Positions 1 through 64,000 of a stretch of 64,000 nt of DNA are shown here, piece by piece. How positions within the stretch are numbered: position 1 is the first letter of the stretch; every line of letters starts with the position of its first letter. The DNA is from Polyangiales bacterium (GTDB taxonomy: Bacteria > Myxococcota_A > Polyangia > Polyangiales > Ga0077539): NCBI GenBank assembly GCA_044229975.1, contig JBGARZ010000009.1:283947-347946 (forward strand), read 5' to 3'. The notes under the pieces were generated by a model. It ran no database searches. It saw nothing but the letters and a program-made list of their open reading frames with translations, and was not told the origin of the DNA. Both the position numbers and the translations under genes were made by a program.

Positions 1-99
1 GGTGCTGGCCACGCTGGCGGTGTCGTTCCTGCTCAAGCCCCGCGTGCAAGACCGCCCCGAGCAGCTCTCGCACCGCACCGTGAGCGCCCTCCCCGCGGT

Positions 100-831
100 G
101 TGACCGAGCACTCGGTCCGCGCCTTCGTCCTCGACCGCCGCCCCCACCGCGAGCACGACCTGCGCGTCACGCTCCTCACCGAGCACGGCGCCCGCGTCGA
201 CGCCGTCGCCCTCGGCGGCCAGCGCTCCAAGCAGCGCTTCATGGGCGCCCTCACCCCGCTCGCGCTGTACCGCGTTCGCTACACCGCCACGGCCAAGGCC
301 ACGCGCCTCGACGAGGCCGCCATCGACCGCGTCTGGCCCGCCCTCGCCCGCGGCCTTCGCTCGCAGACGTCGGCCCTCGCCGCGACGGGCATCGTGCGCG
401 CCGTCGCCGAACCCACGCCCCACGACGGCGCCCTCTTCCTGCTGCTGGGCGAGCTCTACACGGCCGCCGCCGCGACCGACGACCGCGACGAGCTGGCCGC
501 CCGCCTCGTGCGCTTCACCTTCGAGGTGCTCGACCACACCGGCCACGCCATCGCCCTCGACCGCTGCGTGCGCTGCGACACGCCCGCGCCCGACGAGGCC
601 CGCGTCACCATCGATCCGCACCTCGGCGGCATCGTGTGCCGCGGTTGCGGCGGCGGCGTCTACGCGATGAGCGCCGCCGACCGGGCCGACCTGCGCGCGG
701 TGAGAGCGGGCGCGCTCGAACGCGGACGCGCGGAGATGCTCCGCTGGACGGCGCGCATCGTCGAGGGGGTCTCGGTCGACGCCGCGGGCTCCATCGCGGG
801 CGTGGTGGAGTACTTCGACCCGCGGGGGTGA
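100..831 (+). CDS. recO: DNA repair protein RecO
   Basis: 243 aa; OB-fold N-terminus plus CxxC...CxxC zinc motif (CVRCD...CRGCGGG) typical of RecO; ends 1 nt before convergent amidase gene. Confidence 0.8.
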   Translation: MTEHSVRAFVLDRRPHREHDLRVTLLTEHGARVDAVALGGQRSKQRFMGALTPLALYRVRYTATAKATRLDEAAIDRVWPALARGLRSQTSALAATGIVRAVAEPTPHDGALFLLLGELYTAAAATDDRDELAARLVRFTFEVLDHTGHAIALDRCVRCDTPAPDEARVTIDPHLGGIVCRGCGGGVYAMSAADRADLRAVRAGALERGRAEMLRWTARIVEGVSVDAAGSIAGVVEYFDPRG

Positions 832-832
832 G

Positions 833-2290
833 TCAGCTCCACTGCGCCGGCGGAACCCAGCCGCCGAGCGCCTCTTCGAGCACCATCGACACGGCGATGG
901 GGACGTGGTCCTGGCCGCGCGGCCCGATGACCTGAACGCCCACCGGCAGCGCCCGCGCGTCGAGCCCGAGCGGCACCTGGGTCACCGGCACCTCCAGCAC
1001 GTTGAACACCCCCGTGAAGCCCGCGTCGGCGAAGCGCAGCAGCGGCGAGTGGTGCTTGGGCGCCACCCGCGGGTGCGACGGAAACAGCATCACGCTGCGC
1101 GACCCCAGCAGACCGTCGACCTGCGAGCGCAGCTTCTCGATCTGCGCCGTCATGCGCTGGAGCCGCGCCGACAGCAGCAATGGCAGATGCTCGGCGATCA
1201 CCAGGCCCAGCGCCGGGACCGTGAAGTCCGACCGGCCCGCCAGCGCCATCGGAAACTCCCGCAGCGCCCCGAGCGTGCTCATCGTCCCGCCATCACGACC
1301 CATGAACGACGCGAAGCTCACGTCGTTGCGCACATGCATCGCGGCGCTCCACAGCTCGAAGGCGTCGCGCAGGCCCGGCACCGAGGTCTTCACGATGCGC
1401 GCTCCCCGCTGCGCCAGCGCCTGCACCGCGGCCTCTTGCGCATCGAGCAGCTCGCGCTCCACGCCGCTCTGGAGGCTCTTGTCGTCGCGCACGTCGTGCA
1501 CGGTCATGCCCGAGATCTTCACGTCCGCCGGGTCGCTCAGGTGCATCGGGCGACACATCGGGTCGCCCTCGTCGGGGCCCGCGAGCAGTCGGAGCAGCGG
1601 CATCAGGTCGCGCGCGCTGCGGGTGAGCGGCCCGGTCGAGAGCATCATCCCCGCCGACCCGTACGCCTGCGGAAACTGCCCGCTCCCCGGTACCAATCCC
1701 CCCGACGGCTTGTGCCCGAACACCCCGTTGAAGAACGCCGGCATGCGGATGGACCCGCCGATGTCCGACCCGAGGCCGAAGGGCGACGCGCCGCTGCCCA
1801 CCATCGCGCCCTCACCGCCAGAGCTGCCGCCCGACGTGCGGCCCGTGTCGTAGGCGCTCGTGGTGCGACCGTAGATGCGGTTCACCGACTCCATCCACAT
1901 GCACAGCTCGGAGGTGTTGGTCACCCCCATCACGATGGCGCCCGCGTCGCGCAGGCGCTTCACCGTGGCCGCGTCGTGATCGCCCACGAGGTCGCGCCGC
2001 GAGACCAGCCCGGAGGTCCACGGCATCCCCGTCACCGAGAAGCACTCCTTGATGGTGCACGGAACACCATGCAGCAGCGGCAATCCGTCGGACCCTTGGG
2101 CGAGCTTCGCGTCGGCGGCGTCGGCCTCGGCGCGCGCGGCGTCGAAGCGGTCGCGCACCATGGCGTTGAGCTTCGGGTTGACCTTCTGGATCTGCGCGAT
2201 GTGCGACTCGACCACCTCGCGGCTGCTCACGCGGCCCGAGCGGATCGTCGCGGCAAGGTCGAGGGCGGAGGCTCGGTGGAGGTCGTTCAC
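833..2290 (-). CDS. amidase (amidase-signature family hydrolase)
   Basis: GGSSGGEGA Ser-cisSer-Lys signature region; ORF extends to 2368 but a GTG at 2290 (VNDLHRAS...) leaves room for the divergent hisS promoter, so start is uncertain. Confidence 0.75.
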   Translation of the reverse strand: MNDLHRASALDLAATIRSGRVSSREVVESHIAQIQKVNPKLNAMVRDRFDAARAEADAADAKLAQGSDGLPLLHGVPCTIKECFSVTGMPWTSGLVSRRDLVGDHDAATVKRLRDAGAIVMGVTNTSELCMWMESVNRIYGRTTSAYDTGRTSGGSSGGEGAMVGSGASPFGLGSDIGGSIRMPAFFNGVFGHKPSGGLVPGSGQFPQAYGSAGMMLSTGPLTRSARDLMPLLRLLAGPDEGDPMCRPMHLSDPADVKISGMTVHDVRDDKSLQSGVERELLDAQEAAVQALAQRGARIVKTSVPGLRDAFELWSAAMHVRNDVSFASFMGRDGGTMSTLGALREFPMALAGRSDFTVPALGLVIAEHLPLLLSARLQRMTAQIEKLRSQVDGLLGSRSVMLFPSHPRVAPKHHSPLLRFADAGFTGVFNVLEVPVTQVPLGLDARALPVGVQVIGPRGQDHVPIAVSMVLEEALGGWVPPAQWS

Positions 2291-2398
2291 GGTGGGCGGT
2301 GGACGTTTCCGCGAGGCGCGCTCTCCCGTCAAGCGCCGCACGCGCCGGGACGCCTTGACCCCCCGCACGGAACCCGTCTACACCCCGCACCCGATTCC

Positions 2399-3706
<1,308 letters not shown>

Positions 3707-3711
3707 GGCCC

Positions 3712-5391
3712 ATGCGATCGTCCACCTCCGTTACGACCGGGGCGCTGCTCCTCGCCCTGACGCTCGGCGCCTCGACCGCTCGCGCGCAGACTGATGGTGG
3801 CGTCGCACCGACCAACGACCCCACCTCCAACGAGCCTCCGGCCGGCGAGCCCGGCGCCAACGAGTCCGTCCCCGGCGCAGAGCCCGCCGCGACGGCCGAA
3901 CCCGCCGCCGAGCCCGCGAGCGCCGACCCCGAACCCGCCGCCACGACGAGCTCGCCCGCACGCCCAGCGCCGACCGTCCCGCCGCTCACCGCCGAGGCGC
4001 AGGCCACGCTGGGCGTCGCGCCCGGAGCCGTTCCCGCGTGGCCCGACCCCGATCGCCTCGTGCATCGAACGCTCGTCCCGCCGTTCCTGTTGTTGGAGCG
4101 CAGCGCCAATCGGCGCACGACGGTGGTGTTCCCGTTCTTCTTCCGTGATCGGCGTGGGCAGGACACCTCGCTGCTCATCCCGCCGTACTTCCAGTACCGC
4201 TCGCCCACGGCGCGCACCGACGTGGTGTTCCCGCTCTACTTCCGTTGGCGCGGCCTGCTCGACGACGGCGGGCGCTTCGCGACGGACATCATTCCCCCCG
4301 TGTATGTGCACTCGTGGGAAGGCCCCGGGCGCGCCCACGGATCAGCCTTCGGCGTCGCCCCGCTCTTCTTCTACGGCGACTCCTTCGACCGCACCGGCGC
4401 GCTCGCCCGCGAGCACCTCGTCATCCCGCCGCTGCTCACCTATCACACGTGGCGGCCCGAACACGCCCTCACCATCGCGGGCCCGTTCTTCTACGACCGC
4501 CTGCGCAACGACACCGACTGGGGCCTCGCGCCGCTCGTCTTCGGCGGCAGCGATCTCACCAGCCGCTACCTGCTCATTCCCCCGCTGCTGACCTATCACA
4601 CCAGCAACCGCGTCGAAGGGACCGACACCACCGTCGTCGGGCCGTTCTGGACCACGGGTACGCCCGAGAGCCGGTCGTTCAACCTCGCGCCGCTCTTCTT
4701 CCACCGGCACGACCGCACGACGTCGCGCACGACCTTCTTCCCGCTCTTCCACACGTACTCGGGGCCCAACGAGCGCACGCTCGTGACGCCGCTCTTCGTG
4801 TACGACCGCGAGGGCGACACCTCGACGCTCGTCACGCCGCTCTACCAGCGGCACCGCGGAGCGACCAACTGGGACGCGGTCGCGCCGTTCTTCTACTCCT
4901 CGCGCGAGCCGCGGACGGGCGCGCACAGCGAGGCGTTCTTCCCGCTCTTCTATCACCGCTCGACGCAGGCCACGAACACCTGGTGGGTGCTGCCCACCAT
5001 CCACAGCCACAGCGAGCCGGGCAGCTCGTACCTCAACATCTATCCCCTCGTGTACACGGGCCACGATGGGCCGCGTCGCCACACGGTGGTCGCGCCCTTC
5101 CTCTTCGACTTCGCCAACAGCGAGACGGGCACCCGGTCGACGGTGGTCACGCCGCTCTTCTGGCGCTTCAGCACGCCCGACTCGGTGCACATGCTCGCGG
5201 GCAACTTCCTCTGGATCTCGCACGTCCGCGAGGGCGTGCGCTCGTACGAGTGGCACCTGCTGCCGATCTTCTCGTACGCCCGCCCGCGCCCCGAAGACCT
5301 CTCGTGGAACGTGCTCTTCGGCCTCGTCGGCTACCGCCGCCAGGGCACCCACAGCCAGCTCCGGCTCTTCTACATCCCGATCAACCTGTAG
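3712..5391 (+). CDS. secreted tandem-repeat protein of unknown function (about 22 short PLF/PLY repeats)
   Basis: signal peptide (ALLLALTLGASTARA), Pro/Ala-rich linker, then about 22 units of 16-20 aa with consensus P-[LF]-[FY]-x(10-14)-[VL]; no recognisable family. Confidence 0.6.
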   Translation: MRSSTSVTTGALLLALTLGASTARAQTDGGVAPTNDPTSNEPPAGEPGANESVPGAEPAATAEPAAEPASADPEPAATTSSPARPAPTVPPLTAEAQATLGVAPGAVPAWPDPDRLVHRTLVPPFLLLERSANRRTTVVFPFFFRDRRGQDTSLLIPPYFQYRSPTARTDVVFPLYFRWRGLLDDGGRFATDIIPPVYVHSWEGPGRAHGSAFGVAPLFFYGDSFDRTGALAREHLVIPPLLTYHTWRPEHALTIAGPFFYDRLRNDTDWGLAPLVFGGSDLTSRYLLIPPLLTYHTSNRVEGTDTTVVGPFWTTGTPESRSFNLAPLFFHRHDRTTSRTTFFPLFHTYSGPNERTLVTPLFVYDREGDTSTLVTPLYQRHRGATNWDAVAPFFYSSREPRTGAHSEAFFPLFYHRSTQATNTWWVLPTIHSHSEPGSSYLNIYPLVYTGHDGPRRHTVVAPFLFDFANSETGTRSTVVTPLFWRFSTPDSVHMLAGNFLWISHVREGVRSYEWHLLPIFSYARPRPEDLSWNVLFGLVGYRRQGTHSQLRLFYIPINL

Positions 5392-5619
5392 AACCCCGCG
5401 GCGGTGCCCGTGCCCGCGTTCTGTCACTGATGTCGGGTCGCGCCGACACTAGTGCCCGTCGGGATGCGCCGACAAGCGTGGATCGATCTGCGACGCCGTT
5501 GCACTGGGGGCGTCAGGTCGCCGCACGGCGCCACGCGTGGACGCGTGCACCCATCGGGCACGCACCGAGGCGGCACGTTTCGTGGTTGTCCCGGGCGACC
5601 TCTCACGTAGGACAACCCC

Positions 5620-6270
5620 ATGCGCACACACACCCAAGAGACCCAGGCGACCATTACTCCCGAGAAGGCCCTCGCGTTCCTGAAAGAGGGCAACGAGCGC
5701 TTCCGCGCCAGCCTCCAGGTGAGCCGCAATCTGCTCCAGCAGGTCAACGAGACGCGGGACGGGCAGTTTCCCTTCGCGACCATTCTGAGCTGCATCGACA
5801 GCCGCACGAGCGCCGAGCTCATCTTCGACCAGGGGCTCGGCGACATCTTCAGCATCCGCCTCGCGGGCAACGTCGTGAACGAGGACGTCCTCGGGTCGAT
5901 GGAGTTCTCGTGCCGCATCGCCGGGTCGCGCCTCGTCGTGGTGCTCGGTCACTCCCACTGCGGCGCCATCAAGGGGGCCTGCGACGGGGCGCAGCTCGGC
6001 AACCTCTCCACGCTGCTCAACAAGATCCAGCCGGCCGTCTACCGCGAGCGGACCGAGACGCGCGACCGCTCCTCGAAAAACGCCGAGTTCGTCGAGCGGG
6101 TGGCCGAGATCCACGTGCGCCGCTCGGTCGCCACGATCGTCGAGCAGAGCGTCGTGCTGCGCGAGATGATCGAGACCGGCCGCGTCGCCCTGGTCGGCGG
6201 GATGTACTCCGTGGAGACCGGCGCCGTGACCTTCCTCGACGACACCCTCCGCGCGGGCGCCCTGACCTGA
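5620..6270 (+). CDS. can: beta-class carbonic anhydrase
   Basis: CIDSR and HSHCGA zinc-ligand motifs of beta-CA; 216 aa. Confidence 0.85.
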   Translation: MRTHTQETQATITPEKALAFLKEGNERFRASLQVSRNLLQQVNETRDGQFPFATILSCIDSRTSAELIFDQGLGDIFSIRLAGNVVNEDVLGSMEFSCRIAGSRLVVVLGHSHCGAIKGACDGAQLGNLSTLLNKIQPAVYRERTETRDRSSKNAEFVERVAEIHVRRSVATIVEQSVVLREMIETGRVALVGGMYSVETGAVTFLDDTLRAGALT

Positions 6271-6348
6271 AGAGGTATTGATCCATGTCTCCCGCCAGCA
6301 CCGCGGGTCGCACACCCGCCGTCCTGGGTGCATAGGGAGACCGGCTCA

Positions 6349-7348
6349 TGTTCCCCTCGGGGTGAACGCCCCCTTCCGGGGAGCTCCGGTTGGAGGTACG
6401 GATCAGGCACGATGCTGTTCCCGATCGACGACCTGCTGGACGAGGGCGCGTGCTACCGGCTGCTGCTGGAGGCGATCCACCCGGAGGGCCTCCGCTGCCC
6501 CGAGGGACACGAGCTACCCGACGATCAAGCGCCCCATGATCGTCACCGTGAGCCCGTGGTGGACTACCGCTGTCGCGCCTGCGGCAAGGTCTTCAACGTG
6601 TTCACCGGCACGCCGCTTCAGGGAGTGCGCTTCTCGTCCCCGCGATTGGTCATGATCCTGCGCGGCTTCTGTCAGGGCGTTACTACGCTGCATCTGTCGC
6701 AGGAGCTTGGTGTCGGTCGACGCAACCTGCTCCGACTGCGACACCGCGTTCAGGGCATGGCGCTTGAACGCTTTTCCCCCCTGCGCCCTGCCCGATCGTC
6801 TCGTGGAAGCCGACGAGATGTACCAGAACGCCGGGGAGAAGGGCCGCCCCCATCCCGATCCCGATGACCCACCGCGTCGGCGCGGCCATCACTTCAATGG
6901 ACATGGCACTTTCGACAACGATCGCCCGCCCATTCTCGGAGTGATTGGCCGGGAGTCCGGTCAAGTGTTCCTGCGGCAGACGTATCGCAGCACGGTGAAG
7001 GCGATCGAGCCCGTGGTCCTGCGCGTGACGGACCCCGGCACCGAGGTCCACACCGATGAGTGGCATGCCTACGACGACCTAGACGACCGAGGTCGAACGC
7101 GCTTCTCGGTCAACCACAAGCGCAAGGAGTGGGCGCGCGACGATGATGGGGACGGCATCCGAGAGGTGCACTCCAACACCATCGAGGGCTTCTGGCTCGG
7201 CCTGCGGAACTACCTCCGACCCTTCCGCGGCGTGAGCAAGTGGAACCTCGACCTCTACCTGGCCTTCTACCAAGGCATGCACAACTTCCGGCACGACTTC
7301 CTGGGCTTCCTCGCCCAGCTGCTCAGGCCCATCACCCCGAGGGGAACA
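6349..7348 (+). mobile_element. IS1595-family (ISXO2-like) insertion sequence, about 1.0 kb, 17-bp perfect terminal inverted repeats TGTTCCCCTCGGGGTGA
   Basis: perfect 17-bp inverted repeat at 6349-6365 and 7332-7348 bracketing an ISXO2-like transposase; inserted directly after the can stop codon. Confidence 0.6.
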
Positions 7349-7402
7349 CGAGCCGGCGCCCCTTACGCCTTGGGCGCCCGCCTCGGGGCGCGGCGACGCT
7401 GA
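6412..7402 (+). pseudogene. IS1595-family transposase disrupted by a +1 frameshift (zinc-ribbon N-part 6412..6867, DDE ISXO2-like part 6707..7402)
   Basis: N-terminal CxxC...CxxC zinc-ribbon ORF and a DDE ORF with VEADEMY/HTDEW/NTIEGFW motifs overlap in different frames (6707..6867); the C-terminal ORF runs through the right IR to a stop at 7402. Confidence 0.6.
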
Positions 7403-8028
7403 TGGGCGTCGCCTTCCTTTTGCGCACCGCCGGGCAGTGCTTGCGACGTCACGGACGTCGGGCTCGCGAGACGGATGGCAGCGCGGACACCCGCTTCGAG
7501 GATGGCGTCGGACTCCGCGCGGTCGGGCGTTGCGCGCGCGAGCTGCAGCGTACCGGAAAGAAGCCCCAGGAGCGCCGCCGCGTCGGCGCGGGTCACCTCG
7601 TCGCCTCGACGTGACGACAGCCAGGCGGCGAGCGCGTCGAGGGTCGGCGCGTTGTGGGATGCAAACGCGCTCCGCGTCGCACGCGGATGCCTCGCGACCT
7701 CCGAGGCCAACGACGCGACCGGGCAACCCGTCCCCGCCGCGTCGCGGTGCTCGGGGCTCAGGTAGGAGCGAACCACCGCTTCGAGCTCAGCCCCCTGGAG
7801 CGTCTGTTCGAAGGCCGCATGCCGCTGGTCGAGCGCGCGAAGGAGGGCGTCTCGGACCAGCGCCTCCTTCGATTTGAAGTGGGTGTAGAAGGTGCCGACC
7901 GTCAGGTCGGCCTCAGCCATGATCTTCGCAAGGCCGACGGCCGCGACGCCGTGCCCACGAAAGAGGCGCGATGCGACCTCGACGATCCGTTCGCGCGTCC
8001 GGTCGTTGTGTTGCGGGGCGTATCGCAT
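7363..8028 (-). CDS. TetR/AcrR family transcriptional regulator
   Basis: N-terminal HTH (RERIVEVASRLFRGHGVAAVGLAKIMAEADLTVGTFYTHFKSKEAL); 3' end overlaps the read-through transposase ORF. Confidence 0.8.
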   Translation of the reverse strand: MRYAPQHNDRTRERIVEVASRLFRGHGVAAVGLAKIMAEADLTVGTFYTHFKSKEALVRDALLRALDQRHAAFEQTLQGAELEAVVRSYLSPEHRDAAGTGCPVASLASEVARHPRATRSAFASHNAPTLDALAAWLSSRRGDEVTRADAAALLGLLSGTLQLARATPDRAESDAILEAGVRAAIRLASPTSVTSQALPGGAQKEGDAHQRRRAPRRAPKA

Positions 8029-8044
8029 CGAAGCAACCTGCTCC

Positions 8045-9046
8045 TCACTTGACCCTTATCACGACCTTGCCCTTCGCCCTCCCGGTTTCGACGTACGCAA
8101 GCGCCTCATTGGTCGACTGGAACGGAAAGACCTTGTCCACCACCGGACGAACGGCGCCGGCCTCGATGAGGGTAGCTATCTCTCGCAGCTGGTCTCCGCT
8201 CGCCTTCATGAAGAGAAATGAAAACGTGGCGCCGAGGCTCCTGGCCCTTCGCCGCGTACCAGCGCTCAAGAGCCGCATGATGAGCTTCACGAACCACGGC
8301 GCGCCGATCTCTTCCGCGAACTCCGGGGTGGGCGGACCCGAGATCGAGACGAGACGGCCGCCCGGACGCAATACCCGCAAGGACTTCGCGAGCGCCTTGC
8401 CGTCCTGGCTGTGCAGGACCACGTCGTAGCCGCTCAGCCTGGTCTCGAAGTCCTCCGTCTTGTAGTCCACGACGACGTCCGCGCCGAGACCGCGAACCAT
8501 GTCGACGTTCGACGTGCTGGTCGTGGTCGCGACCGTGGCGCCCAGGTGCTTCGCCAGCTGGATGGCGAACGTGCCGACCCCGCCCGAGCCCGCTTGAATG
8601 AAGACCCTCTGGCCCCGCGCCAGCTGCCCTCGGTCAACGAGCGCCTGCCACGCCGTCAAGCCCACCAGCGGGACGGACGCCGCCTCCTCCATCGTGAGGT
8701 TCGTGGGCTTCAACGCCACGTCGGCCTCCCGTACCGCGATGAGCTCCGCGAAGGTGCCGATGCGATGATCGGACGGTCGAGCGTAGACCTCGTCACCCGG
8801 CTTGAAGCGCTTCACGTTCGCACCGACGCGAGCGACGACGCCGGCGACGTCGTGACCCAGCACCAGGGGTGTGCGGTAGGGCAGGATGAGCTTGAACTCA
8901 CCGTTTCGAAGCTTCGAATCCAGTAGGTTCACGCCGGCGGCGTGGACCTCGACGAGGACATCGTCGGGCCCCGGCGCCGGGTCGGCGACCTCGCACGCCC
9001 GCAGCGCGACCTTGCTCCCATAACGATCGAGGACAAACGCTCTCAT
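8045..9046 (-). CDS. NADPH:quinone oxidoreductase (MDR superfamily, zinc-independent)
   Basis: GroES-like N-domain and Rossmann AGSGGVG motif; 16 bp upstream of tetR, same strand. Confidence 0.8.
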   Translation of the reverse strand: MRAFVLDRYGSKVALRACEVADPAPGPDDVLVEVHAAGVNLLDSKLRNGEFKLILPYRTPLVLGHDVAGVVARVGANVKRFKPGDEVYARPSDHRIGTFAELIAVREADVALKPTNLTMEEAASVPLVGLTAWQALVDRGQLARGQRVFIQAGSGGVGTFAIQLAKHLGATVATTTSTSNVDMVRGLGADVVVDYKTEDFETRLSGYDVVLHSQDGKALAKSLRVLRPGGRLVSISGPPTPEFAEEIGAPWFVKLIMRLLSAGTRRRARSLGATFSFLFMKASGDQLREIATLIEAGAVRPVVDKVFPFQSTNEALAYVETGRAKGKVVIRVK

Positions 9047-9262
9047 CGATTTCTTCCTTCCTGCTTTCTCATGTGAAGTTGCTGACGGCCCGCGTGAGCC
9101 GTGGGCTGCCCTCTGCTCTCAAGGGATTCCTCGCGCCGGGCCGCGCGAGGGCCGCACCGACGCACCTCGATGGGCGGGCCACCCGCGCGCTTGCGAATCT
9201 CGACGGCTGCAGATCCGCTCGTGGCGCTCTCCTCATCTGCGAATCGGTGCTGGGAGCGTCGC

Positions 9263-10123
9263 TCACTGATCGAGGAATTCGAGCGCGACAGGGATGAACT
9301 GATCGTGGAACTGGAAGATCGCGCCGTGGCCGGAGTCCGGGTAGATGATCAGCCTGGACCCCGGGATGCGATGGAGGAGGTCTTCCGACAAGACCGAGGG
9401 CACCATCCGGTCGTTGTCACCATTGGCGATGAGGGTGGGCTGGGTGATCTTGGACAGTTCGGCGGGCGCCGAACGTCCCCATCTCTTGATTGCCGACAGC
9501 TGCGTCATGAATGCCTTCACCTTGATCGGCGCGTCACGGTCGGCGGTGCGCTCCGCGAGTCGCCGCACGAACGCCTTCGCGGCTTGCTTGCCGACGACGT
9601 TGCGGTTGAAGAAGAGAAACTCCTTCGGGTCAGACGCGGTCAGCGTCGCGCGCAGCATGTCGAGGTAGGTGGTCCCGGCGACCTTGTCGATGTCCTTGCC
9701 GCCAGCGGGCCCGGTGCCCGTGAGGATGAGCTTGCGGACGAGCTCCGGGTGCCTGGCTACGAGGGCCTGCGCGACCATGCCACCCAGGGAGAAGGAGAAG
9801 ATGTCGACCTGGTCGAAGCCGAGCGCCTTGATGAAGGTGACCGCGTCGTCGGCCATCGCCTCGATGCTGTCGGGAACCTCGCCGCTCGATGCACCGACTC
9901 CGCGGTTGTCGAAGGTGATGACGTGGTGGTCTCTGGCGATGGGGTCGACGATGCGCGGGTCCCAGTTGTCGAGGGTCGCCGCGAGATGAACGAAGAAGAC
10001 GACGGGCGTCCCGCCCTTCGGCCCCAGCTCGCGGTAGGCGTACGTGACGCCGCCGGCGGCGATGGTGCGGGTGGGCGCCCGCGCGTACGATGAGACGACG
10101 GGCTCGGTGCTGGTGTCGCTCAT
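9263..10123 (-). CDS. alpha/beta-fold hydrolase
   Basis: HGxxxxxxxW..., nucleophile elbow SFSLGG, C-terminal DSGHG(His) triad pattern. Confidence 0.8.
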   Translation of the reverse strand: MSDTSTEPVVSSYARAPTRTIAAGGVTYAYRELGPKGGTPVVFFVHLAATLDNWDPRIVDPIARDHHVITFDNRGVGASSGEVPDSIEAMADDAVTFIKALGFDQVDIFSFSLGGMVAQALVARHPELVRKLILTGTGPAGGKDIDKVAGTTYLDMLRATLTASDPKEFLFFNRNVVGKQAAKAFVRRLAERTADRDAPIKVKAFMTQLSAIKRWGRSAPAELSKITQPTLIANGDNDRMVPSVLSEDLLHRIPGSRLIIYPDSGHGAIFQFHDQFIPVALEFLDQ

Positions 10124-10953
10124 GACGTCGCTCCGCTCGCCGCCGCCACGGGCAGGTCAAGCCTCAAGTCCCTTCGAATCCCCATATCCAACAGGCCGGG
10201 CGCAATTCGGCGCAGCAACTGGACGGTCGCGATGCGCCCTACCGGGTATCGCAGCTTCGGCCGAGCCGCGCTGGCGGCCGTGAGCACGACCTCGGCGACC
10301 GCCTCGGGCGCGTCGCCAGCGGCCACGACCTCCAGGTACCGCTTGTTGAGGGCGGCGCGAGTCGCCCGGTATTCGTCGATCTTCGAGTCGGGCTCGAGCA
10401 GGTTCGCGTCGAAGGGCGTCTTCGTGACACCGGGTTCGATGACGACGACACGAATGCCCCGCGTCCGCAGCTCGTGGTCGAGCGACTCGGAGTAGCCTTC
10501 GAGTGCGTGCTTCGACGCCGAATAGATCGCCATGTACGGCATGGGGACGAGGCCGAGCCCTGACCCGATGTTGAGGATGCGACCGGCCGCCTGACGCCGC
10601 ATGTGGGGCACCACAGCGCGGGTCATCCGAACGGTACCGAAGAAGTTCGTGTCGAAGATCGACCGGGCCTGCGCGACCGAGCTCTCTTCGTCGCCGGCGA
10701 GACCGACGCCGAGCCCCGCGTTGTTCACGAGCAGGTCGATGCGGCCGGCCCTGCGCAGCACTTCGCTGACCACGGCCTGGACGGACGCGTCGCTCGTCAC
10801 GTCGAGGGCCAGCATCTCGAACGCCTGCTTCCCAGCCGCGGCTCCGCGCCTGCTCGTCCCATAGACGGCATAGCCGACCGCTGCCAGCCGCGTCGCCGTG
10901 GCCGCCCCAATGCCCGATGACGCCCCCGTAACCAGGGCCACCTTGTTGTTCAT
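10120..10953 (-). CDS. short-chain dehydrogenase/reductase (SDR)
   Basis: TGASSGIG cofactor motif, NNAG, YSASK catalytic motif; internal Met at 10953 chosen as start; 4-bp overlap with hydrolase gene. Confidence 0.8.
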   Translation of the reverse strand: MNNKVALVTGASSGIGAATATRLAAVGYAVYGTSRRGAAAGKQAFEMLALDVTSDASVQAVVSEVLRRAGRIDLLVNNAGLGVGLAGDEESSVAQARSIFDTNFFGTVRMTRAVVPHMRRQAAGRILNIGSGLGLVPMPYMAIYSASKHALEGYSESLDHELRTRGIRVVVIEPGVTKTPFDANLLEPDSKIDEYRATRAALNKRYLEVVAAGDAPEAVAEVVLTAASAARPKLRYPVGRIATVQLLRRIAPGLLDMGIRRDLRLDLPVAAASGATS

Positions 10954-11196
10954 CACGCCTTCCTCCTCGCAGCCTCGATCGTCCATGCAACGGATGCGCG
11001 TCGCCGACCCGCGTCAGCCCTCTCGCTCGGGAGCGCACGGTGCCGTGCTCCGCCCTATTGCAGTACAACCATAATGCAACCAGCGCACGTGTCAAGCGCG
11101 ACGGCGGCTGGACCTCCATGACTGCGCGATCGCGCTGTGGGAGCCCGATCACTCCGACCTCGTCGTCGAGCGGCTCGCGCGGCGTGGTCGTGGAGC

Positions 11197-11547
11197 TCAG
11201 GCCGACGGGCGCTCCCCGCGGATCGTCTTGTGGGCGTGGTCGAAGACGAAATACTCCTCGATGCCCAACGCGGCGTAGCGGCGCACGTTGCCCACCACGT
11301 CCTTGCGCCGGTCGCCTTCCACCAGCACCTCCATCACCCAGCCCACGCCCCTGCCCTCGGCGGACACCACCCACGCGCTGCGCCGATGCGTCTCCACGTC
11401 GGCCCACACCTCCTGGCGAGGTGCCCGCGCACGGGTCAACGACCCCACCACGGGCCGGGCCGCGCGCGAGAGACGGCAACGTGATGTCGAGACACTTTCA
11501 CAGTGACCCGACTCACCGTGAAGGTGTCTCGTGCGCCGCGATCTCAC
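11197..11547 (-). pseudogene. possible remnant of an Uma2-family (DUF820) endonuclease gene
   Basis: only the C-terminal about 60 aa (VMEVLVEGDRRKDVVGNVRRYAALGIEEYFVFD) resemble the Uma2 core; N-terminal part has no similarity. Confidence 0.3.
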
Positions 11548-11615
11548 CGCCCCACTTACGGATGGAGCCCTGCGTCAGGTGCCGGTGGGGATTGGAACGG
11601 TGAGCTCGCTGGCGG

Positions 11616-12284
11616 CTACGCGTTCTTGGCGCGCTCGAAGTGGGCGACGTCGATGAGCACGGCCGCAGCGAGCGAGAGCGCCTTCCACCGCGGGTCGAGG
11701 TCCTGCGCGAAGGACACCTCGAAGTTGTCCGCGTCGGTGAAGGCCTCCTTCAACAGACCCGACCACTTCTTCTGGATGCGGCCGATCACCTGACCGCCCA
11801 CCGTGAGCTCGAAGGTCCACGGCTTGAAGAAGGGCCCGATGATCTCGCCGAGCACCGCGCCCTGCGCGTCGCACACCGTGAAGCGCCGCTGAAACCACGC
11901 CCACTGCGCCTCGATGAACGCCACCGGCTCGTCGTTGCCATCATGCACATCGAGCCGCGGGAAGAACCACCGCCACCGACGGTGCAGCCGCATCGCCAGC
12001 GTGTCGCGCCGCATGTCCGTCACGAAGGCCGTGAAGGGCCGCGCCGTCCCCAGGAACAACCGCTTCAACAGCGACATGAAGCCATCGCCCTGCTCGACCA
12101 CCTCGAAGGCCGCGCCCAGGCGGTTGCCCAGCACCACGTAGCGGTTGTTCTGCTCGAATTTGAACAGCACCTCCCACCAGTTCTTGCGCTGCTTCACCGT
12201 GAGCGTCTGGTAGTCCGTGAAGCGCTGCCCCACCCGCGAGAGCCCCGTCTCCGCCTCGCGATAGGCCATCTGTGGTTGCGTCAT
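11616..12284 (-). CDS. phospholipid scramblase family protein (PLSCR-like)
   Basis: C-terminus [46 protein letters not shown] closely matches the PLSCR signature [31 protein letters not shown]...LIDFMFFE. Confidence 0.75.
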   Translation of the reverse strand: [222 protein letters not shown]

Positions 12285-12294
12285 GCGACCTCCG

Positions 12295-13320
12295 TCATCC
12301 GATCAGCGACACCAGCCACACCGCCAGCGGCGCCGTCGCCACCAGCGCCACCGCCGCCACCGTCACCGCCGCCATCGCGCGGGCGCAGCGCACCGCTTCC
12401 TCCAACGCCGCGCGCGTCCCCGGCACGACCCAGCCATCAGCCGGAGCGCCGTCGCCGCGAAACACCGCGCCCGCCTCCGCCGCGGTGGGCATCACCACCA
12501 CCGGACCCGCATACCCGTTGAAGTGCGACGAGGCCGAGCGCGAGCCCGATCCGTCCGCGAAGATCAGCCGCAGGTCGGGCGTGAGCGTCGCGTCGCGCCA
12601 GCGATCGGCGCCGTCCCAGATGGAGAGCTGCTTGCGCACGGAAGCCGCCATCAGGAGGGCGGTCGCTCCGCCCACGAGGGTCCAGAGCATCCAGCGGCCG
12701 TTGAGCAGCAGCGAGTCCACGGTGCCCTGGCTGAGGCACGCGTACATCGTCATCGCGAGCGCGACCGCCAACGAGAGCGCGGTGACGCCCGCCCAGGCGA
12801 TCACCGACCGCCGCCACGGGAGGCCGCCCCATCGCACGAGCTGCCGCGAGAGGGGTACTGCGACGGTCAGCATCGCCAGCAGGCCCATCATCGCCAGGGC
12901 AACCCCGTCGCTCGTCTGGTCTCCCGTGATCGACCCCTGGATGGTGCGCCGCCCCAGGATGTGCACGAGCGCGGCGCCGACGCCGAGCAGCAGCGCCGCA
13001 GCCAGGGACGTGCGCAGCGCCACCGCCACCCTCCCCGCCGAGAGGCCCCCGCGGCCGCGAAACGCCCCCGCGAACGACCTCTCCCCGAACGAGGTCAGCG
13101 AGACCCCGACCGCGCCGACGATCAACGCACCCACCCACTCAAACACCGCGAAAACCGGCTCGGGCGTTCCCAGCGCGTCGATGCCAAGTGTCAGCGCATA
13201 CACCAGCGTCGGCACGCCGATGAGCATGCCCGCGAGGCCCGTCAGCGCGCCGCCGCCCGGCGCGTTCATCAATGCGCCCGGTTGCGTGATCCACCAGCTC
13301 TTCTTCGTCGATGCGCTCAT
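12295..13320 (-). CDS. polytopic inner-membrane protein, unknown function
   Basis: 8-10 predicted hydrophobic helices; ATG 1 nt after stop of upstream transglutaminase-like gene (TGAgATG). Confidence 0.65.
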   Translation of the reverse strand: MSASTKKSWWITQPGALMNAPGGGALTGLAGMLIGVPTLVYALTLGIDALGTPEPVFAVFEWVGALIVGAVGVSLTSFGERSFAGAFRGRGGLSAGRVAVALRTSLAAALLLGVGAALVHILGRRTIQGSITGDQTSDGVALAMMGLLAMLTVAVPLSRQLVRWGGLPWRRSVIAWAGVTALSLAVALAMTMYACLSQGTVDSLLLNGRWMLWTLVGGATALLMAASVRKQLSIWDGADRWRDATLTPDLRLIFADGSGSRSASSHFNGYAGPVVVMPTAAEAGAVFRGDGAPADGWVVPGTRAALEEAVRCARAMAAVTVAAVALVATAPLAVWLVSLIG

Positions 13321-13321
13321 C

Positions 13322-15193
13322 TCAATCGCTCCTCGCCGACAGCCGACGCGCGTCACCCGACGTCCGCGCCCGCAGCTCATACGATCCCCACTCCAGCCTC
13401 ATGGGCAGCAGCACCCGCGCGACGAAGCGCCCGTCCTCGCCCGTCACCGACGTGCCCAGCGACGTCGCCGCCTCGGCCCCGCGCTCAAGCTGCACCACCC
13501 GCCCGTTGCGCCACAGCTCGAAGGTCACCGGCAGGTTGGCCGCGGCCGCGCCCGTCTCGTCCTGCGCCTCGCCCGTCACCTCCACCATCGTCCCACGCAC
13601 GAACGGTGATACCGCCACGCTCCCGTCTGCGCCGCGCACCGCCGTCACGCGCAGCGTCGTCCCCAGCCGCGCCACCTCGGGCTCGCTCGTCGACGGATCA
13701 TCCCGCAGCGCCTCGCCCGGCCCCGCACCCGTCGCAGCAGCCGCCTGCACGCCGCCCACGCACGGCCCGACGCCCGTCCCCCCTGGGACGCAGATCGGCC
13801 CCGCGTCGCCCGCCCCCGAGCCTCCCGTCCCCGTGCGACCCGCTCCGTTGGCCGCCGCCGGGCCCGTCGCCACGCTCGTCGCCGTCGGGTCGTCGCCCGG
13901 CGTGCCCGTCGCCGCGTCGCCCGTCCCCTGCGCCATCGGATCGGCCGTCGGCGTCCCCGCGTCCGACGTGTGCGAGTGCCTGCCGCGCGTCGGCGGCGCG
14001 GTGCCCGACGAATACATCTCCCCGTAACCCGCCGGCCGCGGCAGCGGGTCGCTCAGCTCCGGAACAAACGCCTCGCGCTCGGTCGGCGACTCGGTGCGCA
14101 GCGGGACATCCCAGCCGCCCAGGTCGACCCGCGACCACCCCGCGCCGGGCACCTGCACCTCCGCCCACGCGTGCGCCTCGTTGCCCACGAAGCGCGCGTT
14201 GACCCCCACCGCGTGCAGCGTCAGCGCAAACGCGTACGCCCGGTGTCGACACGCCCCGACCCCGCCCAGCGCCAGCGCCCGGTAGAGCTGACCATCGAGG
14301 TTGCTCGGCAGGTCTCCGTCGCGAAACGCCCGGAAGTACCCTGCGAGCATCGACACCCCGACGGGCATCAACGCGGTGGCCCCGAAGCCCACCCGTTGCA
14401 GCACCTCGGTCACGCCCGTGCGCAGAAACTCCGGCACCAGCGGCGCAGGCATTCCCAGGTGCGCCTGGTCCGTCGAGAGGGAGACGTCGGGAATATGGGT
14501 CACGGTAAACGCGCGCTGCGGCGCCTCGACGACGTAGGCCAGGCGCACCCGGATCGACTGCGTCACCGGCGAGCGCACGAACACGTTGCCCGCCGAGTCT
14601 TCGAAGAAGCCCAGCGCGGTCTCCGGGACCGTCCGGTACGACACGATGCGCTGCTCGCCCGCCACGGACGGAATGGGCGTCGGCGACTGCGGCGACAGCT
14701 CGATGAACACGTCCCCCGTGAAGCGCGCCGACGGCAGCGACCCCCACGACGGCGTCGCGCCCACCGCCACCGGTCGCAGCGACGGGTCGCGCACCACCAG
14801 CCGCCCCGCGTCGTCGACGGCGTCGTAGGCGTGCGTTCGCTTGAAGGGCGCGATGGAGGGGTTGAACACCTCCTGGTAGCTGAGCTCCTCCCCCGGCCGC
14901 GAGTGGGTCTCGCGGTCGAGCTCGCGCGCCGCGGACGTCCAGTTGTCGCGCGGGCGCAGCAGGTCTTCGCCCGGTCGCGCGGCCTCGTCGTACCGGCCGC
15001 GACCCGCGAGGCGGCTGAGGTCTTGCGCCGACTGCGGCGGGGTGAGCGCCCCGGCGGGCATCTCACCAAGACCCAGGTCACCCGGAATCTCCCGGTGCAA
15101 CCGCCGCTCGGGCGACTGCGCCATGACGGGGACCGTCAGCACCGCCACGCACCACGCCGCCCAGGTCGCCGTCGCTCTCTGTTGCACTGTCAC
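13322..15193 (-). CDS. secreted transglutaminase-like domain protein
   Basis: signal peptide; core GACRHRAYAFALTLHAVGVNARFVGNEAHAWAEV with Cys/His/Asp arrangement of transglutaminase-like cysteine proteases; Gly/Thr/Ala-rich linker. Confidence 0.75.
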   Translation of the reverse strand: MTVQQRATATWAAWCVAVLTVPVMAQSPERRLHREIPGDLGLGEMPAGALTPPQSAQDLSRLAGRGRYDEAARPGEDLLRPRDNWTSAARELDRETHSRPGEELSYQEVFNPSIAPFKRTHAYDAVDDAGRLVVRDPSLRPVAVGATPSWGSLPSARFTGDVFIELSPQSPTPIPSVAGEQRIVSYRTVPETALGFFEDSAGNVFVRSPVTQSIRVRLAYVVEAPQRAFTVTHIPDVSLSTDQAHLGMPAPLVPEFLRTGVTEVLQRVGFGATALMPVGVSMLAGYFRAFRDGDLPSNLDGQLYRALALGGVGACRHRAYAFALTLHAVGVNARFVGNEAHAWAEVQVPGAGWSRVDLGGWDVPLRTESPTEREAFVPELSDPLPRPAGYGEMYSSGTAPPTRGRHSHTSDAGTPTADPMAQGTGDAATGTPGDDPTATSVATGPAAANGAGRTGTGGSGAGDAGPICVPGGTGVGPCVGGVQAAAATGAGPGEALRDDPSTSEPEVARLGTTLRVTAVRGADGSVAVSPFVRGTMVEVTGEAQDETGAAAANLPVTFELWRNGRVVQLERGAEAATSLGTSVTGEDGRFVARVLLPMRLEWGSYELRARTSGDARRLSARSD

Positions 15194-15276
15194 GGGTGGA
15201 CAGCACCATTGCGCGGGAGGTTCCGGGCTGCAAGCACGGACGCGACGATCGGGTTAGAGTCGCGCCCACCCCGACG

Positions 15277-16326
15277 ATGCGACTGCACTACTACCTCCTC
15301 GCCGCGCTCGCCTTCTCCCTCCTGGTCATCATTCACGAGCTCGGTCACTTCCTCGTCGCGAGAGCGTTCGGGATGCGGGCGCGGGTCTTCTCCATCGGCT
15401 TCGGCCCGCCCATCTTCCAGTGGCGACCGAAGGGGAGCGAGACCGTCGTGCAGGTCGCCGCGGTGCCCATCCTCGCCTACGTCAACATCGCGGGCATGAA
15501 CCCGATGGAGCCGAGCGACCCCAACGACCGCGGCAGCTATCAAAACGCCTCGCTCCTCGCGCGCTTCTTCACCATCGCGGGCGGTCCCCTCGCCAACTAC
15601 CTCGCCGCGTCGCTCATCATATTCGCCGTCGTCGCCTTCGCCGGCGTGCAGCGCCCGATGATCGGCGAGGTCGTCCCCAACTCCGCCGCCGCCGCCGCGG
15701 GCCTGCGCCCCAACGACGTGGTGCTCAGCGTCGGCTCCATCGCCCCGGAGGACTTCAGCGAGCTCGCCACCACCATCAACGGCTCGCGCGGCGCGCCCAC
15801 GACCATGCGCATCCGGCGCCAGGGCCGCGAGCTCACGCTGCGCCTCGTGGCCCGCGAAGACCCGACCGACCACCACTTCCGCATCGGCATCCGCCAGGCG
15901 CCGAGCAGCTACACCCAGCGCGTCCCCTTCGCCCTCGCGGTGCGCCACTCCCTCATCGCGCCCGCGCAGCTCACCATCGATCAGTTCGACGGCTTCGCGC
16001 GGATGATCCGCGAGCGGGCGCACGTCGAGGTGATGGGCCCCGTCGGCATCGTCGCCGCCACCGCCAACGTCACCCAGCGCCTCGGCTGGCGCGTCGGCGT
16101 CGGCATCATGGCGCAGATCTCCGTCGCCCTCTTCTTCCTCAACCTCCTCCCCGTCCCGGCCCTCGACGGGGGACGGCTGGTGTTTCTGCTCTATGAGGTG
16201 GTGATGCGCCGGCGGCCCAACGCCCGCTTCGAGACCACCATCACTGCGGTGTTTTTTACGCTCCTCCTGGGCCTGGGTGCCGTGGTCATCGTCCGCGACG
16301 TGGCCAAGCTCGCGACCGGCTCCTGA
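15277..16326 (+). CDS. rseP: RIP metalloprotease RseP (site-2 protease, M50)
   Basis: HELGH zinc motif in first TM helix, PDZ region, LDGG motif (LLPVPALDGGRL). Confidence 0.85.
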   Translation: MRLHYYLLAALAFSLLVIIHELGHFLVARAFGMRARVFSIGFGPPIFQWRPKGSETVVQVAAVPILAYVNIAGMNPMEPSDPNDRGSYQNASLLARFFTIAGGPLANYLAASLIIFAVVAFAGVQRPMIGEVVPNSAAAAAGLRPNDVVLSVGSIAPEDFSELATTINGSRGAPTTMRIRRQGRELTLRLVAREDPTDHHFRIGIRQAPSSYTQRVPFALAVRHSLIAPAQLTIDQFDGFARMIRERAHVEVMGPVGIVAATANVTQRLGWRVGVGIMAQISVALFFLNLLPVPALDGGRLVFLLYEVVMRRRPNARFETTITAVFFTLLLGLGAVVIVRDVAKLATGS

Positions 16327-16375
16327 CACACCCCTCTCGACGCTGACGCCCTTCCTCTGGCATCGTAGCGGTCCT

Positions 16376-16948
16376 ATGCCGATGCGCGCGTCCCACCTCC
16401 TTCGACTTGGTCTCATGGTCACGATGCTCGGCGCCTGCGGCGACGACCCGGCCGGCGCCTTCCCCGAGGAGGACGCCCAGACCGAAGACGCACCGACCTT
16501 CGACATCCCCACCATGGACGCGGGCAACGACGTCGGCACCGTCGACCGCGGCACCCCGCCGGTGGACCGCGGCACCGTCGACCGCGGCGGCGGCAACTGC
16601 CCGGCGAGCTGCACCACCTCGGCCGAGTGCGACCCGTGCCGCACCGGCGACACGCCCGACACCGTTCGCTACTGCTGCATCAGCGGGCTCTGCGTCTCCA
16701 TGACGGGCTCGTGCACCGTCGCGGGCGACGGCGGCACCCCCGACGGAATGGGCGACGCGGCCGAGGGCGGCAGCCCCACGGACGGTCCCGACCTCGACGA
16801 CGCGCCAGACCCCGACGACGGCAGCGGCGGAGACAAGGACGTCGCCACCCCGCCTCCGGTCGACGCCGCCAGCGAGGCGGGCACCACCACCGACGCGGGC
16901 ACCACCTCGATGGACGCGTCCGTGATGGACGCCACCGCCGCCGACTGA
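16376..16948 (+). CDS. Cys-rich lipoprotein, unknown function
   Basis: lipobox LGAC after signal peptide; Asp/Thr/Gly-rich low complexity and 8 Cys. Confidence 0.6.
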   Translation: MPMRASHLLRLGLMVTMLGACGDDPAGAFPEEDAQTEDAPTFDIPTMDAGNDVGTVDRGTPPVDRGTVDRGGGNCPASCTTSAECDPCRTGDTPDTVRYCCISGLCVSMTGSCTVAGDGGTPDGMGDAAEGGSPTDGPDLDDAPDPDDGSGGDKDVATPPPVDAASEAGTTTDAGTTSMDASVMDATAAD

Positions 16949-16990
16949 GGCCCTACCTTCCATTCTGCACCCTTGGCGCGAGCCTCCTTG

Positions 16991-17216
16991 CCGGAGTTCG
17001 CGGGACCCCATCGCAAGTGCGTGCAGTCGCTCACGCCGGGCTATTTCAGGTGGTCACCTCGCTGCGCGAGGTTGCAGTAACTCTAGGCTGGCGATGAACG
17101 AACCGATGGGTTGCTCATCGAAACCATTGCTGCAACCTCGCGCAGCGAGGTGACCACCTGAAATAGCCCGGCGTGAGCGACTGCACGCACTTGCGATGGG
17201 GTCCCGCGAACTCCGG
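16991..17216. repeat. 87-bp perfect inverted repeat (arms 16991-17077 and 17130-17216) with 52-bp spacer
   Basis: reverse complement of the left arm verified base by base against the right arm, 87/87 identical; lies between convergent lipoprotein and PBP1A genes. Confidence 0.95.
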
Positions 17217-17246
17217 TAACGAGGCTCCGAACGTGAGGTCGGAACC

Positions 17247-19793
17247 TCAGTCCGTCGGCGCCGTCGCCGCGTCGTCGCTCACGACCACCACCGGCGCGGC
17301 CACCGGGTTCTCCACCGGCATCGTCGCGCCCGCGTCGCCCACCTCACTCGGAACCACCGCCACCGCGTCCACCGGCGCCACCACTGCGGCGTCGACTGGA
17401 GCCGCTTCGTGGGGCTCGGTGCCCGCGAGGAAGTACTCCTCCATCGAGCTTACCGGTTCGGGTAAGCCCACCGCCGGGAGCATCCCCGTGGCCGGGTCGA
17501 TGCGCACCGCGACCACCCCGTCGGGCCGCGCAAACTCGATCGCCGCCGGGCGCCGCGCCTGCACGTAAGCCTGCATGAACCGCGTCCAGATGGGCACCGC
17601 CGCCCTCGCCCCCTCCTCGGCGTTGCCGAGCGGCTGGCGGTCGTCGAAGCCCACCCACACGCCCGCGACCATGTCCGCCGTGTAACCGACGAACCACGCG
17701 TCGCGCGCCCGGTCGGTCGTCCCGGTCTTGCCCGCGGCGGGGCGGTTGAGCGAGCGGGCACCGCGGGCCGTCCCGTGGTCGATCACCGACGTCATCGCCG
17801 AGGTCACCAGCCACGCCTCGGCGGGCTGCATCGCGACGCGCGGCGGCGCCCTCCCCGGCAGCGGGATCACCCGGTTGTTGGGGCCGCGAATCTCGCGGAT
17901 GAGGGTCCAGTCCTGGTACTGCCCGCGCGCCGCCCAGGTGGCGTACGCGTTGACGAGCTCGATGGGCGTGACGGCGCCGCTGCCGAGCGAGAGCGAGAGG
18001 TCCGACGGCATCGCCGACGTGATGCCCAGCGCCCGCGCGTGCTCGATGACCGACTCGGGCCCGAGCGACTCCATCACCCGCGCGGCCACCATGTTGCGCG
18101 ACATCGCCAGCGCCTCGCGCAGACGCATCCCGGGCTCGATGACCCCGGCAACGGCGTGCGCCTCGGCCGGGCACCACGCCCGACGCCCCGTCCCGAAGCA
18201 CCCCGGGTTGGGATCGACCGTCGACGCCAACGTGTAGTGCCGTGACGCGAGCGCGTACGAGTACAGCACCGGCTTGAAGGCGCTACCCGGCTGGCGCAGC
18301 GCGCGGGTCGCCCGGTTGAACGCCCCAGGCAACGACTCGTACCCACCCACCATCGCGCGCACCTCGCGGGTCCACGGGTCGATGGCGACGAAGGCAGCCT
18401 GGGGTCCGAGTTCGAGGTGGAAGGTTCCGGGTGCGTCGGGGGAGATGCGCTGGTCGGGCGTGACGCGCACCACGGCGCCGACGGGGGCGAAGGTCGCGAC
18501 GGTGGTGTTGTTGGCGTAGCGGGAGAGGCGCGACCAGGCGACGCGACCGGTGGAGGTTCCGACGCGCACGACGAGCGCGGGCGGCGCGGTCTCGATGGCG
18601 GTGATGACCCCGGAGTAGGTGTGGCCGGGGTCGAGCACGCTGTCGCGCGGGGCGGCCTCGGCGCGCAGCACGTTGCCCGACTGGGCGTTGGCGGCGGTGG
18701 AGCGGCGGGTGCCGGGCGCGACGAGCGGGGCGCGGTACCCGTGGCGGGCGTCGATGGTCTGCAACCCGCGGGCGACGACGTCGCGGGCGGCGCGTTGGAG
18801 CTCGCGGTCGATGGTGGTGGTGACGGTGTAGCGGCCGTAACGGAGGGCGTCGTTGCCGGCGACCTGGGCGAGCGTGCGGCGCACCACGTCGATGACCTCG
18901 GGGGCGAGGCCGTCGCCGTCGTCGTCGTCGTGGGCGACGATGTGCAGCGGCTCGCGCTCGGCCTGGTCGGCCTCAGCCTGCGTGATGAAGTTGTTGGCGA
19001 CCATCTGCCCGAGGATCCAGTGGCGGCGCCGCAGCGCGGCGGGCAGGTCGTTGATGGGCGAGTAGTGCACCGGGGACTTCGGGATGCCCGCGAGCAGGGC
19101 GCTCTGGCCGAGGGTGAGGCGCTCGACGGCGAAGTGCTGCACGTCGCGACCATCGCGGCGCTCGATCCACGGCGCGTGGCCGAAGTAGTAGCGCGCAGCC
19201 TCCTCGACGCCGTTGCGTCCGTGGCCGAAGGCAATCTGGTTCACATAGAGGTAGAGGGTGCCTGCCTTGCCGAGCTCGCGTTCGAGGGCGCGGGCGAGCA
19301 GCACCTCGCGCACCTTGCGGGCGAGCGTTCGCTCGGGAGACAGGACGACGTTTTTCACCACCTGCTGGGTGATGGTGCTCGCGCCCTGGGCGACCGTACC
19401 GTGGCGGAGGTTGACGACGAGCGCGCGGAGCATGCCCGTCCAGGCGAGGCCCTGATGCTCGTAGAAGCGCGCATCCTCGGCGGCGAGCAGGGCGCGCACC
19501 GTGTAGTTGGGCAGGCGGTCGAGCTCCACCACCGTCCGGCGCTCGATGAACAACTCCGCGAGCAGCTCGCCGCGGCTGTCGAGCACGCGGGTGGTCTGCG
19601 GCGGACGCCACGCCTGGCGCAGCCCATGGACGTCGGGGAGGTCGCGCCCGTACCAGGCAAAGAGGCCGATGAGCACGAGGGCGCCGGTGAGCACCACGCC
19701 GAAAATACCCAGCGCGAGGAGGGCGACGGCGCGGCTCCATGGGGTGGACGGGGGCTTCTTGGTGCGGCGGGGAGACGTTCGCGGTGGGGCCAT
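17247..19793 (-). CDS. mrcA: penicillin-binding protein 1A (bifunctional glycosyltransferase/transpeptidase)
   Basis: GT51 motifs (EDARFYEH, GASTITQQ), transpeptidase SAFKP and KTGTT; start set at ATG 19793 (MAPPRTS..., N-terminal TM anchor) because the longer ORF to 20813 overlaps a convincing plus-strand gene. Confidence 0.85.
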   Translation of the reverse strand: MAPPRTSPRRTKKPPSTPWSRAVALLALGIFGVVLTGALVLIGLFAWYGRDLPDVHGLRQAWRPPQTTRVLDSRGELLAELFIERRTVVELDRLPNYTVRALLAAEDARFYEHQGLAWTGMLRALVVNLRHGTVAQGASTITQQVVKNVVLSPERTLARKVREVLLARALERELGKAGTLYLYVNQIAFGHGRNGVEEAARYYFGHAPWIERRDGRDVQHFAVERLTLGQSALLAGIPKSPVHYSPINDLPAALRRRHWILGQMVANNFITQAEADQAEREPLHIVAHDDDDGDGLAPEVIDVVRRTLAQVAGNDALRYGRYTVTTTIDRELQRAARDVVARGLQTIDARHGYRAPLVAPGTRRSTAANAQSGNVLRAEAAPRDSVLDPGHTYSGVITAIETAPPALVVRVGTSTGRVAWSRLSRYANNTTVATFAPVGAVVRVTPDQRISPDAPGTFHLELGPQAAFVAIDPWTREVRAMVGGYESLPGAFNRATRALRQPGSAFKPVLYSYALASRHYTLASTVDPNPGCFGTGRRAWCPAEAHAVAGVIEPGMRLREALAMSRNMVAARVMESLGPESVIEHARALGITSAMPSDLSLSLGSGAVTPIELVNAYATWAARGQYQDWTLIREIRGPNNRVIPLPGRAPPRVAMQPAEAWLVTSAMTSVIDHGTARGARSLNRPAAGKTGTTDRARDAWFVGYTADMVAGVWVGFDDRQPLGNAEEGARAAVPIWTRFMQAYVQARRPAAIEFARPDGVVAVRIDPATGMLPAVGLPEPVSSMEEYFLAGTEPHEAAPVDAAVVAPVDAVAVVPSEVGDAGATMPVENPVAAPVVVVSDDAATAPTD

Positions 19794-19916
19794 CGTCAGG
19801 GGCGGGACCGTAGCAGAGGGCCCGCGACGGGAGAGGGTTTCGTCGCGCGAGGGGTTTGGGGTAGAACGGGAGGTGCGGGAGCGTTCGAGTTCTTCGCGGA
19901 GTGAGGAGAGCGGGTC

Positions 19917-20792
19917 GTGAAGCTGCGTACGTCGATGGCGTCGGGTCTCTTGGTGGCGTCGATGGTGATGGGTGCGTCGTCGGCGTGGGCCCAGCCCGCG
20001 CAGCCGTCGGGGGCCGACCGCAACGCCGCGCGCGAGCTCGCCATGCAGGGCATCGCCGCCAACAACCGCCAGGACTGGCCCGTGGTGCTCGACCGCTTCA
20101 CGCAGGCCGAGCAGCGCTTCCACGCGCCCATCCACGTTCGCTACATCGCCATCGCGCTGGAGCACCTCTCGCCGCCGCGCCTCGCCGATGCGGTCGAGGC
20201 CTGGCGCCGCCTGTCGCAGGAGGTGCTCGCCGCCGACGCGCCGCCGCCGTTTCGCGCCGCCGTCGAAGAGGCGCGGCGTGAGCTGCCGCGGGTCGAGGCG
20301 CTGTTGCGCGCGAGCCAGTCGGGCACTGCCGTGACGCCGCCGACCACGCCGCCGACCACGCCGCCGACCACGCCCGTCACGCCGCCAGTGACGACGCCCC
20401 CGGTGGACAACACGCCGCCGGTGAGCGTTCGGACGCCGCCGGAGGGCAACACGGTGACGCGCACGGTGGCCAACCCGCTGCGCACGGTGGGCTTCGTGAC
20501 GGCGGGCGTCGGGGTGGCGGCGCTCATCGGCGGCGTCATCACCGGCGTGATGGCCAACGGGGCGTACAGCGACCTCGAGGGCGCGTGCCCCAACCGCATG
20601 TGCTCGAACTCCAACGACCTGTCGCAGCGCGACACCGTCGACACGCTCGCGGGCATGACCAACGGGCTGCTCATCGGCGGCGGCGTGCTGGCAGCGGCGG
20701 GCGTGGTGCTGGTGCTCGTCGGCGGGCCGCGCACGGAGACCGTGCAGGTGGGCTTCAACGGGCGCGACCTGCTGGTGGGCGGGCGGTTCTAA
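19917..20792 (+). CDS. secreted/membrane-anchored protein with Pro-Thr linker, unknown function
   Basis: GTG start with GAGGAG RBS; signal peptide, helical N-domain, (TPP)n linker, C-terminal hydrophobic segments. Confidence 0.55.
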   Translation: MKLRTSMASGLLVASMVMGASSAWAQPAQPSGADRNAARELAMQGIAANNRQDWPVVLDRFTQAEQRFHAPIHVRYIAIALEHLSPPRLADAVEAWRRLSQEVLAADAPPPFRAAVEEARRELPRVEALLRASQSGTAVTPPTTPPTTPPTTPVTPPVTTPPVDNTPPVSVRTPPEGNTVTRTVANPLRTVGFVTAGVGVAALIGGVITGVMANGAYSDLEGACPNRMCSNSNDLSQRDTVDTLAGMTNGLLIGGGVLAAAGVVLVLVGGPRTETVQVGFNGRDLLVGGRF

Positions 20793-20850
20793 CAACGGCG
20801 CCTCTGCCAGCAACTACGCGCTCCCAGCGCGGGCGTACGACACTGCGGCG

Positions 20851-21492
20851 ATGAGAGTCGCGTCCTCGCGTGCTGGCCTGTTGGTGACCCTGCTCACGGT
20901 CGTCGTGGCGTGCGAACAGGCGCCGCCCTCGACCCGCGCGCCCGCGGTGCGTGATGCGGGAGCGCGACGCGATGTGACTGTGGCGCGTGATGTCCCCGTG
21001 GCGCGCGATGCCGTAGCTGCCCGCGATGTGTCGGCGATCGATGTGCAGGTGGCCGACGTGCCCACGCGCGATGCGCCCGACGCCGTCGACGTGGACACCC
21101 GGCCCATCGGGGAGCTCACCCTCGACGATCTGCGACTCATCGGCGTCGCGGGCTCACGCGATGCGCCGGTCGCGATGGTTGCGACCCCATCGGGCTTCGG
21201 GGAGAGCCTCCGCCGCGGATCCTTCGCGGGTCGGGCCGAGCGCCTCGGCGCCGACGCTTCTCCGGGTGTTCGCTGGCGCGTCGCGCGGATCACCTCACGC
21301 CGCCTCCGCCCGGAAGCCGACGGACGACTGACGGAGGTGCCAGCCGAGGTGACCTTCGAGCGACCCAACCCGGCGGCGCCCAACGGCGTGGAGCAGCGCT
21401 CGCTCACCGAAGGCCCCGCCGACTCCGGGCGCAACGTGGGCTCGATCAGGCTCTCGGGCGGCGTCGTCGGGCGAGACGCCGGGGCGAGGTAG
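20851..21492 (+). CDS. lipoprotein, unknown function
   Basis: signal peptide with lipobox VVAC; repeated ARD-V motifs. Confidence 0.5.
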   Translation: MRVASSRAGLLVTLLTVVVACEQAPPSTRAPAVRDAGARRDVTVARDVPVARDAVAARDVSAIDVQVADVPTRDAPDAVDVDTRPIGELTLDDLRLIGVAGSRDAPVAMVATPSGFGESLRRGSFAGRAERLGADASPGVRWRVARITSRRLRPEADGRLTEVPAEVTFERPNPAAPNGVEQRSLTEGPADSGRNVGSIRLSGGVVGRDAGAR

Positions 21493-21513
21493 ACAACGCA
21501 GCAAGACCGATGG

Positions 21514-21990
21514 TCAGCGCTGCTCCAGCGCGAGCAGCCAGCGCTTGGCGTCGAGGCCACCCGCGTACCCCGTGAGCGACCCGTCGCGGCCGATGACCCG
21601 GTGACACGGAACGATGATCGACAGCGGGTTGCGCCCGTTGGCGAGGCCCACCGCGCGCGACGCCGTGGGCTGGCCGAGCAGCGTCGCGAGGTCGCCGTAG
21701 CCGCGCGTCTCACCGTACGGAATGGCCCGCAATTGCGACCACACCCGCTGCTGAAACGCCGTCCCCTCGGGCGCGAGCGGCACGTCGAACGCGCGCCGCT
21801 GGCCGCGGAAATACTCGCTCAACTGCTGGCACGCAGCGCGTAGCGCGGGGTGGTCGGGGCGCGCTTCGCCGGACACGTCGGGCGCTCCCTTGTGTTGCGG
21901 GAAGTACACGCCGCACAGGCCGTGGTCGTTGGCCACGAGGGAGAGGCGTCCGAGGGGCGTGTCGAGGTGGGTCGTCGCGAGGGTGGTCAT
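21514..21990 (-). CDS. ogt: methylated-DNA--protein-cysteine S-methyltransferase
   Basis: PCHRV active-site motif; start ATG 21990 overlaps ada stop by 4 nt. Confidence 0.85.
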   Translation of the reverse strand: MTTLATTHLDTPLGRLSLVANDHGLCGVYFPQHKGAPDVSGEARPDHPALRAACQQLSEYFRGQRRAFDVPLAPEGTAFQQRVWSQLRAIPYGETRGYGDLATLLGQPTASRAVGLANGRNPLSIIVPCHRVIGRDGSLTGYAGGLDAKRWLLALEQR

Positions 21991-23444
21991 GGGGACTCCT
22001 GAGGGGCGTTCCAGAGGTGGAGGACGGCGTAGGCGCGCCACGGCGACCACGCGGCGGCGCGCTCGATCGCGCGAGCGGGAGAGAGGTCGCCGAGGGCCTT
22101 GCGGACACCGAGATCGCTCGCGGGGAAGGCATCGGGGTGCGAGAAGCCGCGCATCGCGAGGTACTGCGCCGACCACGGACCAAAGCCGGGCAGCGCGCAG
22201 AGGGCGTCGACGGTGGCCGTGAGGTCGGCGTCGCGGTGCAGGGCCGGGTCGTCGCGCTCGAACGCCGCCGCGAGGGCGACGAGCGTCTGCGCGCGGGCGA
22301 GCGGGAGCCCGATGGTCGCGACCGCGGCGGCACCCGCGGCGCGCAGCACCGACGGCGTCGGGAAGGTGTGCGTGAGGCCGTCGGCGACGCGCTCGGCGGG
22401 GAGCGGTTCGCCCCAGCGCGCGACGAGGCGACCGGCGAGCGTGGCGGCGGCGCGGACGGAGATCTGCTGACCGAGCACGGTGCGAACGCCCACCTCGAAG
22501 ACATCAAAGGCACCCGGGACGCGCATCCCTGGCGTTCGCGCGACGAGCGGGGCGAGCAGCGGGTCGCGGCCGAGGTGCGCGTCGATGACATCGGGCACAG
22601 CATCGAGGTCGAAGAGCGAGCGAACGCGCGCGGCCACGGCGGGGAGCGCGACGGAGAGCGAGGCGGAGAGCTCGGCGACGAGGGCGGGGCGGCGCGGGTC
22701 GCGACGGACGACGAGGGTTCCGCGCGTGGCGCCGATGCGAACGGCGCGGGTGTAGCGATCGGCCGTGACGTGCTCGACGCCAGGGATGGCGCGGCCGCCG
22801 AGGAAGGCGAGCAGCGTCTCCCACGGCAACGGAGCCCGGTATCCGACGCGCACGGCGAGGCCGGCCGAGGCATCACCGTGACCGCGGCGGACGTCCGAGG
22901 GGGCGCGGCCGAAGCGTTCGAGGAAGAGCGCGTTGAAGCGACGGATGCTGCGGAAGCCGCTCGCGAAGGCGACCTCCGTGAGCGGCAGCGCGGAGTCGTG
23001 GAGGAGCTGCTTGGCGAGCGCGAGGCGGCGCGACTGGGCGAGCTCGACGGGGGAGACGCCGACGTGTTCTTCGATGGCGCGGCGGAGGTGACGGCTGGAG
23101 ACGGAGAGCTCGTCGGCGAGCTGCTGGAGCGAGTGATCGTTGAGGGCGCCTTCGTCGATGCGGGCGACGGCCCGTCGCGCGAGGCGGGCCGAGGCATCGA
23201 CCGACCCGTGTCCGGGGGCGAGCTCGGGGCGGCAGCGGAAGCAGGCGCGGTAGCCGGCGCGCTCGGCCGCCGGGGCGGAGTCGTAGAAGGTGCAGCGGTC
23301 GCGCCCCGGACGACGCACGGTGCAGACGGGTCGGCAGTAGATGCCGGTGGTGGAGACCGCGACGTAGAAGACGCCGTCGAAGCGCGCGTCGCGAGCGGAG
23401 AGGGCGCGGTAGCAGGTGTCGCCGTCGAGGAGAGTCACGAGCAC
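21987..23444 (-). CDS. ada: bifunctional Ada regulatory methyltransferase / AraC-HTH / DNA-3-methyladenine glycosylase II (AlkA) fusion
   Basis: Ada zinc domain (DARFDGVFYVAVSTTGIYCRPVC...CFRC), AraC HTH, AlkA_N and HhH-GPD domains; GTG at 23444 preferred over ORF start 23558, which would sit 5 bp from the divergent gene's ATG. Confidence 0.8.
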   Translation of the reverse strand: MLVTLLDGDTCYRALSARDARFDGVFYVAVSTTGIYCRPVCTVRRPGRDRCTFYDSAPAAERAGYRACFRCRPELAPGHGSVDASARLARRAVARIDEGALNDHSLQQLADELSVSSRHLRRAIEEHVGVSPVELAQSRRLALAKQLLHDSALPLTEVAFASGFRSIRRFNALFLERFGRAPSDVRRGHGDASAGLAVRVGYRAPLPWETLLAFLGGRAIPGVEHVTADRYTRAVRIGATRGTLVVRRDPRRPALVAELSASLSVALPAVAARVRSLFDLDAVPDVIDAHLGRDPLLAPLVARTPGMRVPGAFDVFEVGVRTVLGQQISVRAAATLAGRLVARWGEPLPAERVADGLTHTFPTPSVLRAAGAAAVATIGLPLARAQTLVALAAAFERDDPALHRDADLTATVDALCALPGFGPWSAQYLAMRGFSHPDAFPASDLGVRKALGDLSPARAIERAAAWSPWRAYAVLHLWNAPQESP

Positions 23445-23563
23445 CGATGTACTGCGGGCGAGCGACGTCGGCTGGCCGCTTTCGGACGCGAGGGCAACTT
23501 CGCATCCAAGGTACAACGCGAGGGCGCGCGGCGACGCGTGCGGCGATGGAAGGAGCACGCGGA

Positions 23564-25090
23564 ATGAGAAGGATGTGGCGCGGAGCGGGCGTGGTGCTGG
23601 CGGTGATCGCGGGCTGTGACGACGAGGCGTCGGTGATCGGTGGCGACGCCGACGTGGCCGACGCCGTCGACGTGGTGATGGTGGTCGATCGACCGACGAC
23701 CGACGCGGGCTTCGACGCGGGCTTCACGGACGTCGGAAGCGACAGCGGAGCGGTCGACGTGGGCACCCTCGATGCCGGAACTGACGCGGGTGCCATCGAC
23801 GCGGGGACCGACGCAGGCACCGTCGATACGGGGACCGACGCGGGACCCGCGGATGTGGGCGTCGACGTCGCCGAAGACGTCGCGGTCGATGTGCCCGTCG
23901 ATGTGCCCGTGGACACCGGGCCGACCTGCGCGATGGCGATGATCCTGTGCGGCGACGGCATGTGTCACGACACGCAGGTCGACGTCGCGCACTGCGGCAC
24001 CTGTGGCAACGCCTGCCCGGCCGTCGACGGCGCCGTCCCGCGTTGCTCGGCTGGGGCCTGCGGCTTCGCTTGCAGCGCCTCGCGCGGCGACTGCAACACG
24101 ACGCCGGGCGACGGCTGCGAGGTCGACCTCTCCACGAGCACCGCGCACTGCGGCGGCTGCAACAACGCGTGTGGCGCCGGGCAGACCTGCACCGCGGGCG
24201 CCTGCGTCGACCTGCCGTGCCCGACGGGTCAGTCGCGCTGCGGCGGCGCGTGCGTCGACCGCCAGACCTCCACGCTCCACTGCGGAACCTGCGGCAGCGC
24301 CTGCACCGCGGGCGCCGGGGCGAGCCCGACGTGCAGCGCGGGCGTGTGCGGCCTCGTCTGCAACGCGGGCCTCGCCAACTGCGACGGCATGGCGGCCAAC
24401 GGGTGCGAGGTCGACCTCACCGCGAGCGCGACGAGCTGCGGGCGCTGCGGCGTGACGTGCATCTCGGGTCAGGCGTGCGTGGCGGGCCGCTGCGAGAGCA
24501 CGAGCTGCATGCCACCCGCGGGCTGCTCTGGCGGGAGCTGCGCGTCGTGTACGCGCGTCGCCTTCTCCGAGGATTGGGAGTCGGGCACCGGCCGCTGGAA
24601 CCTTCCGCGCGGCGGCACCACGGCCATCACCACGATGATGGACACGTCGGCGTGCAGCGGGAGCTTCCTGCGCGAGACGGAGCTCTTCAGCGCGGGTCGG
24701 GTGTTTACGCAGTCGAGCATCCCGGTGACGGGCGGGGCGCGCTACTGCGCGACGGCGTGGATTCGCGGCAGCACGGGGACGTGGCCCTTCGTGGGCATGC
24801 GCGCGTCGAGCTCGACGGCGTCCATCGGCACCGAGCACTGGCTCATCGGTCAGCCGTGCTTCGGGACGAGCCTCGCGCCGCCGGTCGCGCCGGTGACGTC
24901 CGACGGCGCGTGGCGGTGGTACTCGCGCGAGTTCACGATGCCCGCGTACACGCACATTTTGTTGGAGATCGAGATCTGGGGCGGCGGCGCGGCAGGCACC
25001 GCGGACTTCGATCAGATCCAGTTGCTGGAAGGGCCGTGTCCGCAGGTGAACCCGAGCACGGTGTGCACGGCCGCCACCTGCGGGAGCTGA
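23564..25090 (+). CDS. lipoprotein with tandem Cys-rich (Stig1-like, HCGxCGxxC) repeats and C-terminal beta-sandwich domain
   Basis: AAGGAG RBS then MRRMWRG..LAVIAGC lipobox; 4-5 repeats VDLxTxxxHCGxCGNACxxGxxCxxGxC typical of myxobacterial Stig1-like cysteine repeats. Confidence 0.65.
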   Translation: MRRMWRGAGVVLAVIAGCDDEASVIGGDADVADAVDVVMVVDRPTTDAGFDAGFTDVGSDSGAVDVGTLDAGTDAGAIDAGTDAGTVDTGTDAGPADVGVDVAEDVAVDVPVDVPVDTGPTCAMAMILCGDGMCHDTQVDVAHCGTCGNACPAVDGAVPRCSAGACGFACSASRGDCNTTPGDGCEVDLSTSTAHCGGCNNACGAGQTCTAGACVDLPCPTGQSRCGGACVDRQTSTLHCGTCGSACTAGAGASPTCSAGVCGLVCNAGLANCDGMAANGCEVDLTASATSCGRCGVTCISGQACVAGRCESTSCMPPAGCSGGSCASCTRVAFSEDWESGTGRWNLPRGGTTAITTMMDTSACSGSFLRETELFSAGRVFTQSSIPVTGGARYCATAWIRGSTGTWPFVGMRASSSTASIGTEHWLIGQPCFGTSLAPPVAPVTSDGAWRWYSREFTMPAYTHILLEIEIWGGGAAGTADFDQIQLLEGPCPQVNPSTVCTAATCGS

Positions 25091-25105
25091 TCGAAGCGAC
25101 GGGGC

Positions 25106-25177
25106 GGGGACGGACTCAGCTTTTCACTCTTCGCGGCCTCAAGCGGGACGCGAAGGTGAAAAGCTGAAACCGTCCCC
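25106..25177. terminator. long segmented hairpin between convergent genes (possible bidirectional terminator)
   Basis: stems ggggacgg/ccgtcccc, cagcttttcac/gtgaaaagctg and cttcgcg/cgcgaag; no U-tract. Confidence 0.4.
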
Positions 25178-25183
25178 GATCGC

Positions 25184-25798
25184 TCAGTCGCAGGAAGCGA
25201 TGCCGCCCGGCGCGCAGAACAGCACGACGGGCCCCGCGCGCACCTGGCACCCGCACAGGGAGGCGAAGGGAATCGAGCCACCATCCGCCGGGATGTCCAC
25301 GTTCACGCAGCACGCGTAACGCCCGGCGCACATCGTCGTGATGAGGCCACCGAGGGCCGAGCAACGCACGCCCACCGACCCCGTGTCGACCGGACCGGTG
25401 TCGACCGGACCGGTGTCGGGCGGGCCGAGATCCACGCCGGTGTCGCGCGGCCCCGTATCGATGGGCCCCGTGTCGATGGGCCCCGTGTCGATGATGCCGT
25501 TGTCGACGACGCCCGTGTCGATGACGCCGCTGTCGACGACGCCGCCGTCCATCATCGACATGCCGCTGTCGGTGCCGGGACCAACGCCGCTGTCGGTGTC
25601 GACGCCGCTGTCGGTGTCCACCACCACGTCGTCGCCCTCGCCCGTGTCGGTGCCCTTCTCCCCGGTGTCATCGGTGGGCTTCTTCCCGGTGTCGTCGTCG
25701 TCGCTCGCCGAACCCTCCGCACAGCCGAGCACCGGCGCACAGCACGCCGCCATCACCGCAAGCCACCGCCACTGCCGTCCAAGCATCATCAGCCTCAC
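25184..25798 (-). CDS. lipoprotein with IDTGP repeats and C-terminal Cys cluster
   Basis: signal peptide with lipobox VLGC; Asp/Thr/Gly repeats; 10 Cys in the last 50 aa. Confidence 0.55.
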   Translation of the reverse strand: MRLMMLGRQWRWLAVMAACCAPVLGCAEGSASDDDDTGKKPTDDTGEKGTDTGEGDDVVVDTDSGVDTDSGVGPGTDSGMSMMDGGVVDSGVIDTGVVDNGIIDTGPIDTGPIDTGPRDTGVDLGPPDTGPVDTGPVDTGSVGVRCSALGGLITTMCAGRYACCVNVDIPADGGSIPFASLCGCQVRAGPVVLFCAPGGIASCD

Positions 25799-25861
25799 GC
25801 TACTTCCACGAGCGCCCGACGGTAAGGGCGTCGCAGTTTTCTCGTCGGGGTGCTGGTGCGT

Positions 25862-26575
25862 TCAGTGCGCTCCGTCGCCCCGCACGGCCTTCGGCGCGCA
25901 GAGGATCTCCACGAACCACGCTTCCAAGCCCGCGAGACGCTGGACCTGCGCCTCGACTTTCGCCATCGCCGCACGCGTGAGCGAGATCCCCTTGGCGTAC
26001 GTCGTGGTGACCAGTTGCACGACGGGCGCGACCCCTTTCCAGGTCATGGTCTGAGCGAAGTTCACGACCGTCTCCACGGTGTCCAAGATGCTCCCATTCC
26101 AGTGCTGTTCGAGGACGCCCCAGCAGCGCTCCACGGGGTTGTACTTGCTGTGGTACGGCGGGTAGTAGGCGAGGCGTACGTTGATCCGATGGGCCTGCGC
26201 AAAGGCCACGATCCGCGACAGAAACTGTGTGCGACGGCTCTGGTTTTCGGGCCCGTTGTCCTGAAGCAAAAGGAGCGTATCGACCTCCGGAAAGCGCGCC
26301 CGGTGAGCGCACCACCACGCCTCGATCCGATCGACGATGAAGTCCGCCGTGACGGGCCCCGTCGCCAGAGACACCGTCAGCTCGTTGTGGGCTGTGAGCA
26401 GGATGCCGTACGGCGTCACCTTCGCCTCGGCCCCGTGGTCGTGATCGAGCGCAAACACCAGCACGCGACTGACGCCGTACCGAGAGAACTCCCCCACCTT
26501 GATGACGGCCTTGGCGTCCATCGACAGTTCCAGCACGTTGGGCGAACGCGCGGCCGTCGCCCGCTCACGACTCAT
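25862..26575 (-). CDS. IS630-family transposase, DDE catalytic part (orfB)
   Basis: DDE region with YYPPYHSKYNPVERCW motif (Tc1/IS630 LPPYSPxLNPIExxW signature). Confidence 0.75.
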   Translation of the reverse strand: MSRERATAARSPNVLELSMDAKAVIKVGEFSRYGVSRVLVFALDHDHGAEAKVTPYGILLTAHNELTVSLATGPVTADFIVDRIEAWWCAHRARFPEVDTLLLLQDNGPENQSRRTQFLSRIVAFAQAHRINVRLAYYPPYHSKYNPVERCWGVLEQHWNGSILDTVETVVNFAQTMTWKGVAPVVQLVTTTYAKGISLTRAAMAKVEAQVQRLAGLEAWFVEILCAPKAVRGDGAH

Positions 26576-27084
26576 CTGTTCGAAGATGGCGTCCGTCGCG
26601 GCGACCTTTTTTTCGGCTTGGTCTTGGCCACGGCGCGCAGCCCATATCCCAGGTCGTTGAGCTTGACGCGGATCGTCTCCTCACACGGCAACTCCTCGTC
26701 CGTGTACCCCTTCTGCGCGATGAGTTGCCGACGGACTTCGGCCGACGTGATGCGTGTGTAGAGCCGCTGCGTTTGAAAGCGCGGATCGGTCTGACTCTGA
26801 CCATCGACGAGGTCGCGCAGATCCCGCATCAGGTTCGGCAGTCGCGATTGCGCCGTCGGACGTCCGCCGCCGGAGCGACCGTCGAGGCACTCGATCCCGG
26901 AGCGCAGCTCGTTCTTGCCTTTGCGCAACGTCCGCTCGTCCCAGTCGAGCGCGCGAACGGCTCGGTTCATCACGCCGTCGAACAGGTCGCGCACCGTCCG
27001 CGCCATGAACCGCCGACGTTCGCTGCCCTTCAAGGCGGCGGCCGTCTCCTTCAACACCTTCGTCACGTTGGTCGCGAGTTGCAT
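26572..27084 (-). CDS. IS630-family transposase, N-terminal HTH/DNA-binding part (orfA)
   Basis: 170 aa, helix-turn-helix region; stop TGA overlaps ATG of orfB (ATGA). Confidence 0.7.
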   Translation of the reverse strand: MQLATNVTKVLKETAAALKGSERRRFMARTVRDLFDGVMNRAVRALDWDERTLRKGKNELRSGIECLDGRSGGGRPTAQSRLPNLMRDLRDLVDGQSQTDPRFQTQRLYTRITSAEVRRQLIAQKGYTDEELPCEETIRVKLNDLGYGLRAVAKTKPKKRSPRRTPSSNR

Positions 27085-27255
27085 GCCCGACTGCCTGGGA
27101 GCTCTGGCGAGCGCTGGACACCCTACGCCCGTTCAGCCCGAGCACTTTGCTGCGGCGCCCTAAAGCCATCGTCCGGCGCGGCGCACCCTCCACGCCTTTG
27201 CACCGATTCGCGCGGTCGAGCGTATAACCCACCTCGAACCCCACGGAGGTTCCTC

Positions 27256-28122
27256 ATGAACAAGCGCATCGTCTCGCTCCTCGTCGCCCTCGCCGCCACG
27301 CCTGCCATCGCGCAGCCTCGCAACCCCGCACGTCCAGCGGCTCCCACTCCGCAGCGACCCGCGTCACGTCCCACGACACCCGCACGCCCCACGACGGCCG
27401 CGCGACCCGCGACAGCGGCGCGCCCCGCGACGGCTCCGACCGTCGCTGCACCGACGCCCGCACCGACGCCGGCGCCTCCCGTCACCAACCCCACCGGCCC
27501 TGCGCAGAACATCGCCAACGGCGTGCTCAGCGCGCAGCAGGTCGCCGAGCGCATCCAAGGGTTCTACGACCGCACGACGGACTTCGCGGCCAACTTCGTC
27601 CAGGTGTCGCACAACCCCCTCTACGGGGCCGACGAGCGGCGCTCTGGGACGGTGATGTTCCGCAAGCCGGGGCGGCTGCGCTTCAACTACGACCCGGTGC
27701 CGCAGCAGCAGCAGGGCGACGTCATCGTGTCGGACGGCACCACGCTGCTGGCCTACACCGCCGTCGACCGCCAGGCGCTCCGTCAAAACGTCAGCCAGTC
27801 GCAGCTCCCGACGGCCATCGCGTTTCTCGCGGGCACGGGGCGCATCACCGACAGCTTCACGTTCCGCCTGCTCGACGCCAACGCCTTCCAGTACCCCAAC
27901 GGGTATGTGCTGGAGCTGCGCCCCACGACCCCGCAGCCGACCTACGAGCGCATCGTGTTCTACGTCGACCGCGCGACCTTCCAGGTGGCGCGCACGGCCA
28001 TCATCGACGCACACAACAACACCAACCGCTTCGACTTCCGAACGCCGCGCGTCAACACCGACATCCCCGAGAGCACCTTCCGTTGGACGCCCCCCGCGGG
28101 CACCTCCATCGTCAACCCGTAG
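27256..28122 (+). CDS. LolA-like outer-membrane lipoprotein carrier family protein with long Pro/Ala/Thr linker
   Basis: GGAGG RBS, signal peptide AIAQP, (PT/PA)-rich linker, then LolA-like open beta-barrel motifs (GTVMFRKPGRLRFNY, VIVSDGTTLL). Confidence 0.55.
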   Translation: MNKRIVSLLVALAATPAIAQPRNPARPAAPTPQRPASRPTTPARPTTAARPATAARPATAPTVAAPTPAPTPAPPVTNPTGPAQNIANGVLSAQQVAERIQGFYDRTTDFAANFVQVSHNPLYGADERRSGTVMFRKPGRLRFNYDPVPQQQQGDVIVSDGTTLLAYTAVDRQALRQNVSQSQLPTAIAFLAGTGRITDSFTFRLLDANAFQYPNGYVLELRPTTPQPTYERIVFYVDRATFQVARTAIIDAHNNTNRFDFRTPRVNTDIPESTFRWTPPAGTSIVNP

Positions 28123-28158
28123 GGGGTGGCCGTTCAGGTCATCGCGCCCGACCCTCCT

Positions 28159-29046
28159 CTACGACTCCGCGACCCGCTCCAGCAGGTTGAGCGCCGCGAG
28201 CACCGAGTCCCTCCGCAGGCACACCTCGTCGCCCAGCATGAACGTCCGGTAGCCCAGCGACAGCAGCCACGCCGCGTCGCCGATGTCCTGCGCCTCGGGC
28301 ACATCGCCCTTCGCCAGCGACGGAAACAACCGGCTCGCCACCCACGCCTCGCCGTCCGCCCCGATCACCGCGCGCATCGCCCGCACGATGCGATGCGGCT
28401 CCAGCACCTCCACGTAGAGATCACCCCGCGCGGCCATCAACCGTCCCTGCTTGGCGCCCTGCGCCATCGCCAGATCGAGGCCCTTGAGCGACTCGATCTT
28501 CAGCACCACCTCGGCGCCCGGCAGCAGCGACTTCACCTCGTCGACGTCCGACGCCACCTCGCAGTACGAGAGCATCACCCGCCGCAACCCGAGCTCACCC
28601 ATCGCCGCGAGGTACGCCTTGTCCGTGGCCGTGAGCGTCCCGTGAATCACGAGCGACGGGTGCACCAGGTTGAGGCTCTCGCCCGGGCCCACGAAGCGCC
28701 GGGGCGTGTCTTCGAGGATCAACCGGTCGCCGTCGACGGCCATCACCCGCGCGTACTCTCGGCCGTCGTCGAAGAAGCAGTCCGCGGGCGTCTCCACGCT
28801 CACGGGGTGGCTCACGCGAACCTCCGTAAACGGCGGAATCGCCGCGCCCACCACCCGCAACTGCCGCCCCTTCAGGTCGACCCACAGCGGAACCCCGTGA
28901 CCCGACAATCTCTTCAGCGTGTCGTGCGGGGTGCCCTTGATGGGCATCACCGTGTTGAGCCGCAGGCCCTTCACGAGTGGGTGCCGCGCGACCTCGTCCA
29001 CGAAGGTCGCGTACGGCGGAACCGTGACGATCGCGCCGACCTTCAA
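28159..29046 (-). CDS. pyruvate-kinase-like / HpcH-CitE-like TIM-barrel domain protein
   Basis: KIESLKGLDL and MAARGDLYVEV match PK barrel motifs KIENQEG and MVARGDLGVEI; no PK C-terminal domain; start uncertain (TTG overlapping vWA stop as cTTGAag). Confidence 0.5.
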   Translation of the reverse strand: MKVGAIVTVPPYATFVDEVARHPLVKGLRLNTVMPIKGTPHDTLKRLSGHGVPLWVDLKGRQLRVVGAAIPPFTEVRVSHPVSVETPADCFFDDGREYARVMAVDGDRLILEDTPRRFVGPGESLNLVHPSLVIHGTLTATDKAYLAAMGELGLRRVMLSYCEVASDVDEVKSLLPGAEVVLKIESLKGLDLAMAQGAKQGRLMAARGDLYVEVLEPHRIVRAMRAVIGADGEAWVASRLFPSLAKGDVPEAQDIGDAAWLLSLGYRTFMLGDEVCLRRDSVLAALNLLERVAES

Positions 29047-30038
29047 GGCAGTTGGACGATGCTCTGGCAGAACACGCACGTCACCCGCGCGCCCTTCTTG
29101 AGCGCCGCCGTCCCGCGCAGCGGAGCGCCGCACTGCGGGCACGTCAACACCGTCGGCGAGACCTTCGCGATCTGCTCGGCGAGCGCCTTCACCTTCTCGT
29201 TGTCCTGGCGGGCGCGCATGTTCTCCTGGAAGTCGCCGAAGAAGCCCCACGAGCGCGCGATGAGGCCCATCGCGTAGTCCACCGCGCGCCCTTCGTCCTC
29301 CATGTGGACGACCTGCTGGTCGCCGAGCGCGGCGATCCATTGCTGATCGGTCGCGTCGCCCTTCTTGCCGCCAGGACGACGGAGGAAGAAGGCGTTCCAG
29401 GTGCGGGTGACGTTGATCCAGGTGGTGACGCTGTCGGCGTCCTGGATGTCGTCGCCGAGCACCTGCCTGGCCTCGGCGCCGAAGATCTTCGGGTGCATGG
29501 GCGCATCACCGAACACGATCATGAAGGGCCGCTCCTCCAGCTTCGGGATCTCGACGTGGTTGAGCACCCACGACGCGAACACCCCGTACGACTCGGGGAT
29601 GTCCCCTCCTCCACCTTCGCCGTAGATGGCCTTCAACTGCTCTTCGAGGTCGAAGCCCTTGCTGAACTTCGTGACCTGCAACGGCCAACGGTCGGACTTC
29701 GTGTCCCCGATGGCCGCGAAGCTGATCTCCAGCTCGGGCCGGTACTGCGACAGCGTCTGGTAGAGCAGCGGCAGCCGATCGAAGATCTCCGCGGGCCACG
29801 TCTGCATCGACCCCGTCACATCGACGGCCACGATGAGCGGCGTCTTCGTCTGCGTGGAGATGCTCTTCTTCGGATCGGTGAGCTGCACGTTGGGGCCCGT
29901 GCCCTTCTTCGTGTACGTGCGCGGGCCCTCGGACTTCGATCGATCGGCGTCGGCCTTGCGCGCGACGGCCGTCTTCGCGTCGAACTTGTAGGCCGCGGGC
30001 TTGGCCCAGTCCTCCATGTCATCGCCCCAGCTGTACAT
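29043..30038 (-). CDS. von Willebrand factor A domain protein with C-terminal zinc ribbon
   Basis: MIDAS motif VDVTGSM plus downstream T and FGDAP Asp; C-terminal CPQCGAP...CVFCQ zinc ribbon; AAGGA RBS before ATG 30038. Confidence 0.75.
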   Translation of the reverse strand: MYSWGDDMEDWAKPAAYKFDAKTAVARKADADRSKSEGPRTYTKKGTGPNVQLTDPKKSISTQTKTPLIVAVDVTGSMQTWPAEIFDRLPLLYQTLSQYRPELEISFAAIGDTKSDRWPLQVTKFSKGFDLEEQLKAIYGEGGGGDIPESYGVFASWVLNHVEIPKLEERPFMIVFGDAPMHPKIFGAEARQVLGDDIQDADSVTTWINVTRTWNAFFLRRPGGKKGDATDQQWIAALGDQQVVHMEDEGRAVDYAMGLIARSWGFFGDFQENMRARQDNEKVKALAEQIAKVSPTVLTCPQCGAPLRGTAALKKGARVTCVFCQSIVQLP

Positions 30039-30089
30039 GCTGCGTCCCGTCCTTTCTTCGGGGCAGCGTGGCACCGCCCCCGTCGACCA

Positions 30090-40482: not shown

Positions 40483-40535
40483 CGCGCGACGACCGGTGGT
40501 TCCCCCCAGCGCCGATGCGCCTATCATCGGCGCCC

Positions 40536-42488
40536 ATGAACCCCAACTCGATCGAGAGCATGATGAAGGAGCACCGGGTGTTCGCGCCCGACGAGGAGTT
40601 CTCCGAGCACGCTCACATCCGCTCGATGGAGCAGTACCGGGCCCTCTACGAGAAGTCGCTGCAAGACCCCGAGGCGTTCTGGGGCGAGATGGCCGACGCG
40701 CTCCACTGGTTCGCCCGGCCGCGCGAGATCCTCGTCGACGAGCACCCGCACGCGCGCTGGTTCGTCGGCGGCACCACCAACATCTCCTACAACTGCCTCG
40801 ACCGGCACCTGTCGTCGCTGCGCCGCAACAAGGCCGCCATCCTCTGGGAGGGCGAGCCCGGCGAGACCCGAACGCTCACCTACCAGCAGCTCCACCGCGA
40901 GGTGTGCCGCTTCGCCAACGTGCTCCGCAAGCTCGGCGTCCGCACCGGCGACCGCGTCGCCATCTACATGGGCATGGTGCCCGAGATCGCCATCGCCATG
41001 CTCGCCTGCGCGCGCATCGGGGCGCCGCACACCGTCATCTTCGGCGGCTTCGCGGCCGAGGCCGTGCGCGACCGCGTCAACGACGCCAAGGCCTCGCTCC
41101 TCGTCACCTGCGACGGGGCGTGGCGGCGCGGGCACGTCGTGCCGCTCAAGTCCATCGTCGACAAGGCCATCGCCGAGTGCCCGAGCGTGCGACACACGGT
41201 GGTGTTCAAGCGCACCGGCGAGCGCGTCAACATGGAGCCCGGCCGCGACCACTACTGGCAGGAGGTCATGGAGGCGGTCACCGCCAGCTCGACGCCGCTG
41301 CCCGTGGAGAGCGAGCACCCGCTGTTCATCCTCTACACCTCCGGGACGACGGGCAAGCCCAAGGGCGTGGTGCACACCACGGGGGGCTACATGGTCGGCA
41401 CCCACGTCACGACCAAGTACGTCTTCGACCTCCGCGAAAACGACACCTATTTCTGCACCGCCGACGTCGGCTGGATCACCGGCCACTCGTACGTCGTCTA
41501 CGGCCCGCTGCTCAACGGCGCGACCGTGCTCATGTACGAGGGCGCGCCCAACTTCCCCGACGCGGGTCGGCTGTGGCAGCTCGCCGAGCGTTGGGGCGTC
41601 ACGATCTTCTACACGGCGCCGACGGCGATCCGGGCCTTCATGCGGTGGGGCGAGCAGTGGCCGATGAAGGCCGACCTCTCGGCGCTGCGCCTGCTCGGGA
41701 CGGTCGGCGAGCCCATCAATCCCGAAGCGTGGATGTGGTACCAGCGGGTCATCGGCAACGCGCGCTGCCCGGTGGTGGACACGTGGTGGCAGACCGAGAC
41801 GGGGGCCATCATGATCGCGCCGCTGCCGGGCGCGACGCCCACGAAACCAGGGAGCGCGACGCTGCCCTTCTTCGGCATCGAGGCCGACGTGGTGCGCAAG
41901 GACGGCACGCGCTGCGCACCCAACGAGGGTGGCTTTCTCGTCATCCGGCGGCCGTGGCCCTCGATGCTGCGCACCATCTACGGCGACGACGAGCGCTACC
42001 AGAAGCAGTACTTCTCGGACATCCCGGGGATGTACTTCACGGGCGACGGCGCGCGCCGCGACGAAGACGGCTACTTCTGGTTGATGGGCCGCGTCGACGA
42101 CGTGCTCAACATCTCGGGGCACCGACTGGGGACCGCGGAGATCGAGAGCGCGCTGGTGGGTCACCGCGCCGTGGCCGAGGCCGCGGTGGTGGGCCGGCCC
42201 GACGAGCTCAAGGGTCAGGGGCTGGTGTGCTTCGTGACGTTGCGACCGGGCTTCGCGGCGACCAACGAGCTCAAGCAGGTGCTGGCCGACCACGTGGGAT
42301 CGGAGATCGGTCGCTTCGCGCGGCCCGACGTGGTGCGCTTCTCCGACGCGCTGCCGAAGACGCGCAGCGGGAAGATCATGCGAAGGCTGTTGAAGGAGAT
42401 CGCGGCGGGCGGCGAGGCCAAGGGCGACACCACGACGCTGGAAGACCTGTCGGTGCTCGCGGCGCTGCGCGCGTCCGACGAGGAGTGA
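40536..42488 (+). CDS. acs: acetyl-CoA synthetase (AMP-forming)
   Basis: AMP-binding motif [11 protein letters not shown], YxTGD, acyl-activating lysine near SGKIMRR; 650 aa from internal Met 40536. Confidence 0.9.
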
Positions 42489-42498
42489 CGGGCACGGC

Positions 42499-45321
<2,823 letters not shown>

Positions 45322-45333
45322 CCGTCGACGCCT

Positions 45334-48300
45334 TCAGCCCGCCGCCACGCTGACCCACTCCCAACGCTCGAAGGGCTCTCCGGCCGCGCGGCCACGCAGG
45401 TGCACCCGCGCGGTGTAGACGCCCGTCTCACGAGCCACGAAGCTCGCCCGCAGCCCCGCTCCCTCGCGCACCTCGCAGGTCACCACCGCGCGTCGGCGGG
45501 TGAGCGTCGCGCGCGCGCCGAGCAGCTCGACCGCGGCGTCATCGAGGCGGGCGCGGAGGTCGAGGTCCACCCGCGCGCCGCGAGCGACACGGAGCGACGA
45601 CGTCTCGGCATCGACCATCAGCGGCGATGAGACGAAGCCCGCGACCGTGTACCGCACCCGACCCGGGCGCGCGGTGGTGACCTCGACGAACCATCGCCCC
45701 GGCGCAGGCGCCGCCACATCGAAGACGACGTACCCGCGGCCGACGACGCGCCGGACATACGATGCGTGCTCGTGGACGATGTGCCCGTCGGGGTGGCGGA
45801 GCCTCACGCCGATCGACGCACGCGACGTCGGTGATGCGGACTCGAATTGCAGGGTCGGGTCGTCCCACGCGCAGGTGAAGTACGCGCGCGTCGCCGCGGC
45901 CTCGACGAGGGCGCCGACACGGCCGGGCGTGGCGCGCAACGACTCGTTGGCGATGACACCGTCGCGGGTGACTGCTGCGCGGAGGAAGCCGAGTGCGACG
46001 GCCAGGTCGTCGGGTCGCGACGCGGCGTAGAGCCGACCGCCCGAGCGCTCGGCGACGTCGGCGAGGGTGACGGCGGCACGCGGGCCGAGAGCACATGTGT
46101 AGACCGGGACGCCGACCGGAGGCTCCACGCGAGCGTCGCTCCCCGAGACGACCACGACGGCGCGGCGACGGTCGTCGGCGACGAAGAAGTCGGCGTCGAG
46201 AGAAGCCATCGCGACAGAGTCACCGGGGCGGAGCAGGTCGATGAAGTGCCGCGCGCCCTGGCGCAATTGCTCATCGCGTTCCGACGGGTCGAGGGCGAGC
46301 AGCACCTGCGCGGGGTCGGCGGTCACCTCCTGCGCGTTTTCGATGACGAGCGCGAAGTCCTGCCACGGGGTTGGGTCGTCGGGTGACGCGGCGTGGTGGG
46401 TCAGCCTCGTCGCGATGACTCGCACCGTGTAGATCCCGTCGGCCGCGGGCAGATACACGCACTCGACGTTGTTGAGCTCGTCGACGAACGCACCGGGCAC
46501 CGACCAGCCGTCGCGGAAGTGGTTGCCGTGCCAGGTGAGCGCGCCGTCGTCCCGCGCGACCTCCAGCGAGAGCTTGTTGACCAGCGCCTGGAGCGCCAGC
46601 GGGTTGCCGGGCGCGTCGGTGTAGACCAGCGACACGCGCAGGGGTTTGCCCGCGTGGACCACCGACACCCGAAGCGTCACGACCTGGTTGGTCGCCGTCA
46701 GCGCGATGTGCTGATCGAAGAAGAGCCGCGGCCCGCGATCGGACCCCGGGGACTGGAGCACCACCGTGCTCAGGCAGGCCCTGCCCCAGCCCTGGTAGCG
46801 ATCAGGAACCGGGGCGATGACCGCGTCGGTCGACGAGCTCACCGGGCCGCCCGCGCAGTCGACGGCGCCGTTGACGAGCAGTGCCTTGAGCATCGCCGGG
46901 CTCGGGTCGACGCCTCCGGTGCGCTGTCGCCACCACTGCACGTAGAGCGCGCAGAGCCCGCTGACGTGGGGCGCGGCGATGGAGGTTCCGCGGGCCAGCA
47001 CGTAGCGATGCGGAAAGACCTCCAGGCCGAAGGTCGGCACCGCCTGCGAGTGCACGGCCGTGACGAAGACCCCGGGCGCCACGACCGTCGGCATCATGCG
47101 GCCGTCCCTTGCGGGGCCGATGCTGCTCTTGAGGCCGAGCGCGCGGAGGTCGGACGAGAGCCCCGAGTCGCCGACGCGGCCGGCCATGGTGGCGCCGACG
47201 ACGATGACGTTCTTGGTCTCCCAGGGTGCGCCGAGGGTGCCGTCGGTGGCCACGCGTGGCGCGGGTCCCATGTTGCCCGCCGCGGCGACCAGGGTGAGCG
47301 CGACGCCGGAGCCGTCGCCGAGCGCGTCGCGGACGGCGCCGTCGTAGAGCTCGGAGCGCGCGCTGTATCCCTCGTTGCATTGGTGGGCGTGCGTCTCGTC
47401 GCTCGCGCACCAGCTCAGGTTGGCGATGGTGGCCCCGTGGCGGACGAGGCGCGCCACGCGGTCGCGGTCGTCCGTGGCGACGCCCCGGTTGATGGCGTTG
47501 ACGCTGCTGAACGCCGCCGCCGGCGCGACCCCGAGGCCGTAGAGAAAGCCTTCGTCGTCTGATGTTCCGGCCGCGGCGTTGCCGACCGCGACGCTCGCGA
47601 CGCGCGTTCCGTGGCCGCTGCGGTCGGTCACAAACGCCCCGCCCGTGACGTCGTCGAAGGCGCGGCCGCGACCGCGGAGGTCGACGTGCAGGGTGGCGTC
47701 GTCGTTGGTGTCGATGCCCGAGTCGATGAAGCCGATGGTGATCCCGGTGCCGTCGAGCCCGAGCGCGCGCTGCACCGCGCCATACCCGGGGACGGGCTGC
47801 GTGTGCGGAGGCGGCGCAGCGTCGAGGCAGCCGACGATGATCTGGGCGGAGCGTTCGTCGAGGGGAGCGTCGGCCCCGGCGGCCTCGATGCCGACGACGG
47901 CGGGCAGGCGGAGCAGCGCGGGCAGGCGAGCAGCGTCGACGGTCGCGCGCACACGATCGGGTCCGGTGACCCGTGGGGCCGACGCGACGCCGAGCGCCTC
48001 GACGACGGCGGCGAGTGCAGCGATCGGAGCGACCCGCACGAGGATGGTGCGCGCGCCGGTAGCCGTCATGAGCGACGGGTGCAGGCGATAGGCGGGCTGC
48101 ATGGGTTGGCACCACGCGACGAAGGGGAGCGCGCGGAGGCGGCGGGCTCGCTCGGGGGAGACCACCGCCCAGAGTCCATACGGAGGAACGGGGCGCAGAC
48201 CCGAAGCGCCTTCGACGCGGATGCGATCGATCCACTCGGTGGTGAGGGGCCCGCGGAGCTGGATGAGCCAGTGGGGCCACGACGCGGCGAGGTCGGGCGG

Positions 48301-48585
48301 GACCGCGAGCTCAGTGGGTGGCGCAACGAGCGGGCGCGACAGGTCGAGGGTGACGGCGGCGAGCTTGAGCAGGTGGCGATCGAGGAGCGGGCGCACACGA
48401 AAGCCGAGCGCATCGAGCGTGTCGAGCGACGCAGCAGGTGCGACGAGGCACCCATCGGGGTGGGTGGCGGTGACGGCGATGCCCGCGCGGAGGAGTCGCG
48501 CGCGAAGGCCCGCGACGGAGGAATCACCCGAGGGGACGTGGGCGCTGACGAAGTGACAGTCGTCGAGGACGGGCGCCGACCTCAC
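45334..48585 (-). CDS. subtilisin-like serine peptidase (S8) with large N- and C-terminal extensions, no signal peptide
   Basis: catalytic triad motifs GFIDSGID, SGHGTRVASV, GTSIAAPHVSG; 1083 aa; GTG start. Confidence 0.75.
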   Translation of the reverse strand: MRSAPVLDDCHFVSAHVPSGDSSVAGLRARLLRAGIAVTATHPDGCLVAPAASLDTLDALGFRVRPLLDRHLLKLAAVTLDLSRPLVAPPTELAVPPDLAASWPHWLIQLRGPLTTEWIDRIRVEGASGLRPVPPYGLWAVVSPERARRLRALPFVAWCQPMQPAYRLHPSLMTATGARTILVRVAPIAALAAVVEALGVASAPRVTGPDRVRATVDAARLPALLRLPAVVGIEAAGADAPLDERSAQIIVGCLDAAPPPHTQPVPGYGAVQRALGLDGTGITIGFIDSGIDTNDDATLHVDLRGRGRAFDDVTGGAFVTDRSGHGTRVASVAVGNAAAGTSDDEGFLYGLGVAPAAAFSSVNAINRGVATDDRDRVARLVRHGATIANLSWCASDETHAHQCNEGYSARSELYDGAVRDALGDGSGVALTLVAAAGNMGPAPRVATDGTLGAPWETKNVIVVGATMAGRVGDSGLSSDLRALGLKSSIGPARDGRMMPTVVAPGVFVTAVHSQAVPTFGLEVFPHRYVLARGTSIAAPHVSGLCALYVQWWRQRTGGVDPSPAMLKALLVNGAVDCAGGPVSSSTDAVIAPVPDRYQGWGRACLSTVVLQSPGSDRGPRLFFDQHIALTATNQVVTLRVSVVHAGKPLRVSLVYTDAPGNPLALQALVNKLSLEVARDDGALTWHGNHFRDGWSVPGAFVDELNNVECVYLPAADGIYTVRVIATRLTHHAASPDDPTPWQDFALVIENAQEVTADPAQVLLALDPSERDEQLRQGARHFIDLLRPGDSVAMASLDADFFVADDRRRAVVVVSGSDARVEPPVGVPVYTCALGPRAAVTLADVAERSGGRLYAASRPDDLAVALGFLRAAVTRDGVIANESLRATPGRVGALVEAAATRAYFTCAWDDPTLQFESASPTSRASIGVRLRHPDGHIVHEHASYVRRVVGRGYVVFDVAAPAPGRWFVEVTTARPGRVRYTVAGFVSSPLMVDAETSSLRVARGARVDLDLRARLDDAAVELLGARATLTRRRAVVTCEVREGAGLRASFVARETGVYTARVHLRGRAAGEPFERWEWVSVAAG

Positions 48586-48630
48586 CCCCGCAGCTACCGT
48601 CGAAGCGTGACCTTGAATCAGGGCGCAGTC

Positions 48631-48930
48631 TCAGCTCGCCGAGACCTTGCCAATGCCACCCGGCACCGCGACCGGCGTGTCGGGTCGTTGCGTGGTGGGC
48701 GGCTGCGGCGGGGTCGGCGGCTGATGCGGCTGCACCGGAGGGATGCCACCCGCCGGGGGAATCGGCGGCTGCGGCGGCTGCGGCGGGTGCACACCGGCAT
48801 CACGTCGCGGCGGGGTCTGCGCGTGGGCATCGGTGAGGCAACCCTCGACGGAGATGCCCGCGGCGAGCAGGGCGACCAGCGTGGGGAGCGCGCTGCTGCG
48901 CGGCGAGGCGATGGGGCGGCGTGAGCTCAT
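48631..48930 (-). CDS. small Pro-rich secreted protein
   Basis: signal peptide then PQPPQPPIPP... repeats; start at internal Met. Confidence 0.4.
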   Translation of the reverse strand: MSSRRPIASPRSSALPTLVALLAAGISVEGCLTDAHAQTPPRRDAGVHPPQPPQPPIPPAGGIPPVQPHQPPTPPQPPTTQRPDTPVAVPGGIGKVSAS

Positions 48931-48986
48931 GGTGTTGGATTCTCCACGACCTTCTACCCCGACAACAGCCCCCGCCTTGGCTCCCC

Positions 48987-49649
48987 TCAACCCTTCAGCC
49001 GACTCCACAAGAACACCGCCGCCGCCCCAAGCAGCGCCATCGCCAGCCCCAGCGTCAGCAGCGCCACCCCGGTGCTCGGACCCTTCTTGGCGGGGCGTTC
49101 CCAGTCGTCGCGCACCCTCGCGTCGGGCTCCGTCGCGTCGGCCCGCGGCGCCGGCCTCTCGCCCTCCTCCAACAAGCCCTGCGTGAGCTTCTCGGTGGCG
49201 GCCTCGTTCGCCGCGTCGCCCTCTTCGGGTCGCGCGGGTCGGTGATGCTCGCGCACCAGGCGACCCAACATCCGCTGCGCCGCCCCGCGGTTGAGCGGAA
49301 CCAACGCCGCCGCCAGCTCAGCCACCAGACCCTGGTGGGTGTGCGTGTTGGCCCGCAGCGTCGCCGTCAGCTCCGCGATGGACGCGGGCGCCGGGTAGAG
49401 CACCGTCTCCAGCAGCGTGGCCACGCCCTCCTGCGCCTCGCGGTCGTCCACCGCGGGGGAGCACAGCTCGTTGAGCTTCACGACGCCGTTCTCGTCGACC
49501 TCGATGCCGCTGCCGTCGAGCACCACGCGCCGGTCGCGCATCGCTTCGACGGCTTGCAAGACGATGAACAGCGCGCTCTCCGGGGTCATGGGCGCGCCGC
49601 GACGCGACATCGCGCCCACCAGTTCGTCCATCGCCACAGCGTCGCTCAT
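48987..49649 (-). CDS. tail-anchored protein with degenerate kinase-like helical domain
   Basis: single C-terminal TM helix (GVALLTLGLAMALLGAAAVFLW); weak kinase C-lobe-like segment without HRD/DFG. Confidence 0.45.
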   Translation of the reverse strand: MSDAVAMDELVGAMSRRGAPMTPESALFIVLQAVEAMRDRRVVLDGSGIEVDENGVVKLNELCSPAVDDREAQEGVATLLETVLYPAPASIAELTATLRANTHTHQGLVAELAAALVPLNRGAAQRMLGRLVREHHRPARPEEGDAANEAATEKLTQGLLEEGERPAPRADATEPDARVRDDWERPAKKGPSTGVALLTLGLAMALLGAAAVFLWSRLKG

Positions 49650-49661
49650 CGGTTCTCCGGC

Positions 49662-50456
49662 TCAGGCGTCGTCGCGCACGACGACACCGCGGCCGCGAAG
49701 GTAGTCCCGCGCTTCTCGCAGGGTGAAATGACCGTCATGGAAGATGGTCGCCGCCAGCGCCGCGTCGGCCCCGCCGCCGCCCTCCGCGATGGGCAACACC
49801 CCCAATGCGAGGTGCTCCAGCGTCCCGACGCCGCCGCTCGCGATCACCGGGCAGCCCACCGCCTCGACCACGGCGCGCACCAGGTCGAGGTCGTAGCCGA
49901 GGCCCGTTCCGTCGCGGTCCATGCTCGTGAGGAGGATCTCCCCGGCGCCCAGCCGGTCGACCTCGCGCACCCACGCCAGCGCGTCGAGCCCGGTGTCCAC
50001 CCGACCTCCATTGATGAACACCCCCCAGCCCTCGCTCGCGTCGTCGGGGTTTCGTCGCCGCGCGTCGATGGCCACCACCAGCGCCTGCCGACCGTACGCG
50101 CCCGCCACGGCTTCGATGAGCGACGGGTTCTTCACCGCCGAGCTGTTGACCGACACCTTGTCGGCGCCCGCCCGCAGGATGGCGTCGACGTCCTCGCGCG
50201 TCCGAATCCCGCCCCCCACCGTCAGCGGAACAAACACCTCGTCCGCCGTGCGCGCCACCACGTCGAGCAGGATGTCGCGCGCCTCGTGCGAGGCCGTGAT
50301 GTCGAGGAAGGTGATCTCGTCGGCGCCCGCCCGGTCGTAGGCCCGCGCGCAGTCCACCGGGTCGCCCGCGTCGCGCAGACCCACGAAGCGAACGCCCTTC
50401 ACCACCCGGCCGTTCTTCACGTCGAGGCAGGGGATCAACCGACGCGCGACGGTCAT
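49662..50456 (-). CDS. hisF: imidazole glycerol phosphate synthase cyclase subunit
   Basis: [13 protein letters not shown] and conserved (beta/alpha)8 motifs. Confidence 0.9.
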
Positions 50457-51178
50457 CGCCCGCCTCCGATCGCCAGCGCCTCGTGCGCCGTAAACGCCCC
50501 CTCGTAGAGCGCGCGACCCACCACCACGGCGCCGATGACCTCCGTCGCCGCGAGCGCCCTCAGGTGGTCGAGCGACCCGATGCCACCGCTCGCGATCACC
50601 AGCGCATCGGGCACTGCGCGCGCGAGGCGTTCGGTGGCGGCGACGTTGGGCCCCTCGCCCGTTCCGTCGCGGGCGATGTCGGTGTAGAGCACCGCGCGCG
50701 CACCGCGGGAAACACAGTCTTTTGCGAGGGTCGTGGCGTCGATGGTGGTGGTCTCGGTCCAGCCTTTGGTGGCGACCTTCCCGTCGCGGGCGTCGACGGC
50801 CACGGTCACGTCGAGCACCTCGCTCGCCTCGCGAACGAAGCCCGGATCTTCCACCGCGCGCGTCCCGATGATGACGCGCGAGGCGCCCGCGTCGCGGTAG
50901 GCGCGCACCTGCTCGATGGTGCGGATGCCGCCGCCCACCTGCAGCTTGAGCGCGGCGCCGAAGCGGGCGAGCAACGAACCCACGAGCGGACTTTGCGTGG
51001 CCTTGCCGTCGCGCGCGCCGTCGAGGTCGACGAGGTGCACCCAGGTGGCGCCCGCGTCGAGGTAGGCCGCGACCACGGCGGCCGGGTCGGTGCCGTACAC
51101 GGTGACCTTCTCGTAGTCGCCCTGGTGCAGGCGAACGACACGGCCACCCAGGAGGTCCATCGCGGGGATGACGATCAC
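50453..51178 (-). CDS. hisA: 1-(5-phosphoribosyl)-5-[(5-phosphoribosylamino)methylideneamino]imidazole-4-carboxamide isomerase
   Basis: [14 protein letters not shown]; GTG start overlapping hisH stop (GTGA); ORF track extension upstream is antisense to hisH. Confidence 0.85.
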
Positions 51179-51849
51179 GGCACGCTCCGCACGAACGAAC
51201 GCAGCAGCGCGAGCCCCGCCGCCTGCGACTTCTCGGGGTGAAACTGCACCGCCCACAACCTCCCGCGCGACACCGCGCTCACGAAGCGACCACCGTGATC
51301 GGTCTCGCCCGCGACGCCGTCGCGAGAGCCCTCCTCGGGCACCACGAAGTAGCTGTGGACGAAGTAGTACCAGCGCGTGTCGCCCAGCCACGCGGCGTTG
51401 TCGGGAGATGACGGGAGCACCTGGTTCCAGCCCATGTGGGGGACCTTGAGGCGGGCGCCCTTCGCGTCGGTCATGCCGTCGGCGAAGCGGCGCACCTCGC
51501 CGCGAAACACCCCGAGCCCGTGGGCGCCGCGCGCCTCTTCGCTCGACTCGAAGAGCACCTGCAATCCGAGGCAGATGCCCAGGTACGGTCGGTCGTCCGC
51601 GAGGTGGGCGCCCACTGCCTTGGCGAGCGCGCCGCCGTGGCGATGCAGCGCCGTCGCGCAGTCCCCGAAGGCACCCTGCCCCGGCATCACCAGCGCCGAC
51701 GCCTCGCGCAACGCGCCCGGGTCGTTGGTGCACCGAACCAGGTCGGGCGAGCGCCCCTCCGCGACGAGCGCAGCACGCAGCGCCCGCTCCACCGAGCGCA
51801 GGTTGCCGAGGCCCACGTCGACCACCGCGATGACGCCGCCGTCGCTCAC
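51175..51849 (-). CDS. hisH: imidazole glycerol phosphate synthase glutamine amidotransferase subunit
   Basis: GATase1 motifs [18 protein letters not shown]; GTG start overlapping hisB stop. Confidence 0.85.
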
Positions 51850-52433
51850 TCCGTAAGTGTCCCCTTGGTCGACGGCAGGAGCGTTCCCTCCACCCGCACC
51901 GCCTCCCGCAGCGCCCGCGCCAGCGCCTTGAACGAACACTCGATGACGTGGTGCAGGTTGTCCCCCTCGATGCGCCGCACGTGCAGGTTGCACATCGCCC
52001 CGCGCGCGAAGCCCTCGAAGAACACCCCCGCCAGCTCGCTGTCGAAGGTGCCCAGCTTCGCCTTCGGGAGGTTCAACCGCTCGACGTAGTAGGTGCGCCC
52101 CGAGAGGTCGAGCGCCACCTGGCAGAGCGCCTCGTCCATCGGCAGCGTCGCCTCGCCGTAGCGTCGGATGCCCTTGCGATCACCCAGCGCCTGCTCGACG
52201 GCGCGGCCGATCACGATGGCGAGGTCTTCCGTGGTGTGGTGCCCATCGATCTCCACGTCGCCCGTCGCGCGCACCGTGAGGTCCAAGCCCCCGTGCCGCG
52301 CGAGCTGATCGACCATGTGACTCAAGAAGGGGATGGGCGTCTGCACGTCGCCGACCCCCTGACCGTCCAGGTCGACGGTCACCGTGATGGACGTCTCTCG
52401 TGTGGTGCGGGTCACCGTAGCCGCGCGCGTCAT
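51846..52433 (-). CDS. hisB: imidazoleglycerol-phosphate dehydratase
   Basis: IGPD motifs (TRETSI, IPFLSHMV, DGHHTTED); start at internal Met 52433. Confidence 0.85.
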   Translation of the reverse strand: MTRAATVTRTTRETSITVTVDLDGQGVGDVQTPIPFLSHMVDQLARHGGLDLTVRATGDVEIDGHHTTEDLAIVIGRAVEQALGDRKGIRRYGEATLPMDEALCQVALDLSGRTYYVERLNLPKAKLGTFDSELAGVFFEGFARGAMCNLHVRRIEGDNLHHVIECSFKALARALREAVRVEGTLLPSTKGTLTE

Positions 52434-52507
52434 GGCAGTGCCGCCGCGTACCATGTCGCTCGCGCCTCTCGCAAACATCGTCCCAACGCGCTACCCCTGA
52501 ACACGTC

Positions 52508-53128
52508 ATGTCCCTCCTGCTCATCGCCGCGGCGCTCTCCCTGTTCGCGCTCTTCTCCCTCGGCGCGCGGGCCCTCCTCCATCGCGCGACCATCCAGCGC
52601 AGCCGCTTCGATCGCACCCTCGTCACGGCCCACTGGGAGTCGCTCGTCATGCAGCGCCGCGACCTGCGACTCGCCGTCGATGCCGTCGGTGTTCCGACCC
52701 TCCACGGCCGCGTCGGCGCCGTCGCGTACACCATCCAGGTGAGCGCCTCCGACGGACCATGGGGAGGCCGCCCCCTCGCGCAGACCGCCGCCCTCGCCGG
52801 CGCCCCGCGCATCGCCCTCTGCCGCAAAGGGGAAGAGGCCGTCCCCGTCCCCGGCATGCCCGCCGAGCTCAGCACCGGCGACGCGGACTTCGACGCCGTC
52901 TTCGAGGTGCGCTGCGACGACCCCGAAGCCGCCCGCGCCCGCCTCGGCAACACCGTCCGCGCCGCGCTGCTCGCCATCCCCGGGGCCTTCGCGTGGGCCG
53001 ACGGCGAGGGGCTGCGCGTCGACCTCGGCGCCTCCGCCACCGCCATCGACCACGCCCTCCTCGACGCCCTGCGCGACGTGCTCGTCGGGATGTCCAACAC
53101 CGCGCCGCCCGCCGTCGCCGCGGGCTGA
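52508..53128 (+). CDS. membrane-anchored hypothetical protein
   Basis: N-terminal TM helix, no recognised domain. Confidence 0.45.
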   Translation: MSLLLIAAALSLFALFSLGARALLHRATIQRSRFDRTLVTAHWESLVMQRRDLRLAVDAVGVPTLHGRVGAVAYTIQVSASDGPWGGRPLAQTAALAGAPRIALCRKGEEAVPVPGMPAELSTGDADFDAVFEVRCDDPEAARARLGNTVRAALLAIPGAFAWADGEGLRVDLGASATAIDHALLDALRDVLVGMSNTAPPAVAAG

Positions 53129-54388
53129 CTACGTCGCGCCGAGGTAGCCGAAGCGCGCGCGAAAACCTTCGGGCGTGAGGTTGGTCCTGGCGGCGAGGTG
53201 GGCGAGCTGCGCCGGGTCGGCGAAGTCGTCGGCGCGCAGACGCACCATGTACGAGTGGGCGATGCGGTAGCGCTCGCTGTCGATGGCCACCATGCGAACC
53301 TTCGCGCGGCCCTTCTCCCGGTCGATGATCTGCTCGAACGGAACCGGCACGAAGCGCCCGCCCTGCATGGAGATCATCACCCCGCTGCCGCCGTCGATGA
53401 GGTAGCGCGCGGCGCAGTAGCCGAGGTCGCGCGTGTACTCCAGGTCGAAGGGAATCGGGTCGCAGCACCGCAGCTCGTAGCCGATGTCCTTGCCCACCAC
53501 CGTGGCCTGCACCCCGATCGACCGCAGCGTGCGCCGCACCTCGTCACGCAGGATGGTCTCCAGGCTCAGCTCCGTGAACACCAGGTTGCCGTGCTGGTCG
53601 CGCTCGCCGTTGTCGAAGCGCGCGAGCTCCTCCCGCGGGATCATCTCCAGCAGCCCTTCGGCCACCACCGCCACGCCGTCGTGACGGTCGTCCGCGGCGC
53701 GCTTCACGATCGACCCCACCAGCATGTCGGCGATGGTCTGCAACGGGACCCGCGCGCCCCGAAACTCCTCCGGGATGAGCGTCACCGTCGCGCCCGCCGC
53801 CTTGCCGATGCCCAGCGCGAGGTGCCCCGCCTGCCGCCCCATGGTCACCACCACGTACCAGCGGCGGGTGGTGCGCGCGTCGTTCATGAGGTTGCCGACG
53901 ATCTCCACGCCGTAGTGCCGCGCCGTCTGAAACCCGAAGCAGTCCACCTCGGGCGGCAGGTCGAGGTCGTTGTCGATGGTCTTCGGGACGTGCGCCACCC
54001 GCAGCGCGTCACCCGCCGCGCAGCTCAGGCGCCACGCCGAGTTGGCCGTGCCGTCGCCCCCGACGGTGATGAGCTTGTCGACCCCGAGCGCCCGCAGCGA
54101 GGCCAGCGTGCGCGCCATCGACTCCGCGTCCTTCGTCGGGTTCGCCCGCGAGATGCCCAGCGTCGACCCGCCGCGGAAGTGCATCCGCGAGACGTCCTTG
54201 ATGCGCAGCGGCGTAACGCGCGACGTGTCCCCGGCCATCAGCCATTGAAACCCATCCTGGATGCCCAGCACCTCGACCCCCGAGAGGCACGCCCGGATGG
54301 TCGACGCCGCGATCACCGAGTTCAACCCCGGGGCCGGACCGCCCGCACACAGAATCCCCAACCGCCCTGTCTTGTCGCTCGTCGTCAT
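53129..54388 (-). CDS. pfkA: 6-phosphofructokinase
   Basis: GILCAGGPAPGLN, GGDGT, MGR motifs; alternative start 54403. Confidence 0.85.
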   Translation of the reverse strand: MTTSDKTGRLGILCAGGPAPGLNSVIAASTIRACLSGVEVLGIQDGFQWLMAGDTSRVTPLRIKDVSRMHFRGGSTLGISRANPTKDAESMARTLASLRALGVDKLITVGGDGTANSAWRLSCAAGDALRVAHVPKTIDNDLDLPPEVDCFGFQTARHYGVEIVGNLMNDARTTRRWYVVVTMGRQAGHLALGIGKAAGATVTLIPEEFRGARVPLQTIADMLVGSIVKRAADDRHDGVAVVAEGLLEMIPREELARFDNGERDQHGNLVFTELSLETILRDEVRRTLRSIGVQATVVGKDIGYELRCCDPIPFDLEYTRDLGYCAARYLIDGGSGVMISMQGGRFVPVPFEQIIDREKGRAKVRMVAIDSERYRIAHSYMVRLRADDFADPAQLAHLAARTNLTPEGFRARFGYLGAT

Positions 54389-54423
54389 GGAGTGCCGGGC
54401 CATGTTAGGGTCAGCGCCCCGCC

Positions 54424-54768
54424 ATGCGCACCTTCCTTCCGGCCCTCGCACTCCTCGCGCTCCTCGGCTGCGCCGACGACACGCCCTACCGCAACTGCTC
54501 GTCGCGCGAGCCCTGCGGCGGCAGCACGTCGCTCTGCCTGTCCACCACCGCGCCGTCGGGCCGCTCGGCGCTCTTCTGCACCGCGCGCTGCACCGTGGCC
54601 ACGGCCAACGTCGACTGCCCGGCCAACAGCGCGTGCGTCCGCGTCAACGGCGGCGACCCGGTGTGCCTCCAGGTCTGCACCGCCGACGCGCAGTGCCCCT
54701 TCACCAACGCAGCGTGCCTCGTCACGGCCGACTCCATGGGCGCGCGCGTCTGCACCGTGCGGCCGTGA
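54424..54768 (+). CDS. small Cys-rich lipoprotein
   Basis: lipobox LLGC; 12 Cys in 95 mature residues. Confidence 0.55.
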   Translation: MRTFLPALALLALLGCADDTPYRNCSSREPCGGSTSLCLSTTAPSGRSALFCTARCTVATANVDCPANSACVRVNGGDPVCLQVCTADAQCPFTNAACLVTADSMGARVCTVRP

Positions 54769-54828
54769 TTGGGCGTTTCATGGGCGAGCTTCGATGGTAG
54801 GGTCCCACCCACGAGAGACGGTGAGCCG

Positions 54829-55302
54829 TTGCCGCTGAGATTCACAGCCAGCGTTCCGGGTGAGCTTCGGTTCCGCGACCTCGTGGGCTCCATGGTTCGC
54901 GCCGTGTGCCTGCGGGTCGAGCGCGACGCCGGCTGTAGCGGCCTGGAGTGGCGGTTGATGAGCGCCTACAACGAAGCCTTCAACAACATCGTCGAGCACG
55001 CCTACGCCGTGGTGCCCGGCGAGGTCGAGGTGGTGCTGCTCGTCGACGACGACAAGGTCGTGCTCCGCATGGTCGACCAGGGCGACGGCTTCAACTTCCA
55101 CGACGCCGGGGCCACCGACACCGTGCCCGAGCTCGACAGCCTGTCCGAGGGCGGCATGGGCCTCTTCATCATTCGCAACGCCATGTCGTCCGTTACCTAT
55201 GAGCGCCGCCAGGACAAGAACCTCCTCACCATGACCAAGACCCTCTCCGAATGCGCGGCGATCTCTGCCGCCGCGACCGCCCATGGGGATCCCCGATGCT
55301 GA
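54829..55302 (+). CDS. anti-sigma regulatory factor, GHKL Ser/Thr kinase (RsbW/SpoIIAB-like)
   Basis: N-box EAFNNIVEHAY and G-box GMGLFIIRN; TTG start with GGTGAG RBS chosen (ORF open from 54769). Confidence 0.7.
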   Translation: MPLRFTASVPGELRFRDLVGSMVRAVCLRVERDAGCSGLEWRLMSAYNEAFNNIVEHAYAVVPGEVEVVLLVDDDKVVLRMVDQGDGFNFHDAGATDTVPELDSLSEGGMGLFIIRNAMSSVTYERRQDKNLLTMTKTLSECAAISAAATAHGDPRC

Positions 55303-55634
55303 AGCATGAGCTCACCGACCAGGCCGGCGTGATCGTCCTGCGGGTGCTGGAAGAGAACCTCGACGCCCTCACCGTCCCCGAGGCGCGCATCCTCGTCGAT
55401 CAGCTCGTCGAGCGCGGCGGCATCAAGGCCGTGTTCGAGATGTCCACCGTGAAGGTCATCGACAGCTCGGGCGTGGCCGTCATCGTGTCGCTCTTCAAGC
55501 GGCTCCGTGCCCTCGGCGGCGCGGTGCGCTTCTCGGGCGTCGCGGGGCAGCCCAAGGAGATCTTCGCGATGATGAAGCTCGACCAGATCCTGCCCATCTT
55601 CCCGACGGCCGAAGAGGCGCTCCGGGGGTTCTGA
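55296..55634 (+). CDS. STAS-domain anti-sigma factor antagonist (RsbV/SpoIIAA-like)
   Basis: STAS fold with phosphorylatable Ser in DSSGV; ATG overlaps upstream stop (ATGCTGA). Confidence 0.75.
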   Translation: MLKHELTDQAGVIVLRVLEENLDALTVPEARILVDQLVERGGIKAVFEMSTVKVIDSSGVAVIVSLFKRLRALGGAVRFSGVAGQPKEIFAMMKLDQILPIFPTAEEALRGF

Positions 55635-55641
55635 CCGCGCC

Positions 55642-57441
55642 GTGGCCAGCATCGTCACCCTCGGACCGCAAGACGCCGGCAAGGTCTACCGGCTCGACTC
55701 GGGCGAGTGCCTCCTCGGGCGACGCCTCGACTGCCACATCTGCATCCCCGACCAGCGCATCTCCCGCCGCCACGCGCGCATCCGCCGCGAGGGCGACGGC
55801 TACGGCCTCGAAGACCTCGGGAGCTGCAACGGAACCTTCGTCAACGGCCGCCGCATCCAGGGGAGCTCGAAGCTCCGGCACGGCGACGAGGTGGAGATCG
55901 GCGCGTCGCGCTTCCGCATCGACCTGAGCGACGACATGGTGGCGCAGGCCGAGAGCACCTCGGTGCGCATCACGCAGGACGTCACGCAGCACACCCTCAA
56001 CATGATCGAGGTGGCCCACCTCGGGGTGCTCGCCAAGCCGAGCCTCGGGCCCGCGTCGGGCCCGCGCCCGCCGTCGCGGCCCATCGACGCGCAGCGCCTC
56101 GAACGCAAGCTCCAGGCGATGTACCGCATCTCCGAGACGGTGGCCTCGACGCTCGACGCCAACGCCCTGCTGGAGAAGGTCTGCGGGATTCTGCTGGAGG
56201 TGTTTCCGCAGGCCCTGGCCGTCGCGGCGGTGACCTTCGACCAGCGCTCCAAGCAGCTCCGCACGCAGGCCGCGCGGCGCCGGAAGGGGCGCGAGACGCC
56301 GGGCGGTCACGCCATGGAGATTCCGCAGCAGGTGGTCGACCGCGTGCTGCGCCAGGGGCACTCGGTGCTGCTGCGCGCGAGCACCGACACGCCCATCGGC
56401 CCGATGGACACCATGGTCATCAAGAACCCCCTGCGGCTGCCGATGGAGGACAACGCCATCCCCCCGCTGGAGGAGGGCGCCGTGGGCTGGCGCATGGGCG
56501 CGCCGCTGTCGTTTCGCGGCGAGCACCTGGGCATCCTCCACGTCGATGCCGAGGCGGCGCTCGGGTACTTCACGCAGGACGACCTCGACCTCCTGCAAGG
56601 GCTCGCGGGTCAGGCGGGCGTGGCGCTGCACCTCATCGGGCTGCACCACCGGCTGCTCGCGCGCGAGCGGCTCGACTACGACCTGCGGCTGGCCCGGCAG
56701 ATCCAGCGCAACCTCCTGCCGCGCGAGCCGCCGAAGGTGTCGGGGCTCGACTTCGCCGTGCACTACGAGCCGGCGTTTCATGTCGGCGGCGACTTCTACG
56801 ACTTCCTGTGGCTCGACCCGACGCGGCTCGCGATGGTGGTGGGCGACGTGTCGGGCAAGGCCATCTCGGGCGCGCTCTTCATGGCACGCGTGACGAGCGA
56901 GATACGCTTCGCGGCGCCGGTGGAGTCGCACCCGCGGCGCATCGTGCAGCGGGTCAACCGCGCGCTCTCGGAGGTCGCCGAGGACGGGATGTTCGTGACG
57001 ATGGTGTTCCTGTCGCTCGATTTGACGCAGCAGGTGCTGCGCTTCTCGAACGCGGGTCACACCACGCCGCTGCTCCTGCGCGGCGGGCGCGTGACGCCGC
57101 TGGAGTACGCCGAGGCGCGGTGCCTGCCGGTGGGCGTCGAGGCGCGCGTCGAGGTGGCCGAGGCGCAGGTGAAGCTGCAACCGGGCGACGTGCTGGTGCT
57201 CTACACCGACGGCATCATCGAGGCGCGCTCGATGGCGGGGGAGTTCTACGGCGTCGAGCGGCTGCACGGGGTGCTGGAGCGCACGGGCGGCACCGCGCGG
57301 CAGGTGCTCGAAGCGGTGCTGGGGGACCTCGACAAGTTCGTGGAAGACGCGCCGCAGGCCGACGACCAGACGGTGGTGTGCCTCGCCGTGGGCGAAGGGT
57401 CGAAGCTGCGGTTCGAGAGCATGGTTCCGCAGCGGGAGTGA
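55642..57441 (+). CDS. FHA-GAF-PP2C (SpoIIE/RsbU-type) serine phosphatase
   Basis: FHA motifs (GR..C.I....ISRRHA, NGTFVNG), GAF region, PP2C motifs GGDFYDF and VGDVSGKAISGALFMA. Confidence 0.85.
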   Translation: MASIVTLGPQDAGKVYRLDSGECLLGRRLDCHICIPDQRISRRHARIRREGDGYGLEDLGSCNGTFVNGRRIQGSSKLRHGDEVEIGASRFRIDLSDDMVAQAESTSVRITQDVTQHTLNMIEVAHLGVLAKPSLGPASGPRPPSRPIDAQRLERKLQAMYRISETVASTLDANALLEKVCGILLEVFPQALAVAAVTFDQRSKQLRTQAARRRKGRETPGGHAMEIPQQVVDRVLRQGHSVLLRASTDTPIGPMDTMVIKNPLRLPMEDNAIPPLEEGAVGWRMGAPLSFRGEHLGILHVDAEAALGYFTQDDLDLLQGLAGQAGVALHLIGLHHRLLARERLDYDLRLARQIQRNLLPREPPKVSGLDFAVHYEPAFHVGGDFYDFLWLDPTRLAMVVGDVSGKAISGALFMARVTSEIRFAAPVESHPRRIVQRVNRALSEVAEDGMFVTMVFLSLDLTQQVLRFSNAGHTTPLLLRGGRVTPLEYAEARCLPVGVEARVEVAEAQVKLQPGDVLVLYTDGIIEARSMAGEFYGVERLHGVLERTGGTARQVLEAVLGDLDKFVEDAPQADDQTVVCLAVGEGSKLRFESMVPQRE

Positions 57442-57472
57442 CGGGGCGTCTGGCCCTTCGGGGACAGCTTCT

Positions 57473-57778
57473 TCAGCCCGCGCGCGAGACCCCGGGAATC
57501 TCCCGGTACACGAAGTACCCGAGCATCCCGATGGAGCCCACGAGGGTCATCGCGACCATCCACGGCCACGGCGAGATGCCCCGCTTCAGGGCGTCGCTTC
57601 GCACCACCGTCGACGCCACCGTGAGGGCGATGACGAGGTCGAGAAACACCTGCGTCTCCCACCCCCCGTGCAGCGCCGTGTCGATGAACCCCAAGGGCCC
57701 ATGCCCGATGGACACCCACACACTGAACGCAAAGAACGGAACCAACACCGCCAGGGCCAACATCGATCGTGATCGCAT
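57473..57778 (-). CDS. small membrane protein
   Basis: three hydrophobic helices in 101 aa. Confidence 0.45.
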   Translation of the reverse strand: MRSRSMLALAVLVPFFAFSVWVSIGHGPLGFIDTALHGGWETQVFLDLVIALTVASTVVRSDALKRGISPWPWMVAMTLVGSIGMLGYFVYREIPGVSRAG

Positions 57779-57883
57779 CGCGTACCTCCTACCGCCGCAA
57801 TGATGGTCACGGTCCGCGCCCCGACCATGACCTCCGAGGTCATGGTGGGTTGTTTGATGTCGAGCGATGCTCCGTCACCCGCC

Positions 57884-58681
57884 ATGACCACTGCCCACGC
57901 GCGATTCGGCCCGCTCTTGCGCGAGCACCGCGTCACCCGTCGCCTCTCGCAAGAGACCATGGCCCGCCACGCCGAGGTCTCCACCCGCCACCTGAGCTGC
58001 CTGGAGACCGGCCGCGCGTCTCCCAGTCGCGAGATGGTGCTCGTCCTCGGCAGCGCCCTCGACCTGCCCTTGCGCGAGCGCAACACGCTGCTCTCCGCCG
58101 CGGGATACGCCCCGGTGTATTCCGCCTCGGCCCTCGACGGCGACACGCTCGCCCCGGTGCGCCGCGCCATCGAGCACCTGCTCGCCGCCCACGAGCCCTT
58201 CGGCGCCGTCGTCGTCGACCGCGACTGGAACCTCCTCCGCATGAACGCCGGCGCCCAACGCCTCCTCGCCTGGGCGCTCGAAGGTCTCTCGCCGCCGCCC
58301 GAGGCGCTGCGCAACGTGCTCGCCGCCACGCTGCACCCGCAGGCCCTGCGCGCCCGCATCGTGAACTTCGCCGAGGTCGCCGCCACCATGGCCGACCGCG
58401 CACAGCGCGAGCTCGCCGTGGAGACCGACCCGGCACGAAGGCAGATGCTCGCTGCGACCATCGCGGAGGCGACGGTTCCGATGCCCGCGGGGGTGGCGCC
58501 GTCGACGGGGCCGTTTGTTCCGCTGCATCTGCGGAAGGGGACGGAGGAGCTGCGGCTCTTCACGACGCTCACCACGCTCGGGACGCCCATCGACGTGACC
58601 GCGCAGGAGGTTCACATCGAGTCGTACTTCCCGGCGGACGAAGCCACCGATCGGCGGCTGCGCGCGATGGCCACGCCCTGA
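57884..58681 (+). CDS. XRE-family HTH regulator with MmyB-like ligand-binding domain
   Basis: HTH RRLSQETMARHAEVSTRHLSCLETG followed by MmyB-like C-terminal domain. Confidence 0.75.
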   Translation: MTTAHARFGPLLREHRVTRRLSQETMARHAEVSTRHLSCLETGRASPSREMVLVLGSALDLPLRERNTLLSAAGYAPVYSASALDGDTLAPVRRAIEHLLAAHEPFGAVVVDRDWNLLRMNAGAQRLLAWALEGLSPPPEALRNVLAATLHPQALRARIVNFAEVAATMADRAQRELAVETDPARRQMLAATIAEATVPMPAGVAPSTGPFVPLHLRKGTEELRLFTTLTTLGTPIDVTAQEVHIESYFPADEATDRRLRAMATP

Positions 58682-58718
58682 GACGCACCCGGCTGGACGC
58701 CGCCCCCTGCCCCCGACG

Positions 58719-60599
58719 ATGCTCCCGCGGGTGACCACCGCCCACACCCGCGCCGCGCTCGTCGCCCTGCTGCTCTCGGCCTGCAAGACCGCGTCGCCCG
58801 TGCCGACCTCCGTCGACGCTGCCGTGGCCGATGTTCCGTCACTTGCCCCCGTCGACGCCGCGGCTCCTGTCGATGCGCCCGCGGGTCTCACCTTCCGCGG
58901 TCAGGCCCTCGGCGAGCCCGACCGCACCATCCCCGACGTCGACGCCATCGGCTACGAGCTCGACCTCGCCGTCACCGACGCCACCCCGCGCAGCGAGACC
59001 TTCCGCGCCACGCTCCGCGGAACCTTCCTCGCCACCCGCGCGCTCACCTCCCTCTCGCTCGACCTCGAAGGCAACGAGGTCGACGAGGTGACCGTCGACG
59101 GCCGACCCGCACCGCACACCCGCGCGGGGACCGAGCTCCGGGTGACGCTGCCAACACCCGTAGCCGACGGCGCGGGCTTCGTGGTGACCGTTCGCTACCA
59201 CGGAACGTTTCTCCAGGGCCGCATCGGCGCCGCGGGCTTCAACACCAACGGCGGCCTCATGGCGGTGCAGCGCAACCGGGAGGGCAGACGGGTGTTCATG
59301 TCGCTCGACTGGCCGGCGCGGTCGCGGCGCTGGCTGCCGGTGCGCGACCATCCGCGCGACGGGGCGATGGTGGCGACGCGGCTCACCTTCCCGGCGGCGT
59401 TTACGGTGCTCTCCAACGGGCGTCGCGTGGGCGTCGCGGACAACGCCGACGAGACGCGCACCTGGGAGTACGAGGCGCTCACGCCGATGCCCATCTACGA
59501 CCTGCACATCGGGGCGTACGACCAGTGGGTCGATCAGCCCTCCATGGCGGCGGCCAACGGGGTGGTCATTCACCACTACGACTATCCCTCCATGATGTCG
59601 CAGGCGGCCACGGCCTATGCCGACATCCATGAGACCATGAACTTCTATACCGACAACTTCGGCGCGTTTCGGTGGGGCAGCATGTCCTTCCTGCAAGAGC
59701 CCGCCATCGGCGGCGGGATGGAGCACTCCACCGTGGTCAGCATGGAGGAGTCGATGTATTCGCGGCCGAGGGTGGTTCGCTCCGTGGCCATCCACGAGCT
59801 CGCCCACCACTGGTCGGGCAACCTCGTTCGCATCGCCACCTGGAACGACCTCTGGCTCTCCGAGGGCTTCTCGGACTACCTGACGGGGCGATACTTCGAG
59901 GCCCACGATGGCGCCGCGGGCGGTCTCGCGCAGTGGCAGGACACCCTGCGCCAGGGGCTCACCACCGAGCACGCGATGACCTCGCCCACGCTCGCGCTGC
60001 GCCCCGCCGACCCGGAGGCCGATCCGCTGCAGATGTTCACGCTCATCGTCTACAAGCACGGGGCGTTTACGCTGCGGATGCTCGAAGCGGTGGTGGGGCG
60101 GGAGGCGCTGACGAGCTTCCTGCGCGGGTGGTTCGACCGGCACGCGTATGGGTCGGTGACCACCGAGACGCTGCGCACCGAGCTGGAGGCGGCGACCCGA
60201 CAAGACCTGCGGGGGTATTTCGACCAGTGGGTGTACGGGGTGTTTCACCCGGTGATGACGGCGACGGTGCAGCCGGCGGGCGCCGGGATGGTGACCGTGA
60301 CGGTGCGCCAGGTGCAGACCGTGGGCCCGGCCGCGGGCTTCCGATATCCATTGGACATCGAACTCCGCAACGGCGCGATGACCCATCGGGCGCGGGTCGA
60401 CGTGACGGGACGGGAGACGACGGCGACGGTGGCGGTGGGCTTCACGCCGACCGAGGTGGTGCTCGACCCGGAGGTGAAGCTCTTCGCGACGGCAGCGTGC
60501 GGCGATGGTCTGGCGGAGTGCCGATCGGGCTGGACGTGCACGGCATCGACGGCGCTCGCGGGCGTGCGGTACTGCCTGCCGCCCGCGGCGCCGCAGTAG
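58719..60599 (+). CDS. M1-family aminopeptidase lipoprotein
   Basis: lipobox LLSAC; GGMEH exopeptidase motif, HELAHHW zinc motif and downstream LWLSEGF. Confidence 0.8.
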   Translation: MLPRVTTAHTRAALVALLLSACKTASPVPTSVDAAVADVPSLAPVDAAAPVDAPAGLTFRGQALGEPDRTIPDVDAIGYELDLAVTDATPRSETFRATLRGTFLATRALTSLSLDLEGNEVDEVTVDGRPAPHTRAGTELRVTLPTPVADGAGFVVTVRYHGTFLQGRIGAAGFNTNGGLMAVQRNREGRRVFMSLDWPARSRRWLPVRDHPRDGAMVATRLTFPAAFTVLSNGRRVGVADNADETRTWEYEALTPMPIYDLHIGAYDQWVDQPSMAAANGVVIHHYDYPSMMSQAATAYADIHETMNFYTDNFGAFRWGSMSFLQEPAIGGGMEHSTVVSMEESMYSRPRVVRSVAIHELAHHWSGNLVRIATWNDLWLSEGFSDYLTGRYFEAHDGAAGGLAQWQDTLRQGLTTEHAMTSPTLALRPADPEADPLQMFTLIVYKHGAFTLRMLEAVVGREALTSFLRGWFDRHAYGSVTTETLRTELEAATRQDLRGYFDQWVYGVFHPVMTATVQPAGAGMVTVTVRQVQTVGPAAGFRYPLDIELRNGAMTHRARVDVTGRETTATVAVGFTPTEVVLDPEVKLFATAACGDGLAECRSGWTCTASTALAGVRYCLPPAAPQ

Positions 60600-60605
60600 G
60601 CCGCT

Positions 60606-62306
60606 TCAGCTCTTCCGGCGACGACGCCGTCCCATCACCGCCACGCCCAGCGCGAGCGCCGCGAGCGCCCACGTCGGCCGCGCATCACCGACGCCCGCGC
60701 GGCACTGGCACCCACGGTCCGCCGGCCTGAACGTCACCCCGCCGCTCCCGTCGACCCGTCCGCCGTCGCGCAGGCCGCCGTCACCTACGACCACCACGCC
60801 GCCGTCGCGCACAGCCGCGCCGCTGCCGATGCACTCGCCCAGGCGGCACACCTCGCCCGGCGGGCAGAGCACCGTGTCGGGGCCCGTCGCGCACGAGTCG
60901 CGGCACGTCCCGCCCTCGCAGTGCTGGCCCGTCGGGCACGTCACGCCGGTGCACGCGTCCTGGGTGCAGTGACCGTCGGGCTGGCAGCTCTTGCCGTCTC
61001 CGCAGGGGCGGCACTGGCACCCGGCGACGCACTGCCCGACCGTCGCTGACATCGGGTCGTCGTCGCACACGTCGCGGCCGTCACACACCACGCCCGCGCA
61101 CGGGTTGACGCATCGGCCCGCGCGGCAGCTCTGGGCCCACGGGCAGTTGACGCCCTCGCAGATGCCCACGCAGCGGCCGCCCGAGCAGCGCTGGCCGTTG
61201 GTGCAGGTGATGTCGAGGCAGGAGGTCTCGACGCAGGTTCCGCGGTCGGAGCAGGTGCGGCCGGAGAGGCAGCCGAGCTCGGGCTGGCAACGGTCGACGC
61301 AGGCGCCGCGGTCGCACACCTGGTTGGTGGCGCAGAGTTCGTTGCCCTCGTCGATGGCGCCGTCGCAGTCGTTGTCGAAGCCGTTGCAGGTGCGCGCGCG
61401 CGGTTGGTTGACCTGCTGGCAGGTGACGCCGGTGCCCGAGCAGATGGTCACGCCCATGCCGCACGCGCCCATCTGGCCCGCGACGGTGCAGGGCATGCCC
61501 GCGCCGGTGCAGCCGAGCGCCACGCCGCCGCCGCGAATCTGGAAGCGGTAGAGCCCCGGCGCGCCGCCCGGAACGTTGGAGGTGGCGCACACGTTGAGGA
61601 TGGCGGCCGTGCGCGACTGCGGGAGCGCGACGTAGTTGCGGTTGTTGCCCGCGTCGAAGCCCACCTGAGCGGGGATGCCGCCGAAGCCGCCCTTGCCCTC
61701 GGAGGCGTCCCCGGTGGTCCACTCGCAGCGGTTGTAGCGAAACTCGACGTCGAAGTCCCCGCCCGAGGTGCAGGTGCTCGACGTCGACAGCACCATCTGG
61801 AAGTCGTTGAGCCGGTCGTTGTGGGCTGAGTAGTAGCCGACGTTGTGCCAGGTCACGACGATGCGGTTGGGCTCGATGTGGTAGCAGATCGAGTTGTTGC
61901 TCGGCTGGCCGCCGCCGCGGGTGTCCACGTCGGCCCACCACGGCGCGATCATGGGCTGATCGGCCACGGGAAACGGGTCGGGCGTGAAGGTCGGCACCGC
62001 TTCGTTGAAGGTGATGTTGCCGTTGGTGTTGAGGAAGAAAGTCCCGAAGGTGCGCCCGTAGATCGAGAGCCCGCCCGGGAAGGCCGGCCGCAGGTTGATG
62101 GCCACCGGGTCGTCGGCAAACTCCGAAGCGCCAGGGCCCGCGTACGACCCGTCGTCGTTGGGGTGGACGCAGTGGTCGGGGGTGCCGAAGCCGGTGGGCC
62201 CGCCGAAGCCGGTGAGCAGCGGGATGGCCCGCGCCTCGACCGCGAAGGAGAGCGCCGCCGCGCAGAGTGGGAGGAGCGCGCGCTGAAACCGACCCGGGGT
62301 CTTCAT
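60606..62306 (-). CDS. secreted NIDO-domain protein with Cys-rich repeats and MYXO-CTERM sorting signal
   Basis: GAAGGAGG RBS; NIDO signature (AINLRPAFPGG...TNGNITF...IAPWWADVDTR); C-terminus GCQCRAG...LALGVAVMGRRRRRKS matches MYXO-CTERM. Confidence 0.75.
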   Translation of the reverse strand: MKTPGRFQRALLPLCAAALSFAVEARAIPLLTGFGGPTGFGTPDHCVHPNDDGSYAGPGASEFADDPVAINLRPAFPGGLSIYGRTFGTFFLNTNGNITFNEAVPTFTPDPFPVADQPMIAPWWADVDTRGGGQPSNNSICYHIEPNRIVVTWHNVGYYSAHNDRLNDFQMVLSTSSTCTSGGDFDVEFRYNRCEWTTGDASEGKGGFGGIPAQVGFDAGNNRNYVALPQSRTAAILNVCATSNVPGGAPGLYRFQIRGGGVALGCTGAGMPCTVAGQMGACGMGVTICSGTGVTCQQVNQPRARTCNGFDNDCDGAIDEGNELCATNQVCDRGACVDRCQPELGCLSGRTCSDRGTCVETSCLDITCTNGQRCSGGRCVGICEGVNCPWAQSCRAGRCVNPCAGVVCDGRDVCDDDPMSATVGQCVAGCQCRPCGDGKSCQPDGHCTQDACTGVTCPTGQHCEGGTCRDSCATGPDTVLCPPGEVCRLGECIGSGAAVRDGGVVVVGDGGLRDGGRVDGSGGVTFRPADRGCQCRAGVGDARPTWALAALALGVAVMGRRRRRKS

Positions 62307-62439
62307 CAAGGACGTAGCCTCCTTCGAGGGCAGCGGTAGCGCTGCAATGGTCGAAGCAACGGGGTCGACGGTAGTGCAACGACGCGGTTGCCGTCGAGTG
62401 CGGCGCACGTTCCGGGGGTGAGGGCTATCATCGCCCGCG

Positions 62440-63228
62440 ATGTGCACCATCATCGCGCTGCGCGGTGTCCACCCGACGTATCCGCTGATCGTGGCGGCCA
62501 ATCGAGATGAGTTCACGCGGCGGGTGGCAACGCCGCCGACGGCGCTCTCGACCTCTCCGTTGGTCGTCGGTGGTCGCGACAGGCAGGCGCTCGGGACGTG
62601 GCTCGCCGTCACTCCGGGTGGCTTCTTCGTGGCACTCACCAACCAGCGGACGTGGGGGATGCCCGACCGCTCGCGGCGCTCGCGCGGCGAGCTCGTGATC
62701 GAGGCGGCGGGCCTCGGCTCGGTCGACGCGGTGGAGGCGTACCTGCGGTCGCAGCCCGCGCGTCGGTACAACCCCTTCAACCTGCTCTTCGGCGACGCGA
62801 CCTCGCTGGCGGCGGCGTACGTGCGCGACGACGACCCGACGGTGACGGTGGAGCCGCTCGGTCCGGGGATGCATGTGCTGGCCAACGACCGCATCGGGTC
62901 GCCGTGGTTTCCCAAGGTGGCGCGGCCGGGCGAGCGGGTCGCCCTCGGCGCGGTCGCCGCGATGGGCCTCGACGAGGTGTTCGAGGCGCTGGTCGGGGCG
63001 CTGGGAGACCACACGATTCCGGCGAAGATTCCGCCGCCCCCGGCGGGGTCGCTGATGCCCGCGATGCTGGCCCGGCAGCTCCAGGCGATGTGTGTCCATA
63101 CGCCAGGGTACGGAACGGTCTCGGCGACGCTCTTCGCGGCGACGGCGGAGGGCGCGGCGCGGTACCTCTACGCGGACGGCCCACCGTGCGTGACGGGCTT
63201 CGTCGAGTACACGGGGCTGCTGCGTTGA
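62440..63228 (+). CDS. NRDE family protein (DUF833 / TANGO2-like)
   Basis: N-terminal MCTIIAL and VAANRDEF motifs. Confidence 0.8.
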   Translation: MCTIIALRGVHPTYPLIVAANRDEFTRRVATPPTALSTSPLVVGGRDRQALGTWLAVTPGGFFVALTNQRTWGMPDRSRRSRGELVIEAAGLGSVDAVEAYLRSQPARRYNPFNLLFGDATSLAAAYVRDDDPTVTVEPLGPGMHVLANDRIGSPWFPKVARPGERVALGAVAAMGLDEVFEALVGALGDHTIPAKIPPPPAGSLMPAMLARQLQAMCVHTPGYGTVSATLFAATAEGAARYLYADGPPCVTGFVEYTGLLR

Positions 63229-63857
63229 GGCGCGCAATCGGTTGGGTGGTGCTGCTGCTGGCGGTGCCCGCGTGGGCCGACCGAACGACGCCGCCGACGA
63301 GGCCGCCGCAGCCGCAGGGGCCGTCGTGTGCGCTGCACGCCGGGTGGGATTTCGTGGGCAGCTACCTCTGCGCGCAGGGCGAGACGGCGCTCACCCTGCG
63401 GGTGCTGGCGGTGCGCGGGACGTCGGTGCGGGCGGAGTTCGTGTTTGCGCACGCGCCGACGTCGGTGGCCGGGCGGTACACGATGCGGGGCACCTGCGTG
63501 GGCGACGAGGTGACGCTCGCGCCCGAGGCGTGGGTGCAGCGACCGGACGGGTACATGATGGTCGGAATGCGGGGGTCGCTCGGCGACGGGGCCGCGCGCT
63601 ACGGTCAGGCCCGCAGTCACCGGGCCCACGCCGCAGCGTCAGCGCGGCGCGCGACGGTCAGGCCCGCAGGCGACTCCGGACAGGGTACTGTGGACGTAAC
63701 CGTCGCGCGCCTTGCTGACGCTGCGGCGTGGGCCCCGGTGACTGCGGGCCTGACCGTCGCGCGCCGGGCTGACGCCGCGGCGTGGGCCCCGGCTCACCCG
63801 AGCACGGTGACCGTGACCCGCCGCGTGTGGGGCGCGTGGCGGTGCTCCCAGAGGTAG
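63225..63857 (+). CDS. secreted protein containing repeat-encoded ADAAAWAP motifs
   Basis: TTG start overlapping NRDE stop (cgTTGAgg), signal peptide LLLAVPAWA; C-terminal third encoded by the inverted/tandem DNA repeat. Confidence 0.5.
   Translation: MRRAIGWVVLLLAVPAWADRTTPPTRPPQPQGPSCALHAGWDFVGSYLCAQGETALTLRVLAVRGTSVRAEFVFAHAPTSVAGRYTMRGTCVGDEVTLAPEAWVQRPDGYMMVGMRGSLGDGAARYGQARSHRAHAAASARRATVRPAGDSGQGTVDVTVARLADAAAWAPVTAGLTVARRADAAAWAPAHPSTVTVTRRVWGAWRCSQR
63603..63800. repeat. inverted repeat, arms about 55 bp (63603-63657 and 63700-63755, 2 mismatches + 1 indel), plus a partial tandem copy (63754-63798)
   Basis: reverse complement of 63603-63657 aligns to 63700-63755 with 53/56 identity; a further direct partial copy follows. 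Confidence 0.8.
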
Positions 63858-64000
63858 ACGCCCTGCCACGTTCCGAGGTCGCACCGGCCTGCTGACACCG
63901 GGATGGTGAGCTCGGAGCCCGTCAGCACGCTGCGAACGTGGGCGGGCATGTCGTCGTCGCCTTCTTCGGTGTGCACATAGCGGCGGTCGCCGTCGGGGAC
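63794..64000 (-). CDS. YjbQ/UPF0047 family protein (C-terminal part; gene continues beyond window end)
   Basis: C-terminus LTGSELTIPVSAGRCDLGTWQGVYLWEHR matches the YjbQ signature (SLTIPI..G.L.LGTWQGIYL.E). Confidence 0.6.
   Translation of the reverse strand, partial: VPDGDRRYVHTEEGDDDMPAHVRSVLTGSELTIPVSAGRCDLGTWQGVYLWEHRHAPHTRRVTVTVLG

Follow-up and report, generated by a model that had tools for sequence, protein, structure and literature searches.

A 226-bp palindrome (16991-17216) that lies between two convergent genes in the window, the whole 64-kb stretch of DNA analysed here, is real, is specific to its lineage and belongs to an ordinary, known class. We put the probability at roughly 70% that it is a REPIN-type mobile element, hairpin-forming and non-autonomous, or equivalently a miniature derivative of an IS200-like element. 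Its arms belong to a multicopy family with different flanks, relatives have nothing at the corresponding site, conservation is stronger in the arms than in the spacer, substitutions are mirrored between the two arms, and the arms are physically linked to a gene for a Y1 transposase.

Architecture of the palindrome and its genomic setting

The palindrome consists of two arms of 87 nt (left, 16991-17077; right, 17130-17216) that are exact reverse complements of each other, around a 52-nt spacer, or loop (17078-17129). Read from its outer to its inner end, the left arm runs CCGGAGTTCGCG...GAGGTTGCAG and is the unit conserved across the family described below; the right arm is its perfect inverted copy. 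The spacer contains a small hairpin of its own, formed by CGATGA (17092-17097) and TCATCG (17115-17120). Pairing stretches outward to arms of 101 nt (16980-17080 and 17127-17227, 97%), with three mismatches, none of which falls inside the 87-nt core. The added 11 nt on each side, GAGCCTCCTTG on the left (16980-16990) and TAACGAGGCTC on the right (17217-17227), are complementary at 9 of 11 positions. This outer extension is not common to other copies of the family; it may belong to the element as a variable outer tail, or it may represent a small hairpin already present at the site and used as the target for insertion.

Shuffled versions of the window produced no comparable inverted match. The RNA fold of 16960-17250 reached -252.7 kcal/mol (z = -27.6 relative to shuffles). 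The element has a G+C content of 62.5%, compared with 71% for the 64-kb window, which holds this one copy and no diverged copies of the arm elsewhere.

Within each arm, two smaller hairpins are predicted. The terminal hairpin, H1, occupies 16991-17039 (arm positions 1-49), with its mirror at 17168-17216. The inner mini-hairpin, H2 (ACCTCGCTGCGCGAGGT), occupies 17056-17072 in the left arm, with its mirror at 17135-17151, and has the form ACCTCGC-TGC-GCGAGGT. H1 was predicted in single-arm folds and H2 in every one of them, with fold stabilities that were not significantly above those of shuffled sequence. In both arms of the window copy, the basal A5-T45 pair of H1 is broken by a G at position 45. 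All three reading frames of the arm, read from outside to inside, are stop-free, and such palindromes give rise to spurious mirror-image ORFs.

On the + strand, the element is preceded by a putative lipoprotein gene (16376-16948) with a probable ATG start at 16376; the ORF as listed spans 16277-16948, and the translation begins MPMRASHLLRLGLMVTMLGAC... It encodes a signal sequence with a lipobox-like LGAC, and a Pfam search of the ORF gave no match. On the - strand lies a gene for PBP1A, a class A penicillin-binding protein (17247-19793; Pfam Transgly, 1.4e-54; Transpeptidase, 1.9e-23), whose homologs are up to 91% identical and 827-843 aa long. The mechanically called - strand ORF (17247-20813) carries about 340 further codons upstream of the likely PBP1A start (MAPPRTSPRR..., 19793); this Arg/His-rich, low-complexity stretch is a high-G+C artefact and lies outside the protein. 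The two genes converge on the element, which is 42 nt from the stop codon of the + strand ORF and 30 nt from that of PBP1A.

Between 16600 and 17600 we detected no U-tract terminator on either strand and no sigma-70 promoter motif. The stem-loop is therefore not followed by the U-tract that defines an intrinsic (Rho-independent) terminator. No Rfam family matched at threshold; miRNA-precursor models scored 25-46 bits against thresholds of 70-90, and these sub-threshold matches are generic long-hairpin noise. No tRNA or tmRNA was found near the element. A sequence-only reading of this region had described the perfect arms and their spacer, the small hairpin within the spacer, the position between the convergent stop codons at 16948 and 17247, and the absence of U-tracts. 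Each of these features was recovered at the same coordinates, with no terminator-like sites in 16600-17600, and the RNA fold given above is one of the checks that this reading had proposed.

The closest relatives keep the gene pair without the palindrome

The nearest relatives of the PBP1A come from MAGs and metagenomes of uncultured Myxococcota (Polyangiales-like), at 91%, 84% and about 78% identity. The gene order is kept in the relatives' loci, with Transglut_core, Peptidase_M50 and a small lipoprotein-like ORF followed by the convergent PBP1A gene. In the two closest relatives (L001 and L002, with PBP1A at 91% and 84%), a syntenic ORF of 189-205 aa adjoins PBP1A. The gap between the lipoprotein and PBP1A genes measures 89 bp in L001 and 8 bp in L002, compared with 298 bp in the window, and it contains no palindrome and nothing similar to the element. 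Diverged copies of the arm were also absent from about 100 kb of relatives' loci (L001-L006). Because the closest relatives keep the gene order and lack the palindrome, the comparison of these loci indicates that it is an insertion into this lineage, made after the split from the nearest sampled relatives.

We also observed the converse case. On contig L008, a copy of the arm adjoins a gene that is 95.7% identical to window positions 63794-64000; a close relative therefore carries the arm at this site, whereas the window does not. Immediately before the end of this - strand gene at 63794, where L008 has its arm-family copy, the window instead carries a second and unrelated palindromic cluster (63581-63789). 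This cluster is BIME- or REP-like and is built of units of about 47-48 nt (e.g. GGGCCCACGCCGCAGCGTCAGCGCGGCGCGCGACGGTCAGGCCCGCAG) in alternating orientation that are 85-96% complementary. Nothing like it was present in any of the relative or metagenome loci compared.

The arm belongs to a dispersed repeat family

Other copies of the arm were sought with two seeds, a 20-mer and an invariant 18-mer. Across 185,579 species-representative genomes, the 20-mer had no match; the 18-mer gave 33 loci in the genome scan, one of them in a Sandaracinaceae MAG, and all were chance matches of 19-26 nt. Viral contigs contained no match to the arm seed, and BLASTN of the element against plasmid and phage collections returned none. 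The 20-mer matched four contigs (L007-L010), all from the JGI metagenome Ga0075163, and every match lay no more than about 200 nt from the end of its contig, as is typical of a repeat at which assemblies break. An additional copy was recovered by searching a protein collection with the three arm frames concatenated, which led through a spurious ORF to an independent ENA contig (L044). The sequence-only reading had stated that an arm unique in the genome, and absent or non-palindromic in close relatives, would speak for a local duplication artefact or an assembly error; the arm proved instead to be present on four metagenome contigs and on the ENA contig, with different flanks.

The arms in L007-L010 and L044 are 95-100% identical to the window arm (95% for those of the metagenome), and their flanks are unrelated. 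The outer boundary is the same in every copy, where ...GAACTCCGG gives way to the flank. Across the related metagenome and ENA assemblies we counted six distinct flanks, and an arm with this boundary occurs in at least five loci outside the window, from two other data sets. Like the window copy, the other gene-less copies lie close to neighbouring ORF ends, at distances of about 15-45 nt.

On the single contig L044, a complete arm is followed by a loop of 52 nt and by 56 nt of a second arm; identity to the window element is 91.8% over 195 nt, and coverage is about 1x. Since the arm-loop-arm layout recurs on this contig, the palindromic architecture is no artefact of the window assembly. The supporting contigs are mostly short and come from short-read metagenome assemblies. 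An 87-nt repeat can produce chimeric joins in such assemblies, so that it is not fully secure which flank, loop and partner arm belong together.

The loops themselves share a conserved motif, CCCATCGAC, which is present in all of them. In L007 (1-100), tandem 12-mers, CCATCGACTCGT, at least eight in number, take the place of the loop region and continue up to the contig end; they represent either a real microsatellite expansion of the loop motif or an assembler loop. Comparison of L010 with L044 gave an apparent hypervariability of the loop at what seems to be the same locus, an observation for which short-read chimerism is a possible source given the 1x coverage of L044.

Arms are conserved over spacers and their changes are mirrored

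Among independent copies, no more than 0-4 of the 87 arm positions vary, whereas the spacers are only 67-81% identical; it is at this level that the window spacer is homologous to the loops of L008, L010 and L044. The window arms show four differences from every other copy and none from each other, so that their private substitutions are mirrored. Under independent evolution at the divergence seen between copies, zero differences between the arms would be expected with P of roughly 0.02-0.05 (Poisson estimate), although polishing with multi-mapping reads could have homogenised the arms of the window. The proposal, made from the perfect identity of the arms, that the element is of recent origin or under strong constraint is borne out by this contrast of four differences with none.

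The variable columns fall at particular places in the predicted hairpins. Columns 21-26 lie at the apex of H1, and column 74, the only variable column in the H2 region, is the centre of the H2 loop; the column-74 variant of L008 is present in both of its stems. The family thus resembles REPINs in that its ends are more conserved than its spacer and its changes are compensatory or mirrored. Relative to the unique flank, the loop has one orientation in winL, L007 and L008 and the opposite orientation in winR, L010 and L044.

Related arms flank a gene for a Y1 transposase

A six-frame chimera of the sequence that L008 and L010 share beyond the loop retrieved the protein P0122, and members of its cluster gave longer contigs. 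P0122 and P0128 contain a Y1_Tnp domain (Pfam, 80.7 bits, 1.2e-22) and pass the NCBIfam model for IS200/IS605 TnpA (transpos_IS200) at 71.8 bits, above its cut-off of 55. Both fail the curated RAYT model, NCBIfam NF047646 REP_Tyr_transpos, at 28.8 bits against a cut-off of 80, a model that may be too narrow because RAYTs are very diverse (PMC5581495). The 144-aa enzyme carries the HUH motif HVHLLV, and the tyrosine in WQRGYGAF aligned to the catalytic Tyr region of 2f4f. Its best solved relatives are the TnpAs of ISDra2, Sulfolobus and IS608. The related contigs thus encode a Y1 HUH transposase with a catalytic tyrosine, as IS200/IS605 elements do.

On contig L048, the Y1 gene (626-1060) lies between inverted repeats of 97 nt that match at 92 of 97 positions and are 466 nt apart. 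Contig L047 has an L048-type arm to the left of its Y1 gene and, on the right (3') side, an arm of the window type that is interrupted by a 443-bp MITE. Once this insertion and one copy of its target duplication are removed, the right arm is 81/90 (90%) identical to the window arm. In both contigs the Y1 gene occupies the position that the spacer holds in the window. The window-type and Y1-flanking arms have their inner 37 nt or so in common, including H2, and in L045, L047 and L048 the H2 stem is one base pair longer, with compensated changes on both sides (CCTCCGC-TGC-GCGGAGG). A cognate HUH/Tyr transposase gene flanked by the inverted repeat, as in REPIN systems, is therefore found on L048, and with one window-type arm on L047.

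The Y1 gene has different upstream flanks in L045, L047 and L048. Its presence in at least three genomic contexts hints at the behaviour of an insertion sequence rather than of a single-copy, domesticated RAYT. The 64-kb window itself contains no Y1 gene.

Other repeats in the related contigs

The 443-bp MITE in L047 (968-1410) is palindromic and separate from the arm family, being self-complementary at 406 of 447 positions, with terminal inverted repeats TTCACTTCGGGACAC. Members of the same MITE family also occur in L045 (1014-1145), L046 (280-588), L008 (1-117) and L010 (1-117). In L047 it sits in the H2 hairpin of an arm and has generated a 9-bp target duplication, CGCGCAGCG; in L008 and L010 it meets the arms at the same position, and in L046 it adjoins unrelated sequence. 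Because it joins the arms at one position in L047, L008 and L010, this MITE may target the arm hairpin.

The left part of L008 and L010 was at one point considered as a degenerate second arm, which was rejected when it showed no pairing with the arm. It was also considered as the N-terminus of the transposase and rejected, since L047 shows it to be an end of the 443-bp MITE and the called Y1 ORF simply reads through it. A repeat module of about 55 nt, 91% identical between L047 (284-338) and L046 (101-155), lies upstream of different elements in the two contigs. Small dispersed repeats of several families thus seem to be present in these genomes. In a coding region of the window (23970-24448) there is also an internal direct repeat of about 170 nt (70-73% identical), which resembles the Cys-rich repeat region at the end of L007 and is probably a repeated protein domain.

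Discussion

REPINs have inverted, conserved ends and a unique, less conserved spacer, form a hairpin as ssDNA or RNA, show compensatory changes, and have a cognate HUH/Tyr transposase that is flanked by the repeat (PMC3116915, PMC3337134). The element described here has the same hairpin layout: a less conserved 52-nt spacer separates two conserved, mutually inverted end modules of 87 nt, the whole folds into a long hairpin as ssDNA or RNA (z = -27.6), and L044 shows the same arrangement. It is likewise extragenic, its changes are compensatory or mirrored, its spacers differ between copies, and inverted copies of the repeat stand on both sides of an HUH/Tyr transposase gene. It differs from REPINs in that its arms are about 87-101 nt long and contain two hairpins each, whereas REPINs have REP cores of 16-25 nt and REP-to-REP distances of 71-110 bp. 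Unlike a RAYT, the transposase scores as an IS200/IS605 TnpA, fails the RAYT model and occurs in several genomic contexts. Most characterised REPIN/RAYT systems come from Pseudomonas and enterobacteria, whereas the host here is an uncultured Myxococcota lineage, and our full-text literature search returned no REPIN/RAYT description for Myxococcota.

Canonical IS200/IS605 elements lack terminal inverted repeats and have both end hairpins on the same strand, and their gene-less derivatives are known as PATEs (PMC7290912). The present family shares with them a Y1 HUH transposase, end hairpins and a miniature form that keeps only the ends, and no target-site duplication flanks the window copy. It departs from them in that inverted repeats of 87-97 nt bound both the gene-carrying and the gene-less forms, so that either strand presents the same hairpins. 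From the flanks of six copies, which have just a loose CC(C)A..GCGC pattern in common, no fixed tetra- or pentanucleotide target emerged of the kind 3' of which IS200/IS605 elements insert. ERIC/IRU, Correia/NEMIS, RUP and BIME clusters are small, non-coding, dispersed and intergenic imperfect palindromes that are co-transcribed with their neighbours and can affect mRNA stability or termination. The element resembles them in being small, non-coding, dispersed and intergenic, but it has no sequence similarity to them and no target duplication. Palindromic MITE-like repeats with known partners depend on DDE transposases and show target duplications.

We propose that the element consists of two inverted end modules of about 87 nt, each with H1 and H2, around a short, fast-evolving spacer, and that its full-length relative carries the gene for a Y1 (HUH) tyrosine transposase in place of that spacer. 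The Y1 enzyme, encoded elsewhere in the genome, would act in trans: it would recognise the end hairpins on single-stranded DNA, cut them and join them again, and so mobilise the gene-less element by way of a hairpin intermediate that is single-stranded. H2 is the likeliest candidate for the hairpin that the transposase recognises. The present copy would have landed between the lipoprotein and PBP1A genes after the split from the nearest sampled relatives. With a free energy of about -250 kcal/mol, the hairpin that transcripts entering from either side would form could act as known REP elements do and stop 3' exonucleases or read-through. Judged from its position and predicted stability, a REP-like effect on the 3' ends or the read-through of both convergent transcripts is plausible but secondary, because relatives lack the element.

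The sequence-only reading had listed several candidates, and its suggestion of a MITE-like or REP-like element is supported by the dispersed arm, the empty orthologous site and the link to a Y1 transposase. If the element were a classical MITE, an internal-deletion derivative of an insertion sequence with a DDE transposase that moves by cut-and-paste through its terminal inverted repeats, it would be expected to look much as it does, being small, non-coding and multicopy in relatives, with long terminal inverted repeats; a true MITE with terminal inverted repeats and a target duplication even coexists in the same populations (L047 968-1410, 9 bp). The window copy, however, shows no direct repeat at either choice of boundary (16991/17216 or 16980/17227), so that the fixed-length target duplication of DDE-type MITEs is missing, and the sole gene found between such arms encodes a Y1 HUH transposase and not a DDE enzyme. 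We consider this origin improbable. A host regulatory RNA, acting on the lipoprotein and PBP1A transcripts as a bidirectional terminator, a stabiliser of mRNA 3' ends or an RNase III substrate, would suit the convergent stop codons 42 and 30 nt away, the extremely stable hairpin formed in either transcript, the similar placement of other gene-less copies near ORF ends and the effects of this kind that REP elements have. It seems unlikely to us as an account of how the palindrome arose, since the closest relatives keep the gene pair without the element, which is therefore no conserved part of the locus. The hairpin also lacks a U-tract and an Rfam family, and a regulatory role fits the mobile-element reading as a secondary effect, not as an alternative origin.

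That the palindrome has no family at all, and arose as a one-off local inverted duplication through a replication template switch or as an artefact of assembly or polishing, would agree with the perfect arms, the single copy in the window and the continuation of the palindrome 11 nt past the family boundary with 9 of 11 matches; multi-mapping reads in polishing could also inflate the likeness of the arms. This explanation is largely refuted by the same arm and boundary at the other loci in two other data sets and by the arm-loop-arm layout of the independent contig L044, and we give it very little credence. That the loop is found both ways round with respect to the long arm and unique flank brings to mind an invertible DNA switch, in which the 52-bp spacer would flip by recombination between the arms. 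In a symmetric palindrome, however, the orientation of the loop is arbitrary at insertion, and short-read contigs do not show reliably how loop and flank are phased across an 87-nt repeat. No promoter-like motif occurs in the spacer and the neighbouring genes include no invertase, which makes such a switch highly improbable. The proposal of a recombination or resolution site found no support. A retron msd hairpin was rejected for want of an adjacent reverse transcriptase and because the arm occurs in several copies whose flanks differ; integron attC, dif and telomere-resolution sites were rejected because their motifs are absent and the family is dispersed.

Within the preferred reading of a REPIN-type or IS200-derived mobile element, a more specific possibility can be put forward tentatively. 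The family might be an independent, early-stage REPIN-like system, in which a transposase of the IS200 clade with long inverted ends has produced gene-less offspring whose arms are kept perfectly paired by a hairpin-dependent homogenising process; we think this joint claim rather more doubtful than not. If it were true, the element would be mobilisable from either strand, unlike canonical IS200/IS605 elements, because both strands present identical end hairpins.

For this locus the finding has little meaning, as it describes selfish DNA between two housekeeping genes and no conserved regulatory device. Such elements do break short-read assemblies of these genomes, as in every metagenome match reported here. 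The H2 and H1 hairpins together with the 144-aa enzyme offer a tractable substrate for the study of hairpin-guided, single-strand transposition. REPINs have been suggested to derive from hairpins on either side of an ancestral IS200-like element (PMC3337134), and the early-stage system considered above, if real, would be the intermediate of that route, which was proposed and not documented. The combination of an IS200-type TnpA, inverted arms of 87-97 nt and gene-less palindromes in this Myxococcota lineage bears on that origin of REPINs from IS200-like elements.
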